From positions 2,080,627-2,144,626 of the forward strand of contig MU004230.1 in the NCBI GenBank assembly GCA_010405405.1: 64,000 nt of DNA. The letters are read 5' to 3'. This document shows, piece by piece, positions 1 through 64,000 of this stretch. Made by a program: the position numbers and the translations under genes. The notes under the pieces are model-generated. The model searched no databases. It was given only the letters and a program-made list of their open reading frames with translations, and was not told where the DNA came from. This stretch comes from Microthyrium microscopicum (Eukaryota). Each line of letters starts with the position of its first letter. Within the stretch, counting starts at the first letter, position 1.

Positions 1-2
1 GC

Positions 3-782
3 ATGGACATGCTCGCTCAACCCCAAGAGAAACTAGAACTTCGCGCCCCCATCAAACCTTCTGTTATCGACGATGTTGCCCCACAGTGCATCGCATTCCC
101 CGCCTCAGATCCCACTTACTTTCTCGCCGGCACAGAAGAGGGAAGCATATACGCTTGTCACCGATATGAGCGCGCTGGTGCCAAAGCCGGCATCGATACA
201 CGCGTTCTTTATGCTGGCCACGCCGCTCCAGTACTCGCACTGGACTTCCATCCCGCACGCGGCCCTGTGGATCTGGGTGATCTGGTTCTCAGCGCCAGCA
301 TGGACTGGACCATCAAACTTTGGCGTGTCCGACCGCCAGCCACCCTCGGCGCAGCAGTCTCCGGCGCGCCGGCCGAACAAGGTCCGACAATCGACATTCC
401 ACGCGAAGACATTGTCTACGCAGCAGCCTGGTCACCCGTGCGCCCAGGTGTCTTCGCTGCCGTTGATGGTGCTGGCTGGCTGGAAGTCTGGGATGTCAAA
501 GCCGACGTAGAAGTACCAGTAGCGCGGGTGCAGCCAACGGCCGAGCAAGGGACCGCTTGGCCGAAGCGTAGTCTTAATAAGATTGCGTGGGAGCGCACAG
601 AAGGCAAGCGATTGGCGGTCGGCGGACTGGATGGCGTGGTAACCGTGTTTGAGGTTGGCAGTGAGCTGGGAGGGACGGAAGGGGCACGGTCGGACGAATG
701 GCAAGCGGTGAAGAAGGTTGTCAATCGGGCGGAGGCACAGTTGAGTGCCAAGTCGGTAGTGAGTAATGGCGATAGAAAGTAG
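3..782 (+). CDS. Cytoplasmic dynein intermediate chain, C-terminal WD40 part (5' end outside window)
   Basis: Starts DMLAQPQE; WD40 motifs FLAGTEEGSIY, GHAAPVLALDFHP, LSASMDWTIKLW, AWSPVRPGVFA, SLNKIAW typical of fungal dynein intermediate chains. Confidence 0.85.
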   Translation: MDMLAQPQEKLELRAPIKPSVIDDVAPQCIAFPASDPTYFLAGTEEGSIYACHRYERAGAKAGIDTRVLYAGHAAPVLALDFHPARGPVDLGDLVLSASMDWTIKLWRVRPPATLGAAVSGAPAEQGPTIDIPREDIVYAAAWSPVRPGVFAAVDGAGWLEVWDVKADVEVPVARVQPTAEQGTAWPKRSLNKIAWERTEGKRLAVGGLDGVVTVFEVGSELGGTEGARSDEWQAVKKVVNRAEAQLSAKSVVSNGDRK

Positions 783-1947
783 ATGGTGTAGTTGTGTGGT
801 GCTTTAGATACCCAAATCATATGCATGGCCAGCGAACGGTCTTTGACTACAACATTGAGATTTGTTCCATGTGATATCTAGATCACTGTAGAGTGGATTG
901 GTAGACTGTCAGCAGCTGCACGTCTATCTAATGATCTGCTAGTACAGAGAGAACCGCGGCAGTACTCTACATTGAGCGAGGAACTTAAAATCAAGAAGAT
1001 AGAAGTTCAATTCACCAGGGTATTATCAGCGCTCTGAGCCCGGCATATTTAACTATCTATAGAATATTTGACACTGGACATAAGATTTATGTTACAAGCA
1101 AGAGGCATTTAATAAGTAATTTCTATATATCGTTCTACCGAGTCATCAAATAAATAGAGCGGACATTGTTGTATTATTATTTTTGGAACGCGCGCTGTAT
1201 ATATTCAAAAACATGGCAATTTTCAAATATCTACTAACATTTAGGTACAATATAAGGGTGGCAATTGACGGTTATTATCTGATGTCTAATCTCGAACGAG
1301 TCAGATAGTACTAACCCGATGCGTAATTAAGAGACAACTCCCGCTCAAGTCTAACGAATAAATTTGTGGCAATGACAACCTCCAGGTTCGAGCCCCGTTT
1401 GCATCGTAAAATCAGTCGACTGATTTTCATAACCACACATCTTAGAGCTTCGCTCAGATGTGTGGTGAACTTTTTGCAATTTTTTTGGATTGAATATGGT
1501 CTGTTCTGGGTATGTGACCTCGGTGTGTGTTCAAGATTTCTTCTTGTGTTGACCAGTCTTTGTCTGCTTTCATGAGAGGGATACATGTGCACTACCTACT
1601 CTCAGTCGGGCACGTAACATCTACTTCAGTATAACCAGCTGCTAGGAAAACAGTATATCGCAGTACTTAAGTAATCCTCTTGGTAATTATAACCAGCTTT
1701 CTGCTCCCATGCATGAAAACAAAACACTGCAAAGGTAAGGAGACATCGTTGACTGTTCAGCCTTATCAAGTGAAAGTCAGCCTTGTACTAGAGCAAACTC
1801 GGTTTAGTTTGGTGCAAGGGAGGCAGCCATCATGCAACAGCCACATGCCTTAAAATCGGTGCTCGATGTCCTCTGCCTTCTTCAGTTCTCGCCTTTTGCA
1901 TCCTTCCTTCTCCATCTTTGCCGGTGACGGTGACCACACCTTTCAAA

Positions 1948-2952
1948 ATGGCGAATCCGCAACGACCTCCCCTTTTCCTCAACACTGGCCCTCCTTCACT
2001 CTCCCAACCACAAGCGGCTCCTCTACCCACAGCCATGCGACCTACTAATGGCCAAAACCCCGCCTCGACGACTCCGTACATACAACCACAGTCTCAACCG
2101 CCTCCGCGCCCACAAATACCAGCGGCACAGCACCCTCAGTATCCTCAACATCCCCAAACCCCTCATGTCGCCCCGCAACGACCCCGCCCATCATCACCCT
2201 CCGAAAGTCCCGCACCACCCCACTCCCCACTGACTCCAAAAGCTGTCGCCGCACAGCTCGCCACCATGACACCATACAACGCGCCTTCTGTCCTCGCACA
2301 AATGCCCGATCCCATCCCTATTGCCGAGAGCGACAATCCCGACGCGATAGCACTGCGCTCCGCCCTCATGATCCTACAACTCCAGCGCGAGACGGCCAAG
2401 CGCGACATGACCACGCTCACAGCTTTGCGCGCCGAAGCCACTCGGGATCCCGAAGGTTACGTTAAGGAGCTCGTGCGGCGTCAGCGCGAAACAGAACGCA
2501 ATGGTGGTGCGCCGGACCTGCTTGCGCCGACGCTCGAGTATCTGGTCAAAGGACTTGGCAAGGACGCGGAGCTGTTGCGAGTGGACGAGGAGATGGCGAC
2601 GGCAGGAAGTGCCGATAAAGGCAAGGAGCGTGTGAAAGATGAAGGTAGTGATAGCGAGGAAGAGACGAATGCGAGGCAGAGCAAGTTTGCGGCGCCACCA
2701 AAGGCTCAAAACATCTTCAGGATGCCGCCTGTGAACTGGGCAAAATACCATGTTGATGGTACAGCACTGGATCATCTACATGAAGATCAGAGGGCGAGGC
2801 CAATGCCTGGTGTGCCGGCATTACCTGGACAAGAGGGCGGCCGCGCAGAGCCGTATCTCATGGCTGGACCGTATCAGCCTGTGATAGATGCTGAGCGGTT
2901 GGGGGCGTCCGAACACCCAATGAAGACGAGAAGAGGGCATCTGAAGAAGTGA
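1948..2952 (+). CDS. Conserved fungal hypothetical protein (Pro/Gln-rich N-terminus)
   Basis: Long ORF, ATG in CAAAATGG context at 1948; protein-like blocks NPDAIALRSALMILQLQ and QNIFRMPPVNWAKYHV. Confidence 0.7.
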   Translation: MANPQRPPLFLNTGPPSLSQPQAAPLPTAMRPTNGQNPASTTPYIQPQSQPPPRPQIPAAQHPQYPQHPQTPHVAPQRPRPSSPSESPAPPHSPLTPKAVAAQLATMTPYNAPSVLAQMPDPIPIAESDNPDAIALRSALMILQLQRETAKRDMTTLTALRAEATRDPEGYVKELVRRQRETERNGGAPDLLAPTLEYLVKGLGKDAELLRVDEEMATAGSADKGKERVKDEGSDSEEETNARQSKFAAPPKAQNIFRMPPVNWAKYHVDGTALDHLHEDQRARPMPGVPALPGQEGGRAEPYLMAGPYQPVIDAERLGASEHPMKTRRGHLKK

Positions 2953-3278
2953 TTACATGAACATCTCCGGTATACTAGGTATTCAATCTTCTTCCCGATT
3001 TAAGCATTACGGTACACGAATATTTACGAATTACAAGCGGTTGTTTGGACGGTAACGAACAGCTCTTCACGACCTATATACTACTGCTGACCTTGAATGA
3101 TAGAGCATTAGCGTTGGTTAGCAAGAGTCGTACTTGGGCTTGAAAAGCATTAGCATAAAAGGAAACCCAGATTTCATGGTAATCAATTCATTTCATTATC
3201 CAAAGCATTTCATGGGTATACAGCTATCTAAACACAAGAAAAGGATTCGCTCCACCAAAACACCAAGCATCTGTCTTC

Positions 3279-4484
3279 CTAGCCATGCTTGGGCACCCTC
3301 TTCTTCTTGCGACCAGCACAACAAGTAAAGCTACCCAGAATGCTCGCAATGAACAAACACCCTGTAGCAGCCCAAGTCAGGCCCAAGAATCCATCTCCCC
3401 TCGTACTAACCACACCAATGACCGTCGCCAGATCCTTGACCGCATTGTCAACCATGACCGCCGCAGCCGTCACGATAATAGAGACTATAGCGGCCACGAC
3501 GAAGCCCAGCAACGTCAGCACAACCAACCCAGTCCCAGTCACAATCCTCAACTTTTCTGGCCAAATAACCGCAATCAGACTAACCAACGCCGCCAGTCCC
3601 GCAAAGATAATAACAATCACATACAGCCACATCGTCGCATTCAGCAACCCTTCCGCCTTCCGCACCTCATCATCCAACTTTGTCGGCCAATGAATCGTAT
3701 CCAGCGTAACGTTCACCTTGGACAGCCCAGTCTTGTTCAATATCGCCTGCACCGTATCGCCTGGCACCCAGTGGAGATACTGCTCGCACTCTGTCACATT
3801 GCGCTCGATTTTGCTCAATGGATAGGTGGCGTTGGGTACTTCGGTGGGTGTATATTGGCCACTACAGTAGTCTTTGACATGGTACATGTAAAAGTCCTGG
3901 AGGCCAACTTCCTCTGCATACTGCCTAATCACTTTTTCCGCGAGCGCAAATGCTGCGGCGGGGTCAGTGAGGGCTGTGAAGACACCGTTTGCGGCGCCGG
4001 TGATGGAGGTTATTATGCTGCCGGTCTTGTTCTTGAGGTCGTCGATTAGGCCGCGCTCGTCTAGAAGGTTGCGTTCGTGCAGGTAGGCTAGTTCATGGGG
4101 TTGGAGGGAGGGTATGTCGGCGTCGGTGAGGATGTCTTCGAGACGGAGGGGTTGCCAGTCGTTGGTGCTGGTGAGATCGCGTTTGGAGGAGCTGGAGCTG
4201 ACGATGTTTTTGAGGAGGGTGTTTAGGATGGAGAGGAGTTTGGTTTTGTCGTTTTGGAAGGTGGTTTTTACTTGGAGGAGGATATTTTCGCCGATACGGG
4301 AGGTGTTTAGCTGGGCGAATTGTTAGATAGTGTTGTTGGATTGGTTACGGAGAAGACTTACTGCTATGATGGAGTAGTTTGGTGTGTCCATGAAGCCTGG
4401 TTTGTTACCGGCGTATATGCAGAGAAAGGCGAGGATGAATGCGACGGTGCATAGCACCAGCGATGAAATCGCCGCGATTCTCAT
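3279..4484 (-). CDS. SUR7/PalI family tetraspan membrane protein (2 exons, intron 4361-4311)
   Basis: Exon 1 MRIAAISSLVLCTVAFILAFLCIYAGNKPGFM; exon 2 starts LNTSRIG; GLQDFY..H...YC.G motif; three further TM helices; GTAAGT...CAG intron. Confidence 0.85.
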
Positions 4485-5723
4485 AATGTCGATTGAATAC
4501 TAGTATATCCAAGGTTTCGATCAAAGAGGATAACAATTCGTTAAGTATCAAAAGTTAGGGGCGAGGTTTCGATATAAATTGTTGGCGCTGCAAACAACGA
4601 TGGTGGAGTCCACAGAATAAGCCACTCGGGCAAGCGTGTATCAAGTGAAGCCAATGTCAATGTTGAAACTGATTGTTCAAGTGAATCAATAGGGGCGGCA
4701 GGCAGCTAGGTAATTCAATGGCAGACAATCAAGTTATGAAGGTCAATCACCCAGGCAGCATACATCCCTCTTTATTAATGTCCAAGTCACTCAGTCAAAC
4801 AGATTCAACATGGCCAACCTGGTCTCAAAGCGCCAGCATTCCAGCCAGTCTCTTTCGTCGCCATGGCTGCCTCTTGGTCCACGCGATCAACACTGCAGAC
4901 GCGGTACTCACACAGCCACATTGGAAGACAAGAAAATAGCAGGTCAAGACCCCGCGAAAGAAGAAATATGAGGGTTTTCCAAGTTTTCTGGATGTCAGTC
5001 TGCAGGGCCAGCCGCTTGTCGTTTGCGACTGGAGGTGGTGGTTGGAAGGTAGAGGCGTTGATTGGTTGGACGCCACGTCATTCCTGCAAGAGGCTGGAGC
5101 CACTGACAGTTGAGTTTTGGGTCAAGAAATCACTGGCGAAGCGCGGGATCAAACGGTTAGCGCGATTATGATCGTTCGTTACCAAAGGACTGTGTCTTGG
5201 TAGTTGAAGTTGAGACTTGGGGATGTTTGAGGCTTTGTTCTGTTTTTGGTGAAACATTCGGGAGCATCCGTAGATTAGTTCTTCTAGACAAAGATTTTGA
5301 GGCAGCTATCCCTCTGGTAATGGGAGATATTGATGTATACTATTAAGTATGAATCGTCAAACTAAATGAAAAAGCAGATTATGATGGGATATTGAAAAAA
5401 TTATCTAGTTGACTGTGATACTAACAGAATTGATACAATTACGTGTTTGTGGCGTAGGCCGTGGCTTTATGAAGCTTGAGCACCTGGGCATCTTATATCA
5501 AGAACAAAAGCAATATGGACACTCAAGACACTTCAATATAAAAAACTTCGATACTTAGTAATATACTATCATAGATATAGCATACTACATAACTCTCTTA
5601 TGATCGAATCTTTCAAATATTGTGCTACCCATCGTCCAGCCTAGTCAAAAAGAAATCATCACGATCAGACATGATGATTCCAAAAAAGGAAACCATGCGT
5701 TTAACATAGAAAGTGTTCGATTT

Positions 5724-5817
5724 TGCGGTTGCCATGAATCGAACATGGGTTATATCGGACTTGAAGAGAGTAAACTCGCTCCACAACGATAGGTCTTAAC
5801 CACTGGACCACAACCGC
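5724..5817 (-). tRNA. tRNA-His(GTG) with 22-nt intron (5780-5759)
   Basis: Minus strand folds: acceptor GCGGTTG/CAACCGC, D-loop AGTGGTTAA, anticodon stem TATCG/CGATA around TT-GTG-G, intron after position 37, T-arm CCATG-TTCGATT-CATGG; T6 run about 37 nt downstream. Confidence 0.92.
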
Positions 5818-6125
5818 GCAGGGTAGTGGTACTGGATGAGTAACTAATCCACTAGTGACAAAAATGTGCCAGAATTTGGAGTTGATTCAGTCACAATTTC
5901 AAGCATAATTTTCGCCGTTATCGTAAATATGCAATCCACAGATTTCCGCAGCAATTGAACGTATTTCTCACGATAATAGCAAAGATTTCACTTCCAAGCG
6001 TTAGGTTTTGTTGCTGCTAATTCTACATCATAGTCGACTTATTCATTGGGGGGGATCAGCTCTGCAAACAGAAGAATATACTGAAAATCGTATATTATCA
6101 ATCCGAAATGAGATATAATAGGACA

Positions 6126-6474
6126 TTAATGACCGTCCCTGTTCTTTCCAGTGATAGCCTTTTCCAGATCTTTGAAAGCATCTGATATTTGAAGTCCAGT
6201 ATCCTTCACTCCTTTACCGATTACATCCCCAACAACCACAAAGGCATGGCCCACTTCTTTGCCCAATTGATCAAGTGTGTTTCCACTTGCTTTCCAATTC
6301 GGTCCGTCGGCGGTATGGAGATTTTGATTCGCCTATCCAAGAGTGGGGAATTATGTTAGAATATTGGATGGGCATATTGGTCGCATAGAAGCATATCTCA
6401 AGTTGATAAACGGGCTGCGCAGATATCAGTGCGGACAAGCTCAATAGTTGGAAGATGGCATGATTCGGCTTCAT
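6126..6474 (-). CDS. Small secreted protein (about 90 aa, 2 exons inferred)
   Basis: Signal-peptide-like MKPNHAIFQLLSLSALISAQP; CTAAC branch and TAG acceptor at 6333; exon 2 open as ANQNLHTADGPNWK...KNRDGH*; donor ambiguous (6411 or 6396). Confidence 0.5.
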
Positions 6475-7194
6475 TGTAACTTTGGAAGCTGGATATCAAG
6501 AGTCCTGGATCAGAGATAAATTCGTCTTAACTTTATATGCAATGGCTGTCCCCACACTTGTCTTTGGGGATGCCGTTAGGGTATGCATGTCAATCATCGT
6601 GGCTGAGTCTTTCCGACTAAGGTATTCAGAGTTAGATATACACTTCTAGGGCATATTAATTATGTGCTTACCTTTCTTAACCTTTATAGATTCGTGTAAC
6701 TCCAGTCTTCTTTGTATGACACCCCCTCGACTCGAGATATCGCGTGGTTTTACGCAATGAACAACACATATCATTGCAGTATCTACTGTGAGGACTATCC
6801 TTTCTCTTTAATGCCTGATTAACTCCTATGTATCCCATTGTGATCTGTTTCTCATCATGGAAGCCTGCGTAGAAGACGCCATCTTCTGGTATATCAACTA
6901 CCTCGCTTAAAAATGTGCATTGTTCGACCATAACAGTCTCTGGTCCGCCAACAGGCTAGAAGATGTACTTCCCCATTGAACAGGCATAATTGCGATCTTT
7001 TCCGTGTATTGTGCCTCTTCAGTTAAAGCAGGATGACAGCATGCACTCTATAATGATAAGAAATTCAAAGTATCATGCACCGCCCGCTGAGATGTTTGTA
7101 TGAGGATTAAAGCATAATATTAAGATTGAACAAGGCTCATTATATCAAGTGCTGACCAGGAAATATAAGAAGACAGCCACGCGTACAAGTCAAG

Positions 7195-8160
7195 TCATAG
7201 TTCTTCATGACTTATATATCTTTGAGGAATTATGTGTGGGCTGAACAAATGAGGCTCATCAACCTGCAATTTTGAGAGGTATGCAGCGCCAATAGCTCCA
7301 ACCCACTCATAGGCAATATCGTCGTGAATCAAATTTTGGTGGTCCGGAAGTAGGTCCTCCAAGATTGTCCTAAGCCTCTTCATGTACAACTGATCGGCCT
7401 CGCCAGCTATTACAATAGAGGATAGCCCTTGTAGCTTGTAGCTTATGCTCTTGCTAGCCAGGTTGTCAGATATGAAGTCTTTCATCATCTTCGTCGCAAA
7501 CTCGGCCCATTGTTGGCCACCTTCAGCCTTCGAGTCTGCACCGAGAGCCAGAGATAGGGTGCGATTTTGAATTAACAAAGTGTGTACACCTACTTCGGCA
7601 AATGAGATTTGCAGATGATGCGGGTTAAGATCCAAGAAAAGCATGTAATGCCCGTTGTCAAGATCGCAACTCTTGGAATCCAGTCTTATGTTTTCGCAAG
7701 AGTTGAGTTCATAGGCCAGACGCATTGCGCGCGTCAGACCTAGGATTTGAAAGTAGTCCAAGTAAGAGTCTGGTAGTGCTTTCCCAGCTGCGTTGCACAC
7801 GTCTTCACGTGGTTGGTGAAAATCCGGCACGGTAATGCCGGTAATCTTGGGTGTTGCACTGGGCTTTAGCAGCTTACTGGTTGCGAGACGGATCGTTTCG
7901 ATAGCGTTGAAAAGAATCTCTCGGGATGTATCGGTGGTGCTTGTTTGCTGATGGTTCTGATCTTTGAGCGCCAGGGATTTCATGTACTCTTGATAATCCA
8001 GGCTTCCGGGAACACTGGCCAGAGTTCTGGGGTTGCCATCAGTCGAAATATATGCAGAAGTCAGGTTGAATAACCCAAGGTGGATACCGATAGGTATGTC
8101 GAGGGCAATGGCTAAATGCACAGTTGTTATGACAACAAATGCAAATTGTCCAAACAGCAT
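7195..8160 (-). CDS. ER-targeted degenerate Hsp70/actin-fold-like protein
   Basis: Signal peptide; IGIHLGLFNLTSAY, ITVPDF, IVIAGEA, VGAIGAA resemble Hsp70 NBD motifs IGIDLG, ITVPAYF, LVGGS, AVAxGAA; ends HEEL. Confidence 0.6.
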   Translation of the reverse strand: MLFGQFAFVVITTVHLAIALDIPIGIHLGLFNLTSAYISTDGNPRTLASVPGSLDYQEYMKSLALKDQNHQQTSTTDTSREILFNAIETIRLATSKLLKPSATPKITGITVPDFHQPREDVCNAAGKALPDSYLDYFQILGLTRAMRLAYELNSCENIRLDSKSCDLDNGHYMLFLDLNPHHLQISFAEVGVHTLLIQNRTLSLALGADSKAEGGQQWAEFATKMMKDFISDNLASKSISYKLQGLSSIVIAGEADQLYMKRLRTILEDLLPDHQNLIHDDIAYEWVGAIGAAYLSKLQVDEPHLFSPHIIPQRYISHEEL

Positions 8161-8996
8161 GATGAGCTTTTTTAGAATAACGACAGTGTAGCAACAAGGT
8201 AGGTGTGGTTGTATGTGTATATGAAGCAGCCAGACGTATAGGCAAGTGAATAGAGGAAAGTTTTAAGACACAATCAACTGGGCCGTAGCTACAGTCTAAA
8301 GAGAGTGAGTGAAAGGCATCGTGCAGTAGAAAGCTTTTCAAAACTTAAAAAGGCAACATATGCCAATTTTGCGTTGGCGCCTAAATCTTGCTTAGCCGCC
8401 AACATGTACCAAGCACGATTCAAGACCTGTAGTTACCTCAGGCAATGGCGATAGGTACTTGATACTGTCTACTTACGCATGTTCGTTCTCGCCAATCCCA
8501 AGTGCATCAGACTGCGCCTCCCAACCCAACAGGTACAAGTACTTTGCCGCACCATCAAACTGCCGCCCACCTGTGCCACCCAACACGCTCAAGTTTTAGT
8601 ATGCCTTCCATTGACATTCATGATACAGTATCAAGAGTGGACTCATATGTCAGGATTACTACGCTAAGATCGTAATCACGGCCACCAATAGAATATACAT
8701 CGTGATAGCATCTGTAACGTGCCTGCAGCTATCTATTATTTTTGGAACTCCAGTTGATGTTGGGACATTCTCTGCGATACTTCAGAGTACCAATGACTGT
8801 CATTGTCGATGAGAAACCAACAAAATAGAGTATGTTGGACATAATACAACGTGCGCTTTCCATCGCCGTCCACATACTCCCTGATGGAGGACATGGAAAT
8901 ACCGAAGATTATATATAAACGTTGTCCATGGTGGAGACACATCAGTGCATCAATATTGTTACAGCTTTTTATACTCAACTTGAGATGTTGTTCAAA

Positions 8997-10490
8997 ATGA
9001 TCTCGATCAAACTTTACATTGCCATATCATTTCTTTCATCTTTCGTTATAGCGACCCCAATTCTACACAGAATAAAATCATTACTGAAACGCCAAAGTCA
9101 GCAATTAGACCCGGTTCGTGTATTCCCCGGCATTTTCTGGGACGAGGCCTACCAAACATGCACTACAGAAGAGCTGGATATTGTGGTTGAAGCAACACGC
9201 ATGGCTGATGAGATGATAAATGCTTTCCAGAATACGCAAGGATTTTGGGCTACGCCTGCTTGGAACCGCTACTTCGTTCGTGATTCAAGCGCTGCCGGCA
9301 AGACCAATTGGTATTCTAATGTAAGAAACCAAGATCTCTTCATTGATGTTATCAATGATATCAAGCAAGCATCCATGTTTCCCAAAAAGGGAAGGAAGCC
9401 AGCCCCGGATGGATCGCGTAGTCGTTTGAAGCAGGTAGGATACTCATGCAAAAGGCCGACTGGTGTTCTCGGTACAAAATGCGCAGCGGGCCCCAATTCA
9501 TTTGGAAAATGGTCAGGACCAAGTGCAGTGACTTGGTATCCTTCAGCAACCGACGGACATGGCTGGGCTATAGAGTTCTGCCCCAGATTCTTCCAAGCCG
9601 AAGGGGAACTACGGTACATTAACGACATTACCTCCAATCCCAAATCCGAGAAGAGCTTGCCAGGGATGCGGTCCTATGAATATGCCATTGCTCACGAATG
9701 GATGCACACTGGGATTTTTGGATTTCGATTGGCAATAAAAGACCTTAAGGAACCAGAGAACGACAACGACGTCTATGGTGACCAGGCATGCCATGATTTC
9801 GCATGGCTTAATATGGATGATCCTCATACTCCCGGCATCAATGAATATACAGCTTACAATGCCGATAACTATGCTTGGATGTTTCAGTACGCCTGGTTTA
9901 GAAACGCTTTAGGCTGGACATGTAAGCATACCTTGGCAGAAAGTGTATAACATACCCCGAATCGACTAACCATTCTTCCTAGCCGATGGCACGATGATAA
10001 GCAAAGATGTGGTATCATCTGATCCAGTAGACATTGGTGATCCTATCGATGACCCTGCTGATGGGGTCAAGATGTCTGACATCGATCTATCTCAAAGCAC
10101 TGGAATTCCAATCAATTGTCAACCCGGGCCTGGCAACGCAAACGACGGAAACCCTGAGACTAATACTTGGACGACTCAACTCACCTGCGCTTATGTTGGA
10201 GAGGACTATTCAGACTTTCTGAACGACGTGAAGGCGGAATTCACTTCCGATGGAGGCTGTACACTGAGGTATATTCTTTTTCCTTTTTTATTTCTATTTC
10301 GAACGCTAATGATGATGAAAGCGCTCAATGCAATCTTCCATTTGGAGATGGGAATGCAGTTGACCCGAACTGCGTCTGTTACTGCGACAAAGATATCAGT
10401 GGGGAGCGAGAGATCACGCCACTGAGAGATCCGCGCTGCGCTGGATTTGCTGGATCATTGCCAACCCCTAGATTGAAAGCGAGGCGGTAA
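8997..10490 (+). CDS. Secreted zinc metalloprotease-like protein (M35/aspzincin-like) with Cys-rich C-terminus; introns 9922-9982, 10269-10321
   Basis: Signal peptide then KR site; FCPRFF, AHEWMH (HExxH), DVYG, NADNY; three ORFs join in frame through GT-AG introns; alternative start at 8985. Confidence 0.75.
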
Positions 10491-11430
10491 AATTCACTGG
10501 AGGCGGGGAGACGTGGAAATGTTCATTTTCTGTAGCAGCAACAACTTGGCAGATATATGTAAAAATTATTTGCGGTTACAATAATCAACGCTCTTGCAAG
10601 ATAATATGTTGCACATCTCTTCGAGTTGCGGAATGAATCGTGTCCAGTAACTTTCAGCATGAAAGCCTTCAGTAAATCATATAGGCCTCCTTTGACCATT
10701 GAAATGGTTTTCAATTTTTCTTTATCTATCGCTCAATAGACTGTCATATAAGCTGACAATTGTAAGACTAAATCAATCCTCTTCCACAAACTATAATTGT
10801 ACTACAAGCCCAAGGGCCAAGGACCAATGATAGCAGAGGAATTTAAGTATTGACCCGCTAAATTAGCGCAGCCTCGTGGATGCCACGTGCGTAGATCAGT
10901 TTCAGCCTCATAAAACATCACTTCATCCCGATTTAAAAATATGCTCTCAGCTTCCGCTTGACTTCTGTTTATGAATGGCTTTTTTCGGTGCACTTACTAA
11001 GTTACTAGGCTGATTTGAGTTCAGAACGCGTTTGTATTTGTTCGCCACAATTGTTGGTCATGCTGCAACCTGCTGCAGAGCTTTGTCCAGTATGGTTAGA
11101 GTGAGCACTCTATGCTAGTGAGACTTGAAGCAAGTTTTGAGAGAGAAAGGTCCAAGTTTTAAGCACTGGCATAAAGATTGAATTAATACTAGCGCCGATA
11201 TTTTCTCCCAAAGCAATGATAAAGCTAACATAAATTGTCGACTCCCCTGGTAAATCCTCGCCCATATTGCAAAACAGCATGTTGTCGTGAAGTAACTGGT
11301 TCGCTCGCATAGAAGATCTTAAGTGGTACTATGTTACTATTATTCCTAGACCTATCAAGACCAAAACTCACATCTTACAATAGACCAATCGTAACGTCAC
11401 CCTTGACGCGTGCGTAAATTTCGACCTGCA

Positions 11431-11866
11431 CTACATCAGTCCAATTGTGACGTCTCCCTTTACGCGTGCGTATATTTCTACCTCAACTTCCAGATCCAAC
11501 TCAATCTTGATTTTGAGACTGCTGTCTTTCTCCGCAGGCTTTGGGGGTCGGTCCCGGATGCGGGATTGATGCACTGGGATCATTCGTCTTTTGCCTCTAG
11601 GCATGGGTGGAGGAGCACTTGGTTCGGAGACACTTCCTTCGTCGTATTCGTCATCGTAGTAATCTTCTTGGGGTGGTGGTTGTCGCGCAACTGCATTGTT
11701 GAGCTTTGCAGGCTTTTTGCGACCGCCAACTGGGTTGGGTGAGGCCGTTTCGTTGGATTCTCTATCCATGAGATCGGTGTTACCCGCTCTAAAGGATTGT
11801 GTGTTAGATGGTATTGCGCAACGTTTGGGAATTATCCAACAAGGTGTCGACCTACTCTTGAGACAT
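11431..11866 (-). CDS. Hypothetical protein with C-terminal alternating beta motif (2 exons)
   Basis: Exon 1 MSQE, GTAGGT...CTAAC...TAG intron; disordered acidic/Pro region then SSLKIKIELDLEVEVEIYARVKGDVTIGLM*. Confidence 0.75.
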
Positions 11867-12501
11867 TTTGGGTGCTCTGTGGTAACCGATGTTATCTATG
11901 TCTGCACGTCCAGATGGATATCGTGCTTTTGAAAATGGTTGATGAGTGAAGGGTATTGAAGAAGATGGAGTATTTGAGCAGCGGAATATACAACACTGCC
12001 AGCTATTTATCTTATTCTTGAGAATTAACTCTCGAAACATGACGCGCTTACACTGCACTCTAACAAGCCCAAAGCTCGGAGGCAACCCCGAGAAATCAAG
12101 TTTATTTTGAACCTATCCTTGTAAGTTCATGCAGCAAGGTTACGGTGGCGACTGTCGTGCTTTCAACATGCTTGCATAAGGGCTTATATATGAGGATAAA
12201 GCAGGATTTACCAAAGCAACCCATGAGAAAGATACCAGGTTCTTATTTTCACTCCAGTTTATCAATGGTTACTATTTTCCAAGGTAAATCCAAGCTCATG
12301 ACGTACCATGAAGGTCATATTCTAGCGTTTCGAGCTGTAGGATGCACGGGAAGAACGAGATCCGTGAATCATCTTTCCTTCAACAGCTATTCTCACTCCA
12401 CATTGACTGCTCCAAAACTTACTGGTCCAACAGTTGAGGGCCTTTAGGATTTCTTCCAGCCGCTCCCATCCTCCTCTTATTGCTTTCGTACCTCAAAAAC
12501 C

Positions 12502-13273
12502 ATGGTTCTGGGTATTCTCACTGCGATCGCAGCATGTCCCGCAATTGTCGGAACCACGGAAGCCGTACGCCAAGGTCAGCGGAAAAATTCAAAAGAACAA
12601 CACAGAGGATTAAAGACAAATGTACTGGTTTCTTGCTCCACCGACACCCGACCTGGCAAGGAAGTTAATGGAGGCGCTTTGGTCTTACGGAACAACAAGG
12701 TTGGACACCCTCAAGGGCAATGATGTAGTGTTTGAGCTAACAGATCTACCTCTCTTCTAGATCTATGTCTCGACCCCTTCACCTAGTTATCCAGAAGGTC
12801 GCGATGATGAACATCTCTTTGCTGGATACTTTCTAGCCTATCCCGAAAAGAACTGGGGTCGGCAAGGAGAAGGGCTTGTGTCCACCATATCAGATGACCC
12901 TCCACAATTGAATTGGGTTTATGTTGATAGCGATACTTATGAAGTCAAATATGGATTAAAAGTAGATTCTTTGCCCCATATCGTCGGGCCATGGGATTGC
13001 ACGAGAATAGACAAAAGGATTACTTTGGAAGGCTGGGAAGGTTTCATGGTTGTTCGAGAGGAGCCAGGTGAATGGGCCCTGTATTTTGACAGGGAGGATG
13101 ATGGGCTGAGAGATAAGGTTTCCCCTGACAAAAGAATACTAGAGGTGACAATGGCAAGAAAAGAGAGAAGACAGGAGAAACCGAAACCAGAATCTGATTC
13201 TGAGAGCGAACCTGAACCTGAAAGCGAAGTTGCAACTGAGACTGAACTGGAGTCTGAGAGCAATTCAGACTGA
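12502..13273 (+). CDS. Conserved fungal hypothetical protein (intron 12700-12760)
   Basis: MVLGILTAIAACPAIVGTTEAVRQGQ joins in frame to HLFAGYFLAYP...LNWVYVD..TYEVKYG...GPWDCT...TLEGWEGF...WALYFD; acidic ES/EP tail. Confidence 0.8.
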
Positions 13274-13368
13274 AGCTTTTGAATAAGATAATTCGGTCAT
13301 GATCATTAAATTTCCATAATCATACAATGCTATTTGTACAGTAGTAAACCAAAGCCGTCGAAATGCCG

Positions 13369-13812
13369 CTAATCTTCCATTTCCAGCTCTTCTGCTTCAA
13401 GCGCCAACTGTCGTTTCTTCAAAGCCAATGCTCTCCTCTTCTTCTCTTGAAGTCTGGCCTGTTGCTCTTCCGCAGTCATAGCTTGTGCTTGAGGGGCTGC
13501 TCGTTTCCCTTGAGGAGCAGCTCTTTGTCCTCCTGATCCAACCTAAAATGTTTTATTAGCCACTGGAATTTTTGGAATCAGATTCACGAGTCCAACTTAC
13601 AATTGGCAAGCCGTCGGTTACTCCTCCTACCGTCTTGAGCAGGGGTGAAGTTACTCCGCCTACGATAGGGAGACCTTTCGTAGTATCATCTACAGTATTC
13701 AAAACACTAGAAAGTTAGTGACATGGCCTGGTATAGAATCAAACATGGTTAGGTACCCTCCAAGAAGTCCACCACCGCCATTGTTGTTGCCGCCGCCGAG
13801 AAGTCCAGCCAT
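13369..13812 (-). CDS. Small Gly-rich protein with GLPIVG repeats and C-terminal coiled coil (3 exons; introns 13756-13707, 13600-13543); not in ORF track
   Basis: Spliced translation MAGLLGGGNNNGGGGLLGGVLNTVDDTTKGLPIVGGVTSPLLKTVGGVTDGLPIVGSGGQRAAPQGKRAAPQ...LKKRQLALEAEELEMED*; both introns have GT, branch site and AG. Confidence 0.75.
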
Positions 13813-14933
13813 TGTGATAGATTTAATTTTGAGAGGTAAAAGTGAGTCGTGTGAAGGAGTATTGCTGAAGTACAATGTATTGAATTTGAAGTTAGGATGT
13901 TATGGAACAGAACCTGATCAGAAGCTGGTGCTGACTGAGCTTTTATGTACACGAGTCCTCTACGATACTATGAGAGTGAAATGGTTCACGAATACTAGAA
14001 TCAGGTTTCTCTCCTCCATTGCGTAGCTGATACCTGGATTGTCCCATTCACATTCCTCAAAGTATGTTGTATTCGGCTAGAATGACGTACAAATTCCAAG
14101 GGTCGCTTCATCCTGGAGTTGAATCTTCACCAATTCAGGGTCTAGGGACCTCGTATAAACCCTGTTGTTGCATGGAAGACGGAGTGACCTCCGCGGATTG
14201 TGCAACGTTGGCTGCAGGTCAGGGATTACAAGCGAGGAGAGCTACGCCCCATCGGGGACATTCAACCAGCGTCATTCTTTTGAGATAATGTTGGTTATAA
14301 TGAACTCGAATCATGTTTCCAAAGGCCAGGACAAGGGTGAGTGAGACGAGCTTACTCAGAAATTCATCAGTTGGCAACTTGGCATGAACAAGTGCTGACC
14401 ATTTGAAGTTCTTCATGGTCACTCCAACGCAATAAGTTTAATGAAAGCAAAATATTTCCAAAATCACAACGAGACATGCTTCGTGATAGATTCCGGGTCT
14501 GATCAAGATGCATGCTTGCCTCCTACTATTGACAAAGAATCACTCGATTCTTGGGGAGAAGCTTATAACTTGTCTTGATGAAGCACTGGAAGTTATAAGC
14601 TGTGCCTAAACAATAGCTGCAATACTTCGATTATCGAGAATTACTACAACTATAACTTGATCTGGGAAATCATTATGGTTTGTCAAACTTTCAGCACATT
14701 TGGTCACATGCGGACTAGTATTTCGACAGCACATTTCTTCTTCGTCCATTTTGACAGCAACTTTATATGTTTTGAATTGAGATCCTTTTGTCCTACCCGC
14801 TAGAACATTACAGATCCGAAGCCATGACCTTTACATTTAAGCTATGCTAAAGGTACTAGGACAGTGCTTAATACAATTTGACTTTGCGAATTAGCAGCAA
14901 TGACATGACCACACCCAGTGGCGAGACGAGAGC

Positions 14934-15371
14934 CTACTCCTCCTCTAGAACTGGGCCAAACATGCGCAAGCTTTCTTTGCTATCTGCAAGCAGGAAGTTT
15001 TTGCCTACTAGTCGGTAGGTTCCATTAGGGGTGTCGAATATCGTACCCTGTGGCATGCAAAGCAGCAGGTATTCGCTTATGCGCCACATGGCTCCTGGAC
15101 CTGCTAGATGAACCATAGCGAGAATCCCTATCAGCATGTCTAGTCCGCTTATGGCGGCACTCGCTACTTTGAGTTGCACGACATCTCGTGCGTATCTCAT
15201 CTTAAAGGAGGTGTCGTTTGCCAAGTCACTGACATAGTAGACGACCTCGTCACCCAACCAACAGGCAATGCGGATGAAAAATAGAAACATCGTAACAGGA
15301 GTAGCCAGCACGAAGCGTAGCGGTACTCCTGGGTTAAGACGGAATACGTTAAAGGGCTGATGGACCTCCAT
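14934..15371 (-). CDS. Orphan small protein, 145 aa, two hydrophobic segments
   Basis: Single-exon ATG ORF, first of a co-oriented series. Confidence 0.45.
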   Translation of the reverse strand: MEVHQPFNVFRLNPGVPLRFVLATPVTMFLFFIRIACWLGDEVVYYVSDLANDTSFKMRYARDVVQLKVASAAISGLDMLIGILAMVHLAGPGAMWRISEYLLLCMPQGTIFDTPNGTYRLVGKNFLLADSKESLRMFGPVLEEE

Positions 15372-15915
15372 TCTTTGGTAGTGACGCTTGATATAGTGGA
15401 CTTAGGTTTGATGTGAGTTGTGGATAACTGCAGAAGAGAGTGCAGAAATAGCCTGTATATCGTTTTTTGCATCCTCAAAGTGACTTCCGACGATAATGTG
15501 GTATAAAGCCATTGTTGCAATTGGATGTATACAAAGAGATTGTATCAAGATAAAGTGTCTCTATTGAGGTGTATACTGAGGTGAACTGCACACTCATTTG
15601 AATATGGCGGTTGAGTTTCCTTTTTGGTCAGAATCAGGAGCGATCTCACGAGAATCGTTCAATCTGGGAGAGATAAGTTCAGAATCATCTGCTTCAATTC
15701 TATATAAATATACTTCAAATAAGGCTAAACAAAGGAATCCGTCAAGTGGTAATCGCGAAATAACACTACAGTACCAGCGGTGACAACAAATTAACATTCA
15801 GTATAACTTCTCAGATCAAAGAACAGCTAATGAGCTTTGCTGATGTCCAGAGCAAATATTGATCGGAAGCAACTAGTCGCGCACCCCAAGGACAAACATG
15901 ACGATGTTTATTAAC

Positions 15916-16284
15916 CTACTCATCGACAGCGTAGGTCGGAGCTTTCCATTCAGCGACTTGCCATGCGATCGCCTCTCGTTCATGATGATCTCCTTGGAAC
16001 TTGATGCACAGTACAAACCAGAGATCCACCACCAAAATTGCAACGTTAGATATGGAAGGGTTGACCATGGTCTTGAGGAGAATGATGGTGGATAATGCAA
16101 GCGCAAGCTTGAGGAAGCGACGAAAGTAGTCGAATTCCTCCAAGTGGTAACTCTCGGTGGAGCGAGCAGTCGGAGCTACAGAGATTGACTCTATTGGTAG
16201 CTGATACGACTCAGGCAGCTGATGTGACTCATAAATCGGGTATCTCGCGGTTAACCGTTGGATCCAAAGTGGGTCAGCGCTCAT
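15916..16284 (-). CDS. Orphan small two-TM protein, 122 aa
   Basis: ATG ORF with hydrophobic hairpin; aligns ungapped to the 16992-17255 product. Confidence 0.55.
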   Translation of the reverse strand: MSADPLWIQRLTARYPIYESHQLPESYQLPIESISVAPTARSTESYHLEEFDYFRRFLKLALALSTIILLKTMVNPSISNVAILVVDLWFVLCIKFQGDHHEREAIAWQVAEWKAPTYAVDE

Positions 16285-16991
16285 GATAGAAGTGTGTGGT
16301 TTGTAAGTTTGGAAAAGTGTGTCTGTGAGTAGTGTGGAAAGGGATGTTGAGCGAAATGAATTTTCAGCTTTCGGGGCTTAAGCGCGTAATCTGAAGTAGA
16401 TCAATACGAAGTCACTTACCGGCCAGTGCAGTGTTCGGGATGCATCGAGGCGCAAGGTTAGCTTTATGCCTGAATTATGCATATTCACCTCGTCTCGTCT
16501 CGAGAGCAACTTCTGTTAGAGTTTACGAACATATGATATCTTACCATGATAGTTTGTCAAAGTGAGTGAACGATCACAGCTCACTGTAAATATACTATAG
16601 TCTTCTGGCTTCATATAAAGCTAAAGCTATTTTATGCACTATAACTCCGTCACTGAAATGAGGGAAATGCTCATAAATTCCGTTCGTTGATTGCTACATG
16701 TATACTTAAATAGAAAAGAAGTAAGCTGAATAATTGTTCCTCCTGTATGCAAGCAAGTTGCTGTGACTGTTGGATTACTAGAGAGACTATTGAGCCGATA
16801 ACAATAAAAGTAGCCATAGATATAATCTAATCTAGGATCGATGATCGGGTGTTACGGCCTTCCAGAAACGAAAACATGAGCTTGATCTGCCAAAGTCAAG
16901 CGAATGAAGAGCGAATAAAGACGGAACACCATCCACCAACGGAGAGCGAACTTTTGGCGGAACGGAGCTTCAATGCTTATGACACTTTGAG

Positions 16992-17255
16992 CTATTTGAC
17001 TGTAGCATTGGAAACTTCAACCTGGGCACAGTACAGAGCCTTAGCATAGTACATCCGAAGCTTGAGGCAGATCAAAGTAGCGCAGAAGATTGCCAGTCTC
17101 AAGCAGCTATGCCAGGAAGGGTAGAACATCATTTCCAACAGAAAAAGCCCAGTGATGGCAAGACCAATCCACAGCTTTGTTCGAAGTTTTCGAAGATACT
17201 GCTCCAAGTCAAGACGAGCAGATGTGGTGTTCGGGATTACAGAGATCTGCTCCAT
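16992..17255 (-). CDS. Orphan small two-TM protein, 87 aa
   Basis: ATG ORF with hydrophobic hairpin; 10/35 identities to the 15916-16284 product. Confidence 0.55.
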   Translation of the reverse strand: MEQISVIPNTTSARLDLEQYLRKLRTKLWIGLAITGLFLLEMMFYPSWHSCLRLAIFCATLICLKLRMYYAKALYCAQVEVSNATVK

Positions 17256-18031
17256 TGGATATTTGCTCGACTGAAGGCGGAGTAAAGCGTGTATATAGGG
17301 CCCGTTTTTGAGCAGTTAAGAAGAAGTTGTTGGAGGAAAGAATGGAGTCCCGTCAGTCTCGGCTTTTTAGTGGCGTGAGTACATCTGGGAATCACAGCGG
17401 TGAAGAGTGACCTACCGAGAGGTCAAGACTTTTAAGGTGCAAGACAATGGTATTGTTTCGGAACTATGCTACTATAATCCCATTGTTTAGGAATGTAGAC
17501 CTTATTGCAGGAGCTGATTTAAAAGCTGTAGATGCGATGATATATGGAAAAGATGACTACAAGGACGGCACTCATCAAAAATTAGGAATAGTAATGCGGT
17601 CCATTAGCTATTCAAATATAAGAAAGCACAAGCAGAAGAGTATATCAAAGCCAGTGGCTGTTAAATTGTTTGATTTGCGCCTAAGAATAATCTAACACTG
17701 ATAGCAACCATATCTATGAACCCAAGTATCCAAAACAATGAATATCAACAAACTCGCTGGCATCTTGAAACAAGTAACACTTTTGATAACAGTATGTGTT
17801 CCAACAGCCAGGAGACGCTAGCATACAAAGTATATCATCCGCAAAGTGACCAAAGACTCTACTCTCCACTAACCGAGAGGAATCATTTGGTCTTTCCATA
17901 TGCACCACTAATATATACCCTCAATAATAATACAATCCGTTATCCAACGCGTCGTCTCCCATTGAGGCGAGTCCCGGCTTTTCAATTTCACCAAATTTCA
18001 TCGCTTTATTGGCTTAAGGGATAAGCTGAAT

Positions 18032-18421
18032 TCAACCACGAAGGGAGTTTAGCCAAGAGGCCACCTTTTTACGAGCGGCTCGGCCAACTCCAGACGAGTT
18101 CGCACCAGTAGTGGTGGAGGTGGGTGCATCTGAGTTGTCATTGGAAGAGACAGATTTATCGGCATAAAGGCCAGTGGTGTCCAGGTCATCGATGATATAG
18201 TTCAGCCACGCATCGCGGGCATCGTGGTGGACCTGAACTAGGTTGTCATCTTCAGTCGTAACTGGTTCATCGATATCGAAGTCGCGTCTAATAACGACCC
18301 AGCCGGCTTCATGCATGTCCCAGTCGGAGAGTAAAGACTTGGCTCCATTGACAGCATTGTCATCGTAGACGTTCATAGCGTTGTTGTTGGTGGTGTTGAT
18401 TGGGGTAGTAGCAGAAGACAT
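18032..18421 (-). CDS. Orphan small acidic protein, 129 aa
   Basis: ATG in ACGATG context after a C/A-rich leader; protein-like composition. Confidence 0.55.
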   Translation of the reverse strand: MSSATTPINTTNNNAMNVYDDNAVNGAKSLLSDWDMHEAGWVVIRRDFDIDEPVTTEDDNLVQVHHDARDAWLNYIIDDLDTTGLYADKSVSSNDNSDAPTSTTTGANSSGVGRAARKKVASWLNSLRG

Positions 18422-18744
18422 CGTTGTTGCGTTTTTGGTTGGAGGTTTGGCGGTTTGTAGGTGTGGGAATGTGGGAACGTGAGGAGTTTGGTGGGAAGTT
18501 GACGGGAAGTCGTTGAGAAGAAGAAAGACCAGCTCACGGGCTTAAGTACATTCTGAGAACAGAGAATCAGAGGATAACTTGCCGAAAAGTGAAGCATTCT
18601 AGGTGAAGACATTAGCATTATCACGGAACTATGCAACCTACCTCACATCGATCTGGAATATCGCCTTTGTCCCCAAAGTCACTGCCCAACATACCTCGAA
18701 TTTGGCGAGATAGAGGCGACTGACTATAGAGAGGTGACTGCCAC

Positions 18745-18861
18745 CACCTCAAACCTCAAACCCAATAGACAACAATCGAGGTGAACCAAAGCTGCAGACT
18801 ATCGGCTGCAAGCACCTCAAACCTCAAAACCCAATAAACAACAATCGAGGTGAACAAAAGC
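18745..18861. repeat. Direct duplication of a ~48-bp unit (18745-18792, 18813-18861)
   Basis: CACCTCAAACCTCAAA(A)CCCAATA(G/A)ACAACAATCGAGGTGAAC(C/A)AAAGC twice, 20 nt apart. Confidence 0.9.
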
Positions 18862-18958
18862 AGCACAATGTATGAAAACATCCGATATATTCCACCAACG
18901 CTATGCAAAATACTCAACATATCCATCTAATATACACATTGTACACTTTATCTAATAT

Positions 18959-21018
18959 CTAATACCTCGCCGTGCCCTCAGGCGTCAACCGCCACGCTCT
19001 AACCGGCAACGCCTGTAATGACCGTACAGTGTTGCGGATATATCCCCAGAACGTGAGCACGCCGACAACAATGCAGAGGATGTTGACGATATAGTATCCA
19101 TCCATAGTGATATTGCATGTTCCACCACCCTGTGTACAGCGAGTCTTGTCTGGCTCGGCAACGCAGGAGAATGGGCTGGTTACTAGAGGGCTCTTGAGCG
19201 TGTCGGAGGCTGGTGGTTTGCCGGGTGGTGTGCAGGAGGCGACGGTTAGCATGTCGATGAGTTTGAGGACGAAGAATTTGGGGAATGTACCGCCTAGGTT
19301 GGAGACGCTGGGGGGTGTTAGGATTGTGATCATGGGGGATTGGGGAGGGGACTTACGTTGCGAGGAGGGTCATGTAGGTTCCGCCGTAGACTGGGTCGGC
19401 TATGCGGGCATGGAAGGCGGATACGGCGACGAACATGACGGTGTTCATGAATGTTGAGAATACATGGCCGAAGATCGCTACGATCAGGTAGCCTATGTTG
19501 ACGCCGCCGGATGGGAAGGACCAGACGATGACTTGGGCGACGAGTGCGGCGAGGAGGCGGCCGGCGAAGGCCCAGGACCATAGCTGCATTGCGCCGTACT
19601 GCGAGGACCATTTTCCAACATAGTAGCCAAGGCCTATTTCGAAGGGGAAGTCAATGAGAACTGTAAGAGCCAGATTGTCTTGTCCGAAACCTTTGTCGAT
19701 GAGTTTGAGGGTTGTTGCGCCGTCATTGGCCTGGAAGCCGATCTTAGCGATGAGATGGACAATGATGAGTGCTTGCACATTTTTGAGCTTGAGAATGCCT
19801 CCCATGACTTTGTAGGTATCCCAGACTCCTTCTTCGTTTTTTGTGAGGTCTTCGCGCTTTAGCACTGCTAGACCAACCGTCACAATCAGATATAGCCATC
19901 CAGATGCCGCAAGAGCGCCCCCAAGGGTAACCAGACCATAGTCCAACGGTACAGCCCGGAACCACTTATTCGCGAAATCCTTCGAATTGAAAGCCAAAAA
20001 GATCGTGGAGCTCAGGAACTGACCCGCCGTCAACCCAACCGTCTGCGCCGTACTCGCATACGACAGATTCTCCTGCGAAAGCAGCGTCAAAGCCCACCCT
20101 ACAACCCATTAGCATTTCCATCCTCCCAATATCAAAGCCGTCCAACTTACCATCAACAGCAATATCCTGCGTCGCACACAAAAACACCAACGCAAACCAC
20201 CACCACGTAAACCCCCAAACATTCGCGCCCCCATTCCCACCCGCATGATTCATCATACTCTCCGCATGTCCACTCATCCACAACATGGCCATACCACTCA
20301 ACGCCTGAATCGGCAAAATCCAACTCTTCCTCCGTCCCAGCTTTGGACTCCATACCGCATCCACAATCGGGCTCCACAGTAACTTCAAACTATACGGATA
20401 TCCAGCCAAGCTAAACACGCCCATCTGCGCATAGCTCACATGCTCTTTTAGCAAAAACGGCACACTCCCCATCGCCAGCCCCATAGGCAGACCTTGCAGG
20501 AAGTATAGCAGGACCAGGAGGAGAAAGTTTCGGCGGTCCTTGTCGGGAAGTTCGGAGAAACCTTTTGCTTTTGCGCCATCGCCGTTTGGAAGCGCGGGGA
20601 TGGGATCGTCAAGGGTGAAGGAGGAGCGGCTGATGAGAGAAGCAGTTGCAGAAGAGCGAGTTTCATGGACGCCGTTGGGGGATGTTGCGTGTTTGCGGGA
20701 ACGGTGCTCGAGGAGCGAGGCGGGCATGGTGGTGCCGGTCGCGTGCCCGTTGGTGTCGTCGGGGCTGCTGGCTTTTTTGCCCATCTGTTGCGCTTCTTCT
20801 ATATCGTCGGGGAGGAGATGGGATGTGTCGGGGAGGAGAGGGAAGGTGTCGGTCTCGATGTTGAGCGCGATGGAGGTTCGGTGGGACGAGGAGGGACGTG
20901 GGTTGAAGGGCGGTTCGTCTTGGAGCGGTGCAGATGATTTATCGAGTTTATTTGGCGTTGAGGGAGAGGAAGAGAGGTGGGAGAGCTCGAGAAAGTCTTT
21001 TGGCGAATGGGGTTCCAT
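18959..21018 (-). CDS. ER acetyl-CoA transporter (AT-1/SLC33A1 family); introns 20150-20099, 19356-19308
   Basis: NFLLLVLLYFLQGLPMGL, YPYSLKLLWSPIVD, RRKSWI, ATQDIAVDGWALT, IADPVYGGTYMTLLATVSNLGGTFP, DGYY; start codon uncertain (21018 or 20784). Confidence 0.92.
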
Positions 21019-21667
21019 ATACAGGTGGACTTTAAAGTATTTGTCCAAACGTGTACCCTAAAGTTTTAAGTGGTAGAAAATGACAGATTTAACTAAGACA
21101 GGTGGCGATGATAGGCTGTTTGGCCGCAATAACCTGTGAAAAGAATGACTGTGAAGAGCTAAGAATCAGTTTGAGCTGGTGAATTCACATTGCTTGCAGA
21201 AAGAAGGCGCAAAAGAATATATACTTGGATATGGCATGCCATGTCAGGCATGGAATGCGGTTGCTATCGTCTATCAAGATGTGTCCCCCAACTCAGCACC
21301 TGCATCGTAGAATAAATGCCCCTGCTTAGCCCTGTCTGCAGCCCCTTGCCCCTTTCCTGCACTCTTCTCTATCAGGCAGTATGATTTCAAGTTACTTGCA
21401 CTGTTTACATCACGAAAAAGAGAGCACATGGTAAGTTGTGTTCATTGACATGTTCATGAATAGGTAACTAGATATACATTTTTCGACTTTTCAGCTTCCC
21501 TTGCTGTCCAGAACCAGATCAGCTTTCAGCAAAACCCAAACTCCTTGCATAAAACCGAGACTACAGGCATTGAAGGGCCTCTGAAATCAGATGCAAAAAC
21601 TCCTTCGCAATGCTATAGTCGTATAATCGTTATCGTAAAATTACATTTCAATGGTGTCGTTGTTGCT

Positions 21668-23173
21668 TCAAAGACGGATGAAGTTTTGTCCCAGTCCCGC
21701 AAAGAAATCGCGTTCAGAAATCTGTTGGAACTCTTCCTCCTCTTCTTTTCCAAAGAGGCCAGTGGAGCCATATGGACCTTTGCTCGAAGATGTCGTCTCG
21801 CTTGGCCAAACGCCTTCAATTGTAGCGTCCTCGAAGCTCCCATGCACAGCATGGAGGTGTGGATCAAAAATCATCTCGGCAAAGAACAGCTCGAGAGTCA
21901 GGTAAGTCGGCATAGTACCGGATCCTCGTGCGCTGATCAGATTTCTGGCCTGTTCGAGGAGCATAGCCAGCTTTTTCTGAGCCGAATTGGAGTTCAAGTT
22001 CTCCTCGCCGCAGATACCACGAGCACGAACTTGACAGTCGTCCTTCCAGCGAACGTCCTTGTTGGAGAATAGATCAGCACACATGTTAGGAATGCTGATC
22101 GAGACATCTTCCAGCTTGGGGCAGGATGTGAGGAGCTCGCAGATGTGGTCACCGTTGCTAAGGTAGCCTGGGTGCGGATGCATGAAGCCGTCGTCGCTAC
22201 GGGGAGAGTGCTCGAGCACGCGCAAAGTTTTCTGGGAAGCTCGCACAATAGCCATGACGCCGTCCATTGTTATTGTCGAGATACATGTCATGTGGAACTC
22301 ATCCAGATTGGTAGCCGTCTTAGCAATGGCAAAGAGGTCGCGATCGTTGATTGGGAAAATGTTGGTGTTGCCAAACAGCTTGAGCTTGCGAAGCTGGCTG
22401 AAGTTGACGAGTGGCGAGATCAATGGATTCTGCAATGGTGCTTTGGCGAACAAGTCGCGCTGTTGCTCGGAGAGGGTGATCGCTTGGAGCTCAAGTGCTC
22501 GTAGCGGGTATTCGCCATCTTTGGTGAGGAGAGCGGCCAAATCCTGAGGTGAAGAATGGCGCAAAATCGACCATGGAATGGAGGCAATGTCGAGATTTTT
22601 GCAGCTGCGGATGGTGGCGATGATTTCAGAGTCGGTTTCCGGAATGTAGAGACCATTGAACCAGATGCGGCGGACATGAGCAGCCGCTCCGTCGCACTTC
22701 TCAAGGAACTCTCGGGTGTGTTGGAGAGTTAAGTACGGATTTCGGTATACTTTCTCGCCCTTTGGCCGGATGTTCATCTCATACAGAGGATAGCGTGCTA
22801 TTAAGAATTAGCCCTGTTTCGTCATCATAAGCAGCCGGTAGGAAAACTCACCACGATCCGCAGTCAAATCGAGCCATCGCTCAGAACCCATCCAGTTCTT
22901 GACATAAATGTCTCTCACAGCATAACGCAGGCCCCATTCATGCCAGTACTGGCAAACTTGGCGCAGGTTAGCAACAGCGTCCCATTTGAGCTGGTAGATG
23001 GGAGTAGGCCCGCGAACATATTTCTGTACATTGGTCGGGATGTTTTTGTCAAGAGAAGCAGGCAGCTGGCTCAGGCCAAAGGTGTAGGCAACGCCATTTT
23101 TCTCGTTGAGCTTGACGGTCTCAAGCAGAATTTGGTCGATGATTTCAAGTGGAAGTGAGTAGATGGTTGTCAT
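21668..23173 (-). CDS. F-box-like / RNI-type leucine-rich repeat protein (intron 22851-22798)
   Basis: N-terminal IYSLPLEIIDQIL (F-box-like); repeated LxxLxL units (SCKNLDIASI, FSQLRKLKL, SCPKLEDVSI). Confidence 0.7.
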
Positions 23174-23529
23174 TTCAGTGCCAGTGGCAGAAGTAGATGC
23201 GACAGAGCGCGGCTGACTTTTTCAGATATGTTGTTGGCCGACAGGAATGCTTGGGTGATGATGATGGATGGAGCAAGGAGTAGACAGTAGATGAGAATAT
23301 AGGAGATGGATAGAGGGTAGCAATAAAAAAGTGGAAGAGAATTTGAATTTATAGGTATGAAAAATAAGAGTCGTCAGGTGGTGCAAAGTTAGTCAGTACC
23401 AGAGTTGTCACTTCCAAAGGAGTCAAAATTGGGGAAGGAAGGCGCGAAGAGGCAATTTATACCAAAAAAGTGCACGATAGCCTGCCATGGGTCACAAACA
23501 ACCAGAAGAGACGCCAAGAGAAGATTCAA

Positions 23530-23578
23530 ACCCTCAAGACCTTCAAAGCCTTCAAAACCTTCAAAACCTTCAAAAGCC
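23530..23578. repeat. 9-bp tandem minisatellite (CCTTCAAAA, about 5 copies)
   Basis: acccTCAAGA CCTTCAAAG CCTTCAAAA CCTTCAAAA CCTTCAAAA. Confidence 0.85.
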
Positions 23579-24353
23579 GACAACAAGTTTGTCACAGCCA
23601 CTGCATGCCATCACGATCATCAGATCAATTTCCTAGGCGAGCCATCAGCTCCAGAAAATCGCCGGCGACAGCTAAATTAACACGATGCAGGCCAGACAAG
23701 CTCCAAACCAAACCTTTCCAATCCCCTGAATTGTGTTATTCATGGCGTGTCACAGATTTGGTCAAGAAGGTCACCCGGGCTGCGCTCAAGCTCTGCGAGC
23801 TCAGGAATCATCAGAACATGGGAAACCAAACTTTGACCACAGCAACAAAAAAGCGGAGCACCAAGCGCAAAACATGACAAAGATGAACTCCATCGTGTCC
23901 ATTTCTCAGCAACCTCTCGCAGAAGCTGCACAGGGCATCGACACATTGGAAGCCATGACCAGGCACACGTGTAGCCATCGCATTTCAGCGGCGGTCGAGT
24001 CGTTGGTTGTAAAGGAGTTTCTTGGGGGTAATAGATTCCTAAAGAGGAAACCAATTACCCTCAGAAAACCTACATTTCAGCGTCACCAGCAACAGAACCC
24101 TTGTGACTTGGGCGAAAAAAAACTTTACCAGCGGCCAGCCTACGCTATTCTTGGCGCCCAGTTGCGCAGTTTCTCGGACGAGCTGTTACCAACATCGTCA
24201 GAGAAGAGGAGAAAAGAGAAAGGTTTTTGTCATAGGTTGCAGAGATTTTATCTTCTCCTCGCATTGATAGATTATGGCGAAATTGACGACAATATCGCCA
24301 AGACGGCATCATTCTTTCGACCCTGTTCTTCGCCTGTACACAGCACAGCCCTA

Positions 24354-27176
24354 TCCGTGGACAACACCGGACGCCTAAACGCTACGGACAGCTAAACGCT
24401 ACATATTATAAACACTATATATTTAAATAATAAATACCTAATAAATAATTCTTAAAATAACAGTGCTATTAAATCTATTACTTTTCTATATCCTATAAAA
24501 TTTTTACGCGCTTTTAATAAGAATTATAATATTAGCTATATAGAACGATACTAATTTAGGATATATCTTAAGATAGTTTTTTTAGCTAGGTTATAGCTAA
24601 TTTTGCTATAATAGATATTTTTTGAATCTAAAAAAAGGAGTATAAATAGTAAGTAATAAATTATATATAGTATTAGTTTAATAAATATTTATTATATTCT
24701 AAATAATTAACGTTAAGTTAAAGTTACTTAGATTAAAAGATATTATTATTATGCTTTACTAAGATTTTATATTTATAGGCTAGATTTATAACTATAACGC
24801 GTCCTAGCTTTTTATATTAGAAAGATAAATTACTAAATTTACTACTACTTTTATAATACTAAACTAAAAATAATTTTATAATAAAGCTTATATATTAATA
24901 AGAAGAGACGCTTTTAGAGAGTACAATTTTATACTTATCTATTAATCTAAAAATACCTTACTACACTATAGAAAAAATATTTAAACTACTTAAGAAAGAT
25001 TAAATTTAACGCTAATTCCTTAACCTTTAAGGCTCTAAATTAAAGTACGCTATAAATAACTAAAGGCTAAATAATATTTAAGATAAAGTACTATATAATT
25101 ATCTTATTAAACTCTCTAAGATTAGTATTCTTCTATAATTTAAATACCTTTAAAATATTACTAATAATATCCTTTACTATAATATACTACTAGATACCCT
25201 AAATCTTTCCTCTATAGGCTAAAAGTAGCCTAGATACTTTATAAAACTATATTTATAGTTTAAAATTATAAAGTAAAAACCTCTTAAGGTTACCTATTAA
25301 AAGGCTATAGACTATAGTAATATTAAAGCTTTTATATAGAAATATAAATAGACTATTAATTAATATAAAATTTAGCCTATAGATACTTAGAATATAGATA
25401 AAATAAGTATTAGAATAGATATTAATAAAGGTTAATAGGTAATAATTTTTATAAGTAAAAAATATAGTCGTTTTAACTATTATATCTAGAGCTTTAGAGA
25501 GAGAGAGAATATTACTATTATAGAGGGTATATCTATAACTAGATATATAATTAGTCCTATAATTATTACTAAAGGCTAAATAATCTAAGAGTAGTAATTT
25601 TATAAAGTTAAAGATAAAGATCTAGCTATTAGTAGAAAGCTTCTTTATTTATATTAATAACTTACTAATTTTATATTATAAGAATATTAGAATTAGGTTA
25701 TTTAAATAATATTCTTAGATTCCTATAGATATAATATTTTAATTAATTATTAGCTTAAACTTAATAAGGGAAGTATAGATTACTACTTCTTAATAGCTAT
25801 AAGAGCTATTTAACGCGTTTCTTTACTCTCTTTTATAATACGTATAAGATTATAATCCTTTAACTACTACTATATACTATATACTTCTTATAACCTTTAG
25901 ATATTATAATCTTTTAGTAATAGAAATATTTTTACGCTAAATACTTTAATAAAGCTCTATAGGCTAGATTAAGTAAATTTAATAAATAAACCTTCTTTAC
26001 TACTATTAAATCTATAAGACGTAAAGTTATAAAGCTAAATTCTATTAAATCTAGCTTTAGGCGTTATAGTTTTTAGCCTTTTAAATCGTTAGAAGTACTA
26101 TAATATCTACCTATAGATTTACTAAATCTTTATATCTTATAAAACTAGAGCGACATTAAAGAGAGTAAAGATAAAAAGGAATTACTTACTAAATAGTATA
26201 TTTCTTTAAATCTATAAAAACTCTATTAGTAATTATCTTAAGCGCTTAACTACCTAAGATCCTCTCCTATATTACTAAATATATTAATATATGCGTACTA
26301 AAGATTAAACTTCTAGGCTCTATAGTAAGGAATTTTTATATAGGATAATCTTTATTTAACTTTCTTAAAGTTCTATTATAACTCTTATTTTACCTATATA
26401 TATTAGAATAGACGTAATTAAGCTTAGGTTAACTTTATTTAATAAGAAAGTATAATTTATACTAGTAACGTTTCTTTCTTTTATAATATTAATACTTTAG
26501 AACCTATTTTAGTTAAATAGTAAGCTTAGGATAATAATCTATATTAAAAGATATAAAAATTACTACTATATTACTTAGTAATTTTATAGCTACTTTAAAT
26601 AATACTTAATAAGTACTTATAACTTACCTATAGAGTAAACTAGCTTTAAAATAAAGCTAAATATAAAAGAATTAATAGGTTAAAGTAGTATAATACTATA
26701 ATTAAGAACTAGAAATAAGAAGTTAAAGAGATTACTTATGTATATATACTTTTATAAGTAATAGAATATATAAGTCTATAGTTACAATTTAAAGTAAATA
26801 TAAATATACTTTCTACTAATTTATAAGCTATATTTAATAAGAATATAAATTAAGAGATAATATACTATATACTACTATATTTTTACTTTAGACTAAATAA
26901 TAATAAGTTATAAGAGTAAATTTAAAGAATTACTACCTTAGAATTAATCTTAATCTTAATTTTATTACTATATTATAAATTTCTTAAACTATAATATTTT
27001 TCTTTTAAAATAAAATATATAATAAATATAATATATTTTAAATACCTCCTAAATTTTTATTAAATAATATTACGTAGTTATTAAATAGCCATAATATAGA
27101 TAAAATATGTAGCGTTTAGCTATCCGTAGCGTTCAGGCGTCCCCCACCACCTACGGCGGTGGGTGTTGTCCACGGA
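24354..27176 (+). mobile_element. Fot1/pogo-type (Tc1/mariner superfamily) DNA transposon, RIP-inactivated, 2.8 kb
   Basis: TIRs TCCGTGGACAACACC...AAACGCTACATATT at both ends, TA target duplication (24352-53, 27177-78); interior extremely AT/TpA-rich; DDE transposase relics on + strand: RENITIIEGIS...P.IITKG (~25506), YRLLLL(DGH).S(H)LT (~25774), FL(Q)PLD..IF (~25885). Confidence 0.93.
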
Positions 27177-27733
27177 TACGAGTTTGGCTCCGTATTGCAT
27201 AACTGGCATAGTAGTTTTACTGGTCAGTAATCGTAACAAGAGAGTAGCTCAAGGGGCCAAAGTCTGGGGATCATTCGCCTTACAACTGGGCGGCTAGCAG
27301 CGGCTTCTCCAGACTCCAGTTACGAAATCTGGGGAAACTCGATCTATTTTGTCTCTAACGCCGTCCAAGCGCCGTTTGACACCGCTCAAGCGCCAGAACA
27401 TACATTCCAGCGAATGATTTCGCTAGCAATGTCTTAACTTGGCATATTCAGCCTGGTCACATGAACCCTTGGTTTGTTACTTTTATGCCCATTGACTGGC
27501 TGGGCCACGCAAGCGGTCAGCCCCGTCAGTACCGAATCCAAACATCACCTGCTCTCTACTACTTGTACATTGACCACAAGGACAACACCAATGAATGCAT
27601 CGTGAGAAATCTAGCTTTCATTTTCTACACCGGCTGTCTCGGCTGCCCTGACGTTTCGCCCGAATACAAGTACTAGCGAGCGATTCCTGCGCAGCCGGAC
27701 AAAACGACTGAAGCTTTCTGCAAACTAACTTTC

Positions 27734-30340
27734 CTACCGCCCAACTCCGCCAGCCGACCCATCCGCACCACCGCCCCGACCAAATCTTCCAAACCCACCG
27801 TCTCTTGTAAAAAACTTGCCAAAACTCTTGAGATTCTCATTAATATTCGCTGCACCCGCCTTGAGGCCATCCGCTGGTTGCGGGCTGCCTGATTGCGATT
27901 CGTTGAACCCGCTCCCCGCACCACTACCCAGCGTTGGCGTACCCAGGCGATCCACGCCTTCGCGCGCCGCGCTCATCAACGCACTGCCAAATGTCGCTGG
28001 ATCAAAGCGCCCACCAGCTAACGGACTGCTATTGAGGCCGGATGGGTCTTTGAGGGCGGCGGTGGCGGATAGTGCTTGAGCTGGCGCAGATACTTGCAGG
28101 GCAGAGAGGAAGGGTGAGGCGGCGGGCAGGGTGAGGTTCGCGGGTGCTTGGCAATGTGCATTGAAGAGGTCAATAAGGGACCGCTGGTCAGGCTTGCGGA
28201 TACCTTTGAGTTCGAGGATTTTGCGGAAGTTTGTGTCGGAGCGGTCAGCGATGTGGATTAGGTAGGCTTGGACCATGGCTTCTGGTGGTGAGGGGCGGAC
28301 TTGAAGAGTTTTGAGGAGCGAGTCAATTTTGGAGGTAGATTGTGTTGCGCGCTTGATAAAGGCAGCGGGTGGTTGAGTGCCAGGTTCGGCGAGGAGAGTT
28401 GGGAGCTCCATGAGGGCCTTTTTGAGGGCGTACGAGTCGAGAAGCATTTGCTCGGCGCCTACTTCGGAGACTGGCTTGCATTGGAAAACGTTGTTGCAGT
28501 AGGCGACTGCTATGGCATCGACAAGATTGTCGCAGAATGCTCGTGAGTATTGCGGCTTGTGCAAATATCGCAGTGTTTCTGTAGCAGAGGACTGGATGAG
28601 TCTAAGCATCTCCGCTACATAGCTGCTCTGGTCTGTGACGGTTTCCAATCTGGCCCATGGGAAGTTACGCATTTCTCGCCAGACTTGATCGAGTGATGCT
28701 TCCACTCTTTTGACCATTAACCGGATTGCAGCACTTGCAATACCGATAAAGCCATCAGCTTGAGCTTGTAGATCAACTTCGCCCTTGAGTTCTTCGTCTA
28801 TTCTGGACCGTATCTTCTCTTCTAACTGGTTGCAAGTCAAGTAGCAGTAGTCTGCCGTGTTGAGAATAACCGTAGCGTCTTCTATCGATGGTCCTGGCCC
28901 GAAGCCCCCGGTTAATGAATGTAACAGCACCTGTTGACCGTATTGATCGAGATATTTGCCAAAAGTCCTTGATAGTTCCAGAAGCCTCGATCCGGTTGAT
29001 AGCTTGGCGCATTGAGCCAGTGATATCCGATAGAAATGAAACAGCTCTGTAGATGATGGTATTACCATTTGCGGCGCAAATTCTTCTTCCAGATTTCTCA
29101 ATGGTTGTTGTTTGTATTTCGGTATCAACTCCGCGAGCTGTTTGTCCTGTGATTCGACCCATAGGGTCATATATGGTTCAAAAGCTTCAGATATGATCTG
29201 ACCCATGCCATGCGGTCTGTCGTCCCTCGATGCCATGGTATTCACCGTATCAATCGACGACCTCGAGTCGCCAATGAAACGCTTTTCGAGACTGTGCTCA
29301 AAGTTGAGCGTCTCCTGTAAGCAAGACAACAACAAATTGACATCCAACGGTTGCCCATCCGTTCGTCTCACGGACCGCTGCAGTATCGCTTTGAAGTCGT
29401 CTCTTGTGCCCTCGCAGAACGCATTCGCCAGCATCTCGCCCACCCGCCAATGCGGAGGAAATATTGACGCATGTTCGTGATCGTACACCTTAATCATGCG
29501 ATTAAACCACGAATACCGCCGCGCAATGTTGTCCAATGACCCAGCCTCATCGCTCCCCCGAAAGACTTGCCGGTATTCTCGCAACATCGTATTGCAGTAC
29601 CACGTTACTAGCCGCGCTCTTGCCTGGTCTCCCAGCGCATCCATCACTCCACATGCCTCAGCGAGCATCCCCCGTCGCGCTGCGACTTCGCCTTGCATCC
29701 AGCTCTTCTCAAAGTCATCGCACACTTGTTCCAACAGCTCCGCTTGCAATGCGACTACACTGCGATGTAGGGCTGCAATTTGATCAATGCTGCGATAGCT
29801 CTTGAAATGCGCAACAAGCTGTAAGACAGCCGCAAGTAACTGCGCGCACTCTCGATACTGGCGCGTTTTACCAAGACCGCGCAGCTGTTCGTATGCGGTC
29901 GTCAGCATTTGTAGCCGCTTCAGAGCGGTCATGGACAGTGTGAGGTTGCGCTTCGTAGCATCGAGACGTTTGATGTCGGCAGTCATCTCGGTGATGGACT
30001 GCTCAGTGTGCACTGCGCGCGAGCGTACACTATCGATTTGTGTGAACAGAGCGGGCAAGTCTGACTTGGCTGCCTGGATGTGTGCGACGCTCGTCACGTC
30101 CGAGGCGCGCTGGGTGGCCACCAGATGGGCGATCTCGGCATCGAGCGCATCTTGGTGGTTATGGATGGCGGTATTGACGGCCGCGGCGGAGGAGAGGGTG
30201 GAGGGATGGGAGAATATAGCGTTTAGGTGTTCGATAGGGTCATAATTAGCTAGCAAAATGTTAGGATTGCATTGGTATAGTCGTTCAGGGTACGAACGGG
30301 AGTCGAGGGAGTTTATTGCGTTGGATGGGAGGGCGGGCAT
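27734..30340 (-). CDS. VPS53: GARP complex subunit Vps53
   Basis: YDPIEHLNAIFSHPSTL, MTADIKRLDATKRNLTLSMTALKRLQMLTTAYEQL, EAGSLDNIARRYSWF, GAEQMLLD; short in-frame intron near the start. Confidence 0.95.
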   Translation of the reverse strand: MPALPSNAINSLDSRSYPERLYQCNPNILLANYDPIEHLNAIFSHPSTLSSAAAVNTAIHNHQDALDAEIAHLVATQRASDVTSVAHIQAAKSDLPALFTQIDSVRSRAVHTEQSITEMTADIKRLDATKRNLTLSMTALKRLQMLTTAYEQLRGLGKTRQYRECAQLLAAVLQLVAHFKSYRSIDQIAALHRSVVALQAELLEQVCDDFEKSWMQGEVAARRGMLAEACGVMDALGDQARARLVTWYCNTMLREYRQVFRGSDEAGSLDNIARRYSWFNRMIKVYDHEHASIFPPHWRVGEMLANAFCEGTRDDFKAILQRSVRRTDGQPLDVNLLLSCLQETLNFEHSLEKRFIGDSRSSIDTVNTMASRDDRPHGMGQIISEAFEPYMTLWVESQDKQLAELIPKYKQQPLRNLEEEFAPQMVIPSSTELFHFYRISLAQCAKLSTGSRLLELSRTFGKYLDQYGQQVLLHSLTGGFGPGPSIEDATVILNTADYCYLTCNQLEEKIRSRIDEELKGEVDLQAQADGFIGIASAAIRLMVKRVEASLDQVWREMRNFPWARLETVTDQSSYVAEMLRLIQSSATETLRYLHKPQYSRAFCDNLVDAIAVAYCNNVFQCKPVSEVGAEQMLLDSYALKKALMELPTLLAEPGTQPPAAFIKRATQSTSKIDSLLKTLQVRPSPPEAMVQAYLIHIADRSDTNFRKILELKGIRKPDQRSLIDLFNAHCQAPANLTLPAASPFLSALQVSAPAQALSATAALKDPSGLNSSPLAGGRFDPATFGSALMSAAREGVDRLGTPTLGSGAGSGFNESQSGSPQPADGLKAGAANINENLKSFGKFFTRDGGFGRFGRGGGADGSAGGVGR

Positions 30341-30985
30341 GTCGCCATGTGGGATTGAAATTTGAGGGTCGCCGCTTCAGTCGTTGAGTGTAATCGTTCA
30401 CAGTGGGAGACTCGGCTATAGGGAGACTTGGCTATAGGATATTCTTTGGTGTCAGGGTGAAGAAAATGCCTAAACTGTACACTTGTACGCGGTAAGCTGG
30501 CCAAGTTTCAATATGCCAAAGCTTGGAGAGGTTATGCATGCCAAGACTCGTCTATATCGATTCCTTCCACAATAGGAAATCTGAGATTGCTGCTTTCGGT
30601 CTTTTTACCAATTTTCCGATTACTGAAAATCGCTGAACACAATCAGGTTTCAAGCGCGTCGTGAAGATAAATTACACTCTCATTGATTACATTATCTACT
30701 ATGTACTGAGCTTTCTTATCGAGTAATTCGATAAATCGCGTGTGTGGATATTGATTGAGTGCGATCTATTTCGTCACCCCATGCTTTTTCCGGATATACA
30801 TGCATTGTGGAAAGCAACCTTGAAATCTAAACATTGGGATGAGGTAGAAGTAGCATTGATTCAAGGTTCTAGGCGATATAATAAGAGTTTTAGGCTGTTG
30901 GTAGTTACAGACGAATATGAGTTACAGGCTGATAGAACAATAGGAAAATAGGTTCTCAAAGCACAACACAATGACCTCTCACGAG

Positions 30986-32775
30986 TCACCAGGCTGGAGT
31001 TTGATCTTTCTGCACACTCGTGACAACAACTCCAGCGCCCGATGCTTCACCAGGTGGGGCTGGCAACTGGCAGCAGCCAAATCTCTTATTCGTGTGGTCA
31101 AATACTGCATACATGCAGCGCAAGATCACATCGCCGTAAATGTCCGGAGGGGGGGTATTGTTCGGACTGGGTAAGCCACTGGACTGGATGGCTCCAACGT
31201 AGCCAGCATTGTCCGGTAGTTCTGAAAATAATAAGTAAGACGGTGGTAAGTCGATAAAAAGGCCGCCAATGTCGAAGCTCAAGGTTGGGAGATGAGTGTA
31301 GTTCTGCGGTATAACCCAACCATTCTGTGGGTCAACGTGTGCACCAGCAATTTTCGAGTAAATCCTTTCGCAGGCCATATCGTCAATGATGAGAAGAGTG
31401 GTTCCCGTATCCATGATCGATTGGTTCGGAGGATTGACTCGCAAGTACTCGGTGCCGTCGATAAGAATTTTCGTGCTTGAAACGGTCCAGAATCCTTTGT
31501 CTGTGCCAGATGAGTTGCTGACTACGGGGGTGTAGTGAAGCGGGCCATGTGCTTGAACAATGCTTTGATCGATGTAGCCGAAAGTGTAGAAGGACGTGCT
31601 GTTGACGGTCGGGTCGCTTGTCTGCGCATAAGTCCCAAGCTTGGCTGTAAACAAGCCTTCGGCCCTCTCTCCTTGTGTGATCATATTTTCGATTATCGTT
31701 GGCTGTTGCTGAGGCCTGGAAGTGTTGAGGACGCCAAAGGCGGTTCCCTACAATTACGGTTAGACTGAACAGCTCAAACTATTGTCTGACGACTTACGCA
31801 AAGACCATCGCCATCAAAAGCCTGGAGGAATTGCTGTGAGACCTTGGTAGCAACCTCCACACCCTGATTTTTGACGATGACACCACCTACTTCGACAGTG
31901 TCGAGATAGACAACTCCACTGGCACTGCTCTGATCGCCATACGTGATGGACCATTTGTTGGCAGTCTTCTGAGAAGTAGATGATGCAGCTGGATTGTATA
32001 AGTTATGTGTGCCAGATGGAGCTGGTTGCGTTAATGGTGAGATAACCCAGAAGTCGGATGATCCAGAGTCCACGTCCAATCTAACAGGCTTCACAGGAGT
32101 CCCAATGTGAAACGTGGAAAGGTAGTATGAGTTCATCTGTATGTTGTCTGCTGTCACTTCTCCAATGGTTATATCGCCATTCGCAGAACCAGGAGCCCCA
32201 GAACCAGGAGCGGGGTCTGTTGTTGCAGGTGGAGGATTTGTGGCGGGAGGAGGAACGGTAGCTGGAGGAGGGCAAGCACAATTGCCTCCGCCGGTACAAC
32301 CACCGTGGTGGTGGTGGTGACCTACAGAGCAACATTAGCTTCGAATGAAAGAAGCGTCAGTTTGTACTCCATACTATGGTGATACTGGTCATGACGACGG
32401 GCTTGTCGTTGCTGCTTGATGACCTTCAAGCCATAATCCGGGAGCCTGTCTAATACGTCCTCAATGACTTCGGCTAATGGATCAGCAGCTTCGTTCCGAG
32501 CCTCTTTGATTCTTTTGAGTTGATCATGGTTGCGATGTTTTCTGATGAAGGGACCTGCTGATGGAGTAAGGTCATCTAATTGATGCGGTTAGTGACATGA
32601 GATTGAAGAGTCGAAGCAGCAGCTCTGAGCTCATACACTTGAGAATGGCCCAGCCTAGAGACTAGAACTTGGTTAGCCAAAATACGTTCCGAGATAAAGC
32701 AGATCATACCTTTTTGCCATCTTTGACGTAGTTTGGATTGCGGATGCGTGGAATGAAGCCTGGCTTGGTAGACAT
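30986..32775 (-). CDS. Pepsin-family (A1) aspartic protease lacking a signal peptide, multi-exon
   Basis: Catalytic DSGSSDFW and DTGTTL, flap WSITYGDQS, IYGDVILR; spliced N-terminus MSTKPGFIPRIRNPNYVKDGKKSLGWAILKYDLTPSAGPF. Confidence 0.88.
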
Positions 32776-33054
32776 GTTTGCTCTATATGCTGAAGGATGA
32801 AAAGGTTGTTATAAAAGATAAAAAGAGATGATATGAAGCACTATGCTGAGAGGGTTGAATGTGAGTTATTGATAGAGAAAGGAGAAGGATTGAAGCCAGG
32901 GAGACATACATGAGCCAAACAGCGATCAGTTGCAGTTTCTCAGTTGTTTGAATGGAAGGCGACTTCACGAGTGATTGCATAATGCCCAGGATAGAGACGA
33001 TAAATTCGTATTCACAGCAAGGACGAGTATAAACCAAGAAGGAGCTGGTATTTC

Positions 33055-33867
33055 TCAAAGTGAAGTCTGCTCGAACAGCTTCAAAGCTGGCATGAACGCC
33101 ATTCCCTCTTTTCTTTTACTTTCCACATGGCTCCGCAGAGTGGTCAAAATATCAGAATCCTTCCATCTTTGTGGCACCGGTCTATAAGCAGCTTTGAAAG
33201 TACCAACTGTTTGTGCCCATTCACCAGGCCTTGGTGATTGAGTCGGTTGATCGACCTTTGACACAGTGCTTTCATCTGTAGGCGTAGCCTGTGTAGCCCA
33301 ATAATAAATATCCCAATCATTCTCATCTAGAAAAAGATCATATTCCTTTAACTGTTCTGCGGTCATAGTCTGTAACTTCTCGTTGGCGAAGGTCGATAGT
33401 AAGAGATCGCTTTCTAGCGTTCCTCGTTTTCGACTTTGGTCTAAAAGAAGAGTTGTTAGCATATTGGACATAAATTGCCGCGTTCTACAATCGAGGAACA
33501 AACATAATAAACGAGCTCGCGTGGTGCTAGTATCTTCTCCTGTCCTTCTCAAGGGCTCTACACGAAATGAACCGCCTTCAATTTCACCCACATTGAGTTC
33601 AGAGTCTTTTGACTTTGCTTCTGGGTCGAGCTTGGACAGCATCTCTGGAGGAGCTTTATCTGCGCCGGCAGATGGCAGATCAGTTGCTTCGGCAGACTTC
33701 TTATTGGACATGGGAGGATTCAGCGGCTTCTCTTTTTGGAATTTGCGGTGTTCTTCGGCATTGTCGTGGCGTCGGTCATTGAGGTTGCGAAAGGGTTGGA
33801 ATTGACTGAATGGGCGTGCCTGCTGCAGGCGTAGCACGCGAGGGACGACTATGAGTCTTCGTGACAT
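33055..33867 (-). CDS. SDH5: Succinate dehydrogenase assembly factor 2 (intron 33503-33441)
   Basis: Mitochondrial-type presequence; [41 protein letters not shown]. Confidence 0.93.
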
Positions 33868-36072
33868 TGTTAAGAAAAGAGGAATTTCAATGGAGTTGAA
33901 TCGCAAATACAATGGCTGGTACGTTCACAAAAAATCAACGATACTTTGCCTCTGTTTAGATTGGAAAAAGTAGTTGACATCACCATGTCTTGGCATAACA
34001 GGGGTAGCTTCGGGCCGAGTACCTAACTCACATGCATCCAACCGCGATCGATGGATATGCAACAGCTTCAACTTCCTTCCATCAACATCCTCAAAGTTAT
34101 CCTGCCTTGACCGCAAATTGTCTCTGATGTCACTCAGCTCCTCCTCGTCCTGGTCTTGCGTTTTCCTGTTCAGATTTCTGTCGTGCATCTCCATCCAGCA
34201 CAGCATCAGGATCTCGTTGAGCGTTAGACCATGGAATGTCTGCTTGCGCTCCGTATGACGGACCAGCAGGAATACGATGTGAATTCATTGGCGGCAGGGG
34301 ACCAACATTGCGCATGCTGTTCTGTACGTCTGAAGGATGCGTGCTCTCCGGTGGTACTCCTGCATGAGAAAGTGAAAGCTGTGGCGGAGCATTTGGGTAG
34401 AATGTTCCTCGCACGTCTCGCAACGAATTTGATGGGTAGGCACCACGCGATGTAGTGTCAAAAAATCCGGAGGAAGTGTGTGGTGCGGATTGAAACCGAA
34501 GCGGCCCGCTGGTCTGATTGTCTTCCTGTTGCAAGTCTCCTATTTAGAAAGAGGGTTGAGCAGCTTGTTGTTTCCAATCTAGTTAAGCATTGGCAGCAGA
34601 TCTTGCTTGGCTTGCAGAAGTGGCATCTTGAGAAGGGTCGATAGCCATTCTCCACTCCTCCTTCTAGGCTTTGGGAACTTTCATGGGATACTGCTCGCCA
34701 GGTAGGCACAGAATATATCGACCACCACCGTGTTGCTGCACAGTAATACCTATAAACTCTTTTCCGTTTTCAAAATATTGATTGATTCTCAAATCCCCGG
34801 AGCGACAAGCATCGAGAAAAACCACTGGTTCCCGAACTTTTGGAGCATCTGAAGCATGCACGTTGCCGGATTTAACTATGTCCATGGACGCGTTTCTCCT
34901 CTCATCCAAGTCATATCTAACTCTGGCTTTGGACTATAGTCCGATCATAGATGATTAGACTACGTGCTTGTAGAATGTTCTGAAGACTTACGCAACATCT
35001 GCTGCAGACTTTCCGCTTTTCACTTGGTCTACGTGAATTGTTATCAAATTTCTCGGGCGGAAGGGGTTCGCCACAAGAACTACACTCGTTTAGGGAGCTT
35101 TGAGTTGCCGCTCCTTGTTTTATACCCGCCTCTGTTTCATCCTATATGAGGGGGACAATGATTAGCGTATTCAGGTAATACATTGGCTGTACTTTTCACC
35201 TGGTCTTTTTTGTGGATCGTCATCAAAGTCCTCCAATGGCAACAACATACCACAGCGACCCGAACAGCGCTGCATTGTTGATGGCAGAGATTTGTGTCCA
35301 CTACGACGTCTCGCCACGAGGGACTAGGGAGAAAGCCGAAGATTATGTTTGAGAGACTATCGAAGATGCCTTTAAATCAATGACCAGATTCAAACCTTCA
35401 TTCATCAGTAGACTAATATCCACAGACTGGCAATCAAAGGATGTGACTGCACTTTATAGAAGTATGGAATTTACCCAAACTGTCTTGCACGTTGCCCTTG
35501 GCGGTGAACTTGGGTCATCGTACACCATATTTGAGTGTGGTCGCGGGAATAGTTTACAGCTCTTTCAATCACAAGATGCATGGAAGTTGAATGCTAACAG
35601 AGAGTCCATCGTTCGAAGCCTCCTGATATTGGAAGTAGATAAGACTCTCTAAATGATCCTAGATATCTGTTGTCCACGACACCTTGAGCAGGTCAAGAAC
35701 CTTTCGATTAGAAATTTGAATGATGATCACAAGCACAAATGAGGTGTATCTTTTATCAATGTTTTTACATTATTCCAGATTATCATTATATACCAGCTCT
35801 TGCGTGTATCATCCGCAAAGTCAGCTGTGCAGTGCCACATACAGGCATGTTCTTCGTATAAACAATACGGTTCGTAGCAATCAAGCGCCGTTGGTCTCGT
35901 GGGGATCCTGCCCATTCCAATCTTTCCCATCCCATCCCCGTCCTGTCCAATCCAGTTCCCATTTATGCATAAAAGTGGTATAAAAGTATATTCAAGAAGT
36001 CGTACAAAGTGTCGTACAAATACATTAGTCGTTTTCGGTAATTTCTCATGGCGATTGGAGCTCATAAGAGCA

Positions 36073-36969
36073 TTACATCATGAGGGTGGCGGCAATGCCA
36101 GCGCCAGCGGCGAGTATCACTGATGAGAGTTTGAAACTCGTGGTGGCACCGGCACTGGAGGGTGGGTTTGTTTGAGAAAAGCTGGGTGATGGTGTTGGTG
36201 TGGGCTTTGGTGTGTATGTGATGCTGAGGGTGATGCTGCTTGAGCTTGAGCTTTGTGATGGTTTTGGTACACCTGTTCCCCAGCTTGGTCGGATGTATGT
36301 GGTTGGGTGAGCATATCCAGTTCCCCATGATGTTGGATGGTATGATGATTGTATGCTGGTGGAGTTGGATGATGATGGGCATGGCGTTTCGCTGCTTATT
36401 GGAGTAGAGGTTGTGGTTGTGCAGGGAGTTTCGGTGCTTGTGGAGTTTGATGCCCACAATTTGGATGTCCAGGTTGAGGCAGAGGAGGACATTGAAGATG
36501 TGACGGTAGCGTTCATGATTGGAGTTGAGGATGGGGTTGTGGAGCAGAGAGTTGTGGTGGTCGAAGAGTTGTGAGCCCAAGATTTGGATCCCCAAGGTTT
36601 AGATACCCATGTCTTAGTAGACGAAGAGGCCGAGGAGGTGATAGTAGCGTTGGCGGTGTGGTTAGAGTATGGTGGGATGGAGATGATCGCATCTGGAGGA
36701 CCGCAATGTGCGTCGCCAGCACTTAGCGAAGACTGTCTGCAGATGGTTGTGTGTGGACCTGATTTGTTGATGCAGTTATCTTCTGTTGCAATTCCATCCT
36801 TGCAGGTGACAAACAGTGGCGTATCTCCTGCCGCACTTCTGCAATATACACCATCCCTGAATGGACAGATAATTCCATCTGGAAAGGTAGAGTTGGGATA
36901 AAAGCGAAGTTGAGCATTGGTAACTGTGGCAAGGGCAGCCAGTGCCAAAGATCTGAGTATGGATGGCAT
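36073..36969 (-). CDS. Putative GPI-anchored Ser/Thr-rich cell-surface protein with a 6-Cys N-terminal domain
   Basis: Signal peptide MPSILRSLALAALATVTNAQ, Cys-rich module, S/T/P stalk, SSAG followed by hydrophobic C-terminus. Confidence 0.8.
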   Translation of the reverse strand: MPSILRSLALAALATVTNAQLRFYPNSTFPDGIICPFRDGVYCRSAAGDTPLFVTCKDGIATEDNCINKSGPHTTICRQSSLSAGDAHCGPPDAIISIPPYSNHTANATITSSASSSTKTWVSKPWGSKSWAHNSSTTTTLCSTTPSSTPIMNATVTSSMSSSASTWTSKLWASNSTSTETPCTTTTSTPISSETPCPSSSNSTSIQSSYHPTSWGTGYAHPTTYIRPSWGTGVPKPSQSSSSSSITLSITYTPKPTPTPSPSFSQTNPPSSAGATTSFKLSSVILAAGAGIAATLMM

Positions 36970-37435
36970 TTTGATTGTGGTTTGTGGTAACGAATTGGGG
37001 TGTTTGATAAGGCTGAGCAAGGTTGAGTTGAGTGCAAGGGGAGTGATGTTGCACAAGGTTTGCTGCAAGGGCGAGCCTGAACTGGAGAATTGTTTTTGGA
37101 GTTCCTGGAGAGAATGAACGATTTGCACCAGGATGCTGTGCGACGTTGATTAAATAGACAACGGACAGGAAAAATAACAAAGTGCGTGGTTGGCTCTATC
37201 TCCACTTCCAGCCTTGCAAAATGCTAGCGCGAGGCTGGCGAGGTTGATAATCAGGGGCAGGGATTGGTGGCGTTGGGGGCAGGGGCGCCGTTTTAGCGTG
37301 CACGTCCCTCATTTAGATACGTGCCCCACGTGGATCCCTTTTGAACAAGCTTTTGATTGGTCGTCCTTCTAGTCGGGAGTTTAAAATCGTTATCGTTCCT
37401 GGATGACTATTTGGAGATATTCTGTAGGCTGAATA

Positions 37436-37789
37436 CCGTAGAAAGCTCACAAGATGTCCGCAAGCTCTTGGGCGTTCAAAGTGGCTTTTAGCGTGTTTAT
37501 GTGGCGTTCTTACATTCTTCATAACTTCTCCCATTTACTTCGTTGTTACAGTAGGAGAATGCTTAAAATTCACAGTATAGGATAACAATACTAAGCTTAT
37601 GTGCCTTAACTTCTTATAGAGCAAAAATCTTATAAGATTCTATAGTTCTAATACTTCAAAAGTTGAGCCTATAAAACTGCTCCACTTAAATGCTACTTAA
37701 CCCTGTACTTTTAACGCCAAATACGCTAAATAGGCAGTTTTGGCGGAAACGATTGGCTACCTTGCGGACATCTTGTGAGCTTTCTACGG
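37436..37789. mobile_element. MITE (Tc1/mariner-type), 354 bp
   Basis: Perfect 29-bp TIR CCGTAGAAAGCTCACAAGATGTCCGCAAG with TA on both flanks; non-coding TpA-rich interior; subterminal inverted TTTAGCGT..TGGCGTT. Confidence 0.9.
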
Positions 37790-38464
37790 TATGTTCCTGA
37801 AAACAAGGTGCTCGATGCACAAGCCCTTCGTTCTTGGCTACAAGCGCCCGTTGCTTGACGACAACCGGTATGGCCGGACTGGGATTACCCGTTGTACCTT
37901 GCAGCTAGACGATTCTACAAATCATTCTAGAACTTCTATAGCAAACTGGTCATGGCGGTCAATCGGGGTGGCTTTCTCTAGAAATCAATTGTGCGGTTAT
38001 TTGAATCTCAAATGGTTATCATCGGTTAGCTTAAGCGCGTTGTGACCACTAAGGGAAAGCAACGACAACCAATTGCAAAGCATAGCACCTGGCTCTGGAT
38101 CAAATAGTGTATGTTGCACTATATTGGCCAGTTTCCACAACTCTGTTGATCAACTATTATTCCAAAATTTGACGGCTTGAAAATCCGAGCTGACTTTCTA
38201 AACATCATGGGATGTAAACATGGTACACATTCATTGCCATTATCTTGCCGACATGTGCTTCAATATGACAAAATTGACCTGGGAAGTCATGTATTTAATA
38301 GTTTCAAAGCAAGAAATTCTCAACTTTAAGATACCTCTGAACTTTTCCAAGCTATTATATTGTTCTCTGTACTCAAAACCCGGAACAAAATTATCTTTGC
38401 TGTTTCTTACAGGGCCAAGGAAGAACAGAATCTTAAGCAGAAAAAGCCCCCTTCTCTCCAGGAC

Positions 38465-40313
38465 ATGATGAATGAATTACAAAAGGTCAAACGTGGGTCT
38501 GATGCTTTGGGGCCTCGCATCCAGCAACAGGGACAAATTGTTGTGCTGGCTGAGCTGCAAAGGCAGCGGGATCAACGACAAGCAGAACTTCTCGACCTCG
38601 ACCAGCGAATTGCTAGTATGCAAGAAGGTCATCCCGTAGAGGATCAAATTCTAGTAACAAGGCCGACTACAGCAAATACAGCTCAAGATACTGCATTCCA
38701 GCGCTCAACGACGCCTCCTAGTCCACCACCGCAGGTCAGACATGTACAACCCCAACTTGCAAATACAGGCAATATGCCGCCTCCTGCACAAGTACCACCA
38801 CGGAGTAATCGGACCTATCAGCCTAGTCCCCTAAGTCAAGACCCACAGCAAGCCCAATATGACCCCCAATCTGCTGGTGGAAACAGCCCGAATTATGAAC
38901 CAAGTCCTCAGAGCTCGATATCAAGTGAACCCGCTGGTATTGCCGCCCAAAGTGGCCCAGTCGACCAGCCGAGCTTTCCAGGCCACAATAAACAGCAAGG
39001 ACAGTACGGCTATCCACACCAAGGACAGTACGGTTATCCGCAGCAAGGACAGTACAGTCCCCCACAGCAAGGCCAATATGGCTATCCACAGCAAGGACAG
39101 CCCGGTTACTATAGTGCAACAGGTCAAAACTTAGTACCTCAGCAGAGTCGTCCGCAAAGAGCTCCTCGTGCTCACCAGTACCCTTTAAGCAATAATCCAC
39201 AGCCAGCACAGCCAGCACAGTACAGCACTCACAATACAACAAGACATACTCTAACTTCTCAACAACAGCAAGACTACCAGAGTTTCCAAACAAACAGGCC
39301 CAGTACCGTCGAGTATCAAAGTAATCCGGGTCATCAGCAAGTAGGTACGCTCTCTAGTCTGGCGCATTGGTCTGACAGTCAGGATACAATTGGATCAGAC
39401 CTAGCTCGTCAACAGCTTCATCGTAACGCTCCGAATTACGCGCCATATGATACCGTCATCCACGAAGCTCTTCAAGGGCCAGGATATCCAGAGGCAGTAA
39501 ACAGAAATCCTGAACGGGAGATGTATCATAGAGGTGGAACTCCAGACGAAAGCGAAGACTCAGATGCGGAAGAAATAGAAAGAAGAATTGCGAGAGGAAT
39601 CAGAGAAGATATGGAAAGAGGGGCTGAAGGACGAGCTGCACGACTACGAATGGACAGAGCAGCTAGAAGAGTAATTGAAAGAGCAACTGAAAGAAGAGTT
39701 GAAAGTCAGGCTGAAAGCTTGGCTGAAGGTAACATCAGACGCGAAAGCTTGAGAAGAAAACTGGATCCAGTAAGTCCTAGACCGCCCTGGCTAGATAAGC
39801 AAAGATCTGATGACGTAGAGCAACAAAACCTTGTTGCTTCGAAAGAGTCCATTAAGTTGATAGACCCCGATGAGACAATAGACATGCGCTAAGAAGATGA
39901 AATCCAAGAAGATCCAATGCTTGTGGATCAGGATGACGAAGACCCGGAAGACCAGTATCAGCAAGGCGATGAGGAAGAAGATAGCGATAAAGACGATGAC
40001 CAGAATACCAGACGCGGCAGATCCTGTGAAAGAGTGGTTCCAGATCGATCAGACCGACATGTAAGTGGCAGATCCATGGAAAGATGGTGCGGAAGGCACA
40101 GAAAATGGGAATCTTTGCGCCGCAGGTTCGATCTGAAGGAAGGCAAGAAATGGTGCAAGGGTGAGCGGAATAAGACCTGTCGCATATGTTGTGTAAGTTG
40201 TCCCAGTGTGATGCCTCAACGATTGTTGTGCGATTGACTAATCTCTCTCAAACCAGGCGGAATCGAAGGCTCGAGCCAAAAAGAGAAAGCAACGTGATCG
40301 TGGGCGGCGTTGA
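38465..40313 (+). pseudogene. Q/P/G/Y-rich low-complexity protein with C-terminal Cys/His motif, interrupted by one in-frame TAA (39890-39892); nonsense allele or truncated gene
   Basis: ORF 38360-39892 continues in the same frame into ORF 39917-40237; intron 40193-40256 gives terminal exon AESKARAKKRKQRDRGRR*; true 5' end uncertain (acceptor-like TTCTTACAG at ~38411). Confidence 0.6.
38993..39112 (+). repeat. Coding 24-bp tandem repeat x5 (QQGQYGYP)
   Basis: CAGCAAGGACAGTACGGCTATCCA-like units at 38993, 39017, 39041, 39065, 39089. Confidence 0.9.
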
Positions 40314-41063
40314 TTTGTATCATGTATCTTCGTCACTTGTGTTGATCGTGACTAAGGACTGACGGAAGGGTCAGGGAGGCCTAGAAGGGGAAACCCGTGT
40401 TGTTATATCGGTCTTGCTATTTGTTAGATGTCTTGCTGGTACTTTTCCTGAGTCCGATCGAGAATGAGATACAGTTAAACCCATCCACCGGACTATCAGT
40501 CGTTACATGCCTGAGCTCATTCTGAAAAGCTGCTGTTATGCGCTCGACGAGGACCGGAGGATTCACAAAGAAGCAGTAGAGCATCTTAACAGAAAAGCAG
40601 AGTATGTCTCTGATGGATTTAACCATGTAACCGATTCCCAACCCAGCCAGTATAATACTATATGTACAGAAACGACAGCAGAAACCGCTCAAAAAACAAA
40701 CCCCAAACAGCCACCCAAGAGTACCGGAGTACTGAGTAAGTACAAACAAGCCGTCCACCACCATGAGACGGCCGCGTCCACCACTGAATGGGGGATCAAC
40801 TTCTTCAGAAGGAGCCTGACCTCTCGCGAGGAATGCTAACTTCTTCAGAAGGATCTCAACCAAAAAGTGGCGACCACGACCGTCCTCTGACAACGTCCAA
40901 AGGCCAAGTACAAACTCATCATAAAACATAATCATCATCAACGTATCCATCGAGCCTTTTCCAATAACCAAGCTCTTTTCAGTGTCCAATCCAGACAATC
41001 CTTTTCATAAAAACATCAACCTCAACAACCTCACACCATCCCCAAACCCTTTCATTACCACAC

Positions 41064-44000
41064 CTATGGTTTAGGACTCTTCCGCAAAGCCTTATTTTGC
41101 GCAACCATGTCCCAACCACCATCGTCTTCCAAGCGTTGACGCGCACGTCGATCACGCTTCCGCTCCGAGTCTGTGAGCTTGTCCGGTCCATTCCAATTGG
41201 CGGAGCTGGTGCGCTGACGGAACTTCTTCTGGCGTTCCTTATTGCCACCAAACACCTTATCCATATTCAATGGGCCAATAGGACCAAATACCGTCTCTGG
41301 GTCAATCATCTGCTGTGCCTTGAGGAGCTCATGGAGATTTGGCGACTTTGCCCAGTCTGGCACGACGAAGCCATCATCACTAAATTCTTCGTCGCTGTCA
41401 GAGGGAATGTCGGGAAGCTCAATGTACTCGCCATAATCACTAGGCGTGTAGTAGGGTGAGAGAGTTTGGCCGTTGTTAGAGGCTGAGGCGGGTGTTTTGA
41501 GTTGGTGCGCTGGCGTCTTAAGCTGTTGCGATGATGAGGATGCGGTAGTGGTCCATTGGGACTGTGAGCCAGATGGTGCAAAGGGAATGTGGCCGTTGGC
41601 GAATTGGGCCATGTTGGTTTGAGGTGTTTTGTGTTGCATATGAATTTGTTGGCTGGCAACAGTCTTTGAAACCTGAATGGCCGGAACTTGGCCATGGTTA
41701 GGTGTGTAGGCGTGAGCGAACTTGTTGTCCTGAGTCTTGTTAGATTTGTTGCAGAGCTGGTTCATTTCAGTGCTTACCTTGCGATTATTGGATTGGCGAA
41801 CTGGCGGTTGCATTACAGAGCCTCTATGCTCAGGCATGGCCAGTTCGTCATCCTCGGTCTTGCGACGTTTAGCATCAAGTTGCTGATAAGCAGGACCAGT
41901 ACGTTGAGGAGCTGCGCGCGATGGACCATGGTCATCTGTGTCTGCAGGTAAGGCACGCTTTGGTGGTTTAGCAGGGTTCATTTGGATGTGAGGTCTCATA
42001 GGATCATGAACGAGATTGGCCTTGTTGAGCGGTCGAGACTGGCCAACATCTCCACGAGCTGGCTGGGCGTTATGGCGGCTTTCGGGGCGTTGCGCCTGGC
42101 GTTGAGCTTCACGTCGCTCTTGCTCAGCGCGCTTCGCCTCCTCGGCTTTGCGTTGGGCGAGCTTTCGAGCTTCCTGCATGCGCTGCTGCTCGGCAGCCTT
42201 TCGCTCCTCCTCAAGCTTGCGTGCTTCTTCGATACGCTCCTGACGTTTTCGTTCTAGCTCGCGCTTTTGCTCAATTTTCCGCTCAGCTGCTCGCTTCTCT
42301 TCGGCTTTGCGCTCCGCGACGCGTTTCTCATTCTCCTTCTTCTTGTTTGCAGCCTCCAATGCACGCTTTTGAGTTGCGGTCAAGGTACGAATGCTGCTTG
42401 TTGAAGAGTTGGAATGTGCTGTCATTAGTGGAGGTTTAGTAGTCATTCCAGTCTTTGGAGGTGGTGGAGGTGGAATTGGGTCATGTAGACTCTGGTTGAG
42501 AACACTATTCGATGGCTCCCCAATCCTTTGAGATGGCATGCGAATCACGACTGGTGCTGGCTTTGATTTGGCAGCTTCTTTGGTAGGACGAGGAGCCGGG
42601 ATACGACGCGTCTGATTTTTACGTCCTTGAGTGGTTGGAAGCATGCTCTTTGGAGGTGGAGGTGGTGGCATATCATCGCCATCACTATCTTTGCTAGAAG
42701 CGGTTTCAGGTCGTGCTGGGTTATTGGGACGAGGAAGACTCTTGGCCGGAAGTGCACGATTCATCTTTTGCTGCGCAGCTGCTGCCGCTTTGGCTCGCTC
42801 CTTTTCACGAATCTTTTCGAGCTCAACAGCAGCTCGGCGATGTTCTGCATCCTGCTTAGCTTGATCTTGTTCCTGCTTGCGTTTGTGCTCTCTTTCAGTA
42901 GAGCTTCGCGTTCGTCGTCCTTCCTGCGCAGTCGAAGCCATGGCACCGGCATCAATGCTGGGAAACAGTGCTGGGGCAGGCCGAACATCAACTGACGGAC
43001 TAGCCAGCGGTTCGGCATAAGCAGATCTCAAACGACCGGGAGATAGAGCGTCCATCTTCGCCTGAGCACTGGCACCAGCACTGCTTGCAAACATGTTTTT
43101 GGCAGATTTTAGTACCGAATAGAATTTGGCTTTGGAAGCACTCAATGGCGCGTCCAATAATTTGCGACCGGAAGGTGAGCGTGGTGGTGATCCATGTGGA
43201 GTGGTGGTGCCATCCGCTCCAAGATTGGGAGTGGGATTGGAGACGGAGATTGGCTTTTGAGTGCTTGGATCTGGGGCCATTGCAGAACGCGTTGGTGATT
43301 CCAGAACGGTGGTTGAAACCATTTTCTTGTGTAAGCCTGGTCGCGATGGAGAGGCTTGTCGAGTTTTGGGAGAATCTATTCCCGCAAGTCTATTGGATAC
43401 TTCATCAACCAATCTCGACTCTCGAGTGGGACCATATTGGTGGTTTGAGGCTTCTGTAAAAGACGGACCCGGCTTTGTGATAGGAGCAATCCAGTCATCG
43501 TCTGATTCATAGGTGGTGTAATTCTCAGAGACAAATTTTTCTTGAAGCTGAGTCTGTTGAGAAGGCACCATTTCAGTTTCTTGGGTTGCAGGTGGTAGTG
43601 ATGGATAAAGTGGCTTGTCGGTTGATGTATGAAGAGGTTTGGATGATGGAGCTTCGCGTGCTTGTTTGAGCATATTAATGCGGTCTTTTAGACCCTGGGT
43701 GGATGTTTTGTTGTGCAATTTGAGAGTTTCGGATTGCTCATTTTCGGGTGCAGCAGGTCGTGATGTCTGATCGATATCCATTGCATCATGGCTGGATGCT
43801 TGGAATGTGGCAGTAGATGGGCCAGCAGTAGTTCTTGAAGTAGTATTTCGTCCAAGATGAGACGCTCTCGCGCCGAATGACTTTGACGCGTCCACATGAC
43901 TAGGTCGTGGGCCAATACTGGCCTTCGCCAATGGCTCACGAGCTGGTATCGAGGCAAACGTCAGACTACTCTTACGTGTGAGTTTGACTGGGCTATCAGT

Positions 44001-44976
44001 AGATGATTCTTCTTCATCATCGAGATCCATTGCGTCATCCACGACGGTGGTGGACTGAGTCTCAAACATCGGTTGAGCAATTGGAGAGAGTTTGTGAGGA
44101 GATGGGCCTTTGGCTGGTGATTTCTTAGAAGAAAATTGTGCGATAGATGCTTGATATGGAGGAGACGTAACAGGCTCATCGGCCATTGTAGACTGTGTTT
44201 CCTGTGCTCTCAGCTCTTCGGCAGAAGGCTTTCGGCTGGGGTTCTCTTTGGCAGAGACGAATGAATCATGTGAGACGCGTGCAGGCTCGATCTTAGCAGA
44301 CTCGACGCGATCTGACATGATGACATCTTCTATGGCATCTTCATGATAAGATTTTGTGGGAGATGCAGGTCCGTGTTGTGTCGATTGAGCATATTGTGTG
44401 GATTGAGTTTGAGGTAGATCAACGTCCATCTCATCGTGGTAGCCAGAGTCTTTGTAGATAGTCCGAAGAAATGATGCAGCCGTAGGCTTGGTAGGGGAGG
44501 TTCGGACGGGATATCGATTTTCAATGTCATTGGGAATTTCGAAGCGTCCAGTAAGTTTGGCGCTGGTGGCTTTGGCAGCACTAGAAGCTGGGTTGGGCGC
44601 GAATATGTCGGTAAGAGGCTTTTGGATATTAGTCAAGGGTACTTATTGAATATCAAAGAACTTACAGCGCGGTTGCCTAGTACTTGTCGTTGACGAGCTG
44701 TGCGAGGTGTTTTGCCGCGTAATTTGCCTGGAGTTTTGAATACGTCGATAACGTTGCTAGGGAATATGTTAGTTTTGGCTATCAAAAGTCGAGTTGGTAG
44801 ACTTACATGCGCTCGTTGGCGAAGATCTCATTCATGTGCTCATTGAGCCATTCCATCTCATTTCGGACATTGTAAGAAAAGTCCTCGACTTCATCGTTGG
44901 TCATTGACTGAGCAGCGCGTAGCTCATTCACAATCCAAGGCGCAGACCCAGTAGGTAGCTTTGATTGTGGAGGCAT
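41064..44976 (-). CDS. Inner centromere protein (INCENP/Sli15/Pic1 family), multi-exon
   Basis: N-terminal GSAPW...EVEDFSYNVRNEMEWLNEHMNEIF, KTPGKLRGKTPRT, long E/R/K helix, C-terminal IN-box LPDIPSDSD...PDWAKSP.L...DPETVFGP...FRQRTSSANW. Confidence 0.9.
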
Positions 44977-45656
44977 GGCGAAGAGTGGTGTGGTGGTAAC
45001 GCGAAAGACGCGAGGAAGGGTGCAATAATGCGGTAAGAGCTTTAAAAGCAAATGCAAACTGAAGTTACGGGAGCAGATTCATAAGCGGCAACGTGAACAT
45101 TCAAAATGCAAGTTGAAGCAGGGAGATGGCAGTTTGGATGGACTGATGATGGGATTGTTTTGATGGAGGGAGAGCTTTGTTTGGGATCTGGGAGGGAGCA
45201 CTTGCTGTCGGAGCCCTGCTAGCTTACCGTGCTCCGATTGGCTGCCACGTTGGCAAGGCGCGACTTGGGCTAGCGTGGTGGATTGAGATGGTCCAAGCTT
45301 TTTGAGCCTCCTTCTAGCCACAACGTCCTTCCCTTTACGGACTTCCATCATACATTCGGATTTAGGCCTGGGTCATTTTCCACTTGTAGTAGCAAAGCGT
45401 AAACTAAACGAGAGCTTAGAGTTGTTTCTCGAAGAAGTTGACGTATAGAGGAACACAAACATAACAATGAACATACTGTAGCTCGACATGTTCGCAGAGT
45501 AATGAAGCTTAAAAAAGTATATCCGCCGGAAATAACTCGCTCCTCAACCTCCATTACCGATGACATTGATGGTTGAGCACCAAATCACTCACTAATATAC
45601 GTTGCGGGTTCACATGAGGCCAGTCTAGATAAGCTACGACCTTGGTATACCTCACA

Positions 45657-47245
45657 ATGTCTATCTACAGGTGGGCTCTGTCGGGGTTTCTAAGGAGAGG
45701 ATCGTGTCTCTTACAGTCCAACGTCACTGCGGCTTCGCGGCATACCACTAATTTGTATACAAGAAGACGATGTTTCTCATCCTCACCATCTCGATCTCTC
45801 ATGGACACGTCAAACTTTACATCGACCCAGCTTGAAGTCAGGGAGGCAGTATCTAAACTATGCTCTCAATTTCCAGATGTATGTCTTGTAGCATCTTATC
45901 GGTAACAGGGGCTAAGTCACTGCAGGAATACTGGATGGAGCGAGATAGAAAAGAGCAATACCCACATGAACTCCATGCAGCAATGGTAAGAGATGGTTGG
46001 ATTGGAATTGCATTACCAGAAGAGCTTGGAGGAGGTGGATTGGGAATTTCAGAAGCTACAATGCTACTCAACACTATATCTCAGTACATTCATGATTCCA
46101 TCGATCTGCCCAAGAAGTTTGCTAAAAGTCATATAGAAGCGGAGCAGGTATGGCAGGAGCTCAGTCTATACACGCCAACGTATATGCCACCCAAGTTCGT
46201 ACGCAACATCGCAGTGTCTACTAAGCTCTAACCCATCGTATCCTCTAGCAAAGTTTGGCACCGACCAACAAAATCGCGACTGGATCCCGGATATAATCCA
46301 AGGCAGATCAAGAACCTGCTTCGGCGTGTTCGTCTTCCCCCAATGGCCATAAATGCCAACTATAACTTCAATCAAGAATCTAACAACTACCTAGCACAGA
46401 GCCAAACTCCGGCCTGAACACCCTCGCCCTCACAACAACCGCCACACGCTCTGGTGATAACTACCTAATCAGCGGTCAAAAGATCTGGATCTCCTCCGCC
46501 CAAGTCGCCACCCACATGATCCTCCTCGCCCGCACCACACCCGTCTCTGAATCCCCCAAACCCACGCACGGCTTGTCTCTCTTCTACATCCCTTTCAAAC
46601 CAGACAACACCACACTCACACTAACCCGCATCCCCAAACTCGGCGCCCGTGCAATAGACGCCAACCAAGTTTTCTTCGACTCGTATATCGTCCCAGCGGA
46701 CTCACTAATCGGCACCTTGGACGCCGGCTTCTCCTACGTCCTGCACGGCATGAACGCCGAGCGTTGTCTCCTAGCTGGTGAAGCGCTCGGTCTTGGCTAC
46801 GCAGCTCTCAAGAAAGCAACGAAGTACGCCCGTGAACGCTCCGTCTTTGGCGCACCGATAGGTTCGCGGCAAGGAATACAGCATCCACTGGCGAAGGCAT
46901 GGATGGGGCTGGAGGCAGCGAAACTAGCGACTTACCATGCAGCGAAACTGTATGATGAGGGCGTGGACGCGAAGGTTGTAGGGACGGCAGCGAATACGGC
47001 AAAGTATTTGGCGGCCGAGGCGGCGTTTGAAGCGTGTGAGAGGGCGGTGTTGACGCTGGGTGGGATGGGGTACAGTGAGGAGTTTCATGTGGAGAGGTAT
47101 TTGAGGGAATGCTTTATACCGCGGATTGCGCCGGTTAGTCGGGTAAGTTTGTCGAGACATTATGGGTGGTGTAGACTAATGGGGATAGGAAATGATCATG
47201 AATTATGTTGGGGAGAGGGTATTGGGGTTACCGAGAAGTTATTGA
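45657..47245 (+). CDS. Acyl-CoA dehydrogenase, probably mitochondrial, multi-exon
   Basis: GWIGIALPEELGGGGLG, TEPNSG, ISGQKIWISSAQ, GMNAERCL, FGAPIG..QGIQHPLA, TLGGMGYSEEFHVERY, GLPRSY*. Confidence 0.92.
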
Positions 47246-47524
47246 TGTTCGGGACTGTGTGGGAAGCAGGCAAGAATGGCATGAGAGCCAGTGATATGTC
47301 CATTCATCAACAAGGTCGATTTGCCTGCTCAACAGGACGGAACCTGAATTTCAAAGGCGAGCTTACGGGGACTCGATGTGTATGGTCCATAACAAGCGGT
47401 AGATCATACCATCAGGATCTTGATGTTGAAATATGTGCAGAAATGCCATACAATGCAAATCATATCTATGAGCCGTCTATTTACAAATATTGTACAAAAA
47501 TCGCTATTCACACGTGCAGCAGTA

Positions 47525-48833
47525 TTACGTCGGATCATTCTCCAACTGCAGCTCAGCCGCCATCTCCCTCTTCACCATCGTCTGCTTTCCCTGCACCATC
47601 AACTCCATGAAATGATTCAAGAAGCATCGAAGTCCTAACTGCTCACCACGTCGCACTATATACCCATTGATAAATGGGGCATCCGTCGCCCGTCCGCGCC
47701 GTACATCTTCCTGCATGCTAGTCGCCGTGCCAGGCGTCGCAAATGCGTGTGACACCAGAACATTCTCCAGCCGATCTGGCGCAAAACGCAGATGAGCAGT
47801 AGGATGGCCGCGCAACTCTGGAAGATTGCGCAGGACAAGGCTGGTCTCGGCGAGCAGTAGACGTTGAGCGCGTGTGAGGTTGTGGTTGAAGACCATGCTG
47901 GCATTTGGTGCATCCAGAAGGGAAGTGAGTGGCGAGAGGGTGGCGGATATGGCTAGTTTTTCGAGTTGCATCATGTGAATATCGAGAGGTGGGAGGATTG
48001 TAGTGCTTAGTCGATGAGCGGAAATGAGCTTGGAGGTTAGATAGTCGGATTGGTAAGGGGCTTCTGGAAGAGGCGCGGCGAGTTGGTCGACCATTTTCGT
48101 GCCTTGGAGAGGATGCGTGGTTATAAAGAGTCCGCCGGAGCGTACAAGGTGCATTTGAAAATCAGTGGGATGGGCAGCCGAGATGGAAAGTTCTGGGCGC
48201 GCGACGTTGTGATTCAAGTCCCCGAGTAAAAAGGTTGGCCTGTTGTTCTCATTTGGAAATACTTCTTCCGTTACCAGCTGCTCAAGTGTGCCCAGTCCTG
48301 TGGTAAGAATTAAGACACTGCTTGCTGCGCTCAAACGGTGTCGAATCGCAAGCAGCGACGGCAGTATGCGCTGCGCTTTGGTTGCAATTATGAGATGTTG
48401 GATAGGATCCTTTATAGAAATATCCGGCGGATCTGCTTCGTCCTCCGCCAAAGCTCCTGCCGGTTTGGCATCATAATGCGGTTTCCACGTAGGTTCTGCC
48501 CATGTTGCAAATGAAACGGCCTTTCCATGCATTCGCATTGCACCTCTAGCCATCTGTACATCAACAGCCTCCTCGTCAATGCCATATATGTTCCTTTGTA
48601 ACGCCAGTGTTCGGGGAGAGTTGCGCCAGCTATTGAAAGCCCGCGAAGTATGAAGTAGAAGCGTTACGGGCGGAGGGTCGCGCTGAGTGCGTAAAGAATG
48701 GGCGACAAATTGACCAAGTGGACCGTCAGCCTGGACGTAAATGCGCTTGTCGCCAATGGGGTCACTAACGGATATCTGTAAGGACTTCTATGTAGACAGA
48801 GGACTATATCAAACATACCTGACTGGTCTCCAT
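47525..48833 (-). CDS. Ketopantoate reductase (PanE/ApbA)-like protein with degenerate catalytic motifs
   Basis: RIYV...LGQFVAHSL....PPPVTLLLH, IQHLIIATKA, QLEKLAI, TSMQEDVRRGRATD..INGYIVRRG; start uncertain (ATG 48833 or GTG 48973). Confidence 0.75.
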
Positions 48834-49491
48834 GGCGATTCTTCTTCTTGACGTGATGAATAACGTCTTATGGCCACCCGGCCCACGCAGAGGTTACCTG
48901 AAACCCATGCTCTCGAGTAGAGATGTATAGGGGACCGCAACAAAGGCGGGAGGTTGAAGAGTGAGAATTTCACGTTGACGAGGCCAGACGAGTCGCTAAA
49001 TCATCTGGAATGACTTTATCTGCATCAACCAAAGAGTAAAGACACAGAAAGACTTGAAAATAGAGAGTTGCGATTCTGTTGCTTGACGCGGCGTTCTTCA
49101 AAAAATTCCATGACGAGAAGATTGATATCTAGGGTTACCATGCAGATTGCCCTAAATCTCAAGTTCTCGATTTCCAACCAAATTATAAGCGAGAAGCTGT
49201 GAGGTAAATAGGACCTAGGTGCATGCAGTAAGGCATTATTGTATAGGGAGAATCAGAGTCAAATGCATACAAAAGGACTTGCAATTGCTAATTGGAAGAG
49301 TCATGAAAGCAACCAGACGCCAAACCAGAAACCCATTTGATATTTCCAGCTCCGCTCAGCTCTTCAAAGCCATCAATCATGTTCAGCAAGGCACAGAGTT
49401 ACCATACCAGACTGTTTATATATACACCTCACTCTTTTCTAATCTTCATACGGACCAATCTCACACTATGAACAAATCAGACACGCTCTTC

Positions 49492-52400
49492 TCACACTTC
49501 CTCGTCGCTATCATCGCCCAATAATTCGCCCTCGTCTGCCACGCTCGCATAGTCGCCACGTCCTCGCGCAAAACTACTGCGACTGGTATATGTGCGTCCG
49601 CCATATCCACCGCCGAACCGCCCACTAACACTCCGCCAAACACTGCCCACCAGCAATGGTAGCGCAGCCACCAGGGCCACGAGGCCAGAGACGACGGTAA
49701 CGGGCCATGCGATCCATGGCTGCTCGCTGCTCCAAAAGCTGCCGCCGTTGCCACCCATGCTCTCACCCAGCCGGATGCGGCCGAATTTGCCATCCCATTT
49801 GCTGTACACGTAGTACCCGACTGCTGCTGCTGCGGAGATAGGAAGGACAATGGCGAAGAAGAGACCAGCACCGGATAAGCCGCGATGATGTTCTTCAAAC
49901 TCCTTTTCATGGCCGGGACATGGTTTTGATTCACCGACATATTCGAGCTCGCGGCCTGCGGCGCAGGTGGATAATGGGATTTTGCGGTATCCGGTGGGTT
50001 CGTAGTACTGTTCGAGTGACTTGTCCTCCGTGCAGACTGCCTCAGCTGGGCGAGGCGATAGACCTTGGATTAGCACACAAATATTGTCCGAAGGACGGCG
50101 TTCGTAGTTGTAATCGCTGATAATGAAGTTAGTAAAGCACGAAAGGGAGGGAAAGGTAGGCGATAACGTACCATTCAAAGTCCTGTCGCGTGCAAGTGCA
50201 ATTGCGCTCGATGTCATGCAGACGTTCAATAAGTGGACCATTGTAGCAATTGCTCTGGGGCTTCTTGCGATAGTACCTGGAGACATGGCCAAAGAGGCAG
50301 TCGACTTCATCAGTCTTGCCTGGGTGTTTGGGGCTCCAGAGTTCGTAATCGCTATCGGCGGCAGTCGGGTTCTCTTTGTCAAGTTTGCATTGCTTATCTG
50401 CAAGACCAGTGAAATCTAGGTTGACGGTAGTGAGAGCTCCGCCTTTTTTGCCCCAGAGGAGGAAGTTACGGGAATTATCTGACGGCACTGTTGTGACTCG
50501 GTCGACAGTCGTTACGCCATCATGGTCAAACTCATATTCGTGCCATTCGTCGCCCTCGTCGGTACTATACCAGACCTTATTTGTGGGGACACTTCTTGGA
50601 ACGAGGATAATGATGGACCCTTGGTCGCCGTATTCGTACATGAATGTACCCTTCATGATCGGCTTCCAGGTGATACCTCCATCTTTGGTGAGGAAGGTGT
50701 CGCCTTCATTGTAGAGGCCAAGGTATTCCCCAACATTGCCAACGCCGATCATGAGACCAACCGCAGAAGGGGAAGAAAATGTTTCGCGTGGATCCCGGCG
50801 CTCTGTGTATCCATGGAGGTGCAGGGCTTTTTTCGATAGATCACTGCCGCACTCGTAAGAGTGGCCAGTGAGGTCTTTTTCTGGACATGGCAGATAAGAC
50901 CATGTAGCGCCATCATCATGAGTAATCATTGTCTTGAGCTTCTTTCCAGCACCGCGCTTCATTTCCTCGTTATTTCCAATCACGTTGACAATAGCCACTC
51001 CCTCAATGCCTTGCATCTTCTCCCAGTCCACGTAGCCATCGCGGTTGCGGTTAACGTAGTTAACACTAACCACATAAGATGTACCATTTGAATTACTCTT
51101 GAGAATACTGCCGTATTCTTGGTTTTCCTCGCCGCTGACAGTGACATGCAGGAATACAGCATTAGTTGCGCTGTCAAGAACAGTATAAGCTGATTGGTGT
51201 TCCACTTGGAATCCAGGAGGAAATGCAGCATGAGCAAACGTTTTACCGTCAACACTTGCGTGGGCTTCAAGCCATCTGCGATCCTCGGTCTTGGCAGCAA
51301 CCACAATATACTCCGCCATGGTAGCAAATGCTACGACATCCTCAAAGACAGTCTCATGTTTGGCGAAGTTGTCCTCGCTAGAAAGCAGCTGAAGAGGGCC
51401 AGTGAGATCCTCAGCCTGCCAATGTTCGCAGTACATGAGAGTATCCTTACTCTGGCGTCCTTCGCGGTACATGAACTGGCATCTCTTGACCCATGGCATC
51501 AAAAGATCCCAACTGTCATCAGCTCCGTTCTTCTTTGAGACATGAGCAGTGACATGGCAGTTTGAGCGATCAGATGGGTGACAATCTTGGTTTCCCGTCC
51601 AAATGAGCCAATCGGGATATTGTTCGTGGAAGGAGAGAATGGGTAGACCTTTCAAATTTGGAATATCAGGCGCATCAAAATAGTGAACGTCCTGTCCTCG
51701 GTTTTTGGAGTAGTAGACCTTTTGGCTCAGTGTGATGAAGTAGACGTAGTCGTTGTTGTATGTATGGGGGTAGATGGCGTAGATTTCTTCATCACCAGGA
51801 GTAGCTTTGTCCCAATTCTTGCCATGGTCATGAGTGATCCACGCCTCATGTCTATCTGTCAAGAGAACAACAGATTCATCGGTTCCAGAGGCAATATCTC
51901 CTCCACGCTCAAGATAATACATGGATAAAAAGTGTTGACCTCTGAAGTCTTTGAACGTGCTGGTCACCTTTCCAGTAGCGGGAGCTGCAAATACATCTTT
52001 GCAGGGGCGTTCTTCGAGGTCATCTTTTTGCTTGCCACCGGTACGTTTGCAATCGTCACCCGGAATGAGCCTCCATCCTGAGCTCCCTTGGAAGTTGCCC
52101 TCACGATCCTTGCACTGGACTTTTGGATCCAGAATACGGCCAGCCGGAACGCATTCTTTGCCTTCGCGACGAAAGTTGAAGTCGCACTCGAAATCCATAT
52201 CAGTACATTCGCAAGGCTCGTTCAATGGCAAGGCTTCCTTGAATTCTTGCTGGACGAAACATTCTGCACCCGGCTTTCTTCTGCGGAAGTGCTGCTTGTG
52301 GCCCATCAAACACTGAGGCTCGCCTTTGTCGTTCTTACGCGCATACCAATCTTCAAAGTCGCCATCGTTACACTTGCGCTCATGGAGTCCTTTGAAATCC

Positions 52401-53977
52401 AGTGAAATCGCCCACCAGTTGTGCTCTTCATCACGTCCAGTAGCAACAAATCTCAGAGCAGTCGAGTCAGGAATCGTAGTAAGCTCGAACAATTGAACTT
52501 TCTTGCCAAGCGAGGTTTTCTTCCACGATTTCCCGTGGTCCAAGGAATAGGATGCCTCGTCAGTCAATACGCCATCTTTGATCGCAAGGAGAATCGAGCC
52601 CTGGTCGCCAAATTCATACTTGTGTGGACCCTGAAGGTCAGCTTTAATCCAAGTCTTTCCAGCATCGTCTGAAACAAAAACGTTCGCATCTTTGAATGCC
52701 TCGAGATATTCACCAGTGTTTCCATTGCCCATGACAATACCAGCTGCTGGGCTAGAAAACACTCGTCCGCTATTTCGAAGCTCGGTAACAGAGTGTAGGT
52801 GTAATTCATCATTGCCAACTTTCAGACTCTCGAAAGTTCGACCGTCATCAAAGGTGATCTTGGTCTTGTCCTTCTTGCGGGTGGTTCTCGGGTGAGCTTC
52901 AAGATCTTTCCAGTTTTCAACCTCATTGACGAGAAATATGCCTTGGATATTTTGAACCTTTTCAAAATCCATAATTCCGTTCCTGTTTCTACTGGCATGT
53001 TCGATAGATTTTGTAAAGTAGGTACCGTTTGAGTTGCTGGTAAAAAGTACACCCATTGGCACATCGGCGTTAGGCGTAACCTGAACCTGAATACTGTAGT
53101 TCGTACCTTCCAGAATGGTGTATGCATTTTCGTCAATCTGGTGATCGCCAAATTCAGCCCGATGCCAAGTTTCTGTATCTCGAGATACGTATAGAGCCAG
53201 TTCGGTGGATCCTTGTGCCTTGGCTGCTGCAACAACAAAGCTCTTCACAGAAGCGATATTGACCATGCCAGAAACAGTGCGACCAGACGACATGACCGGC
53301 TCATGGGAGTTCTTGAAGAAATTGTCCGATATCATGAGCTTGTAGTCTTTCATGCGGGTACTATAACGCCCTTCGACAACGCAAAGAGTTCGGTCAAGAT
53401 CCTTCTGCTTATCGCCAGTTGTAAACAAATCCGTCGACTTTGCCCAATTACAGGTTCGGCGCCGCGCATGAAGGATGTCATTAGATTTAAAGCCGTCGGT
53501 AGTATAATAAGTCTTTCCAATCGTGGAGCCACCGAAAAAAGTGCTGTCGAAAGTGTTGAAAAGCATACGCTTCGGGTCATCCCAATGGAAGACAATCGGA
53601 TCATTGATGCTGGGCCCCTCGGGAGTTGTAAATGTTCGCCAGCTCTTCCCTTGATCTTCGGTAATCCAGTGTGTAAGGCCCGCTCCAACAATCACTGCCA
53701 CTTGGTTGTCGCGCGGATGCAATGCAATGATCAGGGCCTTTCCCTTATCCGGCCCATCGACAGCTGTCCAGTCCTGGCCAGCATTGGTAGTCCGAAATAC
53801 CGTGTCAACTCCTAAGTCTATTGTGAGGGCTGTCTCTGAATCTTCAAAGAACATGAGGGTTTCCGGATGATTCTTGAATTCGTAGCTTGCGTGAGACACA
53901 TCGGGTCCATCTTTAGCAGCTACGAGGGACCCAGCCGCAAGTATGCATAGGGCCCCCAACGATTGTAGCAACCGCAT
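49492..53977 (-). CDS. VPS10: Vacuolar protein sorting receptor Vps10 (intron 50171-50117)
   Basis: Signal peptide, two sortilin/BNR-repeat domains (SNSNGT, LHLH, YEFGDQGSI), Cys-rich 10CC modules, TM helix, tail GRIRLGE. Confidence 0.96.
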
Positions 53978-54726
53978 CTTGTGATTTATAGGAGCGCGCT
54001 GGGCGCGGAGGAAGAGGGGGTAGCCAATTCGGGGGGTGTAGCTTAAAGGAGGAAATAGGTGTAAACGTCAGACATGCGCAGTGGATGTATCAGGCGGATT
54101 CACAAGCTGGTAATGAGGTGGTCAAGAGGTGTAAGAGCGTTCAGTAGAGATAGGAAGAGAAACAGAAGGCTAGATGAATATTAGGAGAGATGCTAAGGAC
54201 TTGAAGCGCGGAGGTGGAGTTGTTCTGTAACTTCCAGGTTGTCCTCTGCGAAGACTCGCAGGCTGCTGTTTCCAGGATGAGTGATTTGGTGGAGCTTGGA
54301 GGCGCAATTCGCCCCAGCCCGTTTGACAATATAGCCGTCCCCAGCCATGCCGTCTACGCTTCACTATGGACGACATGCCCTTGCCTTTTTTTCTTCAATT
54401 CTTGCAAAAAATGATAAGCTAGTATCGCAAGAGCTGAGTGATGTTGCTTTACTATGGTATTCAAGCTTTTTATACAATAAAGTTGAATTGCAAAGTACGT
54501 TCAAAGATGCTTTGAGCTTCAGGAACTAAGTAGCCTTATTGCCAAAACGGGGCCAGCTATTTTGCGAGTTTCATGCAATTGCCTGAATCCGCGTCATCTC
54601 GGCTGATGTATGCACACCCGATCTGCTTCCCGAAATCCCGAGCCTTTATTTATCCCTTACTAAGCAAGGCTGAAATGAGCTCTCATTTTTATGTTGCCAT
54701 TCTTGTCAAGTGTTCCAACTTCTACC

Positions 54727-55161
54727 TTATATAACAATGCACGAGAAAAGTGCCAGTGCGATTGTCACACCTCCCATAAAGCTCAAATGGTTGCCCCGTT
54801 CTTGCCCAGATGTGACTCCACAGCCAAATCCCATACTGTCGGTGGAGAAGCCAAGGTCGTTTTCAATGTCTTGCTGGACGCAAGTGCTCCAAGCATTCAA
54901 CGCCGTATCCGTTTTGCAGAATTGTGTGCAGTTCTGCCATATTTGCACTGGATTTCCACCACAACAATTTTGCTGCAAGCCCGTCAACTCGTAGGGGAAA
55001 TTGATTTGACAATAATGGCTGCCACTGGGGAAGCCTGTCGTATGATTAATGGGAATGACAGGCCCAGCATTGATATGACATCTATTCGCTTCGCTGGTCG
55101 GTATTGGCTTGAGGACTGATGTTGTTGGACTTGGCGCCAGGCTGCGTGTTGAGGAGTTCAT
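54727..55161 (-). CDS. Small Cys-rich protein with hydrophobic C-terminal tail
   Basis: 144-aa ORF, 8-Cys core (C..C..CC..C...C..C..C), GPI-signal-like C-terminus, no evident signal peptide. Confidence 0.65.
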   Translation of the reverse strand: MNSSTRSLAPSPTTSVLKPIPTSEANRCHINAGPVIPINHTTGFPSGSHYCQINFPYELTGLQQNCCGGNPVQIWQNCTQFCKTDTALNAWSTCVQQDIENDLGFSTDSMGFGCGVTSGQERGNHLSFMGGVTIALALFSCIVI

Positions 55162-56650
55162 GACGGTTAACGTGGTTGTTGTTTGGTATGGCTCTTATGC
55201 TGTTATACTGATAGCACTAGATTTGAAGCAAAGTATTATGTACGAGTGTCGATATGGTGGAAAAGAATCGAGGATTGTTGAGGTTAAGTTGGCTCTTGGA
55301 GGATCTACTGCGCCGTCGGATAAATGGTTCCTTTTGATCCTAGGTATGACATGTCGATCTTCCTATGGATCTGATGTTACCTACCAACTGCTCCATTTGA
55401 AGATTTTGAAAATCATGGTCGCGATAAGAATTGTCCTCGCCGCATTTGTTGAGAATCATGGTCCAATCAAACCCAAAATAGAACAGGTCAACAAGGATTT
55501 ATATAACACAGTCAAGGGATGGGCTTTATGAGCAGCGTTCTATCGATCCATCGTACTGGGATGTGAGTAAACACTTTAGTGTTTCGAGTTCTCTTCTTAA
55601 CCCCAGAACTTCATGGCGAGTATGCATCTGTTGAATATCCGATCGATCACTGCTTCATTGCCAATGCTTGCAGAAAGTCGGTGATCATGTTATGTAGGTA
55701 GCCAAACCCTGAAATATGATTGCTTCTTGGGGATGAAATCAAGTGTCAAAGTCCCATCCTATTCGATCTTCTGAAATCATATCTACGTACGGGACGGGAA
55801 ACAAAGCAGTCGAAAACATGATGTAGCAGGTGGAACATAAACAAGCTGATGAAGGCGGGCCATTGAATTCGTCGGTCAGTTGCATGCTAGCAGAACGGAA
55901 AGTTAGTGCTTTCCCCAAACTTTAGGCGGAACAGAAATGGCATCGCAATGAAGCTTTCTACAGGACCTATTCTGTTCATAGTTGGTCAAGCCGACCACTT
56001 CATAAAAGTTGCGACATAGAAATGCATCCTGTCACTTGGAGCTCTTCAGAGAAGGATATATAAAGAGGATTGATCTCTTATTTCCTCCATCTGTGCAAAC
56101 AGGAATATGGGACCGTGATCATCCAGAATGAGTAAGCATGTTTCCTTATCATGACTAGGTGATGTAAGTCTCCCCGCCGCTTTAGTTGCAGACATGTTGA
56201 GCGGGCGGTTGACAGCTTTCGAAGCAGACGGCTCACTCACATTCTATAGAGCTCAAGATTGGCTCATAGAATTACAACAATATGATCCTAGGGGAATGGA
56301 CGGACGTGAGCTAAGCTTCGCTATTGCTTTTACACGTATGGTACAAGCAGTACTGAGTAACGTTTAGTTCCCCAAAATATGTACACTCATCAGACTATAA
56401 GAGAGAAAGTATTCGCTATCGAGCTTGTTTAACAATCTCCTCGGCAATATCACACTCCCATCTGCGTAACTTACCTTCTAATTCCAAGGATATGTACTAC
56501 TAGTCAGTGCGTATTGTTTTAGACTGCTTTGGTGCGTAACCCCGACTCCTGGCGTCTGCGACGCCTTCTTGACGGCCTACCCCATCGTCACTTCAACCTC
56601 CCCTTCACAATGATGCAAAACTAGGTTAGAGAATAGATCCATTGATAATA

Positions 56651-56880
56651 CACCCGTTTGTAGAAAGTCGTTGCGTTTTTGACACCCCCCTCCCCCCCTA
56701 TGTTGGTTTTCAAACAGAACCACCAATTACACGTAAAGTAGCCTATATTTTCAAAGGTAGAAGCTTCTGAGTAGGTACTAAACTTTAGAACGGAAGACAT
56801 AATTGGTTGGATTTTGCAATATTTAGCACGGAAACCTAAGGGGGGTGTCAACTCGCGCAGCAACTTTCTACAAACGGGTG
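56651..56880. mobile_element. MITE-like element, 230 bp
   Basis: Imperfect ~41-bp TIRs CACCCGTTTGTAGAAAGT...TTGACACCCCCCT (first 18 bp perfect); TA on the left flank, AA on the right. Confidence 0.8.
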
Positions 56881-57154
56881 AAGTAATCCTCCAGCGTGAC
56901 ACGCAATCACACCAGATCTCAATCTTGCGAAGCCAATGTTGCTCCTGTATGTGCTACCGAACACAGACGACAGTCTGCCGCTGATTCCATCCTCATCTAT
57001 CATTCCTAAAGATATACTTATACAATCATATCTGGGTAGGTACCAAGTACTATTTCTTGCTTTCTGCACCACTGTTGGCCCATCCACCATATAACACATG
57101 TAGGCACCTACCTGATAGCCAAGTGGGTAGGTCTCGATGTCAGTATTCAGCAAT

Positions 57155-59304
57155 TCAAGTAACTGCTGGGATGCCATTTTTGTCAACACGTCTGCGCTGT
57201 CTTGTAGTGGCAGTAGTAGTACCATCTTGATATCTCTTCCGTTTGCGCCCTCCACCTGTTTCTGTCTGCTGTGTTTGACTCACCAAGCTCTCACAATCAG
57301 TTGGCAATGTAAAGCTGCTTTCAATACTCCCGGCGCTCGAAACAGGCTCATTGATTTGGTCCATGATAGCGTCAACAAACACTTCAATCAGGGCGTCCAG
57401 CACTAAATTATCTTCCCCCTTTGAGGCGACGGAAGCGACTTCGCTCAAGTTATCAAGGTACATATCGTCGAATGGCTCTGCATTGGCCATGTCTGCCACG
57501 GTTTCCTCCACCTTTGGCTCCTTCTTTGGAGCTGTAGAAGGAGTCGAATGGACTTCTGCGAGCGTGTCGCTAGGCCCCTCAAGCAATCCACTACCTCGAA
57601 GGCAATAGCATTTATTGTATTGCTTCTTGGCACCGGTGCACAATTCCTCTAGTACTTTCCCATCAACGAGATGATGGTGAACAACAGCAGCACCCTGGAG
57701 CAGAATCAACAAAGAGCCCGGGGTATCCGCAAGTTTGATCAATGTTGTATTTGAGGGGATATCGCATTGTCGTTCATGCCCCTGTAGGCAATGGAGCTCG
57801 TGCTGTTTTGACTTAGTGTCAATATGTGATCTATTTCATGGTGACTGACGCCAGGGAAAATGGCGCATAGCGGCCGACATACCTTTTTACTAAAACCAAG
57901 TAGTTTCTGATGCGGCAGGTCCATGTCTATCAAGCATATGGCAGGTAAAGCTGCCGCCAGGCCATCTGTGGGCTCCATGGCGATGCAACGTTCCATCATC
58001 TCGGTTGCAATGTTTTTCAAGAGATTTTGATTAGCCTCACTAAGCGGTCTTTTGAACCCACTCGAAAGTAAACACCATGAGTCGTCACTGGTGTAGTTTT
58101 TGTGGTGCTATGAACCGTCAATATTGGTGGAATTACTCACAATTATATCGAGCTCTCATACTTGGATCTTAGCTTCTGTATTTTGATCTTGTAGAATCTG
58201 CAGCATCTCATAAGATGGTCCCAACATACTTCGCTTCCACGGCTGCTGCGGATCCAATTTGATCAGCGGGATGGCAAGCAGGTGTTCACAGCAATTCCAC
58301 AAGCGACAAGGAAGTAGGGCAACCGCTCTGAGGTCACCTTTGGTCATGTCTGGAGAGGATAGCTTCCAAAGGGGCAGTCGCAGTCTTATCGTCTGTTGCG
58401 TCAAGTACAAGGCCAGGGGCTTTTCTGGGAAGAATACTACATCTCCACAAGACCGAAAAGCGCTAGGATGATTTGCCAGAGTAGACCAAATCTGGACTTC
58501 TTTTGCTCCAGTGGTATCCGGTGTCCCAGCCCAAGCTAAAAGCGAAAGATCCATCGTACGTGTCAGTATCTCCATCTGGAGCCGTAGGAATGCTTTTTCT
58601 CCTTCCCCGTACAACAGTGGCATGTTGATGTCGAATATTCCGAGCAGACAATATGCATTGTCCTCAAGTCTTCTAGTCTGCCGCGTCGCAGCCCATGACA
58701 TTCGTTGCGCAACGCTGAATTGAGATATAGTGCTTGAATCCAGGCACACTTGTTTGGGGATTCTTGTTAAATCACTGATCATATCAACCAGAGTTTCTCG
58801 CGACCCTAATGGGGTCCAGACCGCGTCGTAAAAACGCAACTCGCGAGGAGCAATGAGTTCCTGAAGTGTCCATCCCCTGGTGAACCAACGACTCAGTCGG
58901 AAGGAATTGTCTGGAAATTCCGAAAGATCTGGCTTCTCTAAGCTATCTGAGCTGTCTTGAACAACATCAGACAGATATGCATAGCACACTGCGGCGTCTT
59001 GATACCAGCGAAACATGGAATTGATAGCCTCAGAGAGCTCAGCAGCGCTAGACTTGTCAATGCAGCATGTATCGATCCAGAGATAAGTCAGGCCATCCTC
59101 GAACGTCTGTCTCGTAGCGCATGCAATCTTGTTGTATCCTTTGCGTTGCTGCAGGTCACTCGAAGATAGGTTCATGAGATCTCTGAAGGTGACTTCATCC
59201 TCATCGTCTCCCCAAGTGTGTGAAAGTATTGCATAAGTTGGAATCTCAGCTTCTTCGAAACTCGATAGCTCAAGTCCGTTGTCTGTCCATCGGAGAAGCC
59301 GCAT
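57155..59304 (-). CDS. HET-domain protein, 3 exons (introns 58161-58108, 57882-57803)
   Basis: MRLL, YAILSHTWG, WIDTCCIDKSSAAELSEAINSMFRWY, SRWFTRGWTLQELIAP, SVAQRMSWAA.RQT.R.ED.AYCLLGIF..NMPLLYGEG..AF.RLQ; downstream ORFs join in frame via GTATG..AG introns. Confidence 0.88.
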
Positions 59305-59830
59305 AGCGTACGGAGTGCGAGTGATGTGTTCGATTCGAGTTGAGTGTGTCCGCTTCGTGTCGAGAAGAATTGGTCCGTATGGATATTATTCGAGGCAAAT
59401 CACAAGAAATGAACAGTGCAAGAAGCCGCGGGCATAAAGTGAGCAGCTGTATATATAATACGACTGCATGAACTGCGACCAGAAGGCAATGATTCGTCAG
59501 GCTGACACCACGTAGAAGCGCCTTGCGCATCCTGCATGCTGCCAGTTGCGCTCTGCGCAGTGAGCGCATCAGCCGACGAACATCGCTTTCGAGTTAGGCG
59601 CTATCCGAGTCAAATTGAGGCTTAGGAAAGCGCTATCATGTCCGGCTCGCGCATTGCTCCAAGATCTGTCAAGTGCATCTGGAAGAGCATTCACAAACCA
59701 AAGCAGACTGTGGGACCTGAAGCCTTATCACTTTGGCGATACCGAAACCTCGTCGTCAATTTACATTCCCTTCGTGTTTACGCTTTCTGCCCCGACGACA
59801 ACAGACAAAGAAATTGATCCCTCAAGCTCC

Positions 59831-61019
59831 ATGAAACGACAACGCCTTTCCAAAGCGGCCCATCAGCCCTTGACTACACCATTGCCAGTCGACAGCTCCA
59901 CTGTAGTTTCTAGTTTACCCAGACTTGCCTGTCCGTTCGTCAAAGAGTTTGGGTCGCAGGGAGTCCAGAAGCAAGCTTGTATCGGTCAAGGCTTCAAGAC
60001 CACGCATAGAGTCAAGTAAGCACGATGTCTAAGGCCGCCCATTGCATCCTAAATCGGAGCATGGCACTAACCATCTTGACAGAGAACACCTCCATCGCTG
60101 CCATGAGCCTCCTATCGCCTGTCCTCGTTGCCATCTCGAGTTGCCTCAGGATGATGAGTTAGAGACACATTTGAACAATGAGCCGATATGTGATAAAAAG
60201 CCTGCGCCTTCGAACCTTCGACCAGTCCTGATGACAAGAATGCAAATGAGAGAACTAGGAAAAAGGCGAAAGAGTAATGTAAGCGAGGAAAGCCAGTGGA
60301 AGGCAATCTATCAAATCCTGTTCCCAGATCAAACGGTGGTACCGTCTCCATGTTAGTTTACTGCGCATCGTAGGCGTCGCCTTCTGTCAGGCTAATTTTT
60401 CCTAGACGTCCAAGATAATGAGCGCGAATACCAACAGCATATGCGGACTGAACTCACTGTGGAACTTAAGAAGCTTCTTGTAGCTGGAGTCTTAAGGAAC
60501 ACAGATTTTGAGGGTGTGCGTGCCAACCTCCGTACACTTCTGGAAAGTGCTATCGACAGCGGACTGGTTGATAAAGCGGTGAACCGTGCGACACAAAGTT
60601 TCAAGAGACCACGCTCGTCTTCTGATGATGAGAGTCAAAGTGATGAGATCAGTTGCCCTGACTCTGTTCTACCCAAAGAGGTACCGAACGAAGATGATGA
60701 TGAGAACCGGATCGGCCCAACAACAGAGTCTTTATCATCACTTCAGAGAGACGCCGCGTATAACTCTATAACCTCTCCTCACCTGCATTCGGCCTCCTCA
60801 ATCAACTTGCCCACGTTACAATGGAATCCTCGACTTGACCTCAACGCTAGTAGTAGTGAAGCAACAAAATGGTCATTCGAAAATGGTGACTGTTCACGAA
60901 CACTCGAAACACCACACCAAATCCCGGGACAAGCAGTCGACGACTGGCTGCTATTACAATTAGAGCCTTCTTCACCACGTCCAGTCGATTCACAGGATTA
61001 TGGAGCTGTTGAAGAATGA
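59831..61019 (+). CDS. Fungal C2H2-type zinc-finger protein (introns 60016-60082, 60352-60405)
   Basis: Spliced LACPF...C...GF...HRVKEHLHRCH...CPRC.......L..H......C...WKAIYQILFP...PSPY. Confidence 0.8.
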
Positions 61020-61786
61020 TGGAACCATGGAACGGACAAGGACAGCACAACTATACGTTTCATCTTCGGATCTGATCTTTTGGGTGCAGAAGATCGACCA
61101 AATCACATCGATATCTCCGGTACGTACCTATCCATCTTGGCTCCTCTGTATCGACGTGGCAATGGCCATCGCTCCTAATCTCTCAGCTGACGCCAACGTT
61201 TACAAAGACCATGACTGGTTTAGATCGAACACTGAACAGACGTTCTTTCTTATTTGTCCCTTTCCTGTACTCAAGTTCCAAAAAATACCCAGATATTATA
61301 CTTGCCCGTGGAACTTGTCGAAGCCTGGGCCCACAAGGCACGGTACCCACCATCAGGTTAGTTCACGTATCTAGTCAGTATATCTACCTTGTTGAAGCTC
61401 ATCTTTGCAAGGTGAGATATACTCTATCAGGTTATATCAATGTACCAGGTAGGTATATATCCGCTACACACCCTCATCAAAGCTCGACTCGGTAAGGTTA
61501 TTTTTCACTAAATAGATTTATTATTTTCTATCAATTGTAGCGCAGTTTGAATCAACGTAAATAAATTACTGTTTAAAGGAATCCACGTTCTATATACATC
61601 TTCTATATTCTCACGATATGGTGGTTTTGGAACTAAACATACATATTAAAAGATTGTTCTGGCCTCGTCCACTAGTAGCGTCCTGTCAACATAAATTGGG
61701 TTGATTCATATGTAGGCTGACTTGTGCTGTGGCGATGTCTTTGTACTCATCCCGTCAGAATAAAAGCATTCAGATCTTGTCCCGAT

Positions 61787-63568
61787 CTACTGTGGAGTAG
61801 AATGACACAAATCAAACAGAGCAGCACCAACAAGATGTTGGCTTCCCGTTACCAAGACTTGCATCCCACCACTGGTCTGGCCAATTTCCTGTGCTTTCTC
61901 GATACTCTGGTGCACAGTCGGCTCATACGTGATGGCTGATTGTGGTTGATGTTCTTGCCATATTTCAGCGAACTGTTGAAACTCAGGCCCGAAATCAGGT
62001 GTCACATCTACAGCTTGTGAGCAGTTGCATTTCATTTTGAGTATAGTTATTACCTGCGACAGATTCCAGGTCTTGGTCAGCTTCATAAACAGTCAATACC
62101 AAGTGCTGAATGTTAACATCGCTCAGAGCTTCTGCTAGTTTCCTGAAGGTATCTGTAGAAGAGCGTTGATCGCTGATCTGACTGAAGATCAGTATCTTCT
62201 CCGAAGAGACGCTAAAAATCTTAGTATGACTATCAGACTGTTGAATAAGACTATGACTTACCTTTCACGCTCAGTTTCTTCTTTGAACCATGCTGCAGCT
62301 TCCACGACGCTCATTTCGTTATGAGCACCGTCCAGATACCATTGTGAAGTCCCTTCTGTGACCCTTTGAAATCTTCCGGGCCAGGAGAACTGTTTTACCC
62401 CTTTGACAATATCATCCTTAACTAATGGCAATTTGTCAGGAGACTTTTCAAAGATGAATGCTCGAGCCACCGCCAGCGCAAGCGAGCAATTCAGTCGCTG
62501 GACTTTTGGTGATAGACCAATTCCATCGAGAGATGGGTCGTAATCAACGAACTTCAGATCCGTTGCTCTTTCGATCGATCTCTTACGCAACACCTCCGCG
62601 GCTTCTTCTGCCTGTGGAGCTGAGAAGGCCTTTGCTCCAGATTTCATGATACCTGCTTTATGCCATGCGATATTCTCGAGCTTCGGGCCAAGTTGTGCAA
62701 CGTGATCCATACCTAGCGAAGCTATTGCAGTCACCACAGGCTGTTCCACGACATTTGTTGCATCGAATTCTCCTCCATGATGAGTTTCAATGACAGCAGC
62801 ATCTACTCCTTCGCGGATAAAGGCATGCAAAGCTACAAGAAGGAACAGCTGAAGGTATCTTGGTCGTGCCAAAACTCCTACATCTTGTAGTGATAGCGCG
62901 TCATATACTTCGAAAAAGTATTTTGCAAGGAGGTTTCGCTTGATCGGATCGGAATTTATCCTTATTCGCTCCTCGGGGAAGATCAAATGTGGTGAGCTGT
63001 ATAAGCCGACTTTCTTCGGAAAGCCTACTCGTTCTGAGTAGGACATGAGCAGGGAGCTGGTGAAAGCACAAGTGCTGCCTTTGCCTTTGGTGCCAGCTAC
63101 ATGTATCACATTTAGCTTATTGATATCGGAGAGCTGGAAGATGTTAGAATCTTTGGCACAAAATCACGGTGGTCTGATAACGAGGCAGAACAAGCAGTAA
63201 TACAACAGGTACAAACCATACAATTATACCTTGAACATTGGAACCATTAACATGACTTACTGAGTGACCAATTTTCTCCAACCAGCCTTTCATACCATCC
63301 AGACTGGAGACCCCTCGAAACCCAGCATTTTCATCGCCATTTGGACCACGCTGATGAGAAGAGTCCTTGACACGCGTGATCTCTGCACTCGGTCGTTGTG
63401 GGCGACGTCTTTGTTTTATAAGCCTAATAGCATTCTGCCGTTGTGTTAGCCCGGGTTCTACAAACTATCGAACAAGGCGCTATCAAGGCTATGGAAATGG
63501 GGTAAGGGGAAACAGTTTACCTTGTAGGATCGGTCGACAACCTTTTCATTGATACTGCGGAGAGACAT
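61787..63568 (-). CDS. Folylpolyglutamate synthase (Met7/FolC family), multi-exon
   Basis: LNVIHVAGTKGKGSTCAF, GLYSSPHL, ERIRIN, GGEFDATN, IAWHKAGIMK, WPGRFQ, WYLDGAHN, VLVTGSQHLVG. Confidence 0.92.
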
Positions 63569-64000
63569 ACCAGTCAACGCAAAGAGGTAGATTGTTCTGA
63601 ATCCTAAGCTTTGACATTATTGATGTTGATATGCATCATCATTGATGAGGTTCAAACAATCGAAGGGATGGAGAACGAGTGTAGAAGAAGTGGAAGTTTG
63701 TCACACTTCCCCGAGGTCGCCACAAGCTCAAAGCTCTGGTATACAACAAAAACATAAATTGTTACTGATCCATTTTGATCCTAATGGTTTCAATCTTTGA
63801 CATTAATCTTGAAGAGCTTATGCTTTATCAGAACTGATCGTGTAGGGACAACCGTGCAATCAGTACTAAGCAGTATGCAATAAGCTTGCGAATTTCAAGG
63901 TTGAGTATGATGAGAGCCTGAGCGTCTCTCTTCACGTAAACCGTGAGTAAACGGTAATTATCACTAGAACATTCAGTTTCATGCCATTATGCTTGATCTT

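Follow-up and report, generated by a model that had tools for sequence, protein, structure and literature searches.

In filamentous ascomycetes, the genes referred to here as A and B have long formed a tightly linked pair, and the conserved unit at this locus consists of these two genes and not of three. The original prediction had described a compact cluster of three short genes (A, B and a third gene, C), and all three are indeed present on the predicted strands and carry introns. RNA contigs show the splice joints of the two introns of gene C and of the 5′ intron of gene A; these contigs cover the 5′ part of gene A and gene C, and none lies over gene B. The genes have the following layout in the window, the whole stretch of 64,000 nucleotides (64 kb) of Microthyrium microscopicum that was analyzed:

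11375..11866, minus strand: gene A (BT63DRAFT_449743), 122 aa; disordered N-terminal half, conserved RRxVPVHQSRIxDRP box, near-invariant amphipathic beta tail
11866-11856, minus strand: exon 1 of gene A, 11 nt coding, ATG at 11866
11855-11789, minus strand: 5′ intron of gene A, 67 nt, GT..AG, joint 11788->11856 in RNA contigs
12502..13273, plus strand: gene B (BT63DRAFT_462311), 236 aa; exons 12502-12699 and 12761-13273, intron 12700-12760
13369..13812, minus strand: gene C, about 111 aa; exons 13812-13757, 13706-13601 and 13542-13369; convergent with B
13707-13756 and 13543-13600, minus strand: introns of gene C, both GT..AG joints found in one X1 RNA contig

The linkage of A to B was found in every metagenome locus that offered at least 1.5 kb of flank upstream of B: an A-type gene lies within 2.5 kb on the upstream side of B in 47 of 47 such loci, which, since some of the contigs are near-identical, do not represent 47 independent lineages. 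The two genes are divergent in 36 of these loci, with a spacer of 470-1400 nt between them, and arranged in tandem in 11. These two arrangements correspond to two clades of B, each with a support of 100/99, and the adjacency of A and B has thus outlived a rearrangement. The A and B locus tags are likewise adjacent in four named genomes (SLS60_006001/2, A1O3_03031/2, DPSP01_003428/9 and GP486_003010/1). None of the other open reading frames of at least 90 aa from positions 1-32000 of the window gave a match at 1e-8 in any of 80 loci; the proposed gene-neighborhood check bears out the adjacency of A and B, and the surrounding genes are not shared.

The suggestion that the three families recur together in the Pezizomycotina holds for A with B but not for C. 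A clear C orthologue was found downstream of B in just one (L044) of the 48 loci with at least 1.5 kb of downstream sequence, so that C, predicted to be a conserved member of the cluster, is a local neighbor and not a fixed member of the A-B unit. The C protein possesses a MAGLLG.. start, Gly-rich GLPIVGG repeats, legible directly in the sequence as had been noted, and a K/R/E-rich C-terminus. Its exons gave no Pfam match, and exon 3 found no match at E values up to 10 among proteins longer than 100 aa, those of this genome included. Gly-rich MAGLLG.. genes with weak similarity to C are located 5-7 kb from the A-B pair in the loci L017, L055, L057, L060, L062 and L063, and in one sub-lineage the pair is joined by such C-like genes, a paralogue of A and DUF3659 genes. 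The DUF3659 genes lie 4-9 kb from the pair in six loci of this sub-lineage (L017, L055, L057, L062, L063 and L068). In the window under study, neither the 37 open reading frames at 3-24 kb contained DUF3659 (PF12396), nor did the 64 kb yield a regular-expression candidate or a tblastn match at 1e-4; the DUF3659 neighbors that had been suggested for this cluster are thus a feature of those six related loci and are absent here. The word depth of the spliced X1 contig of C was 2331.6, compared with 4.7 for A, and although contig depth is a poor measure, this gap of about 500-fold does not favor equal co-expression of the two genes.

The doubled tail and predicted optional intron of gene A

Protein A is small and mostly disordered, and its conservation is confined to the last ~50 residues. 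In an alignment of 28 sequences there are 34 invariant columns, all of which, M1 aside, fall within the last 52 residues. The C-terminus consists of a 20-residue, strictly alternating hydrophobic/charged beta segment followed by a short terminal strand. The beta hydrophobic moment of this tail at 180 degrees is 1.09 per residue, a value reached in none of 2000 shuffles, and the alternating amphipathic motif originally pointed out at the end of A is thus far above chance. In clade i, the clade with the tandem arrangement, the tail is kept in an A-type protein (A′) of only about 65 aa. Gene A gave no match in Pfam and none in a PDB sequence search with its profile, and it appears in the Atlas in "hypothetical protein" clusters only. 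The joint of its 5′ intron was recovered identically from an X1 and an X2 contig.

The last 13 codons of gene A are present twice in tandem; the first copy reads ..GLM and the second ..GLL, each followed by a stop codon. This doubled tail had been overlooked in the original account of the gene, whose boundary at 11431 is 56 nt short; the second copy runs to 11375. The features concerned are:

11434..11472, minus strand: tail copy 1, 13 codons (YARVKGDVTIGLM), stop 11433-11431; within the optional intron
11378..11416, minus strand: tail copy 2, 13 codons (YARVKGDVTIGLL), stop 11377-11375; reached only by splicing (P0126 ends GLL)
11426..11481, minus strand: predicted optional intron, 56 nt; donor GAG/GTAGAA, acceptor TGCAG/GTC, branch-like CTGAT

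The unspliced reading frame ends at the stop at 11433-11431 with the C-terminal sequence ..LKIKIELDLEVEVEIYARVKGDVTIGLM, whereas the public model P0126 has 11481-11426 spliced out and a C-terminus ..GLL. Since copy 1 and its stop lie inside the optional intron, an unspliced mRNA would end in ..GLM and a spliced one in ..GLL; the spare 13-codon copy would thus permit the same protein end to be made with or without intron removal. As judged from its splice signals, the intron begins at the GT of a Val codon and extends to the AG just 5′ of copy 2. In all 20 canonical loci the donor reads GAG/GTA and an AG precedes copy 2 (acceptor AG/GTN), and the length of the intron (56-80 nt) equals the spacing of the copies. 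We take the donor, GTAGAN, to be weak against the usual fungal consensus. The branch-like CTGAT is supplied by the Leu-Met codons of tail copy 1.

We compared the tail copies in 24 distinct two-copy loci. Of the 312 codon pairs formed by copy 1 and copy 2, 115 are identical, 166 synonymous and 31 non-synonymous, and 24 of these 31 are the fixed M/L difference at the last codon. Between loci, copy 1 differs per 13 codons by 6.8 synonymous versus 0.45 non-synonymous changes and copy 2 by 7.1 versus 0.50, a pattern which indicates that both copies are under selection at the peptide level. The Leu codon ahead of the Met is YTR in 24 of 24 first copies; the corresponding codon is CTT in 7 of 24 second copies. 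Variant forms of the same doubled-tail design are present in L055, L063 and L069. Without splicing, the form of the L055 lineage has no tail, and each copy there is reached through one of two acceptors.

Among 94 database proteins of the A family, which are possibly predicted models, 75 end in GLM and 14 in GLL. Public annotations of the family disagree in this way, and include odd models such as P0194, because of the doubled tail. The RNA contig of M. microscopicum for gene A ends at 11522, short of the 56-nt intron; in the X2 RNA, a single 14-nt loose end at 11427 reads ..DLEV(E) fused to copy 2. A programmed frameshift or readthrough joining both copies was also considered and rejected: their spacing of 50-80 nt falls into all three frames, and there are intervening stops.

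Predicted structure of protein B

The exon translations of gene B are identical (100% over 236 aa) to protein P0006. In silico, the protein is laid out as a hydrophobic N-terminus, a basic helix, a beta-trefoil (about residues 38-205) and an acidic tail. One of its features is of particular relevance here:

12502..12558, plus strand: codons 1-19 of gene B (MVLGILTAIAACPAIVGTT); near-invariant hydrophobic stretch with a central Pro, candidate membrane anchor

The hydrophobic start that had been predicted for B stands out clearly: residues 1-19 have a mean Kyte-Doolittle hydropathy of 1.93, and the best 19-mer outside residues 1-30 reaches 0.13. Residues 21-40 carry a net charge of +5. An alignment of 26 sequences contains 62 invariant columns, of which 21 lie within residues 1-38. 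This order of a ~19-residue hydrophobic segment and a basic flank would fit the pattern of a signal anchor. The N-terminus, which is modelled at a pLDDT of about 50, could equally be a cleaved signal peptide (..GTTEA/V) or a buried strand.

The precomputed Pfam assignment PF28325.1 is carried by P0006 and all 120 relatives listed; this family is catalogued in Pfam 38 and is named Beta_trefoil_fun in the Atlas. The structure of B predicted from an 86-sequence alignment has a pLDDT of 85.5 and supersedes a model built from 26 sequences (pLDDT 43.9). At a Z of 8 or more, VIA-align of this model returned 88 chains; judged by their titles, the best 50 of the 88 are beta-trefoil proteins (Z 8.6-10.7), and 7vs2_A ranks first among the 88 (Z 10.7, 142 aligned residues, rmsd 3.5). 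The top Foldseek matches were IL-18, IL-33, NTNH and Kunitz inhibitors. These models indicate that B is a beta-trefoil protein whose domain follows a basic helix and, ahead of this helix, 19 hydrophobic N-terminal residues that are nearly invariant. A search of the PDB for sequence relatives among solved structures gave one chance match and no relative of B. QxW triplets of the kind found in (QxW)3 lectin repeats are missing from the B sequence. A Pfam search of the long forms of B (400-800 aa), with a profile set that lacks PF28325, found nothing except in P0352, which is likely a fused gene model.

Promoter motifs, proposed mechanism and rival explanations

The region between A and B and the upstream region of C share short motifs at the following positions:

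11867..12501, no strand assigned: divergent A-B promoter region, 635 nt, with ATGACG at 12039-12044 and ATGACGTAC at 12298-12306
14082..14090, plus strand: ATGACGTAC in the C promoter, about 270 nt upstream of the C ATG
14270-14275: further ATGACG upstream of C

The 9-mer ATGACGTAC occurs in two copies only in the 64-kb window, one in the A-B promoter and one in the C promoter. The hexamer ATGACG was found in 21 of 24 A-B intergenic regions, where 7.5 would be expected (z 6.1), in 8 of 8 promoters of C or C-like genes, and, in 8 of 9 tandem loci, ahead of A′. It shows no enrichment over the window as a whole (24 seen versus 28 expected). That the A-B and C promoters have ATGACG in common fits the co-regulation claimed for these genes. 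The ChIP-seq consensus for A. nidulans AtfA is ATGACGTCA (PMC12731236). Measured against this consensus, the A-B promoter appears to hold an ATGACGTCA-like site, as a rule by its first six letters only. ATGACG makes up two thirds of the AtfA motif and is also read by other bZIP factors, so that the assignment to a particular factor is putative.

Our best guess is that the A-B pair is regulated in stress or in spores and acts at the surface of a membrane or of lipid. In the explanation that we consider the best overall, and to which we would give about half of our confidence, an old, linked pair under bZIP control combines a surface anchor in B with the tail of A and a splicing-proof doubled end. 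Under an ATF/CREB-type bZIP factor acting at AtfA/Atf1-like ATGACG sites, A and B would be co-transcribed off their shared promoter, and with such control the pair would belong to a stress or spore program. Protein B would be anchored via its N-terminus at the cytosolic face of a membrane or at a lipid surface, and A would dock on B through its amphipathic beta tail or place this tail on that surface too, its disordered half extending outward. The doubled tail would make the product indifferent to the removal of a weak intron, which might be useful, for example, in stressed or dormant cells with poor splicing. Gene C would be a Gly-rich, hydrophilin-like neighbor with a high-depth contig and a cis-element in common with the pair, whose membership is not fixed. 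We also entertain, tentatively and as an unlikely whole, a joint reading in which A and B would form a Pezizomycotina-specific surface complex and the doubled tail would be an ancient "frozen proto-intron" that arose by tandem duplication. Anchored B would then hold or nucleate a sheet of ionic self-complementary A tails on the membrane or lipid-droplet surface of spores or stressed hyphae; the proto-intron would have been kept since mRNAs with and without the intron would both be translated, and the two ends of A (Met or Leu) might differ in function.

Several other explanations were weighed against the anchored, doubly ended pair. Genes A and B might be neighbors for the sake of a single bidirectional or tandem control region, their proteins being independent and never touching; the conserved promoter motif and the short divergent spacer speak for such a co-regulation. 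We nevertheless find it rather unlikely, since adjacency is also maintained in the tandem clade i, where there is no bidirectional promoter, and since this clade retains only the tail of A, which points to the A tail and not to the promoter as the thing that is tied to B. An extension of the unit to a conserved, co-regulated, non-enzymatic three-gene system with C is improbable: the rarity of C downstream of B, the position of the other Gly-rich genes on the opposite side of the pair in one sub-clade only, and their low-complexity likeness to C, which yielded no match at 1e-4 in reverse tblastn, stand against the synteny of C in L044, the shared ATGACGTAC, the Gly-rich genes near the pair in six loci and an E value of 2e-4 between C exon 2 and the L017 gene in a single comparison.

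As to B itself, it might be a secreted or lumenal beta-trefoil lectin or inhibitor whose signal peptide is cleaved, with A an unrelated cytosolic protein. Residues 1-21, in which positions -3 and -1 are small, would suit a signal peptide, and the structural neighbors include many lectins, toxin binding domains and protease inhibitors. This is nonetheless quite improbable: the N-terminus of B is near-invariant across classes, which is unusual for signal peptides, there is a single invariant Cys in the domain, the tail is K/R/E-rich, no Ricin_B_lectin or other lectin Pfam match was obtained at E values up to 1 (P0006, P0031 and P0077), and the strict linkage to A, which has no signal peptide, would be left unexplained. 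We regard it as very improbable that only one tail copy is ever translated, with gene conversion keeping a passenger copy similar to it. The nucleotide identity of copy 1 to copy 2 within a locus (0.772) is no higher than that of copy 1 to copy 1 between loci (0.776) and hence gives no sign of gene conversion, both copies show ~7 synonymous versus ~0.5 non-synonymous differences per 13 codons, and the L055 lineage has one acceptor for each copy and a tail-less unspliced form. Hardly any weight falls on an amyloid-signaling pair of the HET-S/NWD2 type, in which B would template the C-terminal beta motif of A through its own N-terminus. The genes are adjacent and combine a short beta-prone C-terminal motif in A with a conserved N-terminal segment in B, but these two share no common motif (BLASTP of P0126 against P0006 gave a best E of 4.2, located elsewhere), B has a beta-trefoil only and no NACHT, NB-ARC or repeat domain, and both proteins are highly conserved and not fast-evolving.

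Comparison with known systems

In the full-text literature we found neither the A-B pairing nor the two-copy tail, nor anything on PF28325 or the A and B peptides; model-organism gene identifiers were unusable in this search, and a study under another name is possible. The beta-trefoil fold, the shared-promoter/CRE-like logic and the duplication model are each already a known kind. Among the many "hypothetical" genes of filamentous ascomycetes, A and B form a two-gene unit of deep conservation that could be knocked out and localized in any model species. As a natural example, the doubled tail is a clean one of a duplicated coding end that would make intron retention harmless, and it bears both on the birth of introns by tandem duplication and on gene expression under unreliable splicing. 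If both mRNAs are indeed translated, it would be a natural splicing-proof gene design.

Protein B has its fold in common with other beta-trefoil proteins (MoErs1 7vs2, IL-18, NTNH/HA33, Kunitz inhibitors, fungal lectins and mycocypins); what sets it apart is that its hydrophobic N-terminus is near-invariant and that its partner gene is fixed. In its sequence, the tail of A resembles amphipathic beta-strand surface binders and ionic self-complementary beta peptides, of which apoB beta domains and EAK16-type peptides are examples. It is likewise a long, strictly alternating hydrophobic/charged strand, and it is charged, with K at one end and E/D in mid-strand; unlike the amphipathic beta-strand binders, it is a short C-terminal module of a disordered protein. 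With the stress and conidial regulon of the ATF/CREB-type bZIP factors AtfA/Atf1, the pair shares ATGACG, the first six letters of the consensus ATGACGTCA, whereas A-B promoters rarely hold complete palindromes (e.g., L059 and L034). C and the C-like genes are, as LEA-like, hydrophilin and DUF3659 proteins are, small, Gly-rich and repetitive; DUF3659 genes adjoin the pair in six loci and the contig depth of C is high, but C has no Pfam match and the window has no DUF3659 gene. Among such proteins, LdrD of A. oryzae is associated with lipid droplets (bioRxiv 10.1101/2022.11.24.517872).

The closest comparison for the doubled tail is with intron gain. The gain of an intron by tandem duplication of an AGGT-containing exon segment is a published model, and in the 20 of 20 canonical loci the length of the A intron equals the repeat period and its GT and AG stem from two copies of one AGGT. 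As in that model, the intron is exactly one repeat unit, running from the GT of ..GAG/GTA to the AG of ..AG/GTC, and its splicing returns the pre-duplication reading. Unlike in the model, the repeat unit of A holds a stop codon, so that the unspliced mRNA encodes a full protein too; both copies are still coding across deep divergence, and later A lineages have converted the design into two alternative acceptors.

Gene models and conservation of the A-B pair

The original prediction described a compact cluster of three short intron-containing genes, i.e., a divergent pair plus a convergent third, for a beta-motif protein (A), a hydrophobic-leader protein (B) and a GLPIVG protein (C):

11866-11375, - strand: gene A (ATG at 11866, 11-nt first coding exon, 67-nt intron at 11855-11789, end at 11375)
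12502-12699 and 12761-13273, + strand: exons of gene B, divergent from A over 635 nt
13812-13757, 13706-13601 and 13542-13369, - strand: exons of gene C, convergent with B

The exon translations of gene A matched BT63DRAFT_449743 (database protein P0126, 122 aa) at 99%, and those of gene B matched BT63DRAFT_462311 (P0006, 236 aa) at 100%; these matches identify Microthyrium microscopicum as the source of the window. Contigs of the RNA run X1 show the 5' intron of A and the two introns of C as GT..AG joints, and the A joint was found again in one contig of the metatranscriptome X2. The three-gene layout is thus confirmed by exon matches and RNA-contig intron joints, but the boundary of A had been wrongly set at 11431 instead of 11375. 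The stop codons of B (13273) and C (13369) are 95 nt apart (window 13274-13368), and a C transcript contig extends to 13333, so that the 3' ends of these convergent genes nearly touch or overlap.

Scanning of metagenome contigs with a B profile yielded 80 loci. Wherever the sequence upstream of B reached 1500 nt or more (47 loci), an A-type gene was located at most 2.5 kb from B (36 divergent, 11 on the same strand); some of these loci are near-identical, and hence they represent fewer than 47 independent lineages. A and B proteins also carry adjacent locus tags in four named genomes, so that the predicted recurrence of the two families holds. Since no other ORF of the window (at least 90 aa, positions 1-32000) matched the 80 loci at 1e-8, the A-B pair is specifically retained, and general synteny does not account for it. 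A and B together make up the conserved unit. A tree of 60 distinct B rows is divided into two clades (support 100/99 each). Clade i (17 rows) has a tandem arrangement with a short A-type gene, A', whose product of ~65 aa keeps the tail alone (..KDSSLKIRIELDLEVEVHLTARVQGDITIGLL); the 43 rows of clade ii, the window among them, are divergent. In tandem-type loci, the gene upstream of A' (L035, 6873-8540, - strand) codes for 555 aa, with a globular part rich in Trp and Cys followed by a long K/E/Q coiled-coil-like tail.

Gene C, DUF3659 genes and a shared promoter motif

The Gly-rich product of gene C (~111 aa) has a MAGLLGGG.. start, two GLPIVGG-type repeats, as had been read by the original prediction, and a K/R/E-rich end. 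No Pfam match was found for C, nor did exon 3 match anything in a large protein collection. Of the 48 loci with 1.5 kb or more of sequence downstream of B, L044 alone has a C orthologue there. Within clade ii, one sub-clade of 16 rows has the A-B pair in a larger cluster with the order Gly-rich MAGLLG.. gene, A2 (a paralogue of A), A and B, and then one or two DUF3659 genes (PF12396 E-values 1e-14 to 1e-154).

DUF3659 (PF12396) genes at metagenome loci
L017, 14637-20731
L055, 18837-19733
L057, 18716-19606
L063, 12268-17142
L068, 11038-13311
L062, 12117-12509

These DUF3659 genes, which show weak Bflower_2 similarity, lie 4-9 kb beyond B and form with the Gly-rich MAGLLG.. genes a 15-18 kb cluster. 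C exon 2 matched the Gly-rich gene of L017 at E 2e-4 in a single, low-complexity comparison, and reverse tblastn for this likeness returned nothing at 1e-4. No DUF3659, A2 or C-like matches were found within the window. Of the predicted co-occurrence beside DUF3659 genes, the A-B part stood, the DUF3659 part held in one lineage only, and the part on C was weak. LdrD, a DUF3659 protein of A. oryzae, is located on lipid droplets according to one preprint (10.1101/2022.11.24.517872); this is a lead only and not evidence on A or B.

Elsewhere in the window, an ORF at 3282-4322 (- strand) matched the SUR7/PalI family (PF06687, E 1.7e-14) of eisosome-type membrane proteins and is unrelated to the A-B pair as far as seen; three ORF pieces at 18962-21057 (- strand), a single intron-split gene, matched the acetyl-CoA transporter Acatn (PF13000, E down to 2.5e-82).

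Among hexamers in 24 A-B intergenic regions, ATGACG showed the strongest over-representation (21 loci versus 7.5 expected; z 6.1), with ATGACGC, ATGACGA and GATGACG as leading 7-mers. ATGACG is also found in 8/8 promoters belonging to C or to C-like genes, and in eight of nine tandem loci it precedes A'; the plain hexamer showed no window-wide enrichment. The window has just two copies of the 9-mer ATGACGTAC, one in the A-B promoter (12298) and one in the C promoter (14082); the expected count is 0.32, and two copies were reached by 5 of 100 shuffles. According to PMC12731236, the A. nidulans AtfA ChIP-seq consensus is ATGACGTCA, the same as for S. pombe Atf1. The motif suggests, rather than shows, that the A-B genes are controlled by a factor of the ATF/CREB type that belongs to the stress and conidial programme.

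Proteins A and B and the doubled tail of A

The N-terminal half of A is variable and disordered, and its last ~50 residues are near-invariant (RRxVPVHQSRIxDRPxK...KDSSLKIKIELDLEVEVEIYARVKGDVTIGL[ML]). All 34 invariant columns of an alignment of 28 sequences from several classes, except M1, fall within the last 52 residues. The alternating amphipathic beta motif noted at this end is borne out by a beta hydrophobic moment of 1.09, equalled by none of 2000 shuffles. Neither a Pfam family nor a solved-structure relative was found for A. The disordered paralogue A2 (up to 330 aa) ends in ..IRLDLNLExEIFLKAKIKGDVTITFL and lies 2-3 kb from A, so that a small gene family is marked out by the amphipathic tail. 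In L055, A2 occupies 6096-7088 (- strand; end ..KPVQIRLDLNLEMEVLFKAKIKGDVTITFL); it is present also in L014, L053, L057, L060, L062, L063, L067 and L068.

B starts with a near-invariant segment (MVLGILTAIAACPAI[IV]GTTEAVRQGQ). In agreement with the predicted hydrophobic start ahead of a globular domain, its mean hydropathy is 1.93 over 19 residues, followed by a +5 flank and a predicted beta-trefoil domain, for which the precomputed annotation is PF28325 ('Beta_trefoil_fun'). The structure predicted from an 86-sequence alignment has a pLDDT of 85.5, and >90 across about residues 38-205. VIA-align matched this model to 88 chains at Z of at least 8; the best 50 of the 88 are beta-trefoil proteins, judged by titles, led by the fungal effector MoErs1 (7vs2_A; Z 10.7, rmsd 3.5, 142 residues). 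Foldseek weakly agreed (E at least 3.5e-3). The family is large (569 representatives, E up to 1e-3) and includes forms with 400-800 aa tails without known domain. In long forms (400-800 aa; P0254, P0257, P0258 and others), the N-terminal anchor and trefoil precede P/S/T/Q-rich tails, in which no Pfam domains were found. P0352 (VPS28, methyltransferase and B domain) resembles a fused gene model.

The last 13 codons of A are repeated downstream of its stop codon; the repeat is read in a different frame and has a stop codon of its own. A strict pattern detected this doubled tail in 24 distinct loci; copy 1, inside a putative optional intron, always ends in ..GLM and stop, copy 2 always in ..GLL and stop, and the copies are separated by 50-80 nt, in any relative frame and with intervening stop codons. 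In 20/20 canonical loci, GAG precedes the copy 1 Val (GTA) and AG directly precedes the copy 2 Val (GTC, GTT or GTG); this implies an intron of 56-80 nt, the same length as the repeat period. The Leu codon before the copy 1 Met is YTR in 24/24, giving a branch-site-like YTRAT, and CTT stands at the corresponding Leu of copy 2 in 7/24. Fixation of the copy 1 Met may have served to provide the branch A. Among variants, L055 has a consensus GTAAGT donor after ..EVDL and a pair of acceptors, spaced by 52 nt, that lead into one copy each; L069 and L063 have further introns within the tail copies.

In a codon-by-codon comparison of copy 1 with copy 2, 115 pairs are identical and 166 synonymous; of the 31 non-synonymous pairs, 24 are the fixed M/L. 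Between loci, each copy differs at ~7 synonymous versus ~0.5 non-synonymous positions per 13 codons. Judged from these codon patterns, both copies are selected as peptide, which would mean that unspliced (GLM end) and spliced (GLL end) mRNAs are both translated. Identity within a locus (0.772) is not above that between loci (0.776), which argues against recent gene conversion. Since the single tail of clade i ends in GLL, this is probably the older end.

The A contig of Microthyrium microscopicum itself ends at 11522, short of the tail intron. At 11427, one X2 contig agrees with copy 2 and is extended beyond it by 14 letters that read ..DLEV(E) on the - strand, a single short overhang that fits a spliced A transcript from a related fungus. 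Among 94 database A proteins, 75 end in GLM and 14 in GLL. Public models (e.g., P0194, P0181, P0225, P0245) differ at the 3' end, with GLM, GLL, fused partial copies (..ARVKGDVEIYARVKGDVTIGLL) or readthrough; gene predictors are misled by the doubled tail.

Proposed function and relation to known systems

We think that A and B have a joint role at some membrane or lipid surface. The N-terminus of B would hold it there with the trefoil on the cytosol side, an orientation to which the basic C-flank, the K/R/E tail and the lack of a signal peptide in A point; a less likely rival reading is that B is secreted. For A, the amphipathic beta tail would be docked on B or rest on the same surface. Rival readings are co-regulation of the two proteins without contact and, much less probably, an amyloid-signalling pair. 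A true module of A, B and C is at odds with the single locus that has C downstream of B, and a silent tail copy with the scarcity of non-synonymous differences in both copies. With both copies in use, the doubled tail would keep the A product correct with or without removal of a weak intron, and such indifference to splicing might suit a gene active when splicing is poor. Joint action, surface location, docking and tail purpose are what we infer beyond linkage, fold, conservation, two-copy selection and motif enrichment.

A full-text search without model-organism gene names found neither the A and B families nor such a doubled tail in the literature. Each of the elements varies a known kind; the pairing of A with B and the splicing-proof tail seem to be new to the literature. 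In one model of intron birth, a segment that contains AGGT is duplicated in tandem. The A tail resembles this model in its duplicated AGGT-containing segment but departs from plain tandem duplication in that the duplicated unit holds a stop codon.
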